Shown here: in pieces, positions 1 to 64,000 of the stretch
Position numbering within the stretch: the stretch's first letter is position 1
Layout: every line of letters starts with the position of its first letter
NCBI GenBank assembly: GCA_031417515.1
Contig: JANOVS010000214.1
Span: 13,871 to 77,870, forward strand
Source of the DNA: Hyphomicrobiales bacterium
GTDB lineage: Bacteria; Pseudomonadota; Alphaproteobacteria; Rhizobiales; Aestuariivirgaceae
DNA length: 64,000 nucleotides
Reading direction: 5' to 3'
Notes under the pieces: generated by a model
Database searches by the model: none
Seen by the model: only the letters and a program-made list of their open reading frames with translations
What the model was told of the DNA's origin: nothing
Translations under genes and position numbers: made by a program

Positions 1-297
1 ACTTCCGCTTGGGGCCGTGTATCGGAAACTGTAAGCTGTTCCGGGATCCAAACGTTCCAAAATTTTTGAAACTTTATCGTCAATTTCATCTGCCGGAACA
101 TTCAGCCGGCTAAATGTGACGCGCATCAATTTTTGCAAGTGAACGCCTGCGGACAAATCTGAACTCAAATAACCACACAGGGTTCGATACAAATCATTGC
201 AGGCAAGAAGGCAGAGTTGGGAGTCAAACAATGCCAACCCAACATCCGCGCCAGCAAACAAATCTGCGATGCCTGCATTGTAGTTTTCAGGTATCAT
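1..297 (-). CDS. PAS-like sensory protein, N-terminal part only (the gene runs off the left edge)
   Basis: The minus-strand frame has no stop from 489 to position 1. ATG is at 295-297, with an alternative GTG at 355-357. The translation MIPENYNAGIADLFAGADVGLALFDSQLCLLACNDLYRTLCGY... resembles N-terminal PAS modules of alphaproteobacterial sensor proteins. It is missing from the ORF track because its stop lies outside the window. Confidence 0.4.
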   Translation of the reverse strand, partial: MIPENYNAGIADLFAGADVGLALFDSQLCLLACNDLYRTLCGYLSSDLSAGVHLQKLMRVTFSRLNVPADEIDDKVSKILERLDPGTAYSFRYTAPSGS

Positions 298-528
298 TTC
301 CGGATGACCAAGTTGGTTAGGCCGCTGTATTGACGTTATTCGGTTTTCGTTGTGCACAATTGTCCCCAGTCTTCGACCTTTGCTTATACGCCTAAAGCTA
401 TGAACGAACGATGAAAATGGATAAGAATTCACGCTGCTTTGTGTTTCTCCAAATTTAACGAATTTCTGCCAAGAGTGGGGTTGTGTAAATTATGCAGGGT
501 AAAATAATCGCTCTGCTTGGGGCGAAAT

Positions 529-1479
529 ATGTTGTCAAATGTAGAAAGAACAATTGCTTGCTGGCTGCTGGCTGGAACCCTGCTCGCAGGCTTCGCCATA
601 CCAGGCTTGTCTGAATTGATGCAGCCCTTCACGACGATTAGTCTGCTTCTGCTGATCATCATGTCACTGCTTCCCATGGGCCGAATGGAAAGCGAAGAAG
701 TTTTCAGCCTGGACTCGAAGGTTTGGCAGATTGTCATGTGGCAGCTCCTGGCCTTGCCCGCGATTATTGTTTCTGCGGCCCATCTATTGCGTGTGGATGC
801 CGCAATAACACTGTTGTTGGTGACAACGGCCTCCGCTGGTTCACTGTTTGCATCTCCGACCTTTGCTGAACTGCTTCAGGTCAACAAACAAAAAGCCTTG
901 CAGTGCATGGTGCTGTCCACTTTCCTGATGCCGCTGTCATATTTTCTTTTCTTTACTGTCGTTTTGCACGCAAAAGTCGATATTGATATTTTGCCATTCA
1001 TACAACAATGCATGATCTTTTTGGTTCTGCCATTAGGTCTGTTTCTGGTTTATATGGGCATTGCTGGCAGTATTCCAAAACATGTTGCAGAATCCATTGA
1101 AGGGGTTTCCCGGCGTTCGACCATTCTTGCACTCATGATTTTTGGGATTGGCATCATTGGTCCGGCCCGTGACCTGTTGTGGAGCGAACCCAGCCGTTTT
1201 TTGCTTTATCTCGCAATCGTTACATTGTTGGGTGCAGGCATGGCCTATCTCACAGCCATTGTGATGTTTCGGCAAGGCATCAGTGACTCCTTGACCGCCA
1301 GCATTGTCAGCGGTTTCCGCAATGTTGGATTGGGCTTTATTCTGCTTTCAGGTATCGCAGGCCAAACCATGGCTGAATATGTTGGTGTTTCCCAAATTCC
1401 AATTTTTCTTGCGCCGTTGGTCCTGAGCTTTTTTGTTCGAACCAAACAACCGACAACCAGTCTGCAAATGGCAAATTGA
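529..1479 (+). CDS. polytopic membrane transporter, BASS/AEC-like (bile acid:Na+ symporter-type fold)
   Basis: ORF 517..1479, first ATG at 529. The product is about 317 aa and almost entirely hydrophobic, with about 9-10 predicted TM segments. The family call rests on size and pattern only. Confidence 0.5.
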   Translation: MLSNVERTIACWLLAGTLLAGFAIPGLSELMQPFTTISLLLLIIMSLLPMGRMESEEVFSLDSKVWQIVMWQLLALPAIIVSAAHLLRVDAAITLLLVTTASAGSLFASPTFAELLQVNKQKALQCMVLSTFLMPLSYFLFFTVVLHAKVDIDILPFIQQCMIFLVLPLGLFLVYMGIAGSIPKHVAESIEGVSRRSTILALMIFGIGIIGPARDLLWSEPSRFLLYLAIVTLLGAGMAYLTAIVMFRQGISDSLTASIVSGFRNVGLGFILLSGIAGQTMAEYVGVSQIPIFLAPLVLSFFVRTKQPTTSLQMAN

Positions 1480-1720
1480 GGCCGGTATGCTGCTTGGAGC
1501 GTCGGGAATTTAGTTGCATACGCACTACCGTCATTGCTGCGAAAGTGGGAATGACGTTTTTGCTGCGTGTAATCCCGACTGAATGCCCGAAATGCCAGCC
1601 ACTCTGCAGTCGATCGTGAAACCGTAGTTTCAAAAGTTAGAGATGGGTTAACTCTAATTTCCATTTGTCATTGAATATGGCATTGCTGCCCCTGCGATTT
1701 ACGGTTGTTTAGTTGCGACC

Positions 1721-3022
1721 ATGTTAGTCTGTTTCCATAGTTTATGTGGGGCGACTAAATTGAGCGGCGTGAGTGAGAGTGAATTTTCCAGCGGTGTAAA
1801 CACGGATGATGTAATCCGGTCGTTGCGTTCCGCTTTGACTGACAAGGCCCAGGCTTCATCGCCAGTTGCTCGTTCAGTTCAAACACCAATTTCAATAACT
1901 AAAACTCCAGCAGTTGCTAAAGCAGCAAAGCCTTCCGGTTCGAAACGCTATATGCTGGCATTCTTTGCAGCCACCTTGGCAGGCATGGCTTCTATTTGGT
2001 TTGCAAATCAGGCCTACGCACCTGAAATGTACGCTGATGGTGGAATGGTGGCAGCCGCTGAAGCCCATGCAAAAAATCAAAATTACGCAGTCTTCGATCT
2101 CAATTTGAACATTCGCGCACTTCGCGAAGAGCAATTGAAGCGGATGACCAAAACGCCAGATGTTATTCTGCTGGGTGCCAGTCATTGGCAGGAAGGCCAC
2201 AAGGGGCTGCTTAAGGACTACGATTTTTTCAATGCCCACATTCACCGTGACTACTGGGAAGATCCACTGGGCATGGTGGAACTTCTGGTGCGGAGTAATC
2301 GTCTGCCTAAGAAACTGATCATCAGCATCCGGGACAATCAGTTCAAACCAGTTGAATTGCGTAAAGACTTTCTCTGGGAGCCAGGTATTCCTGCCTATCG
2401 CAGGATGTCTGCGCAATTGGGTCTTGAAACCCAAAGCATCGTGAAAACGCTGCCTTATGACCGCGGACGCGCACTTATTTCTTTGCCCATGCTGTTTGAG
2501 AATTTTACGCGCTGGTACAATGCCTCTGAGCGCCCAGGCCCATCTGAGAATACTCATTTTGAGACATTGGATGCACTGCTGCCGGACGGTTCAATTGTCT
2601 GGTCCAATCAACGCATGCATCTTTTTACAGCTGAGCGTACAAAAATTGAGTCAGATGCATTTGCCAAAAAACGTCGCAATGACCCGCCTGTCTATGAACA
2701 GAAAGGTGTTGATGCCTTCAACACTCTTTTGAACTACCTGAAGAAAGAGGGTGTGAGTGTTTACTTGGTGAAGCCACCCTTCAATCCGACTTATTACGAT
2801 CAGCTTCAAGGCACGCCTTATGCCGAAGGTCTCGCAAAAGTTGATGCCTTGATCAATGGAATTGCTGCTGACCACAAATTGCCGGTCTTTGGAAGTTTCA
2901 ATCCGCACGAACTGGGTTGCACAACTGCCATGTACATCGACGCTGAGCATTCCAACGAAAAATGCTTGCAGAAGATCTTCGATCAATTCGTTGCCATAGA
3001 CTCAGCGAATGGTGATCTGTAA
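1721..3022 (+). CDS. DltD-like membrane-anchored SGNH-type transferase/esterase
   Basis: 433 aa with a single TM at residues about 77-95 (YMLAFFAATLAGMASIWFA). It has a Ser block LLGAS154HW and a C-terminal D407-A-E-H410 (DxxH) block, the layout seen in DltD/AlgJ-type SGNH proteins. Its stop overlaps the MBOAT start (TAATG at 3020-3024). The start codon is uncertain. Confidence 0.6.
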   Translation: MLVCFHSLCGATKLSGVSESEFSSGVNTDDVIRSLRSALTDKAQASSPVARSVQTPISITKTPAVAKAAKPSGSKRYMLAFFAATLAGMASIWFANQAYAPEMYADGGMVAAAEAHAKNQNYAVFDLNLNIRALREEQLKRMTKTPDVILLGASHWQEGHKGLLKDYDFFNAHIHRDYWEDPLGMVELLVRSNRLPKKLIISIRDNQFKPVELRKDFLWEPGIPAYRRMSAQLGLETQSIVKTLPYDRGRALISLPMLFENFTRWYNASERPGPSENTHFETLDALLPDGSIVWSNQRMHLFTAERTKIESDAFAKKRRNDPPVYEQKGVDAFNTLLNYLKKEGVSVYLVKPPFNPTYYDQLQGTPYAEGLAKVDALINGIAADHKLPVFGSFNPHELGCTTAMYIDAEHSNEKCLQKIFDQFVAIDSANGDL

Positions 3023-4533
3023 TGTCTTTCACATCACTCCAGTTCATATTCGTATTTCTGCCGCTGGCCTACCTTGGTTTTGTTTTGGCCCATCGTTTGA
3101 GTGGCGCGCAAATGGCCATCAATGTCTTGGCCGTCGTCTCACTTGTATTCTACGCGATGTTTGGCTCGCAGCTTCTTCTTGTTCTGCTGGTGTCAATGAT
3201 TTTCAATTTTACAGTTGGCAACGTCATTGCGTGTCTGACGGAACACCCAAAAGTGGCTAAAAACCTGCTGTTGGGTGCTGTGGCGGCGAATTTGGGCCTT
3301 CTCGGATATCTGAAGTACACCAACTTCTTCATTGATGTTGCAAACCAGATTGCTGGAACGGGCTACGCGCATTACGATATTGCAGTGCCACTGGGTGTAT
3401 CTTTCTTCACATTCGTGCAGATCGGATATCTTATTGACTCCTACAACGGGCAACTACTGAAACACGATTTCGCGCGTTACATCGTTTTCACTGCGTTTTT
3501 CCCATGCGTAACAGCAGGGCCATTGGTCATGCAGCGTGAGATGATGGGTCAACTTCTGGACTCAAAGTCACCTGCCTTTGATGTGCGCCGTGTGACGATT
3601 GGACTGACCATGTTCGCCATGGGCCTGTTCAAAAAAGTTGTGCTTGCTGACTCAATTGCGCCCTTTGCCAATAGCGTATTTGACGGCGCTCAAAGTGGTT
3701 TCTTGTTTGATGGCACGACCGCATGGATTGGAGCCTTGTGCTACACCCTGCAGCTCTATTTTGACTTCTCTGGATATTCGGACATGGCAATTGGTTTGGC
3801 GACAATATTCGCGATCAAATTGCCGTTGAATTTCGACTCACCATTCAAGTCGACCAACATCTCGGATTTTTGGCGTCGTTGGCACATGACAATGACCCGC
3901 TTTTTCACAGCCTACCTTTATTCAGGCATGGCGATGTATGGCATGCGCAAAAGCGGCGGATTGCGTCTTGGTCGTGTTGGTCGCTTTTTGCTGGTCGCCG
4001 CCTTGCCCTCGCTCCTTACATTTATTGTTGCGGGCGTTTGGCACGGCTCGGGCTGGACCTTCGTGATTTACGGTGTGATGCATGGTCTCGCTGTTGCTGC
4101 ATTCCTGGGTTGGCGCGAGTTCTCCCGTGTAACTTTGCCAACTCCCGTTGCCTGGCTTCTGACCATGGTGACCGTGGTATGTGGTTTGGTGGTGTTCCGC
4201 GCCCCTGATGTTACAACGGCATTGTCCATGCTCGGCCACATGTTTGGCTTGTCCGGTGGATCGGGCGTCGGTCAACTTCTTTCAATCGACAGTGCCAAAG
4301 CCGCTTCGATGATTGTCATCATGGGTGCCATTACGCTTCTGTTGCCGAATACGCAGCAAATCCTGCATCACGAATGGCCAGTGGTTGACACGATGCCAGC
4401 AGAAACCGCGACCGCAGCTGGTTTGGTTGCGTGGCGACCAAGCTTCGGAACAGCCTTTGTCAGCGCCTGCATTTTTACAATTGCAATTACCTCAATCGGA
4501 TCCAGTTCTGGATTCCTCTACTACAAATTTTAA
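3022..4533 (+). CDS. MBOAT family O-acyltransferase (DltB/AlgI-like)
   Basis: 503 aa polytopic protein. It has the signature FWRRWHMTMTRFF and a downstream VWHGSGW histidine motif typical of DltB/AlgI. Confidence 0.9.
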   Translation: MSFTSLQFIFVFLPLAYLGFVLAHRLSGAQMAINVLAVVSLVFYAMFGSQLLLVLLVSMIFNFTVGNVIACLTEHPKVAKNLLLGAVAANLGLLGYLKYTNFFIDVANQIAGTGYAHYDIAVPLGVSFFTFVQIGYLIDSYNGQLLKHDFARYIVFTAFFPCVTAGPLVMQREMMGQLLDSKSPAFDVRRVTIGLTMFAMGLFKKVVLADSIAPFANSVFDGAQSGFLFDGTTAWIGALCYTLQLYFDFSGYSDMAIGLATIFAIKLPLNFDSPFKSTNISDFWRRWHMTMTRFFTAYLYSGMAMYGMRKSGGLRLGRVGRFLLVAALPSLLTFIVAGVWHGSGWTFVIYGVMHGLAVAAFLGWREFSRVTLPTPVAWLLTMVTVVCGLVVFRAPDVTTALSMLGHMFGLSGGSGVGQLLSIDSAKAASMIVIMGAITLLLPNTQQILHHEWPVVDTMPAETATAAGLVAWRPSFGTAFVSACIFTIAITSIGSSSGFLYYKF

Positions 4534-4550
4534 CGGACGGGAAAATACCA

Positions 4551-5762
4551 ATGAATACGCACAACCATCAATTCAACGAGATTGTTTTGGAACTGCCACG
4601 TGCAGTCGATCATGAAGTTGCGGGCGACATTGAAAAAGAGTCAGTGTTTGTTTCGCCCTACATCGATCGTATTTTTGTAAATGCCGACGGGCTTACAGCG
4701 CGCGTCGTGACCCGGCCTGGTGCAGACCTTGTAGAAATCAAGGAAAAAGCCGCCCGCTTTCTTGAAGTGATGGTGAAGCAGGTTTCTGGTTTTGAAATCA
4801 AGGTGTTCATTGACACCAAACGCAAAGACACCGGCCCATATTTCACCGGCGTGAACGATGAACTGGTAAAGCGTGGCTGGATGCATGACTATGGCAAGGG
4901 TCAAGTGGCCTACAGCGGCCCAGTTTTGAAACTGGCGAAGCTGATCAACGACAAGTCGGGCGAACTCTACAAAGCGGCCTTTAATGCGAAGGACTCGCAT
5001 TTCCCCGCGATGATTGACGCCGACACTTTGCACAAGTGCGGATATTTTGACTCGCATCCCAATGCAGTAACCTTCGTTGGCAACGTCGTTGAGGATTTTG
5101 ATGCGATTGAGGAATTTCGTCGTGCCAATTCTTGTTCTGAAGGCGCCCTGTTGCCAAAGCAGGAACACATCCACATCGATGGAATGTGTTTGAACCCGGC
5201 AGCATGTTTCCCGTGCTATCCAACGCTTACCGGCCAGGACTTCAAGGAGGGCCAATGTTACACGTGGCTTGGCCGTGTATTCCGCTATGAATCGCGCAAC
5301 ATCAATGGTCTTGACCGCTTGTATGAGTTCAACGTTCGTGAACTCGTGTTTGTCGGCAGTGAAGAATACGTGCGCAGTTGCCGCGCCAAGGCTTTGCCCA
5401 TCGTGGAAGAGTTGGCTTCATTCATCGACATTGATTGCCAGGTCCAGACTGCAACCGATCCGTTTTTTGCAACTGTTTCCGCCGCAAAGAAATTCTGGCA
5501 GGCGGCACAAGAAGTTAAAAACGAAATAAAAATTCCTGCGCTTGGAAATGACGGCAGCCAAAAAATGTTGGCTTGCGGGTCGATCAATTTGCACGGGAAT
5601 TTCTTCGGCAAGCGCTTTGGCTTTACCTGTGAAAATGGCGAACCTGCGCAAACAGGTTGCGTGGGACTTGGCATTGAACGTTGGGTTCTTGCCGCCTTTA
5701 CGCAGCACGGCTTTGACGAAATGCGCTGGCCTGAAGCCGTTCGAAACAACATTTTCAAATAA
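4551..5762 (+). CDS. amino acid--[carrier protein] ligase, class-II (SerRS-like) aminoacyl-tRNA synthetase homolog lacking a tRNA-binding arm
   Basis: ATG at 4551 lies after the MBOAT stop; the ORF-track start at 4431 overlaps the MBOAT gene. Class II motif 2 is VFRYESRN...YEFNVRE and motif 3 is GCVGLGIERWVLAAF. Cys residues (AACFPCYP, QTGCVG) sit where atypical SerRS-type enzymes bind Zn. At 403 aa there is no N-terminal coiled coil. Confidence 0.8.
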   Translation: MNTHNHQFNEIVLELPRAVDHEVAGDIEKESVFVSPYIDRIFVNADGLTARVVTRPGADLVEIKEKAARFLEVMVKQVSGFEIKVFIDTKRKDTGPYFTGVNDELVKRGWMHDYGKGQVAYSGPVLKLAKLINDKSGELYKAAFNAKDSHFPAMIDADTLHKCGYFDSHPNAVTFVGNVVEDFDAIEEFRRANSCSEGALLPKQEHIHIDGMCLNPAACFPCYPTLTGQDFKEGQCYTWLGRVFRYESRNINGLDRLYEFNVRELVFVGSEEYVRSCRAKALPIVEELASFIDIDCQVQTATDPFFATVSAAKKFWQAAQEVKNEIKIPALGNDGSQKMLACGSINLHGNFFGKRFGFTCENGEPAQTGCVGLGIERWVLAAFTQHGFDEMRWPEAVRNNIFK

Positions 5763-5802
5763 CAACAATAACAACAACAACTAAAAACAAGGAAGCAAGA
5801 AC

Positions 5803-6060
5803 ATGCAACTCTATCAACTCATCGGAAAAGTATTGGGTGTTAACCCGGCAGAATTGAATGAAGATTCAAACGCTCAAAACACCCCAAAATGGGATTCACT
5901 TCGTCACATCGAAGTTGTGTTCGCGATGGAAAACGCTTTTCACGTCCGCTTCACAATGCCCGAGATTTCGGGTTTGCGGAAACTTAGCGACATCCGACAA
6001 CTTTTGTTAACTAAAAATGTACGTCTCAATGAGCAAGATGAAGAGCGAAAGATTGCTTGA
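5803..6060 (+). CDS. small acyl/aminoacyl carrier protein (DltC/ACP-like)
   Basis: 85 aa, with RBS AAGGAAG upstream. The motif TPKWDSLRHIEVVFAMENAF matches the ACP helix II phosphopantetheine Ser motif (DSL). It lies 40 nt downstream of the ligase. Confidence 0.75.
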   Translation: MQLYQLIGKVLGVNPAELNEDSNAQNTPKWDSLRHIEVVFAMENAFHVRFTMPEISGLRKLSDIRQLLLTKNVRLNEQDEERKIA

Positions 6061-6105
6061 TCAAGAGGTTCAGTATCAAACTCTTTCAAAACGGCGGTTA
6101 GTATT

Positions 6106-8181
6106 GTGTTGCCAGACAAAACAGTAAAAGTGTTGATTGTGGACGATGATGAGGACGACTTGTACCTCATCAACGACGCGTTGGGGGAAGTAGAGCGTAC
6201 GCGCTATGCTGTCACCACAGCATCTTCAATTCTGCTGGCCATGGTGGCGTTGTCCAAGGAGAGTTTTGATGTCATTTTCAGCGATTTTCGTCTTGGTGCG
6301 TTGACAGGTATCGACTTTATCAATGGTGTCCGCGCGGCTGGCATTGATACGCCAATTATTTTGTTGACTGGCGTATCCGATCATCTTGTCGACAATGCTG
6401 CGCTGAAAGCGGGTTCATCTGATTTCATTCCAAAAACAGCAATCACTGCAAATGTTTTGGACCGGTCTGTTCGCTACGCATTGGCGCATGCTGATCGACA
6501 ACGTTTGCTGCAAAGTATTCTGAAGAATACAAAGTCTGCGATCACGGTTATTGATGCGGATGGCCAAGTTTCACTCTCGAACGCACAAATGACCAACTTC
6601 GCTCACTTGGCGTTTGGCGAAGTGCCAAATGCGAAGCAACAGTTGATCCAATTGGCATATGCCTCGACTGAAAAAGACATTGTGGTTGGATCAATTGTTT
6701 TGGAACCCCACATCACGAAACTACCAGACAACAGTTCAATTCTGGCACTTCATGATGTGACGGACCGCGTAAACGCCTTGCGCGCTCGGGAACAGGCGGA
6801 GGAGCGTATCCGTGCCATAGCCATGCAAGATGGCCTTACCGGAATTCCAAACCGTCTTGCTTTCAATGAATATCTCGACGATTGCTTGTTGCAGGCCAAC
6901 ACGGATAATTCAAAAGTTGCGGTGCTCTTGTTTGACTTCAACAGGTTCAAGGAGGTCAATGATCTGTTTGGGCATGCTGCAGGCGATCATATTTTGCGAA
7001 ACGCCGCAGCGGTGGTGCAATCCATTCTGAAGGGCGACGAATTTTGCTCACGCCTCGGTGGAGACGAGTTCGTTCTCATTCAATGCAACAGCAATCGTGA
7101 GAAGGCGCTTGAGCTTTCGTCGCGGATTGTTGAAAGCTTGTCAGTTTCATTGAAGTGGGACGATAAAACCATAGAGTCCAGCGTTACCTTGGGGGTTGCA
7201 CTGTTTCCTGACCATGGCGAGGATCGCCAGGAACTTTTGGCCAATGCTGATCTTGCGATGTACCGGGGCAAGTCGGCGCTTGATCGCTCGGTGTGCATAT
7301 TTGATGCGAGCATGGACAAATTCGTTCGTGAACGCCGTGGCATAGTACATGATTTGCGCCATGCCATTGAGGGCAATGAGCTTAGTCTGGATCTGCAGCC
7401 GCAGTTCGCTGCGGTAACCGGAAAACTCCTGGGTTTTGAGGCGCTTTTGCGTTGGTATTGTCCAAAACGGGGGCGCGTGTCGCCAGCCCAATTCATTCCG
7501 ATTGCTGAAGAAACCGGACTCATTATCGAAATTGACAAGTGGGTACTAACCAAGGCCTGTCAGTTGTTGGCAGAACATGACTGGCTGCAACGTCTGGCCG
7601 TCAACCTGTCAGCCCGTGCGATCTGCCAACCATTCATCGTTGAACAAGTTCGTTCCGCTCTGCTTACAAATGGAATTTCGCCAAGTCGGTTGGAGCTTGA
7701 AATAACCGAAACGGCTTTGATTCACGATCTAAATCGGGCACTTCATAATCTTCGGCAGTTAAAGGCGTTTGGTATCTCTTTTGCGCTGGACGACTTTGGA
7801 ACGGGCTATTCATCCCTGTCGCTACTCAGTTCATTTCCCTTTGACCGCATTAAGGTCGATGGTTCATTTGTTCAAATGACAGGAAGTGATGGGCGTTCTG
7901 ATGCCCTGTTTACCGCAGTCATTGGACTGGGCAGGGCACTCCGTGTTCCTGTCTTGGTCGAAGGAGTTGAAACTGAACAGCAAATGGCATTTGCGGAAAC
8001 TGCCGGTTGTGATGAAATTCAGGGATACTACACTGGCCGCCCAATACCTGCCACAATGATTTCAGAACTAAGAACTGATTTGGGAAATTCCATCTCAATG
8101 TCGAAAATGAAATCATGGCAAGAGCGCAAGGCTCAGCATGGGAAAGCGCCTGATCGACAACCGATGCGCGAAGTCTCTTGA
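6106..8181 (+). CDS. response-regulator receiver - sensory linker - GGDEF - EAL protein (c-di-GMP turnover)
   Basis: GTG start. REC motif is VLIVDDDEDDLYL ... FSDFRL. GGDEF is intact (RLGGDEFVLI). EAL motifs are FEALLRW, ELEITE and DDFGTGYSSL. Confidence 0.9.
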   Translation: MLPDKTVKVLIVDDDEDDLYLINDALGEVERTRYAVTTASSILLAMVALSKESFDVIFSDFRLGALTGIDFINGVRAAGIDTPIILLTGVSDHLVDNAALKAGSSDFIPKTAITANVLDRSVRYALAHADRQRLLQSILKNTKSAITVIDADGQVSLSNAQMTNFAHLAFGEVPNAKQQLIQLAYASTEKDIVVGSIVLEPHITKLPDNSSILALHDVTDRVNALRAREQAEERIRAIAMQDGLTGIPNRLAFNEYLDDCLLQANTDNSKVAVLLFDFNRFKEVNDLFGHAAGDHILRNAAAVVQSILKGDEFCSRLGGDEFVLIQCNSNREKALELSSRIVESLSVSLKWDDKTIESSVTLGVALFPDHGEDRQELLANADLAMYRGKSALDRSVCIFDASMDKFVRERRGIVHDLRHAIEGNELSLDLQPQFAAVTGKLLGFEALLRWYCPKRGRVSPAQFIPIAEETGLIIEIDKWVLTKACQLLAEHDWLQRLAVNLSARAICQPFIVEQVRSALLTNGISPSRLELEITETALIHDLNRALHNLRQLKAFGISFALDDFGTGYSSLSLLSSFPFDRIKVDGSFVQMTGSDGRSDALFTAVIGLGRALRVPVLVEGVETEQQMAFAETAGCDEIQGYYTGRPIPATMISELRTDLGNSISMSKMKSWQERKAQHGKAPDRQPMREVS

Positions 8182-8296
8182 ACTCAAATTGAAATTGCGC
8201 CCGCCCTTTGATCCTTTTGGAAAGCGGCATTGTCTTGCCATTGCTGCCGGAGCACAGTAACGTATTTCTCTTAACTGTATGTTTGGGGAGTCAACA

Positions 8297-9610
8297 ATGC
8301 TCACTCAAGATGTTCACGGTAACTCACTTTCAAACGCAAGCAATGATACGACGAGCGCCTTCATGGATGCCGTCCAGCAGCTCTCGATCTATGCAGGTGA
8401 CCCGCTGGGTGCCGCTGAAAAGATCATTGCTGACGAACCGCAATGTGTGATGGCCCATGCATTGAAGGCTTGGCTCTATCTGCTCGGCACTGATGCGAAA
8501 GCAGCCCGTGAAGCAAACGCGATTATTGCCCGGACCGATGGACTCAAAACGACAACCCGTGAAAAAGGCCACATCTCCGCCATCAAGAAACTTGCCAATG
8601 GCGAATTCCTCGCTGCATCGCGCATCATTGAAGATATGAATGTAGAGCATCCACGCGATCTTCTGGCTCTGATCGTGGGACATCAACTCGACTTTTTCAC
8701 AGGCAATTCGCGCATGTTGCGTGACCGCATCTCACGCGCCATGCCGCACTGGTCCGCCAGCATGCCTGGATATCATTCTGTGCTGGGCATGCATGCCTTT
8801 GGCCTTGAGGAGATGGGCAACTATGCGCTCGCCGAAGCCAAGGGTCGTGAAGCGTTATCCCATGAACGGCGCGATGGCTGGGCGAAACATGCTGTGGCTC
8901 ACGTTTTGGAAATGCAGGGCCGACAGCATGAAGGCATTGCATTCATGCAGGACGATGTGGAGGGGTGGACGAAAGACAGTTTCTTTGCTGTCCACAATTG
9001 GTGGCATTTGGCGCTTTACCATCTTGAGCTCGGACAGTTCGACGAAGTTCTCAAACTTGCTGACGGGCCGATTACAACAACCGTACAGGACCAGATGATC
9101 GATCTTGTTGATGCGTCAGCCTTGCTGTGGCGACTTCATTTACGCGGCATTGATGTGGGTGACCGTTGGACGAAACTGGTGAAGCGCTATGAGAACCTGT
9201 GGGTTCCCGGTTATTATGCTTTCAACGATCTGCATGCTGTGATGGCGTTCCTCGGTGCGGGCCGCACCGATCTGATCGAAGCAACGCTTGAGGCGCAAGC
9301 GAAGGTCGAAGCTGATAACGTCATGTTTTCCGGCGACGTCGGCCTGCCGTTGATCAAGGCGTTCATCGCTTTCCACAACGGAAAATATGCGGACGCGATG
9401 AAACTGATGCGGCCGGTGCGTGGTATCGCTGCGCGCTTTGGTGGCAGCCACGCGCAGCGCGACGTCATTGATCTCACAATGCTTGAGGCCGCGATCCGCG
9501 CTGGCAATATGGAACTCGCCCAAGCGCTTACAGCCGAACGCGCGCTCGCCAAACACGACAGCCCATTGGTAGCACTTTTCACCAGCCGCCTCCAACCGTC
9601 TCACCACTAA
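8297..9610 (+). CDS. TPR protein of the TTC38-like family
   Basis: ORF 8279..9610. The ATG at 8297 is preceded by GGGGAG. The product is helical-repeat rich and about 437 aa, with N-terminal pattern ...AMDAVQQLSIYAGDPLGAAEKIIADEPQCVMAHALKAWLYLLG as in TTC38-type proteins. Confidence 0.65.
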   Translation: MLTQDVHGNSLSNASNDTTSAFMDAVQQLSIYAGDPLGAAEKIIADEPQCVMAHALKAWLYLLGTDAKAAREANAIIARTDGLKTTTREKGHISAIKKLANGEFLAASRIIEDMNVEHPRDLLALIVGHQLDFFTGNSRMLRDRISRAMPHWSASMPGYHSVLGMHAFGLEEMGNYALAEAKGREALSHERRDGWAKHAVAHVLEMQGRQHEGIAFMQDDVEGWTKDSFFAVHNWWHLALYHLELGQFDEVLKLADGPITTTVQDQMIDLVDASALLWRLHLRGIDVGDRWTKLVKRYENLWVPGYYAFNDLHAVMAFLGAGRTDLIEATLEAQAKVEADNVMFSGDVGLPLIKAFIAFHNGKYADAMKLMRPVRGIAARFGGSHAQRDVIDLTMLEAAIRAGNMELAQALTAERALAKHDSPLVALFTSRLQPSHH

Positions 9611-9629
9611 ATTCAAGTAGTCGTAGGTA

Positions 9630-9968
9630 TTATTTGTTTCTTTTCGTATCTTTGCAGTAGATGTCGTGCAACAACGTCAGCAGCTGCTGCACTTCCTTGC
9701 TGGCTAACGAATAGTAGATTGTTTGGCCATCACGCCGTGTTGACACCAATTTCAAATTCCGCATTTTCGCCAAATGTTGCGAAATGGCACCTTGGGTGAT
9801 TCCGCTGTTGGCAACCAATTCATGCACGGGTTTTTCACCCTCCACCAATGAACACAGAATGAGCAGGCGAACCGGGTTTGCCATTGTACCAAGCAGACTT
9901 GCAACCTCTGTAGCTTTTGCAGCCATGCTATCCATAGTCATGGGTCTATTGGTGAGTGCGTGTTGCAT
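9630..9968 (-). CDS. bigR: ArsR/SmtB-family redox-switch repressor, BigR-like
   Basis: 112 aa winged helix (NPVRLLILCSLVEGEKPVHELV...ISQHLAKMRNLKLVSTRRDGQTIYYSL). It has the two BigR-type Cys, one in LILC and one in the C-terminal DIYC. It is divergent from a YeeE/YedE-blh operon. Confidence 0.8.
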   Translation of the reverse strand: MQHALTNRPMTMDSMAAKATEVASLLGTMANPVRLLILCSLVEGEKPVHELVANSGITQGAISQHLAKMRNLKLVSTRRDGQTIYYSLASKEVQQLLTLLHDIYCKDTKRNK

Positions 9969-9989
9969 GACACAGTTTCTCTTGACACA

Positions 9990-10011
9990 TTAGAATATTC
10001 GAATATGTTAA
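9990..10011. promoter_or_regulatory. candidate BigR operator overlapping a sigma70-like promoter
   Basis: Perfect 12-bp palindrome ATATTCGAATAT at 9995-10006, extended imperfectly to TTAGAATATTCGAATATGTTAA. TTGACA at 9982-9987 and TATGTT at 10004-10009 are 16 nt apart and point toward the yeeE-like gene. Confidence 0.45.
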
Positions 10012-10062
10012 TTTTCAATCGAAATCAAGTCCCCAGCGAAAATAGTCGAATAAGGAACACGC

Positions 10063-10488
10063 ATGCCTACAGAATTCACACCACTTGCCTCATCTATCGG
10101 CGGTGCCATGATTGGGGCATCAGCGGTATTGCTGATGGCCACGCATGGTCGTATCGCTGGCATCAGCGGCATTGCCGTGCGCATGTTCCCGCCCTACCTC
10201 GACAAAGACGCTGCGGGGCGGTTGGTGTTCATGCTGGGGTTGATTGCGGCGCCATTGCTCTATGCAACACTGACGGGGGCCTGGGCCCCAATGACAATCG
10301 CAACAAGTTCGGGTCTGCTCGTTGCTGCGGGATTGCTTGTTGGTTTCGGTTCAGTCTGGGGCAATGGCTGCACATCTGGTCATGGCATCTGCGGGCTTTC
10401 ACGCTTGTCCGTCCGCTCATTGGTTGCGGTAGCCACTTTCATGGCCACTGCCATCATTACTGTTTTTATCACCCGTCACATGATCTGA
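10063..10488 (+). CDS. YeeE/YedE family sulfur-compound transport protein (half-size)
   Basis: 141 aa with 4 TM segments and the motif GNGCTSGHGICGLSR typical of YeeE/YedE (DUF395). Confidence 0.8.
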   Translation: MPTEFTPLASSIGGAMIGASAVLLMATHGRIAGISGIAVRMFPPYLDKDAAGRLVFMLGLIAAPLLYATLTGAWAPMTIATSSGLLVAAGLLVGFGSVWGNGCTSGHGICGLSRLSVRSLVAVATFMATAIITVFITRHMI

Positions 10489-10497
10489 GGTTACAAC

Positions 10498-10953
10498 ATG
10501 AGTTTGCTCGTTCAATTTTTCATCGGTTTGTTGTTTGGTTCAGGCCTCGTTGTTGCTGGCATGTCTGATCCGGCCAAAGTGCAGAACTTCCTTGATCTCG
10601 CAGCGATAACAAGCGGCGGCTGGGATCCAAGTTTAGCCTTCGTCATGGGGGCAGGAACGCTTGTGACGTATTTGGGCTACGCACTGGTTTTGAAGCGGAA
10701 ACAGCCGATGTTTGACAGCCAATTCCATTTGCCGAAAAAAACCGCCATCGACGCTCCCATTGTTGTCGGTCCTGCGATATTTGGCATTGGCTGGGGTCTT
10801 GGCGGATTCTGTCCTGGTCCTGCATTCACAGCCCTCGGGACTGGTTCTGTCCAAGCGATCTTGTTCGTTGTCGCCATGCTTGCGGGCATGGTGGCTGCTC
10901 GACTTTTTGCACTCAGGCAAATTGCAGCATCAACTCCCACATCCAAGGCATGA
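10498..10953 (+). CDS. YeeE/YedE family protein (second half-size subunit)
   Basis: 151 aa membrane protein (GIGWGLGGFCPGPA), 9 nt after the previous gene. Confidence 0.8.
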   Translation: MSLLVQFFIGLLFGSGLVVAGMSDPAKVQNFLDLAAITSGGWDPSLAFVMGAGTLVTYLGYALVLKRKQPMFDSQFHLPKKTAIDAPIVVGPAIFGIGWGLGGFCPGPAFTALGTGSVQAILFVVAMLAGMVAARLFALRQIAASTPTSKA

Positions 10954-10975
10954 CAGAGTTCCAAGGAGTTTGACC

Positions 10976-11869
10976 ATGACAACTCTTCCTTTCAAACCCG
11001 ATAGTACATTGAAACCAGAAGTGACGGCGTTCTTCGACGAACCTACAAACACCGTCACCTATGTGGTGAAAGATCCAAAATCCAATTCCTGCGCCATCGT
11101 CGACAGTGTGTTAGACATCGACTACGCGGCCGGGCGCATTTCATATGGATCAGCGGATCAAGTGATCGACTTTGTGAACAAGAACGCTCTCACCGCTGAG
11201 TGGCACATTGAAACCCATGTGCATGCCGATCATTTATCGGCGGCGCCCTACCTGCAAAAAAAGCTGGGTGGCATGATTGGCATTGGTCGCAACATCACAG
11301 TCGTGCAGGAAACCTTCGGCAAGATTTTCAATGAAGGCACCGAATTCCAGCGTGACGGCAGCCAGTTTGATCAGTTGTTTGATGATGGCGACACTTATCA
11401 GATTGGTTCAATGAGGGCGCAAACCATTCACACACCTGGGCATACACCAGCTTGCATGACCCATGTTATTGGTGATGCTGCTTTTGTTGGGGACACATTG
11501 TTCATGCCGGACGGCGGTTCAGCCCGGGCTGACTTTCCCGGCGGCGATGCACGGACACTTTTTCGTTCCATCAAGCGTGTTCTGAGCTTGCCCAATGAAA
11601 CCCGCCTGTTCATGTGCCATGACTACGGCCCCAATGGTCGCAACATCAAATGGGAAACCACGGTTGCAGAACAACGCGAACATAACATTCACGCCAGGGA
11701 TGGTGTGACAGAGGATCAGTTTGTTGCGATGCGTGAAGCGCGCGACAAAACTCTCGACATGCCAAAGCTGATTATTCCCTCTTTGCAAGTCAACATGAAA
11801 GCGGGCGAGTTGCCGAAGGCAGATGAGGGTGGAAAACGCTTTCTGAAAGTGCCGTTGAACGTGCTTTGA
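10976..11869 (+). CDS. blh: MBL-fold persulfide dioxygenase-like hydrolase (Blh of the BigR operon)
   Basis: ATG at 10976 follows RBS AAGGAG; the ORF-track start at 10712 overlaps the yedE-like gene. The metallo-beta-lactamase motif is ETHVHADHLSAAPY. The N-terminus MTTLPFKPDS...FFDEPTNTVTYVV is as in Blh/ETHE1-like enzymes. Confidence 0.85.
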   Translation: MTTLPFKPDSTLKPEVTAFFDEPTNTVTYVVKDPKSNSCAIVDSVLDIDYAAGRISYGSADQVIDFVNKNALTAEWHIETHVHADHLSAAPYLQKKLGGMIGIGRNITVVQETFGKIFNEGTEFQRDGSQFDQLFDDGDTYQIGSMRAQTIHTPGHTPACMTHVIGDAAFVGDTLFMPDGGSARADFPGGDARTLFRSIKRVLSLPNETRLFMCHDYGPNGRNIKWETTVAEQREHNIHARDGVTEDQFVAMREARDKTLDMPKLIIPSLQVNMKAGELPKADEGGKRFLKVPLNVL

Positions 11870-13611
11870 TGATTGCCATGAAACGTTATTTCCCAATTCT
11901 CGGCTGGGGCCGCAACTATACGCGCGGCAGTTTGGCGAACGACCTTGTCGCCGCTGCAATAGTCACAATCATGCTGGTGCCCCAGTCTCTGGCCTACGCC
12001 TTGTTGGCGGGGCTCCCGGCTGAGGTCGGGCTTTATGCGTCCATGTTGCCACTGGTTGCCTATGCCATTTTCGGCACCAGCCGCACGCTGGCTGTGGGAC
12101 CTGTGGCCGTTGTGTCGTTGATGACAGCTGCAGCTCTCGGTAAACTGGGCCTCTCTGGAGCCGCCGAATATGCTGCTGCGGCTGTAACACTTGCGGCACT
12201 GTCAGGCATCATGCTTCTGGCACTTGGTGTTTTTCGCTTGGGCTTTTTGGCCAACTTTCTATCGCATCCTGTCATCGCCGGTTTTATCACGGCGTCCGGA
12301 CTTTTGATCGCGGCGGGGCAGCTCAAACATGTTCTTGGCATTAAGGCAGGTGGCGAAAACCTGATTGAAATCTTCGAGGCACTTCTGCCCAATCTCTCGC
12401 AAACCAATGTCATCACTCTGGTCATTGGTGGGGCGGCAACGGCATTCCTGTTTTGGGTGCGTAGAGGATTAAAACCCTTGTTGACGCAGCTCGGATTAGG
12501 CCCGCGTCCGGCTGATCTGGTGGCCAAGACAGGTCCCATTTTGGCCTTGGCTGCCACAGCTTTTGCGGCGTGGATGTTTGACCTGGGAACGCAGGGTGTA
12601 AAACTCGTTGGTACTGTACCGCAGGGCTTGCCAGATTTTGCGCTGCCAGAATTTTCGACACCACTTGTGCAAAGCCTGGCGCTGCCAGCCCTGTTGATTT
12701 CGGTCATAGGATTTGTTGAATCGGTTTCCGTAGGTCAAACACTTGCCGCAAAGCGCCGCCAACGCATTGAGCCGGATCAGGAACTGATTGGTCTTGGCGC
12801 ATCAAACCTGGCGGCTTCAGTGTCAGGTGGCTTTCCGGTGACAGGTGGTTTTGCCCGTTCAGTTGTAAATTTTGATGCAGGTGCCGAAACGCCCGCCGCA
12901 GGTGCTTTCACCGCCATTGGCCTTGCCGCAGCCACTTTGTTTCTCACGCCCCTGCTGGCTTACCTGCCGCAAGCAACTTTGGCGGCAACGATCATCGTTG
13001 CAGTTTTGTCACTTGTCGATCTTTCCATTTTGAAGCGCACGTGGAATTACGCCAAGTCGGATTTCGCCGCCGTTATGGCAACCATTCTGCTTACATTGGG
13101 CGTGGGCGTCGAGGCAGGCATCGTTGCAGGCGTTGTACTTTCCATCCTGCTGCACCTCTACAAAACCTCAAGGCCGCATATTGCCATTCTGGGACGCGTT
13201 CCAGGCACCGAGCATTTTCGCAACATCAAACGACACAGCGTTGAAACCGATGCAACACTACTTTCCATGCGCGTCGATGAAAGCCTGTATTTCGCCAATG
13301 CGCGTTTTCTGGAAGATCAAATTTATGCGCGTATTGCAGAGCATCCTTCGACCAAAAATCTCGTTCTGGTTTGCCCCGCCATCAACGACATTGACCTGAG
13401 TGCGCTCGAAAGCCTGGAAAGCATCAATGCCCGACTGAAAGACGCTGGCGTCACATTCCACCTGTCTGAAGTGAAAGGTCCGGTGATGGACAAGCTGGAA
13501 CGCTCGGGATTCTTGCCACACCTGACAGGAAAGGTGTTTCTAAGCCACCATCAGGCCGTAAAAGGGCTACATGAACGAGCAGAACCACAAGGGTCTCTCA
13601 CGCCAGCATGA
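11869..13611 (+). CDS. SulP family anion permease with C-terminal STAS domain
   Basis: The start overlaps the blh stop (TGATG). The N-terminus has the SulP signature (GWGRNYTRGSLANDLVAAAIVTIMLVPQSLAYALLAGLP). The C-terminal STAS has ...LVLVCPAINDIDLSALESL. Confidence 0.9.
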   Translation: MIAMKRYFPILGWGRNYTRGSLANDLVAAAIVTIMLVPQSLAYALLAGLPAEVGLYASMLPLVAYAIFGTSRTLAVGPVAVVSLMTAAALGKLGLSGAAEYAAAAVTLAALSGIMLLALGVFRLGFLANFLSHPVIAGFITASGLLIAAGQLKHVLGIKAGGENLIEIFEALLPNLSQTNVITLVIGGAATAFLFWVRRGLKPLLTQLGLGPRPADLVAKTGPILALAATAFAAWMFDLGTQGVKLVGTVPQGLPDFALPEFSTPLVQSLALPALLISVIGFVESVSVGQTLAAKRRQRIEPDQELIGLGASNLAASVSGGFPVTGGFARSVVNFDAGAETPAAGAFTAIGLAAATLFLTPLLAYLPQATLAATIIVAVLSLVDLSILKRTWNYAKSDFAAVMATILLTLGVGVEAGIVAGVVLSILLHLYKTSRPHIAILGRVPGTEHFRNIKRHSVETDATLLSMRVDESLYFANARFLEDQIYARIAEHPSTKNLVLVCPAINDIDLSALESLESINARLKDAGVTFHLSEVKGPVMDKLERSGFLPHLTGKVFLSHHQAVKGLHERAEPQGSLTPA

Positions 13612-13649
13612 CGCTTTACATGGCCGTCGGCAGTTGTGCGTATGCGATG

Positions 13650-14024
13650 TCACCGCAGTTCATCCACCCTCACCACACGATAGGTTTGTAGTTCATCATC
13701 TTCGCTAACAGACACGTATTCACCGGGTTTAAAAACGTGATCGCCAAAGCGATAGCCAGACTCGTCACCTTCATTGTCGCTGAGGATGTCATAGTGAAAC
13801 GCCCATGATCCGCCGGGCCTTCGGACGAGGTGACCGATGTCATCTTCTTCACCGCGACGGAAACGCCGGACACGGCAACGGTCTTTGCTTTTGTGCCAGA
13901 GCTCCGGTTGAATGTGACCGGTGTCGTCGAGAGGTGCCGTGAACTCGTAACCGATCCCACCGTCGCCCTGTGGGTGTTCGTGCGTCCGTGCCAATTCCAG
14001 ACGGATTTTGCTGAGCGCTGTCAT
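13650..14024 (-). CDS. hypothetical protein (124 aa, acidic)
   Basis: The ORF starts 1 nt after the usp stop, so it is probably co-transcribed. I recognise no motif. Confidence 0.5.
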   Translation of the reverse strand: MTALSKIRLELARTHEHPQGDGGIGYEFTAPLDDTGHIQPELWHKSKDRCRVRRFRRGEEDDIGHLVRRPGGSWAFHYDILSDNEGDESGYRFGDHVFKPGEYVSVSEDDELQTYRVVRVDELR

Positions 14025-14025
14025 T

Positions 14026-14856
14026 TCAGTGACTCATCAGAACTGGTATATTGAGGTTGCGGATGATGTGCCGGGTCGCACCGCCGAACACAAACTCGGT
14101 AAAGCGACTGTGGCCATAAGCTCCCATGATGATCAGTCCGGCACCCTGATCATGGGCGGTGCGCATCAATAGTTCACCAACACCAAGGCCAGAGGAACTC
14201 ATGGTCATGGTTTTCGCCTTGATGCCGTGCCTGTCGAGTGCTTCTGCAATTGCAGCACCTGGAACGGTGCCGGGGCCATCAGGATCAAAAGTGACGACAT
14301 GGGTTCTTTGGGCCAACTGCATAAACGGAACCCCGTCAAAAACCGTGCGCGAAGCCTCGCGGCTGTCATCCCATGCCAAGACGATCTCTTCCATTTTGGG
14401 CCACGATTTTCCTTTGAACGGCAATATGAGGACCGGGCGACCAGCCGCAATGACCAGATTCTCGACGAAGTCATTTTCGACACCAACTGCTTTGTCGCGA
14501 TTGGTTGCAGAAACGACAATCAAGTCAACAGAGCGGCTTTGTTCGACGACGTCTTGCAAGATGTTCGGCATGATGGAATCAACGTCGTGAAAGTCGAAAC
14601 TCAATCCGTCTTGCTTCATCGCAGTTTCGAAGTCTGAACGAATCTTCGATATCTTCTCCTGAAAATAGACCCGCTTTCCGTCATAGACTGAGGCCCCTAC
14701 GGCGGAAGCTGGCTCCGGATAGACCTCAATACCTGGAACAACATAGAGTCCGGTGATATGTGCGCCGAATTTCACGCCAAGATTTCTGGCCATCGCAATC
14801 AGCTGCGGCAGGCGCTCAATTTCGTTCAGGCAAACCAGAATTGTTTTATAAGCCAT
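14026..14856 (-). CDS. tandem-domain universal stress protein
   Basis: 276 aa with two UspA-like halves. The C-terminal ATP-binding pattern is LIIMGAYGHSRFTEFVFGGATRHIIRNLNIPVLMSH. Confidence 0.85.
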   Translation of the reverse strand: MAYKTILVCLNEIERLPQLIAMARNLGVKFGAHITGLYVVPGIEVYPEPASAVGASVYDGKRVYFQEKISKIRSDFETAMKQDGLSFDFHDVDSIMPNILQDVVEQSRSVDLIVVSATNRDKAVGVENDFVENLVIAAGRPVLILPFKGKSWPKMEEIVLAWDDSREASRTVFDGVPFMQLAQRTHVVTFDPDGPGTVPGAAIAEALDRHGIKAKTMTMSSSGLGVGELLMRTAHDQGAGLIIMGAYGHSRFTEFVFGGATRHIIRNLNIPVLMSH

Positions 14857-14907
14857 GATCTTTCTCCACGTTTTGTCTGAGATTATGACGGAGGAAAGCC
14901 TTGGAAA

Positions 14908-14921
14908 TTGATTTTGATCAA
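14908..14921. promoter_or_regulatory. FNR/FixK-type box TTGATTTTGATCAA
   Basis: Perfect match to TTGAT-N4-ATCAA in the usp/fixL divergent intergenic region. The box centre is about 58 nt from the usp ATG. Confidence 0.6.
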
Positions 14922-14994
14922 GCTGACTGCTTTTAGCAATTGAGATTTCAGTGCAGGGGTTTTTCCTGCATAAAAAACATGCTTAAGTCTGCTC

Positions 14995-17040
14995 ATGAAA
15001 ACAGTTGCGTTTACTGCAAACACAGTGACGACTGAAACAGGGTCGTCGCTGAAGCTCGCAGTCTTGTTCGGCGGAGGACTTCTTCTCTACAGCTTAAGCC
15101 AATGGCTGGCCTTCGCAACGCGCCTGCAACCCGAAAACATGCCTATTTTCTGGCCGCCTGCGGGCGTGATGCTGGCTTTGCTCGTTGCCGCACCAATCAG
15201 GATATTTTGGCCGATCGTCTTTGGATTGGCGGTTGCAACGCTGATCTGCAATCACCTCGCAGGGCGTGAATTCAGTTTGAATGTCTTGCTGACCTGCAAT
15301 GACATCTTCACTGGCGTGGTGGGCGCTGCGTTGTACAAAAAATGGCTCGGCAAAGCTTCTCCAGTATCGGGGACGCGGCCCTATGGCACTTTTCTTGTGA
15401 TTATTGCGCTATCCGCCATCTTGTCGGCAACGTTCGGAAGCTTCATTTTGCGATACCAGTTCGGTACTGCTCCGCTTGATGTTTGGCATCACTGGATTGG
15501 TGCAATGGTGCTCGGCCTGCTCGTGGCTACGCCTCTCCTCATCTGTGCCAATGAGCGCAGCATTGTTCCCAACTCGTTCAAGTTTGATGCTGAACTTTTG
15601 ATAGTTTTGATTTTGGGCAGTATTTGGCTCTTCATTGCTCAATCAGGCGCCACTTCTTCACAGTCAATGCGCCTCGCAGCTGACATTGCCATGATACCGC
15701 TGTTGCTTTGGGTGGGCGTCCGCAGGACGGCGCTTGAGGCGAGTTCTTTTCTTGCTATAGTTACGACAATCAAAATCTTGGCATTGGCGCTGGATGCAGG
15801 GCCGGTGAGTCTGAAATCCTGGCCAATTCCAGATGGTGTTTCATGGGTCATGGCAGTGTTTGCCGTGCAATGCGGAGCGGTGTTGATGCTCGTTGCAAAC
15901 CATAGTGAACAAGGGGCGCTCCAGCTTGACAAGGCCGAACAGACAGCGCGCATGCGCTCGATCATCGACGCTGCGACTGACGGCATCATTTCCGCAGACC
16001 ACAAAGGAAAGATCGAGACATTCAGCCGTTCAGCCGAGCGGCTTTTTGGCTATCAAGCGGGTGAAGTAATAGGCAATAACGTCAAGATGCTGATGCCCAA
16101 TCCCTATCGCGATCAGCATGACGGCTATCTGCAACATTATGCTGATACGAGTGAAAAAAAGATCATTGGCATTGGCCGCCTCGTCACCGGATTGCGCAAA
16201 GACGGCACGGAGTTCCCGATGGAACTTTCGGTGGGTGAAGCATTGAACGGCAGCCAGCGCGTATTCACTGGGTTCATCCGTGACGTCACGGAACATAAAA
16301 AGACCGAGCAACGCATGCATGATCTCCAGGATGAACTCCTGCATGTCTCGCGTCTCAGCGCGATGGGTGAACTTTCATCGGCCTTGGCACATGAACTTAA
16401 TCAGCCACTCACGGCAATCAAAAACTATGCACAGGCTGCGGGCATCATGTTGAAAAAGGACATGGGCAAAGAAGAATTACCCGGAATTCTGGCGAAGACT
16501 GTGGAGCAAGCCGGTCGGGCCGGCGACATCATCAAGCGACTCAGAAGCTTTGTCACAGCGAGGCATGTTGAAAGATCGGATCACACGATAAATCAACTTG
16601 TTGATGAAGCCTGTGCGCTTGCCTTGATCGGAGCGCGCGAAGATGGCGTCAAGGCCAGAATCATCCACGGCAACGATATACCCAACCTGAGAGTTGACCG
16701 CATTCAAATCCAGCAGGTGTTGATCAATTTGGTGCGGAACGCCTTTGATGCCGTTCGGCAAAGCCCGGTGCGTGATGTTTCGGTCACTTCAGAAAGGCGG
16801 GCAGACAGTGTGTTGATTTGCGTGTCTGATTCCGGGCCAGGCTTGGCACCCGAAGCAGAAGCCAATCTCTTCAAGCCATTTGTAACGACAAAGCCAGGTG
16901 GCATGGGCATTGGATTGTCTTTGAGCCGAGGTATTGCCGAAGCCCATGGTGGCACGTTAACATACCAGCGAAACGCAGGCGGAGGAGCAGACTTCCTTCT
17001 GACCTTGCCAATAGAAACAGATGACAAAACAAGCAGCTAG
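14995..17040 (+). CDS. fixL: oxygen-sensor histidine kinase FixL (membrane MASE1-like N-terminus, heme-PAS, HisKA, HATPase)
   Basis: The PAS segment MPNPYRDQHDGYLQHYADTSEKKIIGIGRLVTGLRKDGTEFPMELSVGEA...FTGFIRDVTE closely parallels the heme-binding PAS of rhizobial FixL. The H-box is ALAHELNQPL and the G-boxes are SDSGPGL / GMGIGLS. Confidence 0.9.
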   Translation: MKTVAFTANTVTTETGSSLKLAVLFGGGLLLYSLSQWLAFATRLQPENMPIFWPPAGVMLALLVAAPIRIFWPIVFGLAVATLICNHLAGREFSLNVLLTCNDIFTGVVGAALYKKWLGKASPVSGTRPYGTFLVIIALSAILSATFGSFILRYQFGTAPLDVWHHWIGAMVLGLLVATPLLICANERSIVPNSFKFDAELLIVLILGSIWLFIAQSGATSSQSMRLAADIAMIPLLLWVGVRRTALEASSFLAIVTTIKILALALDAGPVSLKSWPIPDGVSWVMAVFAVQCGAVLMLVANHSEQGALQLDKAEQTARMRSIIDAATDGIISADHKGKIETFSRSAERLFGYQAGEVIGNNVKMLMPNPYRDQHDGYLQHYADTSEKKIIGIGRLVTGLRKDGTEFPMELSVGEALNGSQRVFTGFIRDVTEHKKTEQRMHDLQDELLHVSRLSAMGELSSALAHELNQPLTAIKNYAQAAGIMLKKDMGKEELPGILAKTVEQAGRAGDIIKRLRSFVTARHVERSDHTINQLVDEACALALIGAREDGVKARIIHGNDIPNLRVDRIQIQQVLINLVRNAFDAVRQSPVRDVSVTSERRADSVLICVSDSGPGLAPEAEANLFKPFVTTKPGGMGIGLSLSRGIAEAHGGTLTYQRNAGGGADFLLTLPIETDDKTSS

Positions 17041-17626
17041 AACGGTCCATATTGTTGATGATGACTCTGCCCTGAGAGATTCTTTGAGCGTGCTGTTTAA
17101 AGCGCACAGTTTTGATGTGATAACTTACGAGAGTGCAGCAATCTTTCTGCGATCGCTGCCGAAAGTTCCGGGCGGGTGCGCGCTGATTGATGTAAACATG
17201 CCGGGTATGACGGGAATCGAACTTCTGGGCGCTATCAGAACTGCAGGCAGCTCTATTCCCTGCATCATCATGACCGGGTTTGGTGAAATTTCCCTGGCTG
17301 TCAGTGCCATGAAGGCCGGCGCTACTGACTTCATGGAAAAGCCGTTTGAAGACGACATTCTGTTCGAAACCGTTACCCACGTTTTCGCAACGCAAATGGG
17401 AGATGGGTCTTCGCCTGATCCGCGTTTGGCAAAGCTGACGGCGCGCGAACGTGATGTCATGTTGGGAATTGCCCGTGGCCACCAGAACAAGATGATCGCC
17501 CACACGCTCGGCATCAGTCCCCGAACAGTTGAAATTCACCGGGCCCGTGTCATGACAAAGCTTGAAGCTGCAAGCGTGGCCGATGTCGTGAAGTTTGCAC
17601 TCAATCTCGGTCTGCCGACGGGTTAA
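17021..17626 (+). CDS. fixJ: response regulator FixJ (REC + LuxR-type HTH)
   Basis: 201 aa. It has VHIVDDDSALRDSL and DVNMPGMTG, with C-terminal LTARERDVMLGIARGHQNKMIAHTLGISPRTVEIHR. It overlaps the fixL end by 20 nt. Confidence 0.9.
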   Translation: MTKQAARTVHIVDDDSALRDSLSVLFKAHSFDVITYESAAIFLRSLPKVPGGCALIDVNMPGMTGIELLGAIRTAGSSIPCIIMTGFGEISLAVSAMKAGATDFMEKPFEDDILFETVTHVFATQMGDGSSPDPRLAKLTARERDVMLGIARGHQNKMIAHTLGISPRTVEIHRARVMTKLEAASVADVVKFALNLGLPTG

Positions 17627-17698
17627 CAATGTGGCAGGTTGTGATGCTGATCAATGTGCGGGGCTGCAGTTTGCCCTGATATTGGCAACCGACTTTGA

Positions 17699-18091
17699 GT
17701 GAAATGCATGACGCGCCATGATTGCCAGATTTTTGTAGTGGATGACGACGATGCCGTGCGGGATTCGTTATGCCTAATGTTGCGGACTTCGTATCAGAAT
17801 GTAATTGGATATGCTTCAGGTCCGGAGTTTCTTTCTGGCCATCAACTGCGCCAGCGCAACTGTCTGATCATCGACATCCACATGCCTGAAATGACAGGGA
17901 TTGATGTCATCGACAGGCTTGCCGAAATGCATGTTCGTATCCCCGCTATCTTGATGACCGGTCGGATCGATTCCACACTGCGTGCACAAGCCCTTGAATC
18001 AGGCGCCTATGTTCTCCTCGACAAGCCCATTGAATTTGATGAGTTGACAAGTGCAATCGACGGAGCATTTGCCACCTCCAGGCTGCATTGA
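17699..18091 (+). CDS. single-domain response regulator, FixT-like position
   Basis: 130 aa with a receiver domain only (FVVDDDDAVRDSL, IIDIHMPEMTG, MTGR, LDKP). GTG start, with an alternative ATG at 17708. It lies between fixJ and fixK. Confidence 0.75.
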   Translation: MKCMTRHDCQIFVVDDDDAVRDSLCLMLRTSYQNVIGYASGPEFLSGHQLRQRNCLIIDIHMPEMTGIDVIDRLAEMHVRIPAILMTGRIDSTLRAQALESGAYVLLDKPIEFDELTSAIDGAFATSRLH

Positions 18092-18121
18092 TCGGGGTGC
18101 ATACGTAGTTTCCCCTACGTA

Positions 18122-19009
18122 ATGATCCGAACTATTTATTGGACGATTTCAAGTTCATGTTCATTCAATCAGCTCATGCAAAACAAACGCCCAATGGCTG
18201 AAATGATTGGAGATCTTGTCATGCTTAAAACAGCCAGTTACACAGAAAATCACGAAGTATCTGCGTTGGCAATTGTTGGAGAAAATGATAGTCGAAGCCA
18301 CAGTTTCTTGACGGCTGACGATATCAATCAACTATCCCGCGGTCGCTGCGTTGTCCGCAAACTTGAGGCCGGTGTGACACTATTTGATCAGGGATCACAC
18401 AGTGACGGAGTCTACGTCCTGCTGGAGGGTTGGGCGTTCTGTTACAAGGTGTTGGAAGATGGGCGCAGGCAAATTCTGGATCTCGTTTTGCCGGGAGGTA
18501 TACTAGGTTTCAATGCCTCTGAGTTTGCGCAACATGGCGTGGAGGCCAAGACTGAGTGTAAATTTGCGGTGTTCAAGCACCAGGTCTTCACGTCGATACT
18601 TCTGCAGAGTCCGACACTATGCTTGAAGTGCGCCAACCTGTTTGCCCATGCCGAAACGCGCGCATTTGAGCGGCTGTCGCGTGTTGGAAGGCTTTCGGCT
18701 GTTGAGCGGGTTTCGGGTCTGATCGTCGAATTGGTGATGCGTCTACACGCTGTCAGTGAATCGCGCACGAGTGTGCTGAAGCTCATGCTGACTCAGGCCG
18801 AAGTTGCCGACATGCTGGGACTTGCCAAGGAAACGGTGTGCAGGGCGCTGATGTCACTTCGCCGCGCCGGACTCGTGCACTTGGAGGGAAAAGTGCTCGA
18901 TATTCTCGATTTCGATGGTCTTCTCGAAGCCGCAGGAGATGAAAGTGAAGACAACTACGATGAACGCTTTACCCATAGCCAAATAGCTTTCGCCAGAATT
19001 GCGGCTTGA
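18122..19009 (+). CDS. fixK: Crp/Fnr-family transcription factor FixK
   Basis: It has a cNMP-binding-like barrel (VYVLLEGWAFCYKVLEDGRRQILDLVLPGGILGF) and a C-terminal HTH (LTQAEVADMLGLAKETVCRALMSLRRAGLV). There is no N-terminal Cys cluster, so it is FixK-type rather than Fnr-type. The start is uncertain; in-frame ATGs lie at 18176, 18194 and 18221. Confidence 0.8.
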   Translation: MIRTIYWTISSSCSFNQLMQNKRPMAEMIGDLVMLKTASYTENHEVSALAIVGENDSRSHSFLTADDINQLSRGRCVVRKLEAGVTLFDQGSHSDGVYVLLEGWAFCYKVLEDGRRQILDLVLPGGILGFNASEFAQHGVEAKTECKFAVFKHQVFTSILLQSPTLCLKCANLFAHAETRAFERLSRVGRLSAVERVSGLIVELVMRLHAVSESRTSVLKLMLTQAEVADMLGLAKETVCRALMSLRRAGLVHLEGKVLDILDFDGLLEAAGDESEDNYDERFTHSQIAFARIAA

Positions 19010-19063
19010 TTTATCGCAGCCCGCGCCAGCCATAGTCGAACCGACTGTGGCTGGACATTGTTT

Positions 19064-19276
19064 TCAACTGTTGCGTGGAAGGTTGGTCTCGCAGGTATTC
19101 ATGCCCAAGATCGAATAGAGCGGGCAAGTGCCAAAGACTCCAGTCAGGATGGGAACGACACCGATCCATCCAAACCAACTGTAGGGCGAGGCTTGATAAT
19201 ACAGGGCATAGGCAATCAACACCAATCCCAAAACCACACGAACGTAGCGGTCTACGGTTCCAACATTTACTGTCAT
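19064..19276 (-). CDS. DUF2892 (YgaP C-terminal-like) small membrane protein
   Basis: 70 aa. The pattern VDRYVRVVLGLVLIAYALY...GWIGVVPILTGVFGTCPLYSILG is typical of DUF2892. Confidence 0.7.
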   Translation of the reverse strand: MTVNVGTVDRYVRVVLGLVLIAYALYYQASPYSWFGWIGVVPILTGVFGTCPLYSILGMNTCETNLPRNS

Positions 19277-19328
19277 GACATCCTCCTGTTGATGCGAGCC
19301 AAATTAAAGCAGAAAATCGGAGCGGGAA

Positions 19329-19342
19329 TTGATCCCTGTCAA
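19329..19342. promoter_or_regulatory. FNR/FixK-type box TTGATCCCTGTCAA (9/10)
   Basis: The box centre is about 59 nt upstream of the DUF2892 gene ATG. Confidence 0.5.
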
Positions 19343-19365
19343 TGGAAATGGTTTTCGCTTGCCAA

Positions 19366-19379
19366 TTGATCACAATCAA
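19366..19379. promoter_or_regulatory. FNR/FixK-type box TTGATCACAATCAA (perfect)
   Basis: This is the second box in the divergent region between the DUF2892 gene and the host-attachment-protein gene. Confidence 0.55.
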
Positions 19380-19550
19380 TTCCAGCTGCATTCACCTGCC
19401 TTAGGTTGAGCCGACAACCAATCCACGAGGTTCAAATGGAAATGAAATCGCTTCTACCACCGTTGAGCCTGCCCCCGGCCCAGCCAAGGTTGATAGGGCA
19501 GGCGCCTTGATCGGTGCTTGCCCAACCTCACAGAAATACGGAGCAGAGCA

Positions 19551-20018
19551 ATGAAACCATTGAGATTGTATGTGCTTGTGGCTGATGGAGCCCAGGCTCG
19601 CTTTCTGAACTACGTGGATCGGAAAGCCGGCGCGTCGACGATCGATGATCAAGTCTTCCGTTCGCACGCTGAGCCCTCCCGGTCGATTGGCAGTGACAAG
19701 CCAGGCCGTACATTCGACTCCAAGGGTCACGGACGGCACACCATAGAACCGCGTGTTGACCTGCACGACGAAAAGGAAAAACAATTCCTTGCAGGTATTG
19801 TTCGGAAACTGGAAGAAGTCTTTCACAACCATGCGTTCGACGATCTCTTTGTCATTGCCGCACCACGGGCTCTCGGCGTGATCCGGCACCTGTTGTCAAC
19901 TCCACTCCAGCAGCGGGTGATCGGTGAAATATCGGGTGACTACACGCGTTACAATGATCGCGACATCTCCCGCTTGGTGACGGAAGCATTGCCAAGTGAA
20001 CTGAAGGTTCGCGCTTGA
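19551..20018 (+). CDS. host attachment protein family (release-factor-like fold)
   Basis: ATG at 19551 follows GGAG. The N-terminus MKPLRLYVLVADGAQARFL and the later LFVIAAPRALG pattern are typical of this family. Confidence 0.7.
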   Translation: MKPLRLYVLVADGAQARFLNYVDRKAGASTIDDQVFRSHAEPSRSIGSDKPGRTFDSKGHGRHTIEPRVDLHDEKEKQFLAGIVRKLEEVFHNHAFDDLFVIAAPRALGVIRHLLSTPLQQRVIGEISGDYTRYNDRDISRLVTEALPSELKVRA

Positions 20019-20053
20019 GAAAGTGATCGCCTTGACGACCAGGCGCAATCTGT

Positions 20054-20899
20054 TCAGTTCGACATGAACATCGGAATTTTGCTGAACCGAAGCATGTCGC
20101 GCGTGACGCCACCGAAAATAAACTCACGCCAACGCGAATGTCCATAGGCGCCCAAGACAACAACGTCCGCAGCCAAAGACTTTGCTTTTTTGAGAAGTGT
20201 ATTCGCAACTGTCTCGTCGGCAAGTTCCAGGGTAGTGGCTTCAGCACTTATCCCCATTCCACGCAGGGATTCTGCCAGCTCTTCCGCGTGAGCATCAGCT
20301 TCAATGGGCTTTTCACCTTTGACGCAACAAACCACAACGCGCTTGGCAATTGCCAACAATGGTAAGGAGTTCCAAACGGCCCTCGTCGCATTCTCTCCAC
20401 CATCCCATGCGACCAGAATCGTTGTGATGGAAAATTCAGTCTTGAATTCGCGAGGTACCACCAGAACGGGCCTGCCACTTCCAAAAAGCAACTTTTGAAT
20501 GATCTCAAATTCCATCATGTCAGCGGCAATGCCCGTTTCCGTCACGATGATGCCATGCGACTTTGCGCGCCGCACAATGACTTTCTCTAACTTTGACAGA
20601 TCGCCGAAAACCACATCACATGACTGAAGAGGTGATGTAGGATTCTGCGCGTGTTCGGCAGACTTGCAAACAGCCTTGGCCGTATTCTTTCGTCTGGCAT
20701 TTTCCGTGGCAACCATGTTTTCAATGCTGGCGGGCGCTATAACTGATGGCACCAATATCGAAATTGCACCCACACAGATGTCGAGCTTTGACTGCATGAG
20801 GCCTGACAAGCGCTGCGCGACAACAATAGAAGCGTGATCAGAGCACTCAGAGTCGCCGTCGGTTTTGACAAGGCAAGCGAGAATCGGTTGTGATGACAT
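20054..20899 (-). CDS. tandem-domain universal stress protein
   Basis: 281 aa. The C-terminal pattern is VVVLGAYGHSRWREFIFGGVTRDMLRFSKIPMFMSN. Confidence 0.85.
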   Translation of the reverse strand: MSSQPILACLVKTDGDSECSDHASIVVAQRLSGLMQSKLDICVGAISILVPSVIAPASIENMVATENARRKNTAKAVCKSAEHAQNPTSPLQSCDVVFGDLSKLEKVIVRRAKSHGIIVTETGIAADMMEFEIIQKLLFGSGRPVLVVPREFKTEFSITTILVAWDGGENATRAVWNSLPLLAIAKRVVVCCVKGEKPIEADAHAEELAESLRGMGISAEATTLELADETVANTLLKKAKSLAADVVVLGAYGHSRWREFIFGGVTRDMLRFSKIPMFMSN

Positions 20900-20954
20900 T
20901 TTGACTCCTCTTGAGGATGTCGGGACACTGTCTCACGACTGCGGGAAAATCATC

Positions 20955-20968
20955 CTGATTTGGATCAC
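20955..20968. promoter_or_regulatory. degenerate FNR-type box CTGATTTGGATCAC (8/10)
   Basis: The centre is about 62 nt upstream of the usp ATG at 20899. It shares the core TGATTTGGATCA with the box at 21545. Confidence 0.35.
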
Positions 20969-20997
20969 AAGTTCGGAAGGCTACCTGTTATTCTCGA

Positions 20998-21489
20998 CTA
21001 CATCATGCCCATGCCGAGGATGAGATCATCGGCTTTCTTCTTCTGGGCATCATCAAGTTTTCCATAAAGTGCGAGTGTTGCCCCACTGACGGTCTTCATG
21101 TTCCCGTGGCGGATCACCATCAAGTTGTCTTGCGCGGCCAACCGTTCAGGAAGTGTCTTGAGCTCAGACCTGTCCATCATTGATTGGTGCGTTTGCATCA
21201 TTGCGTCACTTGCCGTTGCGATTGCGGTTACATATGCTTTCCAAACCTCTTCTTGTGCGGGCGTGATGGCCAGCTCCGTTTTCAACGCGGTCAGGCGCTC
21301 CTCGCTGAAGCGACGGCCCATCATCATATGACCGGGTCCATCGCCGCTGCGCCACATTTCACCACGAAACCACTCGCCCATATGGCCGCGTTGCCAAAAC
21401 CAGCCATCAGATTCGGCAAGCACTGGTACCGACGAAAGGCATGCGAGCGCAACTGCTGCAAAGATTGAAACTGAAATCCTGCGGTTCAT
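20998..21489 (-). CDS. periplasmic Spy/CpxP-like protein with Met/His-rich segments
   Basis: ATG at 21489 follows GGAGGA. The signal peptide is MNRRISVSIFAAVALACLSSVPVLA. LTxxQ-like motifs are LAITPAQEEVW and LDDAQKKKAD. Met/His-rich stretches are GPGHMMMGRRF and a C-terminal GMGMM. Confidence 0.65.
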   Translation of the reverse strand: MNRRISVSIFAAVALACLSSVPVLAESDGWFWQRGHMGEWFRGEMWRSGDGPGHMMMGRRFSEERLTALKTELAITPAQEEVWKAYVTAIATASDAMMQTHQSMMDRSELKTLPERLAAQDNLMVIRHGNMKTVSGATLALYGKLDDAQKKKADDLILGMGMM

Positions 21490-21544
21490 GGCAAGTCCTC
21501 CAATAAGTTGAGCCCCACCATGACCTGGTATGATGAGTAGGGAA

Positions 21545-21558
21545 ATGATTTGGATCAG
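21545..21558. promoter_or_regulatory. degenerate FNR-type box ATGATTTGGATCAG (8/10)
   Basis: The centre is about 62 nt upstream of the Spy/CpxP-like ATG. The core is the same as at 20955. Confidence 0.35.
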
Positions 21559-21583
21559 TTTCTGGACGTGCCCGGTTGAAGGA

Positions 21584-22276
21584 TTACATCTTTGCAGCTG
21601 GATCAGCGACAAGTCTCAATCCGAGATGCGCCGGTGGGGTGCCGGATGAGCAACCTCCTTCTGTCGCATCCCTGACAAAAACCGAAATGACTGCCTCATG
21701 TTCGCCTTGCACTTTGTAAGCGGGGCAGTTGTTGATGCCATCTTTGACAAATCCGCCGTTCACGCATGTGGCTGTCCACTCCCACACATTGCCATGCACA
21801 TCTGCAATGCCCTGTGGTGAAAGGCCAAAGCCGCCTGATTTTTTCAGTGTAGGATCAACTTTTTTGTTCCTGCCATAATCAGCTGCCCATGCCATTCGTG
21901 GATCGCTGAACAGTTTGGCTCTTGGATTTTCCTCGATGCCTGAAAAACTGCGCCACTCCTCAACAGTGGGTAGACGCAGTGTCACATCGGCTCTGGCACT
22001 GGCCCAAGCAGCAAATTCCTGTGCGTCAAACCAACTGATACCGGTTGCCGGGAAACCCTCATCCATTGCGCCGGGCCCAACATCTACCATGTGGCTGCAA
22101 ACCTTCGCGTCGTAACACTTGCGCCATTGGCGCAAAGTCACTTCATGACGCATAACCAGAAGTCCGGAGTCGGTATTCATGAGGTCAAGCACAAGCGGCT
22201 GCTGCAGTTCACAAGTGCTTACTGCAACAGCTACTGCACCGACGAGCATCAGAACCAATGTCCTGGCGCCGAACAT
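21584..22276 (-). CDS. nirV: NirV (formylglycine-generating-enzyme/SUMF1-fold accessory protein of NirK)
   Basis: 230 aa, directly downstream of nirK. The FGE-type motif is GIADVHGNVWEWTATC and the C-terminal is HLGLRLV. Confidence 0.8.
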   Translation of the reverse strand: MFGARTLVLMLVGAVAVAVSTCELQQPLVLDLMNTDSGLLVMRHEVTLRQWRKCYDAKVCSHMVDVGPGAMDEGFPATGISWFDAQEFAAWASARADVTLRLPTVEEWRSFSGIEENPRAKLFSDPRMAWAADYGRNKKVDPTLKKSGGFGLSPQGIADVHGNVWEWTATCVNGGFVKDGINNCPAYKVQGEHEAVISVFVRDATEGGCSSGTPPAHLGLRLVADPAAKM

Positions 22277-22288
22277 GGTTCTCTGCCG

Positions 22289-23437
22289 TCAGTTGGTGAT
22301 TGGCGCAGGCTTCTGCACCTGCATCATCACATCATCATCCCATGGACCTTCAACAACGACATGGGCGGTGGCACCCAGCATCACGGCTTCAATCAGGTTG
22401 TGATTGACATATGCATAGACACCGGGCTGAACGAATGTGTAGGCCGCAGCACCAGCCGATCCGCCGCGAATGAACCATGTCTCCAGGTTGGTCATCGGCG
22501 CATCCGCAAATGAACCGGTCTCCCAAACCAAGTCACCGTGCCCACCAATCAGATGTGGGCGGGTGTCCCGGTTGGCCTGGGCATGGATAAACAGAACCGT
22601 TTCACCAACCTTGGCCTTCATGGCATTGTCGCCCGTCAATGCGCCCTTGGCCCCATTGAAGACGACATGGGTTGGCGTCAGGGTTTTCATAACTTCAAGT
22701 GCCTCGGACAGGTTCTCGCCAGCCGATTCATATTTCTTGAAATTGCCCTGTTCGTCACGCGGCACGTAGAAATCCTGTTCACCGATGAAATAGGCTTTGT
22801 CGTAACGGACTGTATTGCCCTTGCCATCCTTCAGGCCGTCGCGGGGCAGAACCATGATAGCACCATTCATGCCGTGCACCACGTGATAGGGGATCATGAT
22901 GCCCTCAGGGGCACAATGATAAACGAACACACCTGGCTTCATCGCCTTCCAGCGCAACACCACTTGTTCGCCCGGCATGATCCTGGTGAGAGCACCTCCA
23001 CCCAGTGCACCCGTTGCCGCATGGAAGTCGATATTATGTTCCAACATGTTTTTCTGCAGATTGCGCATTGTGAGTTCGACATAGTCGCCTTCATGCACGA
23101 CAATCATCGGACCAGGAACAGTGCCGTTGTACGACATCACCCAAACTTCCGTGCCCTCGTCATCAACGACCATCATCTTCTCTTCGATGATCAGCTCGAT
23201 CTCGACAATCTTGGGCCCGCCAGTAGCCACCTGCTCATGCTCGGGCAAGAATGGCGGTGCCACGAGTTTCTGCTTGACGCGCGGCAGGGTTGATACATCA
23301 ACCTTGGGCGTTGCAGCCTGCGCGCCAGAGATGAAGCCCGAAGCCAAGACAGCAGAGCCCACATAGGCCGCAGCCGATCCAACCAAGAAATTCCGGCGGC
23401 TGGCCCCGAGGTTTTTGGACTTTTCGTTCCGTGACAT
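22289..23437 (-). CDS. nirK: copper-containing nitrite reductase NirK
   Basis: ATG at 23437 follows AGGAGA. The Tat signal is [15 protein letters not shown]. Cu-site motifs are [15 protein letters not shown]...[14 protein letters not shown] and HLIGGHGD. Confidence 0.95.
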
Positions 23438-23491
23438 GATCTTCTCCTGAGTGAGTTTCTCTCCATTTAGGAAAACTCCAGAACCTCCGCG

Positions 23492-23505
23492 TTGACGTAG
23501 ATCAA
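23492..23505. promoter_or_regulatory. FNR/NnrR/FixK-type box TTGACGTAGATCAA (9/10)
   Basis: It lies in the nirK / cytochrome c divergent region. The centre is about 61 nt from the nirK ATG and about 66 nt from the cytochrome c ATG. Confidence 0.6.
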
Positions 23506-23564
23506 TGTTGGCAGTCCTTGAATCATGCTCAGCTTGATATATTGGAACTTCATGGAGCAAAGAG

Positions 23565-23969
23565 ATGTTACAAGTATCTTCAATTGCAAAAGCATTGCGG
23601 CCCTTGTCGGTTGCAGCCACCGCACTGATGGTTTTTTTGGCTGTGCCAGCGCTTGCAGATGGCGATGTGGCCAAGGGTGAGAAGTTGTTCAAGCAATGCG
23701 CGGCTTGCCATGCCATTGCCAATCAAGCCAGCAAGATTGGCCCGCATCTTGTGCAGATCATTGACCGACCAATTGGATCTGTTGAGGGGTACAAATATTC
23801 TCCAAAGCTCGTTGGTTTTTCTAAAACTACACCCGCTTGGGATGAAGCTACCCTCAATGCCTATCTCGAAAATCCCCGCAAAATCATTCCAGGTGGGAAG
23901 ATGGCTTTTGGTGGTCTTAAAAAGCCGGAAGACCGTGATAATCTCATTGCATTTTTGAAATCAAAATAA
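23565..23969 (+). CDS. class I c-type cytochrome (c2/c550-like), probable electron donor to NirK
   Basis: 134 aa with a signal peptide, the heme motif CAACH, and a distal Met in [22 protein letters not shown]. Confidence 0.85.
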
Positions 23970-24007
23970 CCTCTTGCAATTGAGCATCCCCGAGAGGAGT
24001 CCGGAAC

Positions 24008-24200
24008 ATGAAAGTCTTTATATCGTGTCAGGGCTGACCAATGACCGGGAAACTATTCAAAAAGCTGTTGCGGGTTGCGATAGCGTGCTGGCTGTTCTGT
24101 TGCCGTGGGGGAGGCAGCACTATTCCTCTGGCACGGCGCAGGCAGTACTCGATTTCTCGACGACGCATCACGCTCAAATCTCCGCATGGTCGTCGCCGTT
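24008..24200 (+). pseudogene. remnant of an NAD(P)H-binding (NmrA/BVR-B-like) oxidoreductase gene
   Basis: MKVFI... stops after 9 codons. A different frame continues with VSGLTNDRETIQKAVAGCDSVLAVLLPWG, which resembles the middle of atypical SDR/NmrA proteins. There is no intact Rossmann GxxGxxG and no C-terminal half. Confidence 0.3.
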
Positions 24201-24209
24201 TCCCTCAAC

Positions 24210-24776
24210 TCAATTCGGTAGCGGTTCTGATACCTCGGTGAGCGCTCCGTCTTTGAGCTTGAAATGAAACTTTGCAACTGCTGGAACCACGAACAGGTCT
24301 TTGTCATTGATCGCCCGGCCAAACGTCGGCGCGTGGACCGTTATCACCGCCGCATATGCGCCATCGCCAAGCAGGGCGGAATTCATGGCGTAATGCAAAC
24401 CGCTGCTGCCCCACATCGGATGCAACTCACCTTTCATCGACTTTCCGCTTTCCGTGTTCGTCGCTTCAAAAATGGCGTGAGCGTAAGAAATTCGTGTCTT
24501 GGATCGGGGGTCGGTCGGCTTCATCTCCACGTGGTAAACTTCGCCTGCTGCGGGCGTATGCGCGACTTGTTTCGACGGCGCTCCCATCAGCATCGCCTTG
24601 GCTGGTTCAATCTCGAACTGAACGATCATGCCCGCTGCCTCGGAACGGCCGACCAGGACGGTCTTCTGCCGGGGGTCTTCCGGTGCAGCGAGCACTTTGG
24701 CTTTCGGTTCTTGCTGTGCAAACGCCACCGTCGACAATGATGCGATGGTCAAAGTTGTGATCAAGAAATGTTTCAT
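24210..24776 (-). CDS. periplasmic P19/Tp34/FtrA-like metal (Fe/Cu) transport protein
   Basis: ATG at 24776 follows GGAG. The signal peptide is MKHFLITTLTIASLSTVAFA. The motif LHPMWGSSGLHYAMNSALLGDGAYAAVITVHAP fits the PM...G.HY..N..L...G.Y pattern of that family. Confidence 0.55.
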   Translation of the reverse strand: MKHFLITTLTIASLSTVAFAQQEPKAKVLAAPEDPRQKTVLVGRSEAAGMIVQFEIEPAKAMLMGAPSKQVAHTPAAGEVYHVEMKPTDPRSKTRISYAHAIFEATNTESGKSMKGELHPMWGSSGLHYAMNSALLGDGAYAAVITVHAPTFGRAINDKDLFVVPAVAKFHFKLKDGALTEVSEPLPN

Positions 24777-24852
24777 TTTCCACTCCAATCAGTAAATGAC
24801 CGCTGCTTGGCTTGGTCTGCACATCAACTTATCGGATTGACTCGGGCCGTCA

Positions 24853-24866
24853 TTGACGCAAATCAA
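24853..24866. promoter_or_regulatory. FNR-type box TTGACGCAAATCAA (9/10)
   Basis: The centre is about 83 nt upstream of the P19-like gene ATG. It has the same TTGAC half-site as the nirK box. Confidence 0.45.
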
Positions 24867-24906
24867 TGACCAAAGACAATCCTTTCGAGTTGCATTGCCC
24901 GATGCT

Positions 24907-25368
24907 TCAATTGCGGTTCTTTATTTGGTGGAGTGTCTCAAGTGTTTCCACACAAGCCGCTGCTGCTTCGCGACCCTTGTTGTGGGCATTGTCCTGACTG
25001 CGCTCTTCCGCCTGCCCTTCGGTGTAGGTCGTGATGATGCCAAAGGCCAGCGGCACACGCGTGAGCAGGGTGGCTTGCATGAGTCCGAACGTGGCGCCCA
25101 AGCTGATGAATTCAAAATGTGCCGTATCGCCCTTGATCACGCAGCCCAAACAAATGACGCCGTCAAATTTGCCGCATTCTGCCAGGCTTTGCGCCAGCAA
25201 CGGAATTTCAAATGCGCCAGGTGCCGGGTAAATGTCACGGTCGTCAACTTTGATGCCCTTTTCGGCAAGGTAGGCAAGCGCACCCTTCTTCAGGCCGCCC
25301 GTTACGGTTTCATTGAACCGGCTGACCACAAGAGCGATACGCCAGGAATTGGATGATGGAGATGTCAT
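24907..25368 (-). CDS. ribH: 6,7-dimethyl-8-ribityllumazine synthase
   Basis: 153 aa starting at the ATG at 25368. Motifs are RIALVVSRFNE, GAFEIPL and GVICLGCVIKGDTAHFEF. Confidence 0.9.
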   Translation of the reverse strand: MTSPSSNSWRIALVVSRFNETVTGGLKKGALAYLAEKGIKVDDRDIYPAPGAFEIPLLAQSLAECGKFDGVICLGCVIKGDTAHFEFISLGATFGLMQATLLTRVPLAFGIITTYTEGQAEERSQDNAHNKGREAAAACVETLETLHQIKNRN

Positions 25369-25369
25369 T

Positions 25370-26578
25370 TCAGTTTTCCGTTCTTTCAGTTTGAAAATGG
25401 CCCATCCGCTCATGCTTGCTGGCGAGATAAGAGGCATTGAAGGGATTTGGGGGGATGACCAGTGGAATGCGCTCAGTCACATCAATGCCGAGTTCCTCAA
25501 GGGCTGAACACTTGAGCGGATTGTTTGTCAAAAGTCGCACCGCCCTGACGTCAAGTGCCTTGAGGATATGGGCCGCCGGAGCGAAATCACGCATGTCAGG
25601 CGCAAAGCCAAGGCGCAAATTTGCCTCAACGGTGTCGTGGCCTTGATCTTGTAAAGCATAGGCCCGGACCTTGTTTGCAAGTCCGATACCGCGACCTTCA
25701 TGATTGCGAAGATAGATCACGGCACCACCAGTGCTTTCACCCACTCGACGCAGTGATTCCTGAAGCTGCGGTCCGCAGTCACAACGCAGCGATCCCAAAG
25801 CTTCTCCGGTCAGACATTCCGAATGGACGCGCACCAGCGGCGTTTTCCCCAGCGGATGCTTGACTATTGCGAGATGTTCCACGCCATCGAGAACACTTCG
25901 AAATGCATGGATACGTAATGGTTCTTCGGTGTAGATGGTGGGTAGTTCGGCTTCGTCCACTTTTTCCACCAGCACTTCAGTTTTCTGCCTCTGGCGAACG
26001 ATGTCCTCAATCGTGAGGATCGGGAGATCATGAATTTTCGCAAATTGATCAAGATCATCGCGGCGCGCCATCGTGCCATCGTCACGCATGATTTCGCAGA
26101 TCACCCCGGCAGGTCGCAATCCTGCCAAACGCATCAGGTCAATGGCACCTTCCGTATGACCACGACGCTTGAGAACGCCGCCTTCAACTGCGCGCAGCGG
26201 AAAGATATGGCCGGGCATGACGACGTCACCGGCCTTTGCTTCGGGATCGCAGGCAGCGGCAATGGTGCATGCACGATCAGCAGCTGAAATGCCCGTTGTG
26301 ATTCCATCGCGCGCTTCAATCGAAACCGTGAACGCGGTTGATCGGCGTGCTTTGTTATCTGTTGTCATAGGCGGCAAGCCAAGCTTGTCGACCTGTGCCG
26401 ATGCCATGGGCAGGCAAATCAGGCCGCGGCCAAAGCGAGCCATGAAATTCACGGCTGCTGCATCAGCATATTCTGCCGCCATGACGATGTCGCCTTCATT
26501 TTCGCGGTCTTCGTCGTCCACCAAAATAATCATTCGGCCTTGGCGAAGGTGTTCGATGGCTATTGATAGGCTTGACAT
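25370..26578 (-). CDS. ribBA: bifunctional 3,4-dihydroxy-2-butanone-4-phosphate synthase / GTP cyclohydrolase II
   Basis: 402 aa. Motifs are DDEDRENEGD, GHTEGAIDL, RVHSECLTGEALGSLRCDCG and EGRGIGL. Confidence 0.95.
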   Translation of the reverse strand: MSSLSIAIEHLRQGRMIILVDDEDRENEGDIVMAAEYADAAAVNFMARFGRGLICLPMASAQVDKLGLPPMTTDNKARRSTAFTVSIEARDGITTGISAADRACTIAAACDPEAKAGDVVMPGHIFPLRAVEGGVLKRRGHTEGAIDLMRLAGLRPAGVICEIMRDDGTMARRDDLDQFAKIHDLPILTIEDIVRQRQKTEVLVEKVDEAELPTIYTEEPLRIHAFRSVLDGVEHLAIVKHPLGKTPLVRVHSECLTGEALGSLRCDCGPQLQESLRRVGESTGGAVIYLRNHEGRGIGLANKVRAYALQDQGHDTVEANLRLGFAPDMRDFAPAAHILKALDVRAVRLLTNNPLKCSALEELGIDVTERIPLVIPPNPFNASYLASKHERMGHFQTERTEN

Positions 26579-27165
26579 AAACGCTCCACGTATTTGGCCA
26601 TCACGTCCACTTCGATATTCAGAACATCGCCGGGCTTGGCCGCATTCAGGTTGGTGTTTGCAAAAGTGTGTGGAATGATCATCAGGCCAATCCGCGATGG
26701 GCCTCCCGTCACATCATCAATGCTGTTGATGGTGAGGCTGATGCCATCCAGCGCGATTGAACCTTTTTCCACACAGTAGCGTGCAAGGTGCTGTGGAATC
26801 TCCACCGCAAGCCGCCACGCACCATCTTCAACTGTCATGGACGTAAGCTTCCCCAAAGCGTCGACATGGCCTTGCACCATGTGTCCGGACAGTCGCGTAT
26901 TGAGGCTGACTGCGCGCTCCAGATTGACCGGCGTTCCAAATGCCAGCCGACCGAGATTGGTTCGCGCCAATGTTTCTGAACTTGCAAAGAATGTTGCCGT
27001 TGCTTTTTCGCCCAGTGCTGCGACAGTCAGGCACACGCCGTTTACCGCCACACTCTCTCCAAGGACCAAGTCGTTGTAACCAGTAGCAAGTGTGCAGGTA
27101 AGAGACCCGGCGGTATTCGCGATGTCCTCCACTGTTCCTATTCTGTCGATAATGCCTGAGAACAT
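26560..27165 (-). CDS. ribE: riboflavin synthase (alpha chain)
   Basis: MFSGIIDRIGTV..., an internal repeat with VNGVCLTV / LDGISLTI, and 201 aa. Confidence 0.9.
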   Translation of the reverse strand: MFSGIIDRIGTVEDIANTAGSLTCTLATGYNDLVLGESVAVNGVCLTVAALGEKATATFFASSETLARTNLGRLAFGTPVNLERAVSLNTRLSGHMVQGHVDALGKLTSMTVEDGAWRLAVEIPQHLARYCVEKGSIALDGISLTINSIDDVTGGPSRIGLMIIPHTFANTNLNAAKPGDVLNIEVDVMAKYVERLCQAYQ

Positions 27166-28127
27166 CAGTGACTTTCCCTTCTGATGATCTCAATGTGATC
27201 ATCGTTTTCTGTTTGTGTTATCCGAACACACTCGTCCCAGAATGTGCTCGCGAGGACGTGGGAGGTGAATGTTGGCCCTGCTTCGACAAGCACCTCCAAT
27301 CCGCCGCGTTGAACCACCATTCGCAGCTCGACTTCCAAATCGTCAGCAATTTGGACATCGAACCCACGCGATCTTGAAACATCGATGTAGCTTGCCGGAA
27401 TGCGTTGCCGTCTGTCGAACAACACCAATTCGCGCCGTTTGCCGGGAATATCTGGCGCATGACGTACCGTGAAGAGTGGTTGATCCGCCAGAACAGTTCC
27501 CGAGCCAGTGAAAATTGCATCGGCACGCCGCCGCAACTGGTGTGCCAGAAGTAGAGATGCAGGTGACGTAAAAGTCTTTCGGCCCACGGGCGGGATCATG
27601 TTGCCCTCAGCGTTGAAAGCCTGTTTCACCGTGACCCACGGCAAACCATGGATAACAGCCTTTGCAAATGGCGCGATAAGACTGGCCAGAGCCTTCTCTG
27701 CGCTCCCGCCGAATTGACGAACACCCAGTCCTGCAGTGGCAAGTCGGGCAAGGCCGCCACCTTTGACGCCAGGATTGGGATCCATGGTGCCCGCGACAAC
27801 AAACTGTGCCGTTGTGGAGAGTATGGCCTCGGTGCATGGCGGCGTGCGGCCATGATGGTTGCACGGTTCAAGTGTGACAACGATAGTGTGGATGCGGGCG
27901 TCTACGCCGATGTTCTTTGCGTTTTTGATGGCCAAGGCTTCGGCATGCGGCTGGCCCACCCCGCAATGCGCGGCAGTTGCCAAAACCTCACCGTGTTGAT
28001 CGAGAAGCGTGCAGCCGACTGGCGGGTTGGGAGCCGTTGCTCCTTCGTGTTCTCGTGCTGCATCAAGCGCCAACGCCATGGCTCTGGCGAGGATGTGATC
28101 TGGAAGCGGTGTTGAATGTTTTTCCAT
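27165..28127 (-). CDS. ribD: bifunctional riboflavin biosynthesis deaminase/reductase RibD
   Basis: The deaminase Zn motif is HAE...LEPCNHHGRTPPC, followed by a C-terminal reductase half. It is the first gene behind the FMN riboswitch. Confidence 0.9.
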   Translation of the reverse strand: MEKHSTPLPDHILARAMALALDAAREHEGATAPNPPVGCTLLDQHGEVLATAAHCGVGQPHAEALAIKNAKNIGVDARIHTIVVTLEPCNHHGRTPPCTEAILSTTAQFVVAGTMDPNPGVKGGGLARLATAGLGVRQFGGSAEKALASLIAPFAKAVIHGLPWVTVKQAFNAEGNMIPPVGRKTFTSPASLLLAHQLRRRADAIFTGSGTVLADQPLFTVRHAPDIPGKRRELVLFDRRQRIPASYIDVSRSRGFDVQIADDLEVELRMVVQRGGLEVLVEAGPTFTSHVLASTFWDECVRITQTENDDHIEIIRRESH

Positions 28128-28279
28128 TGGACCTGTTGCGTTTCGTCACAACAGGGCGATGGACCTGCAAACAGCAAACGCCAAGTTCTGTACGCGGGTA
28201 CAGGACCGAACCTATAACTGTTCGCACTCACGTTGCCGCAGCGCCCATGGGGCCCTGCATGACGAAAGTCGATCCATTT

Positions 28280-28431
28280 GTTCTCTTTCATCCGGACTAT
28301 ACCGTCGGCCCCGGAATTACACCGGGTCTGCTGACACCCAGACAAGGAATTTCCCCGTCCAGGCCGCTCGCGGGCTTCTGGACATTCATCCAGTTTACCG
28401 CCGGTGGGGAGTTTCACCCCGCCCTGAGAAC
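28280..28431 (-). promoter_or_regulatory. FMN riboswitch (RFN element)
   Basis: The minus strand reads GTTCTCAGGGCGGGGTGAAACTCCCCACCGGCGGTAAAC...AGCCCGCGAGC...GTCAGCAGACCCGGTGTAATTCCGGGGCCGACGGTATAGTCCGGATGAAAGAGAAC. All conserved RFN blocks and the P1 pairing TTCTC/GAGAA are present. Confidence 0.9.
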
Positions 28432-28622
28432 TTGACACGTCCTTAGCGGGATGCTTCGAATTAAGCAACAGCCCACACGCCAAACATGATCTGGCATGCG
28501 TTCAAATCAACCAGATCATGAATTGTTCCGGTAGTGTATCAGTTTGAAATCCAACGCCCAAATCCACCTATCGCAAGCCGTCTCGACTTCCTATATGCTT
28601 ATCGGAAAGTGCAGGAGCAATT

Positions 28623-28829
28623 ATGGACCTTAAAATCACTAGTTTGGAATACGCCACCTTAGAGCCTTACTTGGCGGGTGTTCTCGCCGACGTTGAACGC
28701 GGACATATTGACAGAAGAACGGCGCTCCCCATGCTCATGGGGCCGCTTAAGCGTATTCTAAGCGGCAATGGACAGGGCGTTTTTGACGAACTCACAACTG
28801 TGATGCAAAGCTGGAGTAAGCGCGGATAA
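28623..28829 (+). CDS. hypothetical 68-aa protein (cassette ORF A)
   Basis: AGGAG lies 5 nt upstream of the ATG. I recognise no motif. Confidence 0.4.
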   Translation: MDLKITSLEYATLEPYLAGVLADVERGHIDRRTALPMLMGPLKRILSGNGQGVFDELTTVMQSWSKRG

Positions 28830-28980
28830 TGCCTAAAGGCCCCAAAGGCTGGACTGCCTAAAAAATACAAAAAATTAATATCTTAGTGGAGTCCTTGGCG
28901 CGACACGTTAACGACTTGTCAATGCCTTATTGGCAACCTATCTTGTGGTTCTGTGTTTTGGCAATGCAGGGAGAGTTACA

Positions 28981-29274
28981 ATGCGAGATATGAAAAAAAT
29001 TGCCAAAATCGTCAAAGAGGTTTTGGCAAGCGATTTTGATAACATAAAGATCATTGAAGTTCGGGTACGTGATGATTTGGATTCCGAAGGTGAAGAAGTA
29101 TTGCGCGTTGATGTGATATTTGAAGGCGCGCGCAAAGACGTGGACGTTGCCCGTCTGACGGGTGCTGTCCGACACGTTCGCCTCAAGCTGTATGAGGCAG
29201 ACGAAAGAGCATTTCCTGTTATTTCGTTTATTTCAAAGAAAGATGCTGGGGTTTCTGAGTTTGTTGCCACGTGA
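28981..29274 (+). CDS. hypothetical 97-aa acidic protein (cassette ORF B), possible partner/antitoxin of ORF C
   Basis: GGGAGAG lies upstream of the ATG at 28981. The segment EVRVRDDLDSEGEEVLRVDVIFEG is vaguely reminiscent of a minimal-nucleotidyltransferase strand-acidic-strand pattern but lacks the GS motif. It overlaps ORF C by 32 nt. Confidence 0.45.
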   Translation: MRDMKKIAKIVKEVLASDFDNIKIIEVRVRDDLDSEGEEVLRVDVIFEGARKDVDVARLTGAVRHVRLKLYEADERAFPVISFISKKDAGVSEFVAT

Positions 29275-29737
29275 TCTTATTGCGACGGCCTTTGATTTGG
29301 CCGATGCAAATAATAAGAAACCGCGCCAATCTCATTTACTTAGGGCGATAAGCACCACTTACTATGCAATGTTTCATGCGCTGGCCAGGTGTTGCGCCGA
29401 CACCATGATCGGAACAAACGGAGCATCAAGAAGTAAACCAGCTTGGCAACAAGTTTATCGTTCTCTTGAGCACGGGCAATGTAAAGAATCCTGCAAAAAG
29501 CGCGATAAAATGGAGCGCTTCCCTGCTGAGATACAAGACTTTGCAAATCTCTTTATTTCCATGCAAGAGAAGCGGCATAAAGCAGATTACGACCCGACAG
29601 AGAGAGCGTATAAATCCTCTGTGCTGCTGGACATAGATCAGGCACAGCTTGCCATAAAGCGGTTTGAAGCTGCTCCACTTAAAGACCGAAGAGCATTTGC
29701 GGCATGGGTTTTGTTCAAGCCGCTGCGGAAAATATAA
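29243..29737 (+). CDS. HEPN-like alpha-helical protein (cassette ORF C)
   Basis: 164 aa from the ATG at 29243. It is predicted all-helical (SHLLRAISTTYYAMFHALARCCAD...). The motif EKRHKADYDP followed by a helical QAQLAIKRFEAA resembles the R-x-x-A-[DE]-Y motif of HEPN (PF05168-type) domains. Its stop TAA ends on the first base of the right inverted repeat. Confidence 0.5.
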   Translation: MLGFLSLLPRDLIATAFDLADANNKKPRQSHLLRAISTTYYAMFHALARCCADTMIGTNGASRSKPAWQQVYRSLEHGQCKESCKKRDKMERFPAEIQDFANLFISMQEKRHKADYDPTERAYKSSVLLDIDQAQLAIKRFEAAPLKDRRAFAAWVLFKPLRKI

Positions 29738-29846
29738 TTTCAAACTGATACACTACCATTGTTCCGTGAGTGGAGCGTCTCAAACTGAGATCTTATCGTC
29801 ATTCAACACCCTGAATAGGATTGCTAACGTGATACAAAAGCTACGA

Positions 29847-32240
29847 TTACAGATTGATTGACTTCAGCCGGATGGCATTGCCGATGACACTCACGGACGA
29901 GAGCGCCATGGCCGCTGCTGCGATCATCGGGGACAGCAAAAGACCGAAGACGGGATAGAGCACGCCTGCCGCGATTGGCACACCGGCCGCATTGTAGATG
30001 AAGGCAAAGAACAGATTCTGGCGAATATTGTTCATCGTGGCGCGTGACAGCGTGACCGCCTTGGCAATGCCATTGAGATCACCTTTCAGCAACGTGATGC
30101 CAGCACTTTCCATGGCAACATCGGTGCCTGTGCCCATGGCAATGCCAACATCAGCGGCGGCCAAGGCAGGCGCGTCATTTACCCCATCACCGGCCATGGC
30201 CACAACGTGTCCCTCGCGTTTGAACTTGGCGACGATGTCAGCTTTTTGATCTGGCAGAACATCGGCTTCAACGTCAGCAATGCCAAGTTTCCGGGCGATG
30301 GCATTTGCGGTGGTGCGGTTGTCGCCCGTCAGCATGATAATTCTAATGCCTTGTGCGCGCAGGGCTGTCAGTGCCGCTGGCGTGGACGCCTTGATCGGGT
30401 CTGATATGCCGAACACACCAGCCGCCTTGCCATTCACGGCCATGAATATGGCGGTCGCACCTTCATTGCGGAGTGTTTCAGCACTTGCGGCCAATGCGTT
30501 TACAGGGATGCTGAGTTCGCTCAGGAAGTTTGCATTGCCAAGGGCGATGCGCTTCCGCTCGACCATGCCGATTGCACCTTTGCCAATGGGTGAATCAAAG
30601 CCCATGACTTTCACCAAGGCAATGCCGCGGGACTTGGCAGCGTTGACAATGGCGGCGGCGAGGGGATGTTCGCTGGCTTGCTCAACGCTGGCGGCCAATC
30701 GCAACAGTTCAGTTTCTTCGATACCTTCAGCAGTGATGATTGAAGTGACGGCAGGTTTTCCCTCCGTCAAAGTGCCGGTTTTATCAACAACGAGCGTGTC
30801 GACTTTTTCCATGCGCTCCAGGCTTTCGGCGTTCTTGATCAGCACGCCCGATTGTGCGCCACGACCAACCCCCACCATGATTGACATGGGCGTGGCAAGG
30901 CCAAGCGCACAGGGGCAGGCAATGATGAGAACAGCAACGGCGGCAACCAAACCATAGGCATAGCGTGGTTCTGGTCCCCAAATCGACCATGCAGCAAATG
31001 CCGCGATCGCTACAGCCAACACCAGCGGCACAAACCATCCCGACACACGGTCGGCCAGTCGTTGGATGGGTGCGCGGCTGCGTTGCGCATCGGCGACCAT
31101 CTGCACGATACGCGCCAGCATCGTGTCGCGACCAACTTTTTCCGCTGACATGATAAAGCTGCCTGTGGCATTCAAGGTTCCGCCAATCAGTTTAGCGCCA
31201 ACGTCTTTCGACACTGGCATCGATTCACCCGTCACCATTGATTCATCAAGAGTGGCGCGACCTTCGATCAACACACCATCAACCGGAACTTTTTCACCGG
31301 GTCGAACCCGCAAGCTGTCGCCCGCAACAATCAAAGCGATTGCTACATCTTCTTCGGTGCCGTCGGCATTCACGCGCCGCGCCGTTTTCGGTGCCAGTCC
31401 GAGAAGGGCCTTGATGGCACCTGAGGTCTGATCACGGGCCCGCAGTTCCAGCACCTGACCCAGCAGCACCAATACAGTGATGACAGCAGCCGCCTCAAAA
31501 TAGACGGCGACCGAGCCATCAGGCTGACGAAAGGCAGGCGGGAAAATCTGCGGCATCACCGTTGCGATGATACTGTAAATCCAGGCGATGCCAGTGCCCA
31601 TGGCAATCAGTGTAAACATGTTGAGATTGCGGGTTCTCAACGATTCAAACCCGCGCACGAAGAAAGGCCAACCCGCCCACAACACCACAGGAGTGGCAAG
31701 GCCCAATTGAATCCAATTATTCGTCTGTCTGCCAAGCGTCATCATCAAGCCAGTGATGTGTCCGCCCATTTCCAATGCAAGCACAGGCAATGCCAGCACC
31801 AAGCCAATCCAGAATCGCCGCGACATGTCGATCAGTTCATGGTTGGGCCCGGTTTCAGCCGTAACAACAAGGGGTTCCAAGGCCATGCCGCAAATCGGGC
31901 AGGAGCCCGGACCAACCTGCCGGATTTCGGGGTGCATCGGGCAGGTAAACTCAGTTCCTTCCGGCATCGGTTCAGTCGGTTCTTGGGCAACAGGCTCAAG
32001 GTATTTCAGCGGCGTTGCAACAAACTTGCTGAGACAACTGGCACTGCAGAAATGATACGCCACCCCCTGATATTCAGCATGATGGGGCGTGGTTACAGGG
32101 TTCACGGTCATTCCACAGACCGGATCAATGGCTGACTGTGTTGTCTCCGGTTGTTGGTGTGAATGAATTTTGGTTTGTGAGTGCGTCATGCTTTGATCTT
32201 GGAGTCCGGAGTTTCTGGCCATTTTGTGCTGTCCCTTCAT
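29847..32240 (-). CDS. copA: copper(I)/silver-translocating P1B-type ATPase with N-terminal YHS/TRASH and CPxH...CPICGM metal-binding modules
   Basis: Motifs are DPVCGMTV...[33 protein letters not shown], the TM CPC ([13 protein letters not shown]), DKTGTLT and GDGVNDAP. The start is uncertain; an alternative ATG lies at 32189. Confidence 0.9.
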
Positions 32241-32251
32241 TTTGGTTTCAC

Positions 32252-32488
32252 TCAGCTCTTCAGCACGCGACTGCGTTCTTCGAATTCGGTTTTGTCGATT
32301 TCGCCTTTTGCGAAACGCTCCTTGAGAATGTCGGGCGCTGAATTCCGGCCTTTACCCGCAAAGTTGCCCGTATTTTGACTCAGCCACTTGACCAGCAGCA
32401 TGATGGCCGCAACCGTCACGGCAAGGACCACGATCATAAAAAATGGTCCGAAAAACATGTTGTAGCCACCATCGTTCCACCACATCAT
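32252..32488 (-). CDS. SHOCT-domain small membrane protein
   Basis: 78 aa with one TM and the C-terminal [22 protein letters not shown] (SHOCT motif). It lies 11 nt upstream of the ATPase gene. Confidence 0.7.
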
Positions 32489-32632
32489 TTGAAATCTCCA
32501 TTCTAATCAGTTGCAACGGATTTGCGGTCCCGGATATCCATGCCTCCGTGTGAGAATCGGAGTTTGTTGGCGGTTTGTGGAAAACGCTTGTCAGTCTTGC
32601 GAGTCATGATGGCAGATTGCCAGTTACCAGCA

Positions 32633-32646
32633 TTGATCTCTGTCAA
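32633..32646. promoter_or_regulatory. FNR/FixK-type box TTGATCTCTGTCAA (9/10)
   Basis: It lies in the 477-nt non-coding region upstream of SHOCT-copA. The centre is about 151 nt from the SHOCT ATG. Confidence 0.35.
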
Positions 32647-32965
32647 GTGCTGCAGCCCGCGCCAATAACTGATCGTGCCACAGGGTCGCAGGCGGAATTG
32701 TTCATTATCGAATGCGATGGACGTTCCATTGTGACCGGCTTTTGAACTCAGTCAGGATGACTGAGGAGGAAGCCCTCTAAATCGAAATGCGCTTTTAACG
32801 GCTTGTTGGTTGCGGAAGCCTGCAACCATCAGTACTTGCGGTCACGAGGAAGCCATGGTGTGTAAGCGGCGCGTTTGGCGCGCCTGGTATCGCAAGCGCA
32901 GAAGATTGCCGAGATTGCACTTTCATTCGTCTGTCGCAAACTCTTCCATCACGGAAAGAACGGAC

Positions 32966-34528
32966 TCACCACACACCGTTGCCCGCACGCATGCGCTCTC
33001 TCGGCAAGATGATGTTGTAGTGCGCGCGGATATTTGCATCGACGTCTTCGCCGATGTGGCGGGGATAATGTTCCGTCAAGATCTTGCGCACCCGGTCGCG
33101 GGCGGGGGCACGGGCATCTTTCGCACCGGCCTGTTGCCACTCATTGGTGCTGCGCCGGCAGGCAATCTCGGGATATACATAATCGGTTTTCATGCGAGCA
33201 AGTGTTTGCGCGTGTCCCAGAAAATGGCCAGGTCCCATGACCGTGTCGCGGATGACGTCGAAGCTCAGCGTATCTTCGCTCACTTCAATGCCTTTCACTG
33301 TGCGCAGGATGGCACCCAGCAGATCATTGTCAATCACGTAACCTTCCAGCGTGGTGCCCATCAATGAAGCCTGCATGCCCGCACATTCATGGATCATCGT
33401 GGCGCCCGCATGGGCCGCGAGAGAAATGGTGTAGCCTTTTTCACCGCCACTCTGCGCGTCAGGCAGTTTGCTGTCGGTCATGCCGGCGGGAACAGAATTG
33501 GGAAGATCATAGAAATTTGCCATTTGCGCACAGGCCGCCGAAAGCAAAGCCTGTTCGCCAGAACCGCCTGACATGGCCCCCGTGCGCAAGTCAGACACAA
33601 AGGGCCAGGCAGCAAAGATGCCGCGGCAGTTGGGGTCAATGATATTGCACAACACAAGTCCTGCCAGAACCTCCGCACAAGCCTGCGCCACGGCGCCCGC
33701 CAACGCGGCAGGTGCTGTCGCTCCGGCTTGCCCGGCTGATACAAGCAAGATGGGCATGCCAGCGAGAACGGCGGCTTCCAGTGCGTCACAGCTTTCCGTG
33801 GCAAAGCGCATCGGCGGCACAACATGGCAGCACACGGCGGTGCAGAAGGGTCGCTCACGATGCTTACCCTCGCCGCCCGCTGCCGCATCCAACATGGGCT
33901 GCACAGCGCGGGCGCTATTGCCATCGGTATAGCTTACGGCGATGGATTTTGTCGTGCCTGCAAGGCAGGCATAGGTCGTGTTCATATCGAGGTCGTGAAT
34001 CGAGTTTGCATCGCGCGCCACGATGGAGCGGTGATACCAATGAATATTGTCGAGCTTGTCCACCAGCCGCGCAATGTCATAGAGATCGGCAACAGTGCTT
34101 TCGCGGTAAAGTCCCGTCTCAAAGTCCATGATGGTGGGTGCCGCACCGCCCGTGCCAGTGTGGACGCGCTTGCCGCCGATCTCGATATCATGGCGGGGAT
34201 CGAGTCCATGCAGCGTAAAGGAGCGCCGCGAGCGGGCAATCACATCTTCAACAAGGCCGCGCGGAAAATGCAGGCGGCCCTCATTGTCCATCCGGCATCC
34301 GGCTTCCACCGCGCGCCGCTCAAGGCTGGGCGTGATTTGCGACAGGCCAAGCTCTTCAAGCAACTGCAGCACCAGGTGATGAACGCGCAGAACTTCGCTG
34401 TCAGTCAAAGGCTTGTATCGGCCACCCACCATGCCGGGGGAGATGGGAGATATGGCTTTTAAAGGGTCAGCATCGGCACGCGGACGGCGACCGGTGCGGC
34501 GGGGGCTTTCGGTTGTGGCAACATTCAT
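32966..34528 (-). CDS. MttB-superfamily (trimethylamine methyltransferase-like) protein, non-pyrrolysine type
   Basis: 520 aa uninterrupted, with no in-frame TAG. The N-terminus ...GGRYKPLTDSEVLRVHHLVLQLLEELG and overall length are typical of MttB/MtgB homologs. Confidence 0.8.
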   Translation of the reverse strand: MNVATTESPRRTGRRPRADADPLKAISPISPGMVGGRYKPLTDSEVLRVHHLVLQLLEELGLSQITPSLERRAVEAGCRMDNEGRLHFPRGLVEDVIARSRRSFTLHGLDPRHDIEIGGKRVHTGTGGAAPTIMDFETGLYRESTVADLYDIARLVDKLDNIHWYHRSIVARDANSIHDLDMNTTYACLAGTTKSIAVSYTDGNSARAVQPMLDAAAGGEGKHRERPFCTAVCCHVVPPMRFATESCDALEAAVLAGMPILLVSAGQAGATAPAALAGAVAQACAEVLAGLVLCNIIDPNCRGIFAAWPFVSDLRTGAMSGGSGEQALLSAACAQMANFYDLPNSVPAGMTDSKLPDAQSGGEKGYTISLAAHAGATMIHECAGMQASLMGTTLEGYVIDNDLLGAILRTVKGIEVSEDTLSFDVIRDTVMGPGHFLGHAQTLARMKTDYVYPEIACRRSTNEWQQAGAKDARAPARDRVRKILTEHYPRHIGEDVDANIRAHYNIILPRERMRAGNGVW

Positions 34529-34621
34529 GAGGCAACACTACATCGAAAGTCTCATGGTTACAAATTGGCAAAGAGAGGTGCACCGCCGTTTGCAGGCCTG
34601 TGACCGCAAGTGCCGCCGTAC

Positions 34622-34658
34622 AAAAACCCCAGCAAACATTGATTTTGCTGGGGTTTTT
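34622..34658. terminator. bidirectional rho-independent terminator
   Basis: AAAAA-CCCCAGCAAA-cattgat-TTTGCTGGGG-TTTTT. A 10-bp perfect stem is flanked by A and T runs, immediately 3' of the tRNA on the minus strand. Confidence 0.7.
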
Positions 34659-34666
34659 CTTCGGAC

Positions 34667-34743
<77 letters not shown>

Positions 34744-34767
34744 TCAATGGTGCTTAACGCTGAGCGC

Positions 34768-34796
34768 TATGTATGAGGCCTTGGGCGCAAACGCAA
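34768..34796 (-). promoter_or_regulatory. candidate sigma70-type promoter for the tRNA
   Basis: The minus strand has TTGCGT (34796-34791), a 17-nt spacer, then TACATA (34773-34768). This is about 25 nt upstream of the tRNA 5' end. Confidence 0.3.
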
Positions 34797-35063
34797 CTCT
34801 TTTCGTCACACATGGCGAAACAAATTGCACCGCGCCGAAACACATCGGTAACTTGCCATTAACCCATTATTTTATTTAGATTTTCATTTGGAAACTGTTT
34901 CGAAACCATCAGTTGTTATTGTGTGTTCATGACATGCGTTGCCCTCGAGCGGGGAAGTGTCAATGGGATGATCCGGGATTGGGTACTGCGTACCCGGGTT
35001 GCCAGTTTGTAAAGTGGGGAGCTTTCCATCAGGAAAACTCCCCATTTGTTTTGGTGAACCCGA

Positions 35064-36053
35064 TCAAACCTTGACAGGTTTGCCGGTTTGCCACGACACG
35101 GTCGCCGCATCGGCCAATATGCCAGCTTGCAAGCCATCGAAGCCTGATGGCTTTGGATTGCGGTCGCCCGTCTCAACCGCATTGATGAACGTGTTAAGTT
35201 CGTTGGTGTAGGCTTGGAAATAGCGTTCGAGGAAGAAGTTCTGCACCGGGTCGGCTTGGGTGCCGTCGCCGTTGTGCAATTGCACCGTGGTGTTGTGCAC
35301 GTTGGCGGCGGTGAGCATGCCCTTTGAGCCATGCACTTCCATGCGCTGGTCGTAGCCGTAGGTGGCGCGGCGGGAATTGGTGATGACGGCGATGCGGCCT
35401 GAGGCGGTTTGCATTTGAACGGCTGCCGTATCCACGTCACCTGCTTCGCCGATGCCCTTGTCGACCAGCGATGAACCCAGCGCTTGCACCACAACAAATT
35501 CCTCGCCCATCAGAAAGCGGGCCATGTCGAAGTCGTGGATCATCATGTCGCGGAACAAGCCGCCGGAACCTGCCACGTAGGATGGCGGTGGCGGGTTTGG
35601 ATCGCGCGAAATGACTGTCACGATTTCAACTTCACCGACAGCGCCACCGCGGATACGGCGTTCGAGTTCGGCAAAGTTTGGATCGAAGCGGCGGTTGAAA
35701 CCGATCATCAAGGTGGACTTGTTCTTCTCCACCACTTTCAAAGTGGCGTGAATGGCTTCTACCGACAGCGACACCGGCTTTTCGCACATAATGGCTTTGC
35801 CGTTGTTCGATGCAGCCTGGATTTGCTCGGCATGAAAACCTGTGGGCGAGCCGATCAACACGGCATCCACGTCCTTTGACTTCATGATCTCGTCAACGGA
35901 AGCAACCTTGGCGCCATATTTCGCCGCCAATTCCGCAGCGGCGGCTGGCATGGCGTCCGCGATGTAGGCAAGTTTGGCCTTGGGGTTTGCAGCGATGGTG
36001 GCCGAATGCACTTTGCCAATACGGCCAGCGCCAATGACGCCAAATCTGATCAT
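35064..36053 (-). CDS. Gfo/Idh/MocA oxidoreductase, myo-inositol 2-dehydrogenase-like (IolG/IdhA/MocA)
   Basis: 329 aa. The motif MIRFGVIGAGRIGKVHS is present, and ...MCEKP and the C-terminal pattern match inositol dehydrogenases. Confidence 0.8.
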   Translation of the reverse strand: MIRFGVIGAGRIGKVHSATIAANPKAKLAYIADAMPAAAAELAAKYGAKVASVDEIMKSKDVDAVLIGSPTGFHAEQIQAASNNGKAIMCEKPVSLSVEAIHATLKVVEKNKSTLMIGFNRRFDPNFAELERRIRGGAVGEVEIVTVISRDPNPPPPSYVAGSGGLFRDMMIHDFDMARFLMGEEFVVVQALGSSLVDKGIGEAGDVDTAAVQMQTASGRIAVITNSRRATYGYDQRMEVHGSKGMLTAANVHNTTVQLHNGDGTQADPVQNFFLERYFQAYTNELNTFINAVETGDRNPKPSGFDGLQAGILADAATVSWQTGKPVKV

Positions 36054-36073
36054 GTTGTTCTCTCCAATTTTAT

Positions 36074-36191
36074 CTCCCTCCCCCTTGTGGGGAGGGCAGG
36101 GGTGGGGGTCGGGTGGTGTTTCTAATTTGGGAAGAAAAAATTCAAGTTCCGAGCGACCCCCACCCCGACCCTCCCCACAAGGGGGAGGGAG
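36074..36191. repeat. composite palindromic intergenic element (two 38-bp inverted arms, each itself a GC-rich hairpin)
   Basis: The left arm CTCCCTCCCCCTTGTGGGGAGGGCAGGGGTGGGGGTCG (36074-36111) matches the reverse complement of 36154-36191 at 36/38 positions. The inner CCCTCCCC..GGGGAGGG is self-complementary. Confidence 0.7.
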
Positions 36192-36213
36192 AAGTGGAGG
36201 GTCAGGATGGAAA

Positions 36214-37017
36214 CTATTTCGTCGCCATCAACTGCTTGAACTTGTCCATTTCGTCTTTCGGTGCCGCAACGATGTAGGGCTCAGATGGATAAGCGCCGGA
36301 TTGCACTTCATCGACAAAACTTTTGAATGCGCCGATGCGAATGTCCTGGATTTTCGCATATTCCTTGGCGAGGTCAGCGTATTTCTTGGAATGCCGCGGC
36401 ACTTTTCCGGTGTTGTATCCGAGCACATCGCAACCAAACAAATATTGGCAATCGCCGCCCTTGCCGCCGCCCATGGACACCAGAAACAGATTGGTGTGTT
36501 TGGCAATTCCCGCCGTCACCTCAGGTGGCACCACTTCGATTTCAACACCGAATGCACCAACCGCCTCATAACGTTTGCAGCGTTCATAAACTTGCATGGC
36601 GCTGTCTGCGGTTTTGCCCACACCTTTGAAACCGCCTGTCCAGGTGCAATAGTGGGGTACGAGACCCACATGGCCGATGACCGGGATGTAGTCTTTGGCC
36701 ATGCGCTCCACGGTATCGAACGATGCTGCGCAATAGACTGCATCTGCACCTGCTTCCATCATCTTGAAAGCCCAGCGCATATAGTCATCGACAGCGGCAG
36801 GCGCGCCATAAAGTGCCATGCCTGGCACAGCGAAAAGCGATGGGGCCACATCGCGGAAATGTTTTTGCACCAGCATCTCTGGCGGCACCGACACCATGTC
36901 GATGCCAGCAGCTTCTGCGGCTGCAAGCTCTTCCCACGTTTCGACGCGCATCATGGTGTATTGATATTTGCCCTTGTTGGCGCGAACATCAGCAACGGTC
37001 GGACGTTTCTTGGCCAT
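36214..37017 (-). CDS. PanB-like 3-methyl-2-oxobutanoate hydroxymethyltransferase family protein
   Basis: 267 aa. The N-terminus KRPTVADVRANKGKYQYTMMRVETWEELAAAEAAGIDMVSV and later GHVGLVP fit the ketopantoate hydroxymethyltransferase / PEP-mutase-superfamily TIM barrel. Confidence 0.7.
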   Translation of the reverse strand: MAKKRPTVADVRANKGKYQYTMMRVETWEELAAAEAAGIDMVSVPPEMLVQKHFRDVAPSLFAVPGMALYGAPAAVDDYMRWAFKMMEAGADAVYCAASFDTVERMAKDYIPVIGHVGLVPHYCTWTGGFKGVGKTADSAMQVYERCKRYEAVGAFGVEIEVVPPEVTAGIAKHTNLFLVSMGGGKGGDCQYLFGCDVLGYNTGKVPRHSKKYADLAKEYAKIQDIRIGAFKSFVDEVQSGAYPSEPYIVAAPKDEMDKFKQLMATK

Positions 37018-37020
37018 GAT

Positions 37021-38253
37021 TTATCCTTTGAGCAGGGCTTTGAGTTGAACAGTGGTATCGGCGAGAAGTTCGGGGGCAGGGCTGATGCCCTTGGCAATCA
37101 TCATCTCCGCCAGTTTCACGTCACGGGCAAAGACATTGCCAACACCAATGCCACTGGCTCCAATAAGGCGGCCAGTTTCGGTGAGATGAAACATCACCAA
37201 CGCACCATCGGCACCGTGGCGTGAAACGGTTACAGGCCCCATGTCTGGCATTCCCGCCACTTGCAGGGAGAGATCATATTGGTCCGACCAGAACCACGGC
37301 ATGTTGATATGGGCCTTGCTGCCACCCAGCATGTTTTCAGCAGCCGTTGCCGCCTGCTCCTGGGCGCTGCGCCACGCTTCGAGCCGGATCCGACGATTGC
37401 CAAAGCTGTGATGAATGAATGAGGCGCAATCACCGGCAGCGTAAATATCGGGATCGTTGGATTGCATTTCAGCCGAACAGGCAATGCCGTTGTCGATGGC
37501 AAGTCCTGCGGCTTCGGCCAGTTTGATTTCTGGTGAAGCGCCGATGCCCGCAATGATCGTGTCGGCTTCAACCACGCGGCCATTATTCAAATGCACCCCG
37601 GCTGTGCTGAGACTTGCAACACCGGTGCCGATGATCATCTCAACGCCAGCAGCAACATGTCGATCATGCACGATTTGCGCGATGGCCTCTGGCACGCCGC
37701 GCATCAGAATGCGGGGTTGTGCTTCAACCAGGAAGACCATGCAGCCGCGCTTGGCTGCCGACGAGGCGAGTTCAAGACCGATAAATCCACCGCCGATGAT
37801 GGCGATTCGTTTTCCAGGTTGGAATTTTCCCCGCAAGACTTCTGCGTCTTTGAAATCCCTGAGGGTGAGGGCCAATTCACCACCGGGGCATGATAGGCGG
37901 CGCGGCTTGGCGCCCGTGGCTAGCAAGAGTTTGTGATAGGGCAATACCTGGCCGTTGCTGAGCGCAACAGATTTCGCGGTGCGGTCAATTGATGTGACTG
38001 CCGAGCCGAGGATAGGCGTTACTTTCAGCGACGCAATAATACTGTCGTCAAGCAGCCAAACCGGCTGTGGCTCTGCTTCTTCCGTGATGGATGACTTTGA
38101 AAGTGGCGGCCGATCATAGGGCAGCAAAGCCTCTTCACTGATCAGCGTGATTGGGCCAGCGTAATCATTGGCGCGCAGGTTGATGCAAGCCCTGGCTCCC
38201 GCCATGCCGCCGCCCACAATGACCATTCCAATTTCGGGCCCAAACTCAGTCAT
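37021..38253 (-). CDS. FAD/NAD(P)-dependent ferredoxin reductase (MocF-like)
   Basis: 410 aa with two Rossmann motifs (MVIVGGGMAGA and IAIIGGGFIGLE) and YAAGDCA. Confidence 0.85.
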   Translation of the reverse strand: MTEFGPEIGMVIVGGGMAGARACINLRANDYAGPITLISEEALLPYDRPPLSKSSITEEAEPQPVWLLDDSIIASLKVTPILGSAVTSIDRTAKSVALSNGQVLPYHKLLLATGAKPRRLSCPGGELALTLRDFKDAEVLRGKFQPGKRIAIIGGGFIGLELASSAAKRGCMVFLVEAQPRILMRGVPEAIAQIVHDRHVAAGVEMIIGTGVASLSTAGVHLNNGRVVEADTIIAGIGASPEIKLAEAAGLAIDNGIACSAEMQSNDPDIYAAGDCASFIHHSFGNRRIRLEAWRSAQEQAATAAENMLGGSKAHINMPWFWSDQYDLSLQVAGMPDMGPVTVSRHGADGALVMFHLTETGRLIGASGIGVGNVFARDVKLAEMMIAKGISPAPELLADTTVQLKALLKG

Positions 38254-38254
38254 T

Positions 38255-38569
38255 TTAGCTAATGTCGATCAGGATTTTGCCATTCTCAATCTTCACGGGG
38301 TAGACGCGCAAGTTGATGCAGGCGGGCGCACCCTTGGCAGCTCCCGTGGTGTAGTCGAAACGTCCATTGTGCTTGGGGCACTCAATGGTGTGGTCCATCA
38401 CCAGGCCATCGGCCAAATGAATTTTCTCGTGGGTACAAAGGCCATCGGTGGCGTAGTATTTGTCATCCGGTGAGCGATAGATGGCGTAGGTTTTTCCGGC
38501 GTGGTCAAAGCGCGCCACATCTTCATTGTCCACGTCATCAGCGTTGAGGGTTTCAATCCATTGGGTCAT
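38255..38569 (-). CDS. Rieske [2Fe-2S] ferredoxin (MocE-like)
   Basis: 104 aa from the ATG at 38569. The Rieske motif is CTHEKIHL...CPKHNGRF. Confidence 0.85.
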   Translation of the reverse strand: MTQWIETLNADDVDNEDVARFDHAGKTYAIYRSPDDKYYATDGLCTHEKIHLADGLVMDHTIECPKHNGRFDYTTGAAKGAPACINLRVYPVKIENGKILIDIS

Positions 38570-38579
38570 GTTAAATCCT

Positions 38580-39695
38580 TTATTCGGCTGCCTTGGCCAT
38601 GCCTTGGCCATGCAGGTCGGGTCGGTAGGGTTTGGCAGACTTCGGCAATTCGCGCAGCAGAAAATAATCTTCGCCGCCCATCTGCCGCCTCCATGCCGGA
38701 ATCATTTCCATGTAGCACGCCCACATGGAAGGCGTTGGCGCGGGCAGATCATGCTTGAGCAGTTCATGCAAGCGGGGCAGGGCATGATAAGGGACCATGG
38801 GAAACATGTGGTGCTCCACATGATAGTTCATGTTCCAATAGATGAAACGCGAAATTGGATTGATAAAAACAGTCCGCGAATTCAACCGGTGATCAAGCAC
38901 ATTGTCGGCAAGCCCCCCGTGTTGCATCAACCCGGTCAACACATGGTGCCAGGCACCATAAAGCCGCGGCAGACCAATCAGCAAAAATGGCAAGATCGAG
39001 TTTGTATAGTATGCAACTGCAACGGTCGCCGCATAAACGACAACCCAAACCCGAGCCACCAGAATGACCTTGTGCCATTCCATCTCAGGGATAAAGGTTT
39101 TTTCATCGGCGGAGATTTTACCACTGGCATTGATGACCATCATCTTCATGGCCTCCCAGGCATCCAACACACCCACATAGGCCAACAAAACCTTGATCAA
39201 GACAGGAGGGCGCATGACAGCGATTTCCGGATCAAGCCCGACGATGACTGTATCCGTGTGATGGCGCGTGTGGCTCCAGCGCCAGCGGGTGGGATTGCGC
39301 ATGATCATGAAGCAGGCGATGTGATAAACCCAATCATTCATCCAGGCTGTTTTGAACGCTGTGCCATGGCCGCATTCATGCCAGCGTGAATCGGTGGCTG
39401 AGCCATAAAGCACCCCATAAGCCAACAGGGGCAGGGCAGCCCACCAGCTCGGCCAAAGATAAATAGCGAGACCCGCAAACACCATCATCGCCCCAAGCCA
39501 AATCACCGTATCGCGAATGGCCGGACCATCTGATCGCTTCATCAGCACTTTCAGTTCTTTGCGCGGAATCTCGGTGTGATACCATGCAGCGGATTTCAAC
39601 CCGTCCATCACGGCCTTGTCGGCCTCTGCACCAATCAGGCCATAGTCACGATGTCCATAGTTGGCTGTGGGCGAAACCGCAGTCATGACGCGCAT
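38580..39695 (-). CDS. membrane di-iron oxygenase of the fatty-acid-desaturase/hydrocarbon-oxygenase family (MocD-like)
   Basis: 371 aa with three His boxes (HECGHG, WSHTRHH, HVEHHMFP) and TM segments. Confidence 0.85.
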   Translation of the reverse strand: MRVMTAVSPTANYGHRDYGLIGAEADKAVMDGLKSAAWYHTEIPRKELKVLMKRSDGPAIRDTVIWLGAMMVFAGLAIYLWPSWWAALPLLAYGVLYGSATDSRWHECGHGTAFKTAWMNDWVYHIACFMIMRNPTRWRWSHTRHHTDTVIVGLDPEIAVMRPPVLIKVLLAYVGVLDAWEAMKMMVINASGKISADEKTFIPEMEWHKVILVARVWVVVYAATVAVAYYTNSILPFLLIGLPRLYGAWHHVLTGLMQHGGLADNVLDHRLNSRTVFINPISRFIYWNMNYHVEHHMFPMVPYHALPRLHELLKHDLPAPTPSMWACYMEMIPAWRRQMGGEDYFLLRELPKSAKPYRPDLHGQGMAKAAE

Positions 39696-39743
39696 CCTTG
39701 TTTGATGACAGGCTTTTAGAATGCTTGTGTCTTTGGGGCAATG

Positions 39744-39775
39744 TTGATATGATGGTTTTTATCATCTCATATCAA
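39744..39775. promoter_or_regulatory. inverted repeat TTGATATGA-N14-TCATATCAA, candidate operator
   Basis: 9-bp perfect arms sit in the AT-rich divergent region between the oxygenase operon and the LacI-family gene. Confidence 0.3.
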
Positions 39776-39809
39776 ATCTTATCATTTTTGGCAGACCAAT
39801 CAAAGACAC

Positions 39810-40832
39810 ATGGTGAAACGTCCGACATTGACTGACCTTGCCGCTGCCGCGGGCGTCAGTATTGCGACGGTGGACAGGGTTATTAACCGGAGACTTCCCG
39901 TTACTGATGATACGGCGCAACGCGTCGTCAAAGCCGCCGAGTCAATTGGCTACCACGCGACGAGTCTGCTGAAGCGTCGAATAGCCGAAACACCAGTTCG
40001 CCGTTTTGGATTTTTGCTGCAAAAGAAATATGCATTTTATGAGAATTTTGGCCAGGAACTTTTGGCTGCCACAAAATTGGCCCGCGACATTGAAGGCAAG
40101 CCGCTGCTGGAGTTCATGGAGGACCTAGACCCCGGTTTTATCGCAGCCCGCATTGAAGCAGTTGCCGCCAAGGTTGATGCTCTGGCCATGGTTGCCATGG
40201 ATCATCCCCAGGTCATTCAGGCCGTTGAGAAAGTCTCAGCCCAAGGCAAACCCGTCTTCACCTTGTTGAGTCCACTCAGCACCGAAGCCATATCAGGCCA
40301 TCTCGGACTGGATTCGCGCAAATGCGGGCGCATTGCAGGTTGGGCCATTAGCCGCATCGTCAAATCGCCGGGCAAGATCGGCATACTCGTCGGCAGCCAT
40401 CGCTATCTCAACCACGAAATCTCAGAAATCAGTTTCCGCGCCTACATGCGTGAACATGCCCCGCAACATCAACTGATGGAACCCATCGTCAATCTGGATG
40501 ATGAGCGCATCGCCTATGAAGCCGTTTCCAGCATGTTGAAAACCTACCCCGACCTTCGCGCCATCTACGTGGCAGGCGGCGGACAAGACGGACTGATCAA
40601 GGCATTGCGCGAGATTGCAGGCCGGGAGCGGCCGGTGGCCGTGTGCAATGAAGTTACACCCACCACCCGTGCCGCCTTGCTGGATGGCATCATAGACCTG
40701 ACATTGGCCACACCCATTGCTTCTCTCGCAACGCGCACGGTCAACAACATGATGGCGGCCTGCGACGAACGGCGCATTTCACCCCAGCAATGTTTTGTAC
40801 CGCCCGAGATTGTGGTGAGCGAAAATCTTTAA
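39810..40832 (+). CDS. LacI-family transcriptional regulator
   Basis: The N-terminal HTH is PTLTDLAAAAGVSIATVDRVIN, followed by a periplasmic-binding-protein-like sugar-binding fold. Confidence 0.9.
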   Translation: MVKRPTLTDLAAAAGVSIATVDRVINRRLPVTDDTAQRVVKAAESIGYHATSLLKRRIAETPVRRFGFLLQKKYAFYENFGQELLAATKLARDIEGKPLLEFMEDLDPGFIAARIEAVAAKVDALAMVAMDHPQVIQAVEKVSAQGKPVFTLLSPLSTEAISGHLGLDSRKCGRIAGWAISRIVKSPGKIGILVGSHRYLNHEISEISFRAYMREHAPQHQLMEPIVNLDDERIAYEAVSSMLKTYPDLRAIYVAGGGQDGLIKALREIAGRERPVAVCNEVTPTTRAALLDGIIDLTLATPIASLATRTVNNMMAACDERRISPQQCFVPPEIVVSENL

Positions 40833-40840
40833 GGCAGCAT

Positions 40841-41557
40841 TCAAATCAAGAACGATGGTGAAGCTGCATTCGTTACAACAATCTCACCACATGTTGCACC
40901 CCACGCCGTGAACCTATCGCGCAGCATGACCAGGGATTGCCGACAAGGCTCGACGTGGACGGGGAGTGCAGCTTCAGAAAAAAACAGGGCGCTGTCTGAT
41001 TCTTCAGTGAGACACGTCAACTTGCTGTCACGGCTGTTGAAGCCCCAGCACAACACATCATCCTGAGACGCATAAACAACAAGTGACGGATTGAGCGGAA
41101 ATGCAGCGGCATCACCGCCAAGGGGATCAAACTTGTCAGTCGACACCTCAGCTTTGCGCAACTGGATTTGGTGATGCGCCCCAAGCCTGTCAACATCATA
41201 GGCCCCCATCGGTGCCTTTGCCATGATGGAACAGGCATTGTAGAGATTGACGGCGGGAACCGGGATGGCAAGCTCGCCTTTCTTGGCGGCACGGCGCAGC
41301 AGGGCCTCAATGCTGGAGCGAAACTTGGAGGGCTTCACACCCATCAGGCCATAGGCCTCGCGCCACCCTGCAATCTGCGGCTCTTCAACCACGCGCTCGG
41401 GATCAAGAGTGCAAGCTGCCACTGCTTGTGCAAGCAACACATCAGCCTTGCCGTCACCCAATGCAGTTCTCATGTTTGTAACACGCAAACCAAATACAGT
41501 CAGGGCCGGATATGTATCAAACAAATCACGGGCACATGAAAATGTGAAATCGGTCAT
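40841..41557 (-). CDS. stand-alone B3/B4 (PheT-like tRNA-binding/editing fold) domain protein
   Basis: 238 aa from the ATG at 41557. The pattern ...IAGWREAYGLMGVKPSKFRSSIEALLRRAAKKGELAIPVPAVNLYNACSIMAKAPMGAYDVDRL is typical of B3_4 domain proteins. Confidence 0.65.
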   Translation of the reverse strand: MTDFTFSCARDLFDTYPALTVFGLRVTNMRTALGDGKADVLLAQAVAACTLDPERVVEEPQIAGWREAYGLMGVKPSKFRSSIEALLRRAAKKGELAIPVPAVNLYNACSIMAKAPMGAYDVDRLGAHHQIQLRKAEVSTDKFDPLGGDAAAFPLNPSLVVYASQDDVLCWGFNSRDSKLTCLTEESDSALFFSEAALPVHVEPCRQSLVMLRDRFTAWGATCGEIVVTNAASPSFLI

Positions 41558-41632
41558 TATCAAATTCCAAAAAGCAAAAGGCCCGTCAGCGCGACGGGCC
41601 TTTGATGTCATGTCGCCAGGGGCGTCCTACCA

Positions 41633-42661
41633 TCACAGCGGCACGTGTTGCAATGTTTTGGTGCGAATCGGGCCTGCCTTGTATTTCTCGTCATGCACCA
41701 TCAACAACTTGTGCACCCGGTGATGATGCCGCGCCGAAATGTTGGGAAACATGTGGTGGACCTGATGGTAGCCGTCATTCCACGGATGCCAGAGAAGATG
41801 GTGGATCAGTCCGTCATTGGTGTAGGTCGATTCAAATTCCGTTTCGCCGCGTTCATAGTCATGCTCTTCAGCTTCGGCTATCGAACGCAAAACCGGCAGG
41901 CTGACAAGCATGGGAACCAGCCAGAACAAAACCCACATCAAAAATGCCCGCTCAACGTTAAAGATCAATGACAGGGGAAGGACAAACACAACCAGGTGCC
42001 ACAAGGCCCAAGACCCAAGCATGCTCAAAGATTTGCTGCCGATCTCTGTATAATACACCATGTTGTATTGTGGCAGCCAACGCAACACGGCCCGCATGAT
42101 GGCCCATTTGGTTGACAGATCCACTTCCCCCAGACCCATAGATGCAAAGCGCCGCTTGCAAGGATCTTGTTCGCCGGCATAGGTGCCATGATGGATGAAA
42201 TGGCCTTTGCGATAGGTTTCAACTGTTCCCATTGTCGGGTAAGAAACAAAGCAATTGGCAATCCGGTCATTGATGTGTTTTTGTTCTTTTTGCCAGCACC
42301 AATGGGAAGCATCATGGACCATCAGTTCGAGCCCCCTGATCTGCCGCGCAATCAACAGAAGTGACACGGCATAGCAAACCGCTCCCGCCAAAACATTCAT
42401 GCGCCATACTGATATGCACAGAACCGCGACGGCTACAATAGATGCAAAATAAAGTACGCAATCCAAAAGACTGCCCCACAGCGAGGTCTCTTCAAAGGCT
42501 TTCAAGCGGGATTGCACGGGTTCTGGGAGGTGATTTGTGGAATAGCCTCGGCTCATGCCGCGTCGGCGAACTGGCTTGGCTTTGCCAACATGCACTTCTG
42601 CGGAAGCATTGGTTCCGTCCCCAAGCGGAAATTCCCGCACCCAACCATCGTTCATACGCAT
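41633..42661 (-). CDS. second fatty-acid-desaturase-family membrane oxygenase
   Basis: 342 aa with His boxes HDASH, HFIHH and HQVHHMFP. Confidence 0.8.
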   Translation of the reverse strand: MRMNDGWVREFPLGDGTNASAEVHVGKAKPVRRRGMSRGYSTNHLPEPVQSRLKAFEETSLWGSLLDCVLYFASIVAVAVLCISVWRMNVLAGAVCYAVSLLLIARQIRGLELMVHDASHWCWQKEQKHINDRIANCFVSYPTMGTVETYRKGHFIHHGTYAGEQDPCKRRFASMGLGEVDLSTKWAIMRAVLRWLPQYNMVYYTEIGSKSLSMLGSWALWHLVVFVLPLSLIFNVERAFLMWVLFWLVPMLVSLPVLRSIAEAEEHDYERGETEFESTYTNDGLIHHLLWHPWNDGYHQVHHMFPNISARHHHRVHKLLMVHDEKYKAGPIRTKTLQHVPL

Positions 42662-42963
42662 CTCCCCTGGAGAAAAACCCCAAAATCAAAGATACGCAGC
42701 CCGTGCCACACCACACGGCGAACGACAAAGTCATCCAAAGTTTGCGTCGACCGGGCCCCCGGTATCCGCATCAATCAACGCACCTTTTTGGGCAGGTAGC
42801 TCCAACTCACCTGCTTGAAATTAAGATTAAATTAACCAACCCAACTGTCAAGAAAATGCAGGCTTGCAGTGAAATAAACTTGGTAAATTGGTTAATCCAG
42901 CCAAGATTGTTGCAACCTGAAAGCGACGTCAATTGAAATGCACGCGAGATCGAAGCCAAACCT

Positions 42964-44205
42964 ATGAGCATTGAACCAAAAACAGAATCAAGCATTATCA
43001 AGAGCTGTTTCAAAAGCAGTGACTTGGCCCAATCAGCGCAGCTGCAACTTACGACACCGCTCTATACTTCCCATCCAGTTTCGTCGTTGGGCCAAAATAT
43101 TCTGGCGGTTCACAACCGAATAGGCGGAATGTTGACGGTCATAGCTGAGCAAGCAGAAGTTCCAGTTGCATCGGTATTGGCAATCTGGCTGGTCGAAAGC
43201 GGGCCCTATGGCTTTCAGGAAAAGCGCCCGTTGTTGCGCTTTGAAGTTCATAAATTCTGGCAGCATTGGGGCAGTGCCAACAGCGGGGTGTTTGAAAGAC
43301 ATTTTCAGTTCGGCGGCAATGGCGGAATTTCGGGAAGCAGCTGGAGCAATCATAAATTTCTCGATCCGTTAACATCAGAATGGCGATCCTTCCATGGCGA
43401 TCAAGTGAAGGAATACCAGGCATTTGAATTGGCCAGCGCATTGGCTGACCGTGAATTGGCTTGCCTCTCATGCAGTTTCGGCGGTCCACAAATCCTCGGT
43501 TCCAACCATGGCAAACTGGGCTATGAAACTGCCCGTGAAATGTTTACGGCATTCGCTCAATCAGAGCGCTGGCATGTCTGCGGTTTCTTTGACTTTTGCC
43601 AAAGCCACGGTCTGCTCGAAACCTTGCGGAACGGTGACTGGCACCAGTTTGCCAGAATATACAACGGACCCGGGCAAGCCGAAACCTACGCCGAACGGAT
43701 CAACACGGCCTATCAAGCAAGCGCAGCACTGCTGAAGGGACTGCCTGAACCAATTGAAGATTTTGATTTCGCAGCCTTCACATCATTTTTCCAGACACTC
43801 GGCGTGAAGAATTTCAGGCCTCACGAATTTCTGTTCAGGGGAAGCGCGCATAGCACAATGACCCATATCGCCTATGGTTTGAACTCCCTGCCACCCCCAG
43901 AATTCTGGCCCAACATAGCGGCATTGGCGCAGCTCCTTGATCAGGTGAGGCACAGGACCAATGCGCCCATCATACTCACCAGTATCTATCGCAATGCCGC
44001 TTACAACACTGCCATAGGCGGCACACCCGCAAGTACACACATGCGGTTTGCAGCCGTCGACTTCCAAATCAAAAACGGTTCAACCCCGCCACAATGGTGT
44101 GCCATGTTGCGTGAATTGCGCCGGGAGGGCTTGTTTACGGGCTGTATCGGACCACACGAAGATGCTGTTCATCTCGATTTGCGGCCGGAAAACGTGGATT
44201 TCTGA
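42964..44205 (+). CDS. two-domain cell-wall hydrolase: N-acetylmuramidase (PF11860-like) + peptidase M15 (zinc D-Ala-D-Ala carboxypeptidase-like)
   Basis: The muramidase part has RFEVHKFW, CSFGGPQILGSNH and GDWHQFARIYNGPGQAETYAERI. The M15 part has SIYRNAAYN...STHMRFAAVDF...AVHLD (H-x6-D...H). No signal peptide is present. Confidence 0.8.
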   Translation: MSIEPKTESSIIKSCFKSSDLAQSAQLQLTTPLYTSHPVSSLGQNILAVHNRIGGMLTVIAEQAEVPVASVLAIWLVESGPYGFQEKRPLLRFEVHKFWQHWGSANSGVFERHFQFGGNGGISGSSWSNHKFLDPLTSEWRSFHGDQVKEYQAFELASALADRELACLSCSFGGPQILGSNHGKLGYETAREMFTAFAQSERWHVCGFFDFCQSHGLLETLRNGDWHQFARIYNGPGQAETYAERINTAYQASAALLKGLPEPIEDFDFAAFTSFFQTLGVKNFRPHEFLFRGSAHSTMTHIAYGLNSLPPPEFWPNIAALAQLLDQVRHRTNAPIILTSIYRNAAYNTAIGGTPASTHMRFAAVDFQIKNGSTPPQWCAMLRELRREGLFTGCIGPHEDAVHLDLRPENVDF

Positions 44206-44215
44206 ATGATACATT

Positions 44216-45184
44216 TCAACTCAGATATTTTACATCGACCAAAAATCGATTGGCCTTCTCGGTCATTCCGGGTTCTTCAAATCGGTCATTCACCCATCCC
44301 AGGTAAGTCAGGCTGCGCAACAGCATCATCAAAGGCAATGCATCCAAATCAACAGTCTTCAATGGCTTGTATTTCAAATACCCCTGCAAAAGTGCATCAC
44401 GCAGTGAGCCATAGTCCGGTTCATGAATGTTCTTGATCAAGGCTGTCGCCACATCAAACATGCGGTAGCCAAAACCGGAATCATCAAAGTCGATAAAATG
44501 CACATCTGAACCATCGACGAGAATATTTTCGCGGGCAAGATCAGCATGGATCAATCCCATGTCGGCGCCTTGCCGCTCGTAGATATCCAAACCCAGTGAA
44601 CAATCACTGCGCAATTTGCAAAGCCATTCAAGGTCTGTCATCGAAAGATTTGCGCATTCCCAAAACCGTCCCCAAAAAGGCTGCGGCCCCACCAGCCCAT
44701 TTCGATCCCAAGAAGGGCGCTGAAACTGCCTGGATGGTTGCCAGCTATCGGTGAGCAAGTGAAGTTGCGCCAGCTTCGCCCCGATCTCTCGCATCAAATC
44801 CAATCGCTGGCGGCCTTTGTGCTGCAACGGCTTGTGAGAAGCGCCAAAGGGCAGGCCCGGTAACCAACTCAGCAAACTGAAAAGGCGATCCGCGCCAGCT
44901 GCATTTTTCTGCCGGTATACAAGACCACCGGAACGCGTGACCGCTGGTTGGGGGGCTACAAATCCCTTGCCTGACAACATGGCCATCCATTCCAGTTCCG
45001 AACGGATCACGGCCTCGCTGTGGTAACCCGCCCGATGCAGACGCAACGCATGGGGGCCGTCTACCGTATCAACTTTGAAAACAATATTCTCCCGCTGCAT
45101 GACCAACACGGGAGAACCCGTGATGATCGGCCAATGTTGGGCAGCACTAAATGCAAGATCAAGAGCTACGGCTGGATCCATCAA
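44216..45184 (-). CDS. APH/homoserine-kinase-II-type phosphotransferase (hydroxylysine-kinase-like)
   Basis: The Brenner motif is LIHADLARENILV, followed by FIDFDDSGFGYRMFDVA. Its start overlaps the stop of the upstream aminotransferase gene. Confidence 0.8.
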   Translation of the reverse strand: MMDPAVALDLAFSAAQHWPIITGSPVLVMQRENIVFKVDTVDGPHALRLHRAGYHSEAVIRSELEWMAMLSGKGFVAPQPAVTRSGGLVYRQKNAAGADRLFSLLSWLPGLPFGASHKPLQHKGRQRLDLMREIGAKLAQLHLLTDSWQPSRQFQRPSWDRNGLVGPQPFWGRFWECANLSMTDLEWLCKLRSDCSLGLDIYERQGADMGLIHADLARENILVDGSDVHFIDFDDSGFGYRMFDVATALIKNIHEPDYGSLRDALLQGYLKYKPLKTVDLDALPLMMLLRSLTYLGWVNDRFEEPGMTEKANRFLVDVKYLS

Positions 45185-46470
45185 ACTGCCGCGAACACAT
45201 CATCGAGAGTAGACATCAGGATATCAGCTTCTGCGACGCCAAACTGCAGGGGCGGCCGGATTTTCAAAACACTGTAATCATGACCATTGCTGCCCATCAA
45301 CACACCCCGCTGCCGCATCTCATTGACGATTTTGTCGGTGGCTTGTCGCGCTGATGCTTTGGTCTTGCGATCACTCACAAGTTCAACACCAATAGCCAAA
45401 CCAGATCCACGCACGTCGCCAATCAGATCATGCTTGTGGGAAAGTCTCCGTAGCCCATTCAATATATGTATTCCAGTCGCCGCTGCTTTTGATTGCAAAT
45501 TCTCCTGTTCCAAAACATCCAGCACTGCGCTGGCCGCCGCACAGGAAACCGGATTGCCGCCAAACGTGTTGAAATATTTGAAGGCGTGGCGAAATTCCGA
45601 CATCAATTCGAATGACGTGGCCACTGCCGCAACCGGATGCCCATTGCCCATGGGTTTTCCCATGGTCACGATATCGGGCTTCAGCCCAATGCGCTCATAT
45701 CCCCAGAAATGACTGCCGGTGCGCCCGAATCCGGGCTGCACTTCATCGGCAATAATGACGCCACCATATCGTCGTACGATGGCAGCGGCCCGATCAAGAA
45801 ATCCGAACGGCAAATCCGGAAAACCTTCATTCACAAAAAACGGACAGAGGATCATGCCTGATACGCCATGCCCAGCTTCGACCAAAGACAAGCAGGCATT
45901 TTCAACTTCATTGGCAAATGCCATCGCAAAATCTTCGCCTTTCGCCTCACCGAAGGGACGATAGGAATCCGGTGCCGGCACATGGCGCACATGGGATGAA
46001 AATCCACCCAGCGGTGGCGACGTGGTTGAGAGCTGCGAAACAGAAGAAGTATTGCCATGGTAGGTGTGATTGGTGGCAATGATCCCGGTTTTTCCGGTCG
46101 TGGCTTGTGCCATGCGAAGGGCAATGTCATTGGCCTCGCTGCCAGTGCACACCATGATGGCCGTTGTAATGCCATCGTGCAGCTTGGCTGTCAGGCGTTC
46201 CACATAGTCCAGGATGCCTTCGTGCAGGTAGCGCGTGTGCGTGTTGAGTTGCCCGGCCTGTTTGCAAATCGCCTCGACAACATGGGGGTGGCAGTGGCCG
46301 ACATGCGGCACATTGTTATAGCAATCGAGAAATTTTCGTCCACTGGCATCGTAAACCCAGGTGCCTTCGCCCCTGACAAGGTGCAGGGGGGCATCATAAA
46401 ACAGTCGCACATTCGGGCCCAGTAGTTTGGCGCGGCGATCAAGCAGTTTTTGGTTTTGTGAGGTGATCAA
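45181..46470 (-). CDS. class-III PLP enzyme of the AGXT2L/phospho-lyase type
   Basis: 429 aa. The N-terminus has ...FLDCYNNVPHVGHCHPHVVEAICKQAGQLNTHTRYLH, as in ethanolamine-phosphate / 5-phosphohydroxylysine phospho-lyases. DEVQPGFGRTG and TMGKPMGNGHP (PLP Lys) are also present. Confidence 0.8.
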   Translation of the reverse strand: MITSQNQKLLDRRAKLLGPNVRLFYDAPLHLVRGEGTWVYDASGRKFLDCYNNVPHVGHCHPHVVEAICKQAGQLNTHTRYLHEGILDYVERLTAKLHDGITTAIMVCTGSEANDIALRMAQATTGKTGIIATNHTYHGNTSSVSQLSTTSPPLGGFSSHVRHVPAPDSYRPFGEAKGEDFAMAFANEVENACLSLVEAGHGVSGMILCPFFVNEGFPDLPFGFLDRAAAIVRRYGGVIIADEVQPGFGRTGSHFWGYERIGLKPDIVTMGKPMGNGHPVAAVATSFELMSEFRHAFKYFNTFGGNPVSCAAASAVLDVLEQENLQSKAAATGIHILNGLRRLSHKHDLIGDVRGSGLAIGVELVSDRKTKASARQATDKIVNEMRQRGVLMGSNGHDYSVLKIRPPLQFGVAEADILMSTLDDVFAAV

Positions 46471-46606
46471 AGTTGGACGTCCAGCAAAAGAGATGTGAGT
46501 TTGGAACTATTGCCTGAAACAGGCTGAGCCGCAACTTTGATTGCAGGGCGTGCTTGATCTTGCGCCAATCAAATGGCTAGACTGGGAAAAAGCAAAGGGA
46601 GCAATC

Positions 46607-47071
46607 ATGGCAGGCAAAATTCTGGCGGACCTAAAGGCGGCAGGCATCGAACTGCCAGCCGCCGCCATTCCCGTGGCCAACTATGTGCCCGTGGTTCTGA
46701 GTGGCAACCAAGCCTTTGTCTCCGGACAAGTATCCATGTGGAACGGCGAAGTCAGGCATGTCGGTCGCCTCGGCCAAAACGTCAGCATTGAACAAGGGCA
46801 AGACGCCGCAAAACTTTGCGGCCTGAACATCATTGCCCAATTGCAATTGGCTCTCGGCGATCTGGACCGGGTTGTCCGCTGTATCAAGCTCAACGTTTTT
46901 GTGAACTCGACTCCAGATTTTACGGATCAGCCTAAAGTCGGTAATGGTGCATCCAATCTGATGGTGCAGGTTTTCGGTGAAACCGGAAAGCATGCCCGCG
47001 CCGCTGTGGGCGTGGCCCAATTGCCGTTTGGCGTGGCGGTTGAGGTGGATGGTGTGTTCGAGTTTCGCTGA
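46607..47071 (+). CDS. RidA/YjgF family protein
   Basis: 154 aa from the ATG at 46607. It has ...NQAFVSGQ... and the C-terminal ARAAVGVAQLPFGVAVEVDGVFEF. Confidence 0.8.
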   Translation: MAGKILADLKAAGIELPAAAIPVANYVPVVLSGNQAFVSGQVSMWNGEVRHVGRLGQNVSIEQGQDAAKLCGLNIIAQLQLALGDLDRVVRCIKLNVFVNSTPDFTDQPKVGNGASNLMVQVFGETGKHARAAVGVAQLPFGVAVEVDGVFEFR

Positions 47072-47081
47072 GTAAACCAGC

Positions 47082-48368
47082 TCAAATTCTGGCGTCGCGC
47101 AGATCAGCGAAATAAGTGTCACTGCCCAATTGGCCACCCTTCAGCGCGAGTTCAATGCCATTTAATTCGGCATTTGAACTATGGGTCATGCACATGGGTG
47201 AACCAGGTGTTTCCCGGATCGGTCGTCGAAGCGTCAGGGCATGCACATCGAGTTGCAAAACCGCATGGCTGGAACTGTCACCACCAGCAATGATGGCGCG
47301 GCGGATATTGGTTTTCTCCAATAGTTGACGAAGGATTTGGCCAAGACGTTCGCCAATTTTTTGGCGTGCGTCTGGTATCGTATTCAACTCGTGGCCTGCA
47401 TCGCTGGCGCTTCCAAGTGCTGTATGGATGAGCGGGCTTCGTCCCGTGCCGAGTACCATAAGTGCAGAATCAACGCATCGCTGTTGAAGCTGTCCATCAT
47501 CATCGCTGGCCAGTGCCATGGCTGAAACAGGCAGGGCCTCAAAGCCTTGCAATTGTGCTTGCCGGATTTGTCTCTCCGTCGTGGGTGAAACACTGCCAGA
47601 AACCACAATGGTTTGTGCGCAAGGTTGCAAAGGTTCAAAGGCAAGGGTGCGCAACTGTGGATCACTGGCGGCTGCCATGGCTCTTGCCAATGCATATTCA
47701 ACGCCTGAGGATCCGGCGATGAACAGCGATAGATCATGATGCAGTGCCAACAATTTTTGCCCCGCCGACAACTGGCTAGCCATGTCATGCACATCAAGTA
47801 AACCGATGCCGTGATCCGGCCAGCCATCACCTGCCAGCGAAATTGGCATGTTGGTTTGACGGGCCAGATGCAGCCGCAGATCAGCTTCATCCATGGGTGT
47901 CACCGGGTGGCGCGCCATCACAGGATGACGGTCGATGCGGTGCACTTGGCCTTGATAAGCAGCAAACAGATGCCCCGCAAATGTATAGCGCTTGAGTTGC
48001 GGTGCCCCCACCAACAGAGGTATCATCGATTGATTGAAAACCTTTGCCCCAATCTCAATCGCCCGCCCGATATTGCCGACATTTGGGCTGGAATCAAAAG
48101 TTGAACAAACTTTGTAATGATTGAATTTCGAATCCAGCGAACGCAACCATTCAAACAACGGCGGCAAATGTGCATTCATCCATGCAGGTGATTGGCTGCG
48201 GCTGCTGCCCGCCAATCCCACACCGGGAAACTGTGAGAAAGGTGCAAATTCCAGGGCAGTTGGAATGCGCGTAAATAAAACGGTCTCGATGCCATGCAGT
48301 CCCAATGACTCCATGACATCAGTCGAGCCGGTAAAATCATCGCCATAAAAACTGATCAGCCTGGTCAT
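47082..48368 (-). CDS. four-carbon acid-sugar kinase family (DUF1537, OtnK/OiaK-like)
   Basis: The N-terminus is ISFYGDDFTGSTDVMESL, in a 428-aa two-domain layout. Confidence 0.85.
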   Translation of the reverse strand: MTRLISFYGDDFTGSTDVMESLGLHGIETVLFTRIPTALEFAPFSQFPGVGLAGSSRSQSPAWMNAHLPPLFEWLRSLDSKFNHYKVCSTFDSSPNVGNIGRAIEIGAKVFNQSMIPLLVGAPQLKRYTFAGHLFAAYQGQVHRIDRHPVMARHPVTPMDEADLRLHLARQTNMPISLAGDGWPDHGIGLLDVHDMASQLSAGQKLLALHHDLSLFIAGSSGVEYALARAMAAASDPQLRTLAFEPLQPCAQTIVVSGSVSPTTERQIRQAQLQGFEALPVSAMALASDDDGQLQQRCVDSALMVLGTGRSPLIHTALGSASDAGHELNTIPDARQKIGERLGQILRQLLEKTNIRRAIIAGGDSSSHAVLQLDVHALTLRRPIRETPGSPMCMTHSSNAELNGIELALKGGQLGSDTYFADLRDARI

Positions 48369-49630
48369 GCGCCGCTTCCATCTGAAAAATGTGCAATGGA
48401 CTGGGCGAGTTCCGCATGTTGCCTGGCGTATTCCGGCAAGGGCACACCTGCCACTGCAGCTTCCCAGGCTTGCCGCACGGCCTTGACGCCAGCACCAGCG
48501 CCACCCGGATGTGAAACAATCCCGCCACCACAGAGATACATCAAGTCCACACTGCGGCCCGTGCGCTCAAAAGTATCGGGCGCCTGTCCGCCCCACTGTC
48601 CAGAACCGGCAACCGGAAGAGCGCAATCGCGGGGTTCAAACAAGGGCGTTGAAACCGCATGGAATGAGGCGACGAAACTTTCATCAGGCTCCCAATATTT
48701 TACCCGGATGCCGTTGATCTGAAACTGGTCAACTCCCAACAAACGCCAGAATTGCTGCCATACCTTGAAATCCATGCCTAGGCCCGGATGGCGCGTCAGC
48801 ATATCCCAACCATTGCGGTGCGCATGCAACACCAACCCGCTGCGCTTGCGCAAAAACGCCATGGCGCCAAAACCGATGGAATTGATATTGACGACGGCGC
48901 AATTGCCACCGTGTTTCATGACAATGTCATGGTTGCGCATCATCTCATCAGGATCAGTGGCCGAGATGCCCCACGCATACATGATTTTTTTGCCAGTCTT
49001 TTGCTCACGCTCATGAATCATCGGCATGATGGCCTTCACCCGCGCTTCAAGCGGTGAATAAACCGGTGACATCAGCTTTTCATCATCCTTGATAAAATCC
49101 ACATCGGCATCGATCACTTGTTTTACCAACGCCGCAGTCTCAGGCGGGCGCAAACCCAGTGCTGGTTTGATGATCGTGCCAATGATCGGGCGATCATGAA
49201 CCCCCGTCAATTGGCGACTACCAGCTACACCAAATTGCGGGCCAGGCCACGCCTTGCCAAAGGCCGGCGGCAGTTTCATGTCAACCACGCGAATGCCGCT
49301 GAAGCCCTTGATGGCGAATACACCACCAATGGCTATTGTCATTAAAGCAGCCAGATCGGTGCCAATAGCTTCAAATGGAAAAGCGATATCAGCCTCCGCC
49401 CGATTGAACGGACCTGAATCGACCGTCGGAAATGATGGTATCGCTGCAGCAGTTAAACTGCGCATGGCCATCACCCGGGCAGCGACACGATTTTTCAATT
49501 CCTCGGTTTCGCCGGGCACGGCCACAAAGGTTCCCGTCGATTGATCACTGGCAATTTTTTCAGCCAGTTTCTCCGGACTTCCCGGCGTTTCGATGAGATA
49601 GGTGAGGATTATTTGGCTATCATATGACAT
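48365..49630 (-). CDS. RuBisCO-like protein (form IV large-subunit homolog)
   Basis: 421 aa from the ATG at 49630. It has DVDFIKDDE (equivalent of the carbamylated-Lys motif), HAHRNG, and a C-terminal GGGIVSHPGG. No small-subunit or cbb genes are nearby. Confidence 0.85.
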   Translation of the reverse strand: MSYDSQIILTYLIETPGSPEKLAEKIASDQSTGTFVAVPGETEELKNRVAARVMAMRSLTAAAIPSFPTVDSGPFNRAEADIAFPFEAIGTDLAALMTIAIGGVFAIKGFSGIRVVDMKLPPAFGKAWPGPQFGVAGSRQLTGVHDRPIIGTIIKPALGLRPPETAALVKQVIDADVDFIKDDEKLMSPVYSPLEARVKAIMPMIHEREQKTGKKIMYAWGISATDPDEMMRNHDIVMKHGGNCAVVNINSIGFGAMAFLRKRSGLVLHAHRNGWDMLTRHPGLGMDFKVWQQFWRLLGVDQFQINGIRVKYWEPDESFVASFHAVSTPLFEPRDCALPVAGSGQWGGQAPDTFERTGRSVDLMYLCGGGIVSHPGGAGAGVKAVRQAWEAAVAGVPLPEYARQHAELAQSIAHFSDGSGA

Positions 49631-49634
49631 CGAA

Positions 49635-50672
49635 TTAACCCAGCAATTCTTCAAGAAAAACCGTGCGGCTTTCCGCAGCGGATTGATACACGGCTTCAAC
49701 AAGCGCAAAGGTTTTCAGATTGTCGCGGCCCGATGTTTCAGGTTGGCGACCCTGCAACAGGCAATCCACCCAATGCTGCTGGATCAATGAAACACTTTCT
49801 TGAATGTTATGCCAAGGCTTTGAGGCCCAAGACAAGACGGGCGGCGACACATCAGTCTTCGCCGTTGCACCTTTTCGTGTGACGTTGAGTTGATAGCCGG
49901 CACCTAGTCGAAGTGAACCAAGACTGCCATCAATCTCGATCAGCGTTTGCGGAAATAACTCATTCTCCAACTGCGTGGCATAAGAACAATCCACGATGGA
50001 AGCCACACCTTGTCCGTGATCAAGCAAGATGGTGGCAACATCTTCACCCTTGATTTGGGGGTTCACTCGTTTGATCCGTGCACTGACGTTTAAGGCATCT
50101 CCGAGGAGAAAACGCGCCACATCCAGTGCATGAATGCCGAGATCTTCAACAATAAACCGCTTGCCCTCGGCAAGATAGGGTTGGCCTGGAAACACATCAT
50201 AAGCCGAGCGGAAAGAAACCCGACCCCAAAACACCTCGCCTATCACACCTGACGAAATCACTTTTTTGACCGCTTGAATGGGCGATTGCCAACGGAAATT
50301 CTCGTGCACCATCATGCGAACGGAAGCCTTCTCACAGGCCACCACCATGGCCTTGGCATCAGACAAAGTTGGAGCTATCGGCTTTTGACAAATCACATGC
50401 ACACCGTGCCGCGCCGCCAATTCCACCAAGGCCCGGTGACTGGGTGCTGTTGTGGCAATGTCAACAAAATCCAGCTTTTCAGCCGCCAACATTTCATCAG
50501 CATCGGCATAGCGCTGCGCAATGGAAAACTGCTCACCGACAGCCGAAAGACGATCTGCATTCTGATCGCAAATAGCCACAATTTCGGCACCCCTGGCATC
50601 CCGCCAGCCATGCAGATGGTTGATGGAGAAAAACCCGCAACCAATCAAACCACCTCGCAATTTTCGAGACAT
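49635..50672 (-). CDS. Gfo/Idh/MocA family oxidoreductase
   Basis: 345 aa from the ATG at 50672. It has LRGGLIGCGFFSINHLHGW and ICQKP. It lies 4 nt upstream of the RLP gene. Confidence 0.85.
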   Translation of the reverse strand: MSRKLRGGLIGCGFFSINHLHGWRDARGAEIVAICDQNADRLSAVGEQFSIAQRYADADEMLAAEKLDFVDIATTAPSHRALVELAARHGVHVICQKPIAPTLSDAKAMVVACEKASVRMMVHENFRWQSPIQAVKKVISSGVIGEVFWGRVSFRSAYDVFPGQPYLAEGKRFIVEDLGIHALDVARFLLGDALNVSARIKRVNPQIKGEDVATILLDHGQGVASIVDCSYATQLENELFPQTLIEIDGSLGSLRLGAGYQLNVTRKGATAKTDVSPPVLSWASKPWHNIQESVSLIQQHWVDCLLQGRQPETSGRDNLKTFALVEAVYQSAAESRTVFLEELLG

Positions 50673-50949
50673 GTTAAATTCCACCATTATTTCGACAATC
50701 AAGGAATAGCTTTTTGCACGAAAATGGGAAGCGGATTTGGCAGAAGTTTATTGCTCAGCAAGCCCCCGGCCATATGCCGAGGCGGTTCATTATTACAATG
50801 ATAGTCATTGTGAGCGAAAATACATATTGAAGTGAATATCTTGGCAAACCCATGCTTATGGTAATTAAAGCGATCTGATTTGACTTTTGCGTCATAGCGC
50901 CTACATTGTCATACAGTAGCATATTCCCAAACTTTGGAAGATAAATACG

Positions 50950-51237
50950 ATGACCAGTGCGCGATTTTCACTTCGACTTGAACCAGAGCTCAAGGTTTGG
51001 CTTGAAATTGAAGCCAAGCGCCAGAAGCGTTCAGCAGGTTTCCTTGCGACCGAAGCCCTTCAGCATTTGAGGGAAACAACTGAGGCAAAACGCCAACTCA
51101 TTCGTGATGCTGCCCGCGAAGCAGAAAAAGGCGTCTTTGTTTCACAAGAGGCCGTGCATGTTTGGATGGATTCTTGGGATGCTGAAAATGAATTGCCGAT
51201 TCCTGAGCCTGACGTTTTTCTCAAAACCCGTGCCTAA
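50950..51237 (+). CDS. ribbon-helix-helix (CopG/ParD-like) antitoxin
   Basis: 95 aa. The N-terminal RHH is ARFSLRLEPELKVWLEIEAKRQKRSAGFLATEAL. Its stop overlaps the toxin start. Confidence 0.7.
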   Translation: MTSARFSLRLEPELKVWLEIEAKRQKRSAGFLATEALQHLRETTEAKRQLIRDAAREAEKGVFVSQEAVHVWMDSWDAENELPIPEPDVFLKTRA

Positions 51238-51533
51238 TGAAGATCATCTACCTCCACGAAGCACTCAAAGACATGCAATGGGTGCGACACTATTACCGCA
51301 ATGTGTTTCCAGCAGGTCAAGGCAATGCGCGAGAAAGCCTTAAAACTGCCGAGAGCACTGTTTCCCGGCATCCCTTCATTGGCCGGCCTTGCGAAGAGAT
51401 CGAGACAGGCCGCGAGTACAGGATCGGGCGCACACCTTTTTCATTTTTGTACCAAGTCTTCGACGACCGCATTGAAATACTCCGCGTCATCGACAACCGC
51501 TCAGACTGGATGACGAAGCGATTGGGTGGCTAA
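51237..51533 (+). CDS. ParE/RelE-superfamily toxin
   Basis: 98 aa. The segment ...PFIGRPCEEIETGREYRIGRTPFSFLYQVFDDRIEILRVIDNRSDW is a typical ParE C-terminal pattern. Confidence 0.75.
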   Translation: MKIIYLHEALKDMQWVRHYYRNVFPAGQGNARESLKTAESTVSRHPFIGRPCEEIETGREYRIGRTPFSFLYQVFDDRIEILRVIDNRSDWMTKRLGG

Positions 51534-51604
51534 GTTCAACTTTCTCCCATAGCTGTTCGCATATTTCATTCGATAATCACTTGGATTGTCTCTAAGCGGT
51601 CGTC

Positions 51605-52720
51605 ATGACCACACCCAATGATTTTGAAATTTTTCTTGTAGCAACGCCAGGGCTGGAGCCTGAACTTCTGGCGGAAACCCAAAGTCTCAATTTCCGAAAT
51701 GCAAAAATCATCCCCGGTGGCATAGAATTTTCGGGCAAGTGGCCTGAAGTCTGGCGGGCCAGTTTGCAAATCCGTGGTGCCAGCCGAATCCTTGCCCGCA
51801 TCGGTTCATTCCGCGCCATGCACCTTGCACAGCTTGACAAGCGGGCCCGCAAATTTCCATGGGCTGATATTTTGCGAAAAGATGTTCCAGTCCGGGTCGA
51901 ATTCACTTGCAAGAAATCCCGAATTTATCATGCAGGGGCCGCAGCAGAGCGGGTTGAAACCGCCATCCGCGAGGAATTTGGTGCTCCCATTGAGCATGAT
52001 GCTGATCTGTGCATCAAGGCCCGCATTGAAGATGATCTCTGCACCTTCAGCATTGATACCTCAGGCGAAGGTCTCCACAAGCGCGGCTTCAAGGAAGCCA
52101 TTGCCAAGGCCCCCATGCGCGAAACCCTGGCCTCGTTGTTTCTGCGCCGCTGTGGCTATCAGGGACTTGAACCTGTCTTGGACCCGATGTGTGGCTCCGG
52201 CACATTTGTGATCGAAGCGGCGGAAATTGCAGCCGGATTGATGCCGGGTCGCGGGCGGCATTTTGCTTTTGAGCAACTGGCCAATTTTGATGAGGCGAAG
52301 TGGCGAACCATGTCAGCAGCAACACCGTCGTCAACGCCACCCTTCATGTTCCACGGCAGTGACCGCGATGCAGGCGCCATCAAGGCCAGCCTTGCCAATG
52401 CCGAGCGGGCAGGGGTTTCAGCCTTCACGGATTTTCAAAGGAAGACCATCAGTGAACTTGCGGCCCCAGAAGGCCCGCCCGGATTGGTTATCGTCAATCC
52501 ACCTTTCGGCACGCGCATTGGCGATAAAAAGCCGTTGCATGCGCTTTATGGTGCATTGGGAAATACGCTTAGAACCAAGTTTGCGGGTTGGCGGGTAGGA
52601 CTGGTGACAACCGAACCAGCCCTTGCCAAATCAACCGGCCTGCCGTTTCACGATCCCGGTCGCAGCATTTCCCATGGCGGTTTGAAAGTGCTGTTGTTTC
52701 AAACCTCAAAACTGCCATAA
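51605..52720 (+). CDS. THUMP-domain class I SAM-dependent RNA methyltransferase (RlmL/UPF0020-like)
   Basis: SAM motif I is DPMCGSGTFVIEAA and motif IV is VNPPFG, with an N-terminal THUMP-like region. Confidence 0.8.
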   Translation: MTTPNDFEIFLVATPGLEPELLAETQSLNFRNAKIIPGGIEFSGKWPEVWRASLQIRGASRILARIGSFRAMHLAQLDKRARKFPWADILRKDVPVRVEFTCKKSRIYHAGAAAERVETAIREEFGAPIEHDADLCIKARIEDDLCTFSIDTSGEGLHKRGFKEAIAKAPMRETLASLFLRRCGYQGLEPVLDPMCGSGTFVIEAAEIAAGLMPGRGRHFAFEQLANFDEAKWRTMSAATPSSTPPFMFHGSDRDAGAIKASLANAERAGVSAFTDFQRKTISELAAPEGPPGLVIVNPPFGTRIGDKKPLHALYGALGNTLRTKFAGWRVGLVTTEPALAKSTGLPFHDPGRSISHGGLKVLLFQTSKLP

Positions 52721-52752
52721 GCCAAGCAAGTGAAAAACCGGAGGAACACACC

Positions 52753-53745
52753 ATGACATTCAAAGCACTGCTTGTTGAAAAAGCTGCCGACGGAAAAACC
52801 TCGGCGCACGTCCGCGCAGTTTCCACCGACCAATTGCCGCCGGGCAATGTGCTGGTTGATGTTGAATACTCAACGCTCAACTACAAGGATGGCCTTTGCT
52901 TGGGAGCAGGAGGTGGATTGGTGCGCACCTATCCCCATGTGCCGGGGATAGATTTTTCGGGCACCGTGAATTCATCCGAGGATCCGCGATATAAGCAGGG
53001 TGACAAGGTCATCCTTACCGGCTGGCGTGTCGGTGAATCCCATTGGGGTGGCTATGCCGAGAAAGCCCGGGTCAACGCCGATTGGCTGGTGCCTTTGCCC
53101 GCTGGACTTACCACAAGGCTGGCCATGGCCATTGGCACGGCGGGTCTCACATCGATGTTCGCCATCCAATCGCTGGAGCGCCACGGCTTGAAACCGGGCA
53201 GTGGTCCAGTGCTGGTGACCGGGGCTTCCGGCGGTGTTGGTTCAGTTGCCGTCGCCTTGCTGGCTGCGGCTGGCTATGAAGTGGCGGCAGTCACCGGGCG
53301 GCCGGAAACCGCTGACTATTTGAAGTCACTGGGTGCCAACCAGATCATCGCCCGCGAGTCAATTGCAGAAACTGTCAAGCGTCCACTTGAAGCTGAAAAT
53401 TGGGCGGGCTGTATCGATGCTGTCGGGGGTGCCATGTTGGCGCGGGTTTTGGGACAAATGAAATATGGCACAAGTGTTGCCGCCGTTGGATTGGCCGCCG
53501 GTGCCGCCCTGCCTGCATCCGTCATTCCGTTTCTGCTGCGCGGCATCAACATTCTCGGCATTGATAGCGTGATGCGGCCTTATGACGACCGCGTTCAAGC
53601 TTGGAAAAAACTGGCTGAATTGTTGCCGCTTGATAAACTGGAAGCCATGATTGTGCCCGCAACATTGGCTGATCTGACAAAACTGGGCGAAGAAATTTTG
53701 CAAGGCCAGGTGCGTGGCCGCGTCGTTGTGGATGTCCGGGCCTAA
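52753..53745 (+). CDS. MDR-family oxidoreductase, YhdH/AcuI (acrylyl-CoA reductase)-like
   Basis: ATG at 52753 follows GGAGGA. It has VLVDVEYSTLNYKDGL, VPGIDFSGTV and VLVTGASGGVGS. Confidence 0.8.
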   Translation: MTFKALLVEKAADGKTSAHVRAVSTDQLPPGNVLVDVEYSTLNYKDGLCLGAGGGLVRTYPHVPGIDFSGTVNSSEDPRYKQGDKVILTGWRVGESHWGGYAEKARVNADWLVPLPAGLTTRLAMAIGTAGLTSMFAIQSLERHGLKPGSGPVLVTGASGGVGSVAVALLAAAGYEVAAVTGRPETADYLKSLGANQIIARESIAETVKRPLEAENWAGCIDAVGGAMLARVLGQMKYGTSVAAVGLAAGAALPASVIPFLLRGINILGIDSVMRPYDDRVQAWKKLAELLPLDKLEAMIVPATLADLTKLGEEILQGQVRGRVVVDVRA

Positions 53746-54731
53746 AGTATTCGGCGCAACACAATCGGCAAGGCAATCGCCACAATCAGCAGGCAGCCGA
53801 TGGTGACGCTGATGACAATGCCCGGCACATTGATCAGTGAGAGCGCCAGCGTGGCAAAGCCCAGCACAAACACCGCCAGCACCACGCCGCCAATCGTGCC
53901 CGTGCCGCCGGAAATCGAAACGCCGCCTAAGATCACCATGGTGATGATTTCAAGTTCCCAACCCAAGGCAATGTTGGGCCGTGTTGAACCAATGCGCGAG
54001 GTCAACAAAAAAGCTGCAAGTCCGGCCATCAGGCCCGTCAAAACAAACAACATCAGCTTCATGCGGTCAACGCGGATGCCGGAAAACTGTGCGGCCACCG
54101 GATTGTTGCCAATCGCATAAATCTTGCGTCCGGTTGCGGTTTGCGAAAGGAAAATCCCAAAAGCCAGCGCCAACAGCAAAAACAGGGCGAAAGAATAGGC
54201 CATGGGCGGCCACTTCAACAGATAGCCTTGGCCAATCGTAGAAAAACCGGCGGGATAAGTGGTGACCGCCTGATCGCCCAGCACGACTTGCGCGATGCCG
54301 CGAAACAGCGACATGGTGCCGATTGTCACGACGATGGAAGGCAGCCCCAAGCGGGTTACCAGCAAACCGTTGAAAAAACCGCACATCGCCCCCACGGCAA
54401 TGCCTATGAAAGCCAGCGGCACCGGGCCAAAACCCAAACCCGCACAAAGCCCCATGGCGAGGGAAGACAATGAAATAATTGCTGCCACCGACAGGTCAAT
54501 CTCGCGGGTCAGTATCAACAGCGCCATGGGCAAGGCAATGATGGCTTTTTCAGAAAAATTGAAAGTCGCATCCGACAAGGTCCAGATGTCAAGAAAGTAA
54601 GGCGAAATCCATGTGCCCACCGCGAGGACTGCAAGCAACAGCAATGCCAGAATGAATTCCCAGCGCAACAGAATGTCGCTCCAGCGGAAAGCCGCTTTGT
54701 CCAGAACCTCATAACGCGGTGCCGTGCTCAT
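53742..54731 (-). CDS. sugar ABC transporter permease (RhaQ/RbsC-like)
   Basis: 329 aa from the ATG at 54731 (ATGA overlap with the upstream permease gene). It is polytopic and has the branched-chain/ribose-type permease pattern. Confidence 0.9.
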   Translation of the reverse strand: MSTAPRYEVLDKAAFRWSDILLRWEFILALLLLAVLAVGTWISPYFLDIWTLSDATFNFSEKAIIALPMALLILTREIDLSVAAIISLSSLAMGLCAGLGFGPVPLAFIGIAVGAMCGFFNGLLVTRLGLPSIVVTIGTMSLFRGIAQVVLGDQAVTTYPAGFSTIGQGYLLKWPPMAYSFALFLLLALAFGIFLSQTATGRKIYAIGNNPVAAQFSGIRVDRMKLMLFVLTGLMAGLAAFLLTSRIGSTRPNIALGWELEIITMVILGGVSISGGTGTIGGVVLAVFVLGFATLALSLINVPGIVISVTIGCLLIVAIALPIVLRRIL

Positions 54732-55717
54732 GCAATGCCTCCAGCATTTTTCCGGGCTTCTGGCAGGATCAGTTTGCCCGCCCGCTTTTCGCTTCGTGCA
54801 TTGACGATCACCGCAGCCAGAATCACGGCACCCGAAATCGCCATCTGCCAGAACGGTGAAACATTGATGACCGGCAGGGCATTCACCACAACACCGAGAA
54901 ACAACGCACCAAGCAGTGCTCCCGCAACGCTTCCCAACCCGCCGGCAATCGACACCCCGCCAATCACACAAGCCGCAATGATGGTGAGTTCAAAGCCATT
55001 GGCAATATCCACATAGGCGATACCATAGCGCGATACCCACAGTGCACCACACAGGCCCGACACCGCGCCAGCCAAACCATAGACAAGCAACAGGTGGCGC
55101 GGAATATTGATGCCGCAAAACCGCGCCGCGACAGGATTGCCGCCAATGGCGTAGAGTGATCGTCCGACAGCACTGTGGTTCAGAAACAAATAGAATGCAC
55201 CACTGACCAACAGCGCAAACCAGACCAGAATGTGAATGCCAAGCAAGGTTGTTTTGGGAAAAGCCACGAAGGCGGGAGACATGTCATCCGAAGTCAGCCA
55301 TGCCCCGCCCGCGATGACAAAAATCATCCCGCGATAAATCGCCAATGTGCCGAGGGTGACAACGATAGGCGGAATATTGAGATAGGCTACCAACCCTCCG
55401 TTAACCAGCCCGAGACCAGCGCCAACGACGATCGACAACAGCAGCACAAATGGCATGGGAACCCCTGGAAAAGCCGCCGCAAACAGGGCTGCGACCATGC
55501 CCGTCAAAGCCAGATTGGAAGCCACGGAAAGATCAATGCCCCGCGTCAGGATAATGGCCATCTGCGCGAGGGCCAACATGAACAAAAACGATGTATCAAC
55601 AAGCATGGCATAAAGACTGTCAATGCCGAGGAATACCGGAGCACGAATGCCAACTGCTATGGCCAATGCCAACACGATCAGCGCCAATGCAGCTTCGCGG
55701 GAGCGCAGAAATTTCAT
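54728..55717 (-). CDS. sugar ABC transporter permease (RhaP/RbsC-like)
   Basis: 329 aa polytopic protein. It overlaps the ATPase gene end by 4 nt. Confidence 0.9.
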   Translation of the reverse strand: MKFLRSREAALALIVLALAIAVGIRAPVFLGIDSLYAMLVDTSFLFMLALAQMAIILTRGIDLSVASNLALTGMVAALFAAAFPGVPMPFVLLLSIVVGAGLGLVNGGLVAYLNIPPIVVTLGTLAIYRGMIFVIAGGAWLTSDDMSPAFVAFPKTTLLGIHILVWFALLVSGAFYLFLNHSAVGRSLYAIGGNPVAARFCGINIPRHLLLVYGLAGAVSGLCGALWVSRYGIAYVDIANGFELTIIAACVIGGVSIAGGLGSVAGALLGALFLGVVVNALPVINVSPFWQMAISGAVILAAVIVNARSEKRAGKLILPEARKNAGGIA

Positions 55718-57207
55718 GCGGCTTGCTCCACGAAAGCGCCTGTTGCTGCAGAAACAATTTGTTCGCGTGTTGCGGCATGACGCTCATATCGTGCAACGAT
55801 CCGTCCCTCTGCCATGACAATAATGTTGTCAGACATGCCCATGATCTCGGGCAGTTCTGACGACACGAGGATGATGGCCAAACCTTTTTGCGCAAGTTCG
55901 CTCATCAAGCTGTGAACCGCGGCCTTTGAGCCAATATCAATGCCCTTGGTTGGTTCATCCAGAATCAGGATTGTGGGATTGGATGCCAGCCATTTGGCGA
56001 TCACAACCTTTTGCTGGTTGCCGCCCGACAAATCACCAATCCGCTGGTCCCAGTTGGCCGCTTTCACTTCCAGTGAATGCCCAAGTCCTCTGGTGGCTGC
56101 CAATTCCTTGTCGCGTGACAATAATCCACGCACCACATGTTGGTGCAAGGAGGCAAGTGTTGTGTTTTCACGCACCCCCATGGGCAAGATTCCACCTTGT
56201 ACCTGACGATCTTCTGGCACATAGGAAATGCCGTGGGCTATGGCGTCACTCGGCAAGTTGATTGTAACTTCCTGTCCGCGCAACTTGATCGAACCACGAA
56301 TTGTCTTTCCAATGCCGAAAAGCGCCTGCATGGCTTCCGACCGACCAGCCCCCACCAAACCATAAAAACCCAGGATTTCACCTTTGCGAACGGCGAACGA
56401 TATGTCTGCAAACTCAGTGGCATTGGAAAGGCCTTCAACCCGCAGAACTTCTTCGTCAAGCTTCGCTTCCCGCTTCGGGTAAATCTGGTCAACCGGACGA
56501 CCCACCATCAGTCGCACCAGGTCGTTCTGCGTCACATCCTTGATGGCCCCATCGCCAACTTTTTCACCATCACGCAAACACACCCAACGATCCGCCACGC
56601 GAAAGATTTCATCAAACTTGTGGGAGATGAAAAGCACGGCACGGCCTTCGGCTTTCAAGCGGTCAACGATTCGAAACAACTCATCAATTTCGCGGGCTGA
56701 AAGTGAGGCGGTGGGTTCATCCATGATGACGATGCGCGAGTCATGCGACAATGCGCGGGCAATCGACACCAAATGCTTTTGCGCAACACCGAGGCGTTTG
56801 AGCAATGTTGCCGGATCAATTTCAGCTTCAATGGAGTTGAGAATATCGCGAGCCTTCAGCATCATCGCGGACCAATCAATCAAGCCGGATTTTTTGCGCG
56901 GCGCATGACCCATGAAAATATTTTCCGCCACCGTGAGTTCATCGAACATCGCGGTTTCCTGGTGGATGGCGGTGATGCCGGCTTTCCAGGAATCGGCTGG
57001 ACTGACGAAGGATTGCAACTTGCCGTTCACTTCAATGCTTCCGGCATCCGGGCGGTAAATGCCCGTCAACAACTTCACCACCGTCGATTTGCCAGCCCCA
57101 TTTTCACCAATCAGCGCGGTGACCTCGCCAACGGCCAAGCTGAAGCCCACATCATGCAAGGCACGAACGCCGGGGAAGGATTTTGAGAGGCCGGTGAGTT
57201 TCAGCAT
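55714..57207 (-). CDS. sugar ABC transporter ATP-binding protein with duplicated NBD (RhaT/RbsA-like)
   Basis: 497 aa. Walker A is GENGAGKST and the signature is LSGGNQQKV, with two ABC cassettes. Confidence 0.95.
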   Translation of the reverse strand: MLKLTGLSKSFPGVRALHDVGFSLAVGEVTALIGENGAGKSTVVKLLTGIYRPDAGSIEVNGKLQSFVSPADSWKAGITAIHQETAMFDELTVAENIFMGHAPRKKSGLIDWSAMMLKARDILNSIEAEIDPATLLKRLGVAQKHLVSIARALSHDSRIVIMDEPTASLSAREIDELFRIVDRLKAEGRAVLFISHKFDEIFRVADRWVCLRDGEKVGDGAIKDVTQNDLVRLMVGRPVDQIYPKREAKLDEEVLRVEGLSNATEFADISFAVRKGEILGFYGLVGAGRSEAMQALFGIGKTIRGSIKLRGQEVTINLPSDAIAHGISYVPEDRQVQGGILPMGVRENTTLASLHQHVVRGLLSRDKELAATRGLGHSLEVKAANWDQRIGDLSGGNQQKVVIAKWLASNPTILILDEPTKGIDIGSKAAVHSLMSELAQKGLAIILVSSELPEIMGMSDNIIVMAEGRIVARYERHAATREQIVSAATGAFVEQAA

Positions 57208-57244
57208 GGGGATTTGGGGTAAATGTTGTGGATTGCCATAGCGT

Positions 57245-57328
57245 CGTCATCCCCACGAAAGTGGGGATCCAGACTTTCCACATGATCGCATGTTGCAAGT
57301 CTGGGGTCCCGCTTTCGCGGGAATGACG
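57245..57328. repeat. 84-bp REP/MITE-like palindromic element, copy 1
   Basis: CGTCATCCCCACGAAAGTGGGGATCCAGACTTTC...AAGTCTGGGGTCCCGCTTTCGCGGGAATGACG. The two arms are inverted copies, and each contains a GAAA/TTTC-loop hairpin. A second copy is at 60753-60836. Confidence 0.8.
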
Positions 57329-57400
57329 ATGTTGAGGATTGGTTTTGCAATGCCGCACTGCCTGATCAATCAACCGAGCAATGCAGCGGTGTCATTTCAA

Positions 57401-58423
57401 TCAGAATATCTTCGAGAACTGTTCGATATTCGATTTGTCGAAGGTGAATGGATCAGCCATGGCAGCGTCGCCGTCGGGACCGATTTTGATGTCGCCCATG
57501 CGGCCAGCGGCAACAGCTGTATCAGCCGCACAAGTTGCCGTTCCCCTGACAAGCGCAATGGCAATCATGGTTGAAGCGTAGCCCAGATCAATCGGGTTCC
57601 AGATGGCGAATGTATCGGCGGAACCATTGAGCACGGCACTCTTCATTTCCGACGGCAAACCAAGACCCGACACATAAACCTTGCCGACCAGTCCTGCATC
57701 TTCCACGGCCTTTGCCGCTGCAACGATGCCAACTGATGTTGGAGCAATGATACCTTTCAGGTTCGGGAAGGCTTTCAGCAGGCCTTGGGTTTCGCGGTAG
57801 CTCTTGTCCGCCACGTCGTCGCCATAAACTGTCGAGACCAGTGTCATCTTGGCATATTCAGGTTTGGCCCATTCCTTTTTCATTTCCTCGATCCAGATGT
57901 TCTGGTTTGTGGCTTGTGCGGTGGCCGAAAGAATTGCCACTTCGCCTTCGTTCTTCAGGGTCTTGGCCATCATCTGCACGCACTTCGAGCCGATAAGGGC
58001 ATTGTTGGATGGATTGAGATGCATGATGCGGCCTTCCTTGGCCACGCCGGAGTCGAACGAAATCACCTTGATGCCGCGTTCCATGGCTTTCTTGCACACG
58101 GGCACAAGGGCATTTGGATCATTGGCGGAAATCACAATGGCATCCACCTTCTGGGCGATCAGGGCATCGATCACCGCAATCTGTTCTTCAGCCGTTGTTT
58201 TGGTGGGGCCTGTGTAGATCAGTTCCACACCGCCAGCCTCCTTGGCAGCTTCCATGCCACCATCACGGCAGGCATCAAAGAAGCCAATGCCCAAGGCCTT
58301 GACGACCATGGCGACGCGAATGTCAGCCGCGTGGGCTGTTGAAGTGAAAGCCAACGGGCTTGCGCCGACAGCAATACCGGCTGCAAACAATTTCAGTGTG
58401 TCACGACGATTCCTAGTAACCAT
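57401..58423 (-). CDS. periplasmic sugar-binding protein (RhaS/LsrB-like) with Tat-type signal
   Basis: ATG at 58423 follows GGGAGGAC. The signal is RNRRDTLKLFAAGIAVGASPLAFTSTAHA. The mature part has IRVAMVVKALGIGFFDA...VELIYTGP...AQKVDAIVISANDP. Confidence 0.9.
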   Translation of the reverse strand: MVTRNRRDTLKLFAAGIAVGASPLAFTSTAHAADIRVAMVVKALGIGFFDACRDGGMEAAKEAGGVELIYTGPTKTTAEEQIAVIDALIAQKVDAIVISANDPNALVPVCKKAMERGIKVISFDSGVAKEGRIMHLNPSNNALIGSKCVQMMAKTLKNEGEVAILSATAQATNQNIWIEEMKKEWAKPEYAKMTLVSTVYGDDVADKSYRETQGLLKAFPNLKGIIAPTSVGIVAAAKAVEDAGLVGKVYVSGLGLPSEMKSAVLNGSADTFAIWNPIDLGYASTMIAIALVRGTATCAADTAVAAGRMGDIKIGPDGDAAMADPFTFDKSNIEQFSKIF

Positions 58424-58493
58424 GGTAGTCCTCCCATATTTTAACATTGAAATGCGTGAAGCATTCCGGTTTGCACGTTTTCAACCCCGGCAA

Positions 58494-59294
58494 TCATGCC
58501 GCCGCTGAAACCGAATTCTGTTGTTCCCCCACAATCATCACCTCAACCCCCGCTTCACGCAACACATTAAGCATGGCGGTTGGAGCAGCACTGTCTGTTA
58601 TCAATGTATGCACGCGCGAAAGATTGCAAACGGCTATCGATCCACGCGGTTCGAACTTTGACGAATCCGCAACCACAATCAGTTTTTCAGCCCGTGATAA
58701 AAGTTTGGCTTCAGCCCTGGCAATCAACGGGTCGCCTTCTACGATGCCAAGCGGCGTGACGGCATAGCAACTCATGAACATTTTCGACGCCGTGAAATGC
58801 TGGATGGCATCTTCATCAAATGGCGACAGAATAATGCCTTGTTCACGGTAGACCTCGCCGCCGGGCAAGACGATGCGATTTTCACTGGTCGCAATAAGCT
58901 CCTGGGCAATCGGCACTGAGTTGGTGAGAATCTGCATGCGCCGTGTACGGAGGAATTCCGCCATGAACCAGGTTGTGGACCCGGCATTGATAATGATCGA
59001 TTCACCATTGCTGCAAAGTTGTGCCGCAGCTTGTGCCAATTGCCGCTTGCGTTGGGCATGCAAGGTCTGGCTGACGTCAAATGAGCGGGTTGCAAGATGG
59101 GTTTGCCGGGCAATTTCGATGGCTTCAACCCCGCCATGCACCCGCCGCAATTGTCCCATGGCCTCAAGTTTCACCAAGTCGCGGCGCATTGTGGCAGAGG
59201 AAGCACCGAGCGTCTGCACCAGGTCGCGCACCCGAATGACACCGCGTGTACGTACAAGCGTCAATATTTTTTGGCTGCGTTCGCGTTCATGCAT
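58494..59294 (-). CDS. DeoR/GlpR-family transcriptional regulator
   Basis: The N-terminal HTH is RSQKILTLVRTRGVIRVRDLVQTLGASSATMRRDLVKLE, followed by a C-terminal sugar-phosphate-binding domain. Confidence 0.9.
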   Translation of the reverse strand: MHERERSQKILTLVRTRGVIRVRDLVQTLGASSATMRRDLVKLEAMGQLRRVHGGVEAIEIARQTHLATRSFDVSQTLHAQRKRQLAQAAAQLCSNGESIIINAGSTTWFMAEFLRTRRMQILTNSVPIAQELIATSENRIVLPGGEVYREQGIILSPFDEDAIQHFTASKMFMSCYAVTPLGIVEGDPLIARAEAKLLSRAEKLIVVADSSKFEPRGSIAVCNLSRVHTLITDSAAPTAMLNVLREAGVEVMIVGEQQNSVSAAA

Positions 59295-59647
59295 CGCTCA
59301 AAATTAGGCATTGAAAAAGCACTACGTCAAAGCAATTCGCCCATGTTGCGCCGCATTTCGTCATTGCAGTGCAGTATCGCTCAAAAATTCGATCAGAACT
59401 AACCGCTAGTGAAACAAAACTCAAATTGCAAAGCGCATTGTAACAATTGGAGTTAGCCAATTTCTGCGCTTGAATTCCGGCTGAGTTCTTGACTCAACTT
59501 TGGTTTTCGGGCAAATTTTATTTCGGACGCTGAAATAAAACAAATTAATGAACGTCCAGCCTTTGACACCCGAGAGAACCCATCCTGTCCAGGCATGGTT
59601 TTTTTGGCGTCCATGCCGGGTTGAAGGGGCACCAGGAGGATTAAAAT

Positions 59648-60685
59648 ATGAAGCGTACACTGATGACAGTGCTGGCCGGCGCAATGCTGCTCGGCGCATC
59701 GTCCTTGTCGGCTGTTGCAGCTGGCAAAACCATCGCCGTGTCTTGGAAAACCTTCCAGGAAGAGCGTTGGAAGACCGACGAAGCCGCCATCAAGGCTGCT
59801 GTTGAAGGCGCAGGCAACACCTACATTTCAACCGACGCTCAAGGTTCGGCACAGAAGCAAGCTGCTGACATCGAAGGCCTGATTGCACAAAAGCCAGACG
59901 TCGTTCTGGTTGTTGCATTTGACTCGGATGCCATCCTGCCATCGATCAAGGCGCTCAGCGATGCTGGCATCAAGTCGATTGCCTATGACGTGCAATTCGA
60001 AGATCCAAACGCACTCTACATCACCTTCGACAACGTTGGCGTAGGCCGCATCATTGCTGAAGAAGTGCGTAAAGCAAAGCCAGAAGGCAACTATGCCTTC
60101 ATCAAGGGCGACAAGGGCGATCCAAACGCCACATTCCTGTTCCAAGGCATGATGGAAGTTTTGAAAGCTGACATCGACTCGGGCAAGATCAAGAATGTGT
60201 GCGAAACATTCACCGACGGCTGGAAGCCAGACAATGCCCAGAAGAACATGGAGCAATGCCTGACCTCAACCGGCAACAAGATCGATGCAGTAGCCTCTGA
60301 AAACGATGGCATGGCCTCAGGCGTTGTTGCTGCGTTGACAGCACAAGGCATGGCTGGCATTCCAGTTGGCGGACAAGACGGTGACTTGGCAGCGATCAAT
60401 CGCGTCGCTCTTGGCACCCAAACAGTATCAGTTTGGAAGAACGCTAAAGACCTCGGCAAAGTAGCTGGTGAAGCTGCAAACGCCTTGGCCGATGGCACCG
60501 CCATGGACAAGATTGCTGGCGTTGCCAAGTTCAACGGCGGCAAGAAGGCCGTTGAAATGAACTCCATCCTCCTCGCACCAACACCAATCACAAAAGCCAA
60601 CATCAATGTCGCCATTGATGCCGGCCACATCACCAAAGAGCAAGCCTGTGCAGGCGTTGCTGCTGGTGCAGTACCAGGCTGCTAA
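59648..60685 (+). CDS. periplasmic monosaccharide-binding protein, XylF-like
   Basis: 345 aa with a signal peptide. Long collinear similarity to E. coli XylF can be recognised by eye (ERWKTD, GNYAFIKGDKGDPNA, DSGKIKNV...DGWKPDNA, IDAVASENDGMA, GGQDGDLAAINRVALGTQTVSVWK). Confidence 0.85.
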   Translation: MKRTLMTVLAGAMLLGASSLSAVAAGKTIAVSWKTFQEERWKTDEAAIKAAVEGAGNTYISTDAQGSAQKQAADIEGLIAQKPDVVLVVAFDSDAILPSIKALSDAGIKSIAYDVQFEDPNALYITFDNVGVGRIIAEEVRKAKPEGNYAFIKGDKGDPNATFLFQGMMEVLKADIDSGKIKNVCETFTDGWKPDNAQKNMEQCLTSTGNKIDAVASENDGMASGVVAALTAQGMAGIPVGGQDGDLAAINRVALGTQTVSVWKNAKDLGKVAGEAANALADGTAMDKIAGVAKFNGGKKAVEMNSILLAPTPITKANINVAIDAGHITKEQACAGVAAGAVPGC

Positions 60686-60707
60686 TTTTGTAACCTGAAT
60701 AGAAATT

Positions 60708-60741
60708 GCCGCGTCATTTGAAAAAGTGGCGCGGCTTTTTT
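60708..60741 (+). terminator. rho-independent terminator/attenuator after the binding-protein gene
   Basis: GCCGCGTCA-loop-TGGCGCGGC (9-bp stem with one G-T pair) is followed by TTTTTT. Confidence 0.6.
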
Positions 60742-60752
60742 ACACCATTTTC

Positions 60753-60836
60753 CGTCATCCCCGCGAAAGCGGGGATCCAGACTTTCAACAAGCAAATTTG
60801 CATAAAGTCTGGTTTCCCGCTTTCGCGGGAATGACG
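60753..60836. repeat. 84-bp REP/MITE-like palindromic element, copy 2
   Basis: CGTCATCCCCGCGAAAGCGGGGATCCAGACTTTC...AAGTCTGGTTTCCCGCTTTCGCGGGAATGACG. The length and arms match copy 1, and the central about 16 nt differ. Confidence 0.8.
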
Positions 60837-60863
60837 AACTCAAGTGTGAAACCGGAGACCATA

Positions 60864-62270
60864 ATGTCCAACAGCCCCCCAACAAGCCAAAGTCCTGCGC
60901 TGCAAAACGAAGGAGCCATCACCCGCTTTTTCCGCGCCACTGAAATTGATGCGCGGATGTTGGGCATGGTTGCGGCTTTGCTGTTGATCTGGTGCGCGTT
61001 TGATTATGCAAGCGGCATTTTGCGAGGTGATTTTGGTGGACTTCTGGGTGGATCATTTTTGACGCCACGCAATTTGTGGACACTTCTCGTCCAAACTTCT
61101 TCCATCGCCATCATGTCAACCGGCATGGTTTTGTTGATTGTCATGCGCCAGCTTGATTTGTCTGTCGGCTCAATGTTGAGCCTTGTGGCTGTTGCCGGTG
61201 CGGTGTTGCAAGTGTTCCAACTTGCACCAGCAATGGGTGTTGGTCATCCTGCGATTTGGATAATCGCCGTTGTGGTTTGCATCGCCATCGGCACCTTGGT
61301 GGGTGCCTTCAACGGGGCGATCACGGCTTACGCAAAAATTCCGGCCTTCATCGTGACACTTGGTGGTTTGCTGGCCTACAGCGGCTTGGCTTTCTACATG
61401 GCCAAGGGTGAAACAGTGGCGCCCATGGACAAGACCTATGAAATTTTTGGGGGCGGCATCCCGATCAGTTGGCTTGGGCCCTTCTGGAGCTGGTTGTTGG
61501 CGGGCATTGCCTGTGCAGCAATTGTCTTTGCGCTGGTGAACGGTCGTCGTCAGCGGCATCGCTTCAAGTTTCCACAGCGCCCGGTCTGGGCTGAGGTGTT
61601 CTTGGGCGTTATCGGCAGTGCCGCTGTGCTTGGAATAACCTTGGTCATGAATTCATATGCTTGGCCGTTCAAGCTTATTGAAAACTACGCCAAGGCAAAT
61701 GGCGTAACCATCCCGCCAGGCGTTGAAAACAAGGACGGCAGCGCTATCTGCTTGGCCGCAGACCAAGTGGTGCGCTGCACCGAAGGTCTTGTCTATTATA
61801 CGGGCTATTCCGTTCCTGTGTTGATTGCGATTGTTGTCGGCTTATTGATGACCTTCCTCGCAACGCGCACCAAATTTGGCCGCTATGTCTATGCAACGGG
61901 CGGAAATCCTGAAGCTGCTGAACTTGCAGGTATCAACACCAAGTGGCTGACAGTGAAAGTCTTCGCACTGATGGGGGCACTTGTCGGTATCTCCTCAATC
62001 GTGTCATCAGCCCGCTTGAACGCCGCAACCAATGCCTTGGGCGGCTTGAATGAGCTCTATGTGATTGCCGCCACGGTTATTGGCGGCACGTCGCTGGCTG
62101 GTGGTGTGGGCACCATTTACGGCGCTATGTTAGGTGCCCTGCTGATGCAGTCCATCATTTCCGGCATGTCACTTTTGAATTTGCCAGCAGCCTTCCAAAA
62201 CATCATCGTCGGCGTCGTGCTCGTTCTCGCTGTTTATCTCGATCAACTTTATTCCCGTCGCGTGAAGTAA
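60864..62270 (+). CDS. sugar ABC transporter permease (XylH-like, extended)
   Basis: ATG at 60864 follows GGAGA. The ORF-track start at 60726 reads through the repeat element, giving RHPRESGDPDF...FPAFAGMT. 468 aa, polytopic. Confidence 0.85.
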
Positions 62271-62280
62271 GGATTTCATC

Positions 62281-63060
62281 ATGACAACGCCACTCATTGA
62301 AATGCGTGATATCTCGATTGCCTTTGGAGGCATCAAGGCGGTTGATCATGCTTCAATTGATTTATACCCCGGCGAAGTGGTGGGCCTTCTCGGCCACAAT
62401 GGCGCTGGCAAATCAACACTGATCAAAGTGCTGTCAGGTGCCTACAAGCGCGATGCCGGGCAGATTTTTGTCAATGGCAATGAAGTCTTCATCAACAATC
62501 CACGCGACGCCAAGGCCCAAGGCATCGAAACGATTTATCAAACCCTCGCCTTGGCCGACAATGTCGATGCCGCCGCCAATCTCTATCTGGGCCGCGAACT
62601 GAAAACTGCTTTTGGCACACTGGACGATGTGGCCATGGAAGCTGAATGCCGGAAAGTCATGCACCGCTTGAACCCCAACTTCCGCCGCTTCAAGGAACCT
62701 GTCTCAAAACTCTCAGGCGGTCAACGTCAGTCCGTCGCCATTGCCCGCGCCATCCACTTCAACGCCCGCATTTTGATCATGGACGAGCCGACGGCTAATC
62801 TTGGTGTTCAGGAATCGGCGCAAGTTGCTGAACTCATCAAGCAACTGAAAGCCGAAGGCATTGGCATATTCCTGATCAGCCATGACCTGCATGACGTGTT
62901 TGATCTCGCAGATCGATTGTGCGTGATGAAGAACGGCAAAGTTGTCGGCACGGCGTCCACCAAGGATGTTGACCACGATGAAGTGCTGGGCATGATCATC
63001 GCCGGAAAATGCCCCAAAGGTGCCATTCCCGGACCAGGCGCCATGCGTGAAGCCGCTTAA
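62281..63060 (+). CDS. sugar ABC transporter ATP-binding protein (single NBD)
   Basis: 259 aa. Walker A is GHNGAGKST, the signature is LSGGQRQSV and Walker B is ILIMDEPT. Confidence 0.9.
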
Positions 63061-64000
63061 GGCCGATCCAGTATCTGAAGGCTTTCGACCTTTGCACCAT
63101 CAATCGCCTGCATCAATATGCGGGCCAGATTGGCGCCTGCATCGAGGAAGCTTTCGGGAATCGAAATGATCTTTGGATTGGTCATCGACAACAGGCTGGT
63201 TGAATGCTTGGAAACGATATCGAAGTCGCGTCCAATTTCCAATCCTCCATCTGCAAGTCCGGTTGAGAGCGCCACAGCGGCAGCAATGCTACTCACCACA
63301 AAGCCGTCTGGTCTGTCATTGCGGCTTGCCAACTCTCTGCCCAACGCACGAATATCAACCAGCGTCGCATCAATATCGATTGACCCCATGGCCACGTTGT
63401 CGAGGGAAAATTCCCGCAAACCCCGTTCAAAACCAATGTTGGTATGCAGGTTATAAGTGAGTTGGTGCGGCGGGCCAAGCAGGGCTGCACGTTTTCGTCC
63501 GTTCACGGACAATTTTCGCAAGGCTTCGAAAGCAAATGCCTCATTGTCATAGTCGTGATATGGATGCTGCAGGCCCATTTGGGTGCGCCCATGAGTGGCA
63601 AATGGCATGCCTGAGTCATGCAGGTAACGCGCCCGCGGATCATTGGGTTGCGTTCGAGAAAATATCACGCCATCGGCAGACCCGGTTTCCACGATATAGC
63701 GCACCGGCACCATTTCATCAGAAAGCGAATAGGGCGTTACCACCAGATGATAAGCCGAATTTGCCAGGCCATTGGAAATGCCAAACACAAAATCTGAAAT
63801 AAAGCCCGAGCCTTCATCCTGTGGGTTGAGCACCACTGCAATCACATTGGTTTTGCCGGTACGCAAACGCACACCGGCGCGGTTGGGACGATAGCCTGCC
63901 TGCTGGGCTGCAAGCTGCACACGTCTGCGGGTTTCCTCAGAAATTTCCGGGCTGTTGCGCAAGGCTTGGCTGACCGTGGAAATACCAAGCCCGGTAATTT
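63057..64000 (-). CDS. LacI-family transcriptional regulator (5' end beyond the right edge)
   Basis: The frame stays open to position 64000. The upstream codons read [20 protein letters not shown], which is the HTH, so the ORF-track start at 63962 is internal. The C-terminal part has the sugar-binding fold. Confidence 0.85.

Follow-up and report, generated by a model that had tools for sequence, protein, structure and literature searches.

D-Apiose is degraded oxidatively along what is known as route 1, which comprises ApsD, ApnL, ApnO, OiaK and OiaX (Carter et al. 2018 Nat Chem Biol, as summarised in PMC13753588). The RuBisCO-like proteins (RLPs) of the apiose pathways are the decarboxylase OiaX and the transcarboxylase/hydrolase OiaT, and in route 3, where OiaK has no part, decarboxylation of unphosphorylated 3-oxo-isoapionate falls to OiaC (PMC13753588). 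A first-pass annotation of the locus described here had mixed up the enzyme names. In route 2 (ApnO, OiaK, OiaT) a DUF1537 kinase is likewise followed by an RLP that acts on 3-oxo-isoapionate-4-phosphate, and this RLP gives 3-phosphoglycerate and glycolate. Another parallel is the 3-oxo-tetronate pathway for L-threonate and D-erythronate (OtnK, OtnC, OtnI), which Zhang et al. are said to have described in PNAS in 2016. There too a DUF1537 kinase acts on a 3-oxo acid sugar and decarboxylation comes next, but the decarboxylase, OtnC, is of the class II aldolase type, whereas in our locus this place is taken by an RLP.

The stretch of DNA that was analysed, referred to below as the window, is 64 kb long and comes from a freshwater-sediment Hyphomicrobiales bacterium. 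It contains an operon that very probably encodes three enzymes of route 1, ApsD, OiaX and OiaK, with substrates and products assigned by orthology. Compared with the route 1 clusters of R. rhizogenes and Mesorhizobium, identity is 65-67% for ApsD, 76% for OiaX and 49-51% for OiaK; the order and coupling of OiaX and OiaK are common to both, and ApnO is present in the source genome. The known genes form a single cluster that includes a GntR regulator, a CUT2 binding protein with DUF2291 and a true ApnL, whereas in the source genome the cluster is split, ApnO lies on another contig and only an ApnL-like paralogue scoring below the model cut-off was found. The first-pass annotation had assigned the trio to the apiose/apionate module worked out by the Gerlt laboratory. 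This membership stands, but the mapping of genes to steps does not, because the Gfo/Idh/MocA gene corresponds to ApsD and not to ApnO.

Layout of the operon and assignment of its genes

All three genes are on the minus strand. The first, apsD (49635..50672, 345 aa), starts with ATG at 50672 and ends with TAA at 49637-49635. A 4-nt gap (ttcg) separates it from oiaX (49630..48365, 421 aa; ATG at 49630, stop at 48365), and the stop of oiaX overlaps the start of oiaK (48368..47082, 428 aa; ATG at 48368, end at 47082) by 4 nt (ATGA). These coordinates and junctions agree with the coupled minus-strand trio described earlier, and on a public contig that is 99% identical the same three proteins are called at identical spacing. 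Upstream of apsD is a non-coding stretch of 277 bp (50673..50949, no strand assigned), a putative promoter region by position only, which also borders a divergently transcribed RelB/ParE pair and has no adjoining regulator gene. A consensus scan upstream of apsD found promoter-like or terminator-like sites at or below the level of shuffled sequence. Unlike relatives in which a GntR gene sits between apsD and oiaX, the window operon has none there. The three genes are under purifying selection, with dN/dS of 0.07-0.12 (each compared with locus L004), and the trio is kept at 85-99% identity in independent metagenomes.

The first product has GFO_IDH_MocA and C-terminal domains (Pfam) and matches PDB 5UHW, from Rhizobium rhizogenes, over its full length (E 1e-147, 65% identity). 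The R. rhizogenes apiose cluster has a Gfo gene flanked by the ABC permease and ApnL, and its product is 100% identical to the 5UHW protein, which we take to be Carter et al.'s ApsD. With the product of the in-cluster gene the window protein shows 67% identity in Mesorhizobium and 61-85% across 60+ loci. JGI labels homologues that are 74-86% identical 'D-apiose dehydrogenase', and the other Gfo paralogues of the source genome are at most 29% identical to it. From these comparisons the gene is assigned as orthologous to ApsD, the D-apiose dehydrogenase of the clusters. The first-pass annotation had read it as the apionate oxidoisomerase, but ApnO is a KARI-like PF16896 protein coded elsewhere in the genome. 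The earlier remark that no apiose dehydrogenase was evident is wrong because this same gene is the predicted ApsD orthologue, and the guess of a different entry substrate becomes unnecessary, since a first enzyme that would oxidise D-apiose is predicted in the operon itself. At apiose loci the Gfo/Idh/MocA gene is thus to be annotated as the first-step dehydrogenase, and the oxidoisomerase is another gene.

The second product consists of RuBisCO_large_N (PF02788) and RuBisCO_large (PF00016, 3e-73) domains (Pfam). It scores 759.9 bits against the NCBIfam equivalog for OiaX (NF042437) and so passes the cut-off of 700; the in-cluster RLP of R. rhizogenes scores 786.9. Its identity to the RLPs encoded in apiose clusters of Mesorhizobium and Rhizobium is 75-78%, and RLPs that are 82-86% identical to it are named OiaX or 3-oxoisoapionate-4-phosphate decarboxylase by NCBI and JGI. 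The source genome has only one gene of the RuBisCO family. Among 80 related loci, annotated by tblastn with reference proteins, oiaX is in nearly all cases followed directly by the DUF1537 kinase gene. The translation contains DFIKDDE, HAHRNG and GGG, as the first-pass annotation had stated, and DFIKDDE aligns with the corresponding motif of RuBisCO and RLPs. In spinach numbering, the set of residues that serve RuBP binding and catalysis is K175, K177, K201, D203, E204, H294, H327 and K334. The window RLP keeps the KDDE motif of the carbamylated lysine and Mg site and the HR pair, but K177 and H327 are replaced; in the alignment with the T. kodakarensis enzyme, KPK reads KPA and the position of H327 is occupied by Q. 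A bona fide RuBisCO of forms I-III was rejected on this incomplete residue set and on a score of 230 bits with the form III model (cut-off 497). The first-pass annotation had considered that its reading would fall if the RLP belonged with the DK-MTP-1-P enolases; this class was rejected, as the two NCBIfam MtnW models give only 144 bits against 409 and 116 against 514. As for the other enzymes of the apiose routes, OiaC is to our knowledge not an RLP, and route 2 differs from the locus in that the RLP here scores above the OiaX cut-off and ApsD belongs to the operon, OiaT being set apart by the OiaX model score. The window protein is therefore classified as a form-IV RuBisCO-like protein and a predicted orthologue of the 3-oxo-isoapionate-4-phosphate decarboxylase OiaX. 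Its closest solved structure is PDB 3NWR ('A rubisco-like protein'; E 6e-105 over the full length), an entry without stated function. Both have KDDE, HAHRNG and GGG, but the score between them is about half the self-score, and 3NWR probably represents a different RLP subgroup.

The third product has the two-domain DUF1537 architecture, SBD_N (PF07005, 3e-39) and NBD_C (PF17042, 1e-26), and is the only DUF1537 protein encoded in the source genome. By a wide margin its best NCBIfam model is OiaK (NF042436), on which it scores 392 bits against a cut-off of 700. The kinases of the complete Mesorhizobium and R. rhizogenes clusters also score below 700 (461 and 463 bits), and the cut-off therefore leaves out the whole clade. 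It appears too strict for the kinases of Rhizobiales and Hyphomicrobiales, and as a consequence PGAP gives them the generic label 'four-carbon acid sugar kinase family', even in complete clusters. Aligned over its full length, the window kinase shows 49% identity to the kinase of the Mesorhizobium cluster; for the Rhizobiales reference kinases as a group the figure is 49-51%, and JGI names homologues at 58-65% identity '3-oxoisoapionate kinase'. A tetronate or threonate kinase was rejected: the OtnK model gives 140 bits against 350 and the DtnK model 42 against 450, so that the threonate/erythronate specificity on which the earlier reading would also have foundered is not indicated, and the 3-oxo-tetronate pathway has no second DUF1537 gene to draw on in this genome. 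By homology, then, the gene is assigned as an orthologue of the 3-oxo-isoapionate kinase OiaK.

Apiose genes elsewhere in the genome and in relatives

In about 50 Mesorhizobium and Rhizobium loci the cluster is complete and contains ApnO, SBP, DUF2291, ATPase, permease, ApsD, ApnL, GntR, OiaX and OiaK. The in-cluster ApnL scores 962-1070 bits on NF049900; a 671-aa ORF without a Pfam match proved to be real ApnL. In the family of the source organism an intermediate arrangement, ApnO-ApsD-(GntR)-OiaX-OiaK, is encountered, as is the trio ApsD-OiaX-OiaK without further cluster genes (L004, L009, L026, L030 and L085). Near relatives of the same family have the trio joined to ApnO, and some have it joined to a CUT2 importer (L006, L011 and L041). 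These loci therefore lie on a continuum, with no clade set apart.

In the source genome the apiose cluster is split, with the trio, ApnO and an ApnL-like gene on three contigs. ApnO has been described as an enzyme with a KARI-like fold and a binuclear metal site, that is, a two-metal enzyme (PMC13753588), and further marks of it are a length of about 275-296 aa and a C-terminal PF16896 domain. The PF16896 protein of the apiose clusters matches PDB 5t57. A single copy, a 275-aa PF16896 protein 73% identical to the Mesorhizobium ApnO, is encoded on another contig (C219:3035-3862), where it adjoins maeB. OiaX and ApnO (at least 75% identity) are restricted to exactly the same 9 of 61 genomes of the source family. 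ApnO is reported to be promiscuous, accepting D-erythronate and D-ribonate (PMC13753588), and its presence alone is therefore no proof of apionate flux.

The ApnL-like gene of contig C97, with 619 bits on NF049900, is the best lactonase candidate; no ApnL passing the cut-off of 750 was found in the source assembly, which is 91% complete. ApnL-like genes are present in 28 of the 61 family genomes and OiaX in 9, and this wider spread means that the ApnL-like protein may serve another lactone. An orthologue of the CUT2 apiose binding protein/DUF2291 importer was not found in the source genome, the best match (contig C220, outside the window) being 28% identical, nor was a GntR regulator of the apiose-cluster type. 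Within the 64-kb window there is no canonical lactonase, which bears out the first-pass annotation on this point, and no canonical importer. Two CUT2 ABC systems do lie near the trio, one RhaS-like (53742-59294) and one XylF-like (from 59648), but a link with them was rejected, as plus-strand genes (acuI-like, rlmL and a TA pair) intervene. The binding protein of the RhaS-like system scores above the cut-off of the rhamnose model, and neither system resembles the cluster-type apiose binding protein.

In the proposed pathway, NAD+-dependent ApsD would convert D-apiose to D-apionolactone, which a lactonase, perhaps the ApnL-like protein, would open to D-apionate. ApnO would then oxidise and rearrange D-apionate to 3-oxo-isoapionate, OiaK would phosphorylate this product at C4, and OiaX, with its presumed carbamylated-lysine/Mg2+ site, would decarboxylate the resulting beta-keto acid to L-erythrulose-1-phosphate and CO2. 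Downstream candidates are a second TIM paralogue, EryH/LerI-like, which adjoins an EryC-like gene (C132), and RpiB (C169); together the TIM paralogue and RpiB could take L-erythrulose-1-phosphate to erythrose-4-phosphate. Which lactonase and which importer serve this route is a matter of inference, and its unlinked genes are presumed to be co-regulated. We also observed deoC and a 794-aa aldehyde dehydrogenase, a conceivable alternative sink for the OiaX product.

Other readings of the trio

The coupled trio moves as a unit across several unrelated neighbourhoods and the window has no ApnO. It might be a lower pathway complete in itself, for which apionate or an acid sugar like it is the starting compound and in which the Gfo/Idh/MocA protein, as oxidoisomerase, supplies the 3-oxo acid to the kinase and the RLP. 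This is highly improbable, given that ApnO is a KARI-fold two-metal enzyme with PF16896 (PMC13753588), that across the family sample the genome's own ApnO and OiaX occur in the same genomes without exception, and that the Gfo product, whose homologues are named D-apiose dehydrogenase, shares 65% identity with a protein that complete clusters encode alongside an ApnO of their own. There is a slim chance that the trio has instead drifted to another substrate, such as a different pentose, branched or rare, or the corresponding acid. Drift would explain why the canonical ApnL, the CUT2 binding protein/DUF2291 and GntR were not found in the genome, and the modest 49-51% identity of the kinase to the Rhizobiales references would fit with it. 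However, the RLP is 76% identical to those of the reference clusters and exceeds the equivalog cut-off, ApsD shows 65-67% identity to its reference counterparts, and the continuum formed by near relatives, in which the same trio is joined to ApnO and sometimes to a CUT2 importer, speaks against a change of substrate.

Finally, the pathway might be incomplete in the source organism, the trio being a remnant used for cross-feeding on intermediates or in the course of being lost. The fragmentation across three contigs, the failure to find a canonical lactonase or importer and the patchy distribution of OiaX (9 of 61 family genomes) are in line with such a view, yet we regard it as very unlikely: all three frames are intact with the low dN/dS given above, the trio is well conserved among metagenomes, sugar lactones hydrolyse spontaneously and the assembly is just 91% complete. 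The trio is taken to be an unremarkable representative of one part of the D-apiose pathway already described, and close homologues already bear these names in public databases. Its significance beyond correct annotation is small.

A possible rewired entry

The ApnL-like gene is the last of an operon on C97 that begins with GntR, followed by an HpcH-type aldolase, a 2-hydroxyacid dehydrogenase and a CUT1 SBP_bac_1 importer. Operons of this type adjoin apiose genes in related MAGs (L008, L012, L014 and genome G046). They also occur in many genomes that have no OiaX, and in L008 the operon ends with a true 3-oxo-tetronate kinase; on both counts the C97-type operon could feed more than one acid-sugar route. 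We tentatively raise the possibility, which we think rather less probable than its converse, that entry into the apiose route has been rewired in this freshwater Hyphomicrobiales lineage, with the C97-type operon acting as an undescribed import-plus-lactonase module for more than one such route. The organism itself can probably use D-apiose, a pentose of plant cell walls, and this would be in keeping with the operon for plant-derived methyl-inositol that is found in the same window.

Organization of the three genes and identity of the RuBisCO-like protein

Three genes, which we call apsD, oiaX and oiaK, follow one another on the minus strand of the window. They encode a Gfo/Idh/MocA protein (Pfam GFO_IDH_MocA; ATG at 50672, stop at 49637-49635), a RuBisCO-like protein (RLP; RuBisCO_large_N and RuBisCO_large; ATG at 49630, stop at 48365) and a protein with the SBD_N and NBD_C domains that make up the DUF1537 kinase architecture (ATG at 48368, end at 47082). 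Four bases separate the stop of the first gene from the ATG of the second, and the kinase ATG at 48368 overlaps the RLP stop (ATGA). The RLP contains the motifs DFIKDDE, HAHRNG and GGG. The coordinates, the Pfam matches and the translation thus bear out the first-pass annotation, which had described three coupled genes and these motifs. Identical gene calls with the same spacing are found on a public contig that encodes a 99%-identical RLP.

The region between apsD and rlmL holds a RelB-type antitoxin gene (95 aa, 50950-51237) and a ParE-type toxin gene (98 aa, 51237-51533), both on the plus strand with a one-base overlap; the same pair is called, with PF27535 and PF05016, in the 99%-identical contig L084. 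On the other side, a RidA/YjgF-family gene (46541-47071, plus strand) converges on oiaK, with 10 nt between the stop codons. This gene is part of the neighbouring aminotransferase/APH-kinase unit and not of the apiose operon.

The RLP scores 759.9 bits on the NCBIfam equivalog model for OiaX, the 3-oxo-isoapionate-4-phosphate decarboxylase (cut-off 700), and falls far under the cut-offs of the form III RuBisCO and methionine-salvage enolase models; membership among the DK-MTP-1-P enolases, which had been raised as a way in which the initial reading might fail, is not borne out by the latter score. When aligned with the Thermococcus enzyme, the window protein retains KDDE, the HR pair and the first lysine of KPK, while alanine replaces the second KPK lysine and glutamine occupies the position equivalent to H327. 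This pattern of retained and replaced residues indicates that the RLP is a form-IV protein and not a carboxylase.

Reference clusters and the pathway route

We fetched 80 loci encoding close relatives of the RLP and placed reference proteins on them by tblastn. About fifty Mesorhizobium and Rhizobium loci share one cluster with a conserved order: a 275-aa PF16896/KARI_N-like dehydrogenase, a Peripla_BP_4 binding protein, DUF2291, an ABC ATPase, a permease, the Gfo/Idh/MocA gene, a 595-aa protein with no Pfam family that passes the NCBIfam model for the D-apionate lactonase ApnL (962-1070 bits, cut-off 750), a divergent GntR regulator, the RLP and the kinase.

The window Gfo/Idh/MocA protein matches PDB 5uhw and four sister entries over its full length (E 1e-147), all other structures being far weaker, and the product of the in-cluster Gfo gene of R. 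rhizogenes is identical to 5uhw at every residue. We take 5UHW to be the structure of the D-apiose dehydrogenase ApsD of Carter et al. 2018. Apart from this identification, the JGI name "D-apiose dehydrogenase" is attached to dozens of proteins that are 74-86% identical to the window protein, which aligns with the Mesorhizobium in-cluster protein at 67% identity over 341 residues without a gap; its own-genome paralogues are at most 29% identical to it. By homology the gene is therefore apsD; the first pass, to which no apiose dehydrogenase was evident here, had overlooked it. That reading had made this protein the D-apionate oxidoisomerase (ApnO). However, a ketol-acid-reductoisomerase-like fold and a site for two metal ions have been shown for ApnO (2026 paper, PMC13753588), so that ApnO is the separate 275-aa cluster protein, which matches PDB 5t57 (E 2e-123); the assignment of the Gfo/Idh/MocA protein to this step is ruled out.

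The best model for the window kinase is that of OiaK, the 3-oxo-isoapionate kinase (392 bits), compared with 140 bits for 3-oxo-tetronate kinase and 42 for D-threonate kinase, which speaks against the threonate specificity considered earlier. The score is below the OiaK cut-off of 700 (NCBIfam NF042436). This shortfall is uninformative because the kinases of complete clusters also reach only 461 (Mesorhizobium, L047:11254-12585) and 463 (Rhizobium rhizogenes, L082:11254-12591); the equivalog appears to be too narrow. PGAP gives these kinases no more specific name than "four-carbon acid sugar kinase family protein".

Since the operon holds ApsD, the kinase and an OiaX-type RLP, it belongs to route 1, the oxidative route ApsD, ApnL, ApnO, OiaK, OiaX. 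By orthology, ApsD would oxidize D-apiose to a lactone, which a lactonase or slow spontaneous hydrolysis would convert to D-apionate; ApnO would yield 3-oxo-isoapionate and OiaK would phosphorylate it. At a Mg2+/carbamyl-lysine site, OiaX would then decarboxylate the beta-keto acid to L-erythrulose-1-phosphate, the product of EC 4.1.1.121. C1 decarboxylation of 3-oxo-isoapionate 4-phosphate has been confirmed (PMC13753588). The same paper describes two further routes, ApnO-OiaK-OiaT (route 2) and ApnO-OiaC-LerK-EryH-EryI (route 3). The first-pass annotation had recognized the pathway family but had swapped the names OiaC, OiaX and OiaT. The trio is a member of a described pathway: it represents the canonical apiose type, with its genes split over the genome, and its close homologues are already correctly named in NCBI and JGI annotation.

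Distribution and selection

In a family sample of 61 genomes, OiaX (above cut-off) and ApnO (at least 75% identity) are confined to exactly the same nine. Such a match is expected if the unlinked OiaX and ApnO work together, with the caveat that the genomes, being related, are not independent samples. Only three of the nine also carry an ApsD orthologue (at least 69% identity), and ApsD-OiaX-OiaK is thus one gene order among several. Five loci (L004, L009, L026, L030, L085) have the trio alone, each time with unrelated neighbouring genes. On the 2.66-Mb contig of one relative (L085:8084-12507) it directly follows a MurQ-like SIS-domain gene, with a 2-nt gap, and precedes putA, which shows that it travels as a unit from one neighbourhood to another. 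Relative to the closest locus, L004, dN/dS is 0.115 for apsD, 0.071 for oiaX and 0.103 for oiaK; all three genes are kept by selection.

Unlinked pathway genes in the genome

The genome assembly (3.6 Mb, 270 contigs, 91% complete; the window is on contig C214) contains one ApnO orthologue, which shares 73% identity with its Mesorhizobium counterpart, lies at C219:3035-3862 and has a malic enzyme gene after it. No gene of this 91%-complete assembly reaches the ApnL cut-off (750), and a search of it for orthologues of the cluster-type binding protein, DUF2291 and GntR found none. What the data establish is the identity, order and coupling of the genes, their co-occurrence and their constraint; the substrates of the pathway are inferred by orthology, and its lactonase, importer and regulation are likewise putative.

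One ApnL-like gene, which scores 619 bits and shares 41% identity with the Mesorhizobium lactonase, is the last of an operon at C97:421-9905; before it come, in this order, the genes for GntR, an HpcH-type aldolase, a 2-hydroxyacid dehydrogenase, an SBP_bac_1 binding protein, two permeases and a MalK-type ATPase. In a related MAG (L008:12528-21251) an operon of this type directly adjoins ApnO-ApsD-GntR-OiaX-OiaK, and ApnO is flanked by ApnL-like genes in L012, L014 and genome G046 as well. The link to apiose is, however, not exclusive, because the L008 operon, which abuts OiaK, ends in a true 3-oxo-tetronate kinase, OtnK (614 bits), and because ApnL-like genes occur in 28 of the 61 family genomes as against 9 with OiaX. 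Operons of this type may represent an undescribed lactone or acid-sugar module.

Candidates for steps after OiaX are a second triose-phosphate-isomerase (TIM) paralogue, found beside an EryC-like TIM-barrel gene on C132, and one RpiB. At C132:260-2163 this second TIM paralogue, 54% identical to TIM genes that come after OiaK in several loci, adjoins the AP_endonuc_2 TIM-barrel gene; the housekeeping tpiA is on C186. The C132 pair is similar to EryC and EryH, which form a pair in the metabolism of erythritol and erythrulose phosphate. Downstream of OiaX-OiaK in six Aestuariivirga-type loci (L009, L032, L034, L053, L064, L067) lie deoC (passing TIGR00126) and a gene for a 794-aa aldehyde dehydrogenase; the own-genome pair is at C219:9223-12599, 5.4 kb from ApnO.
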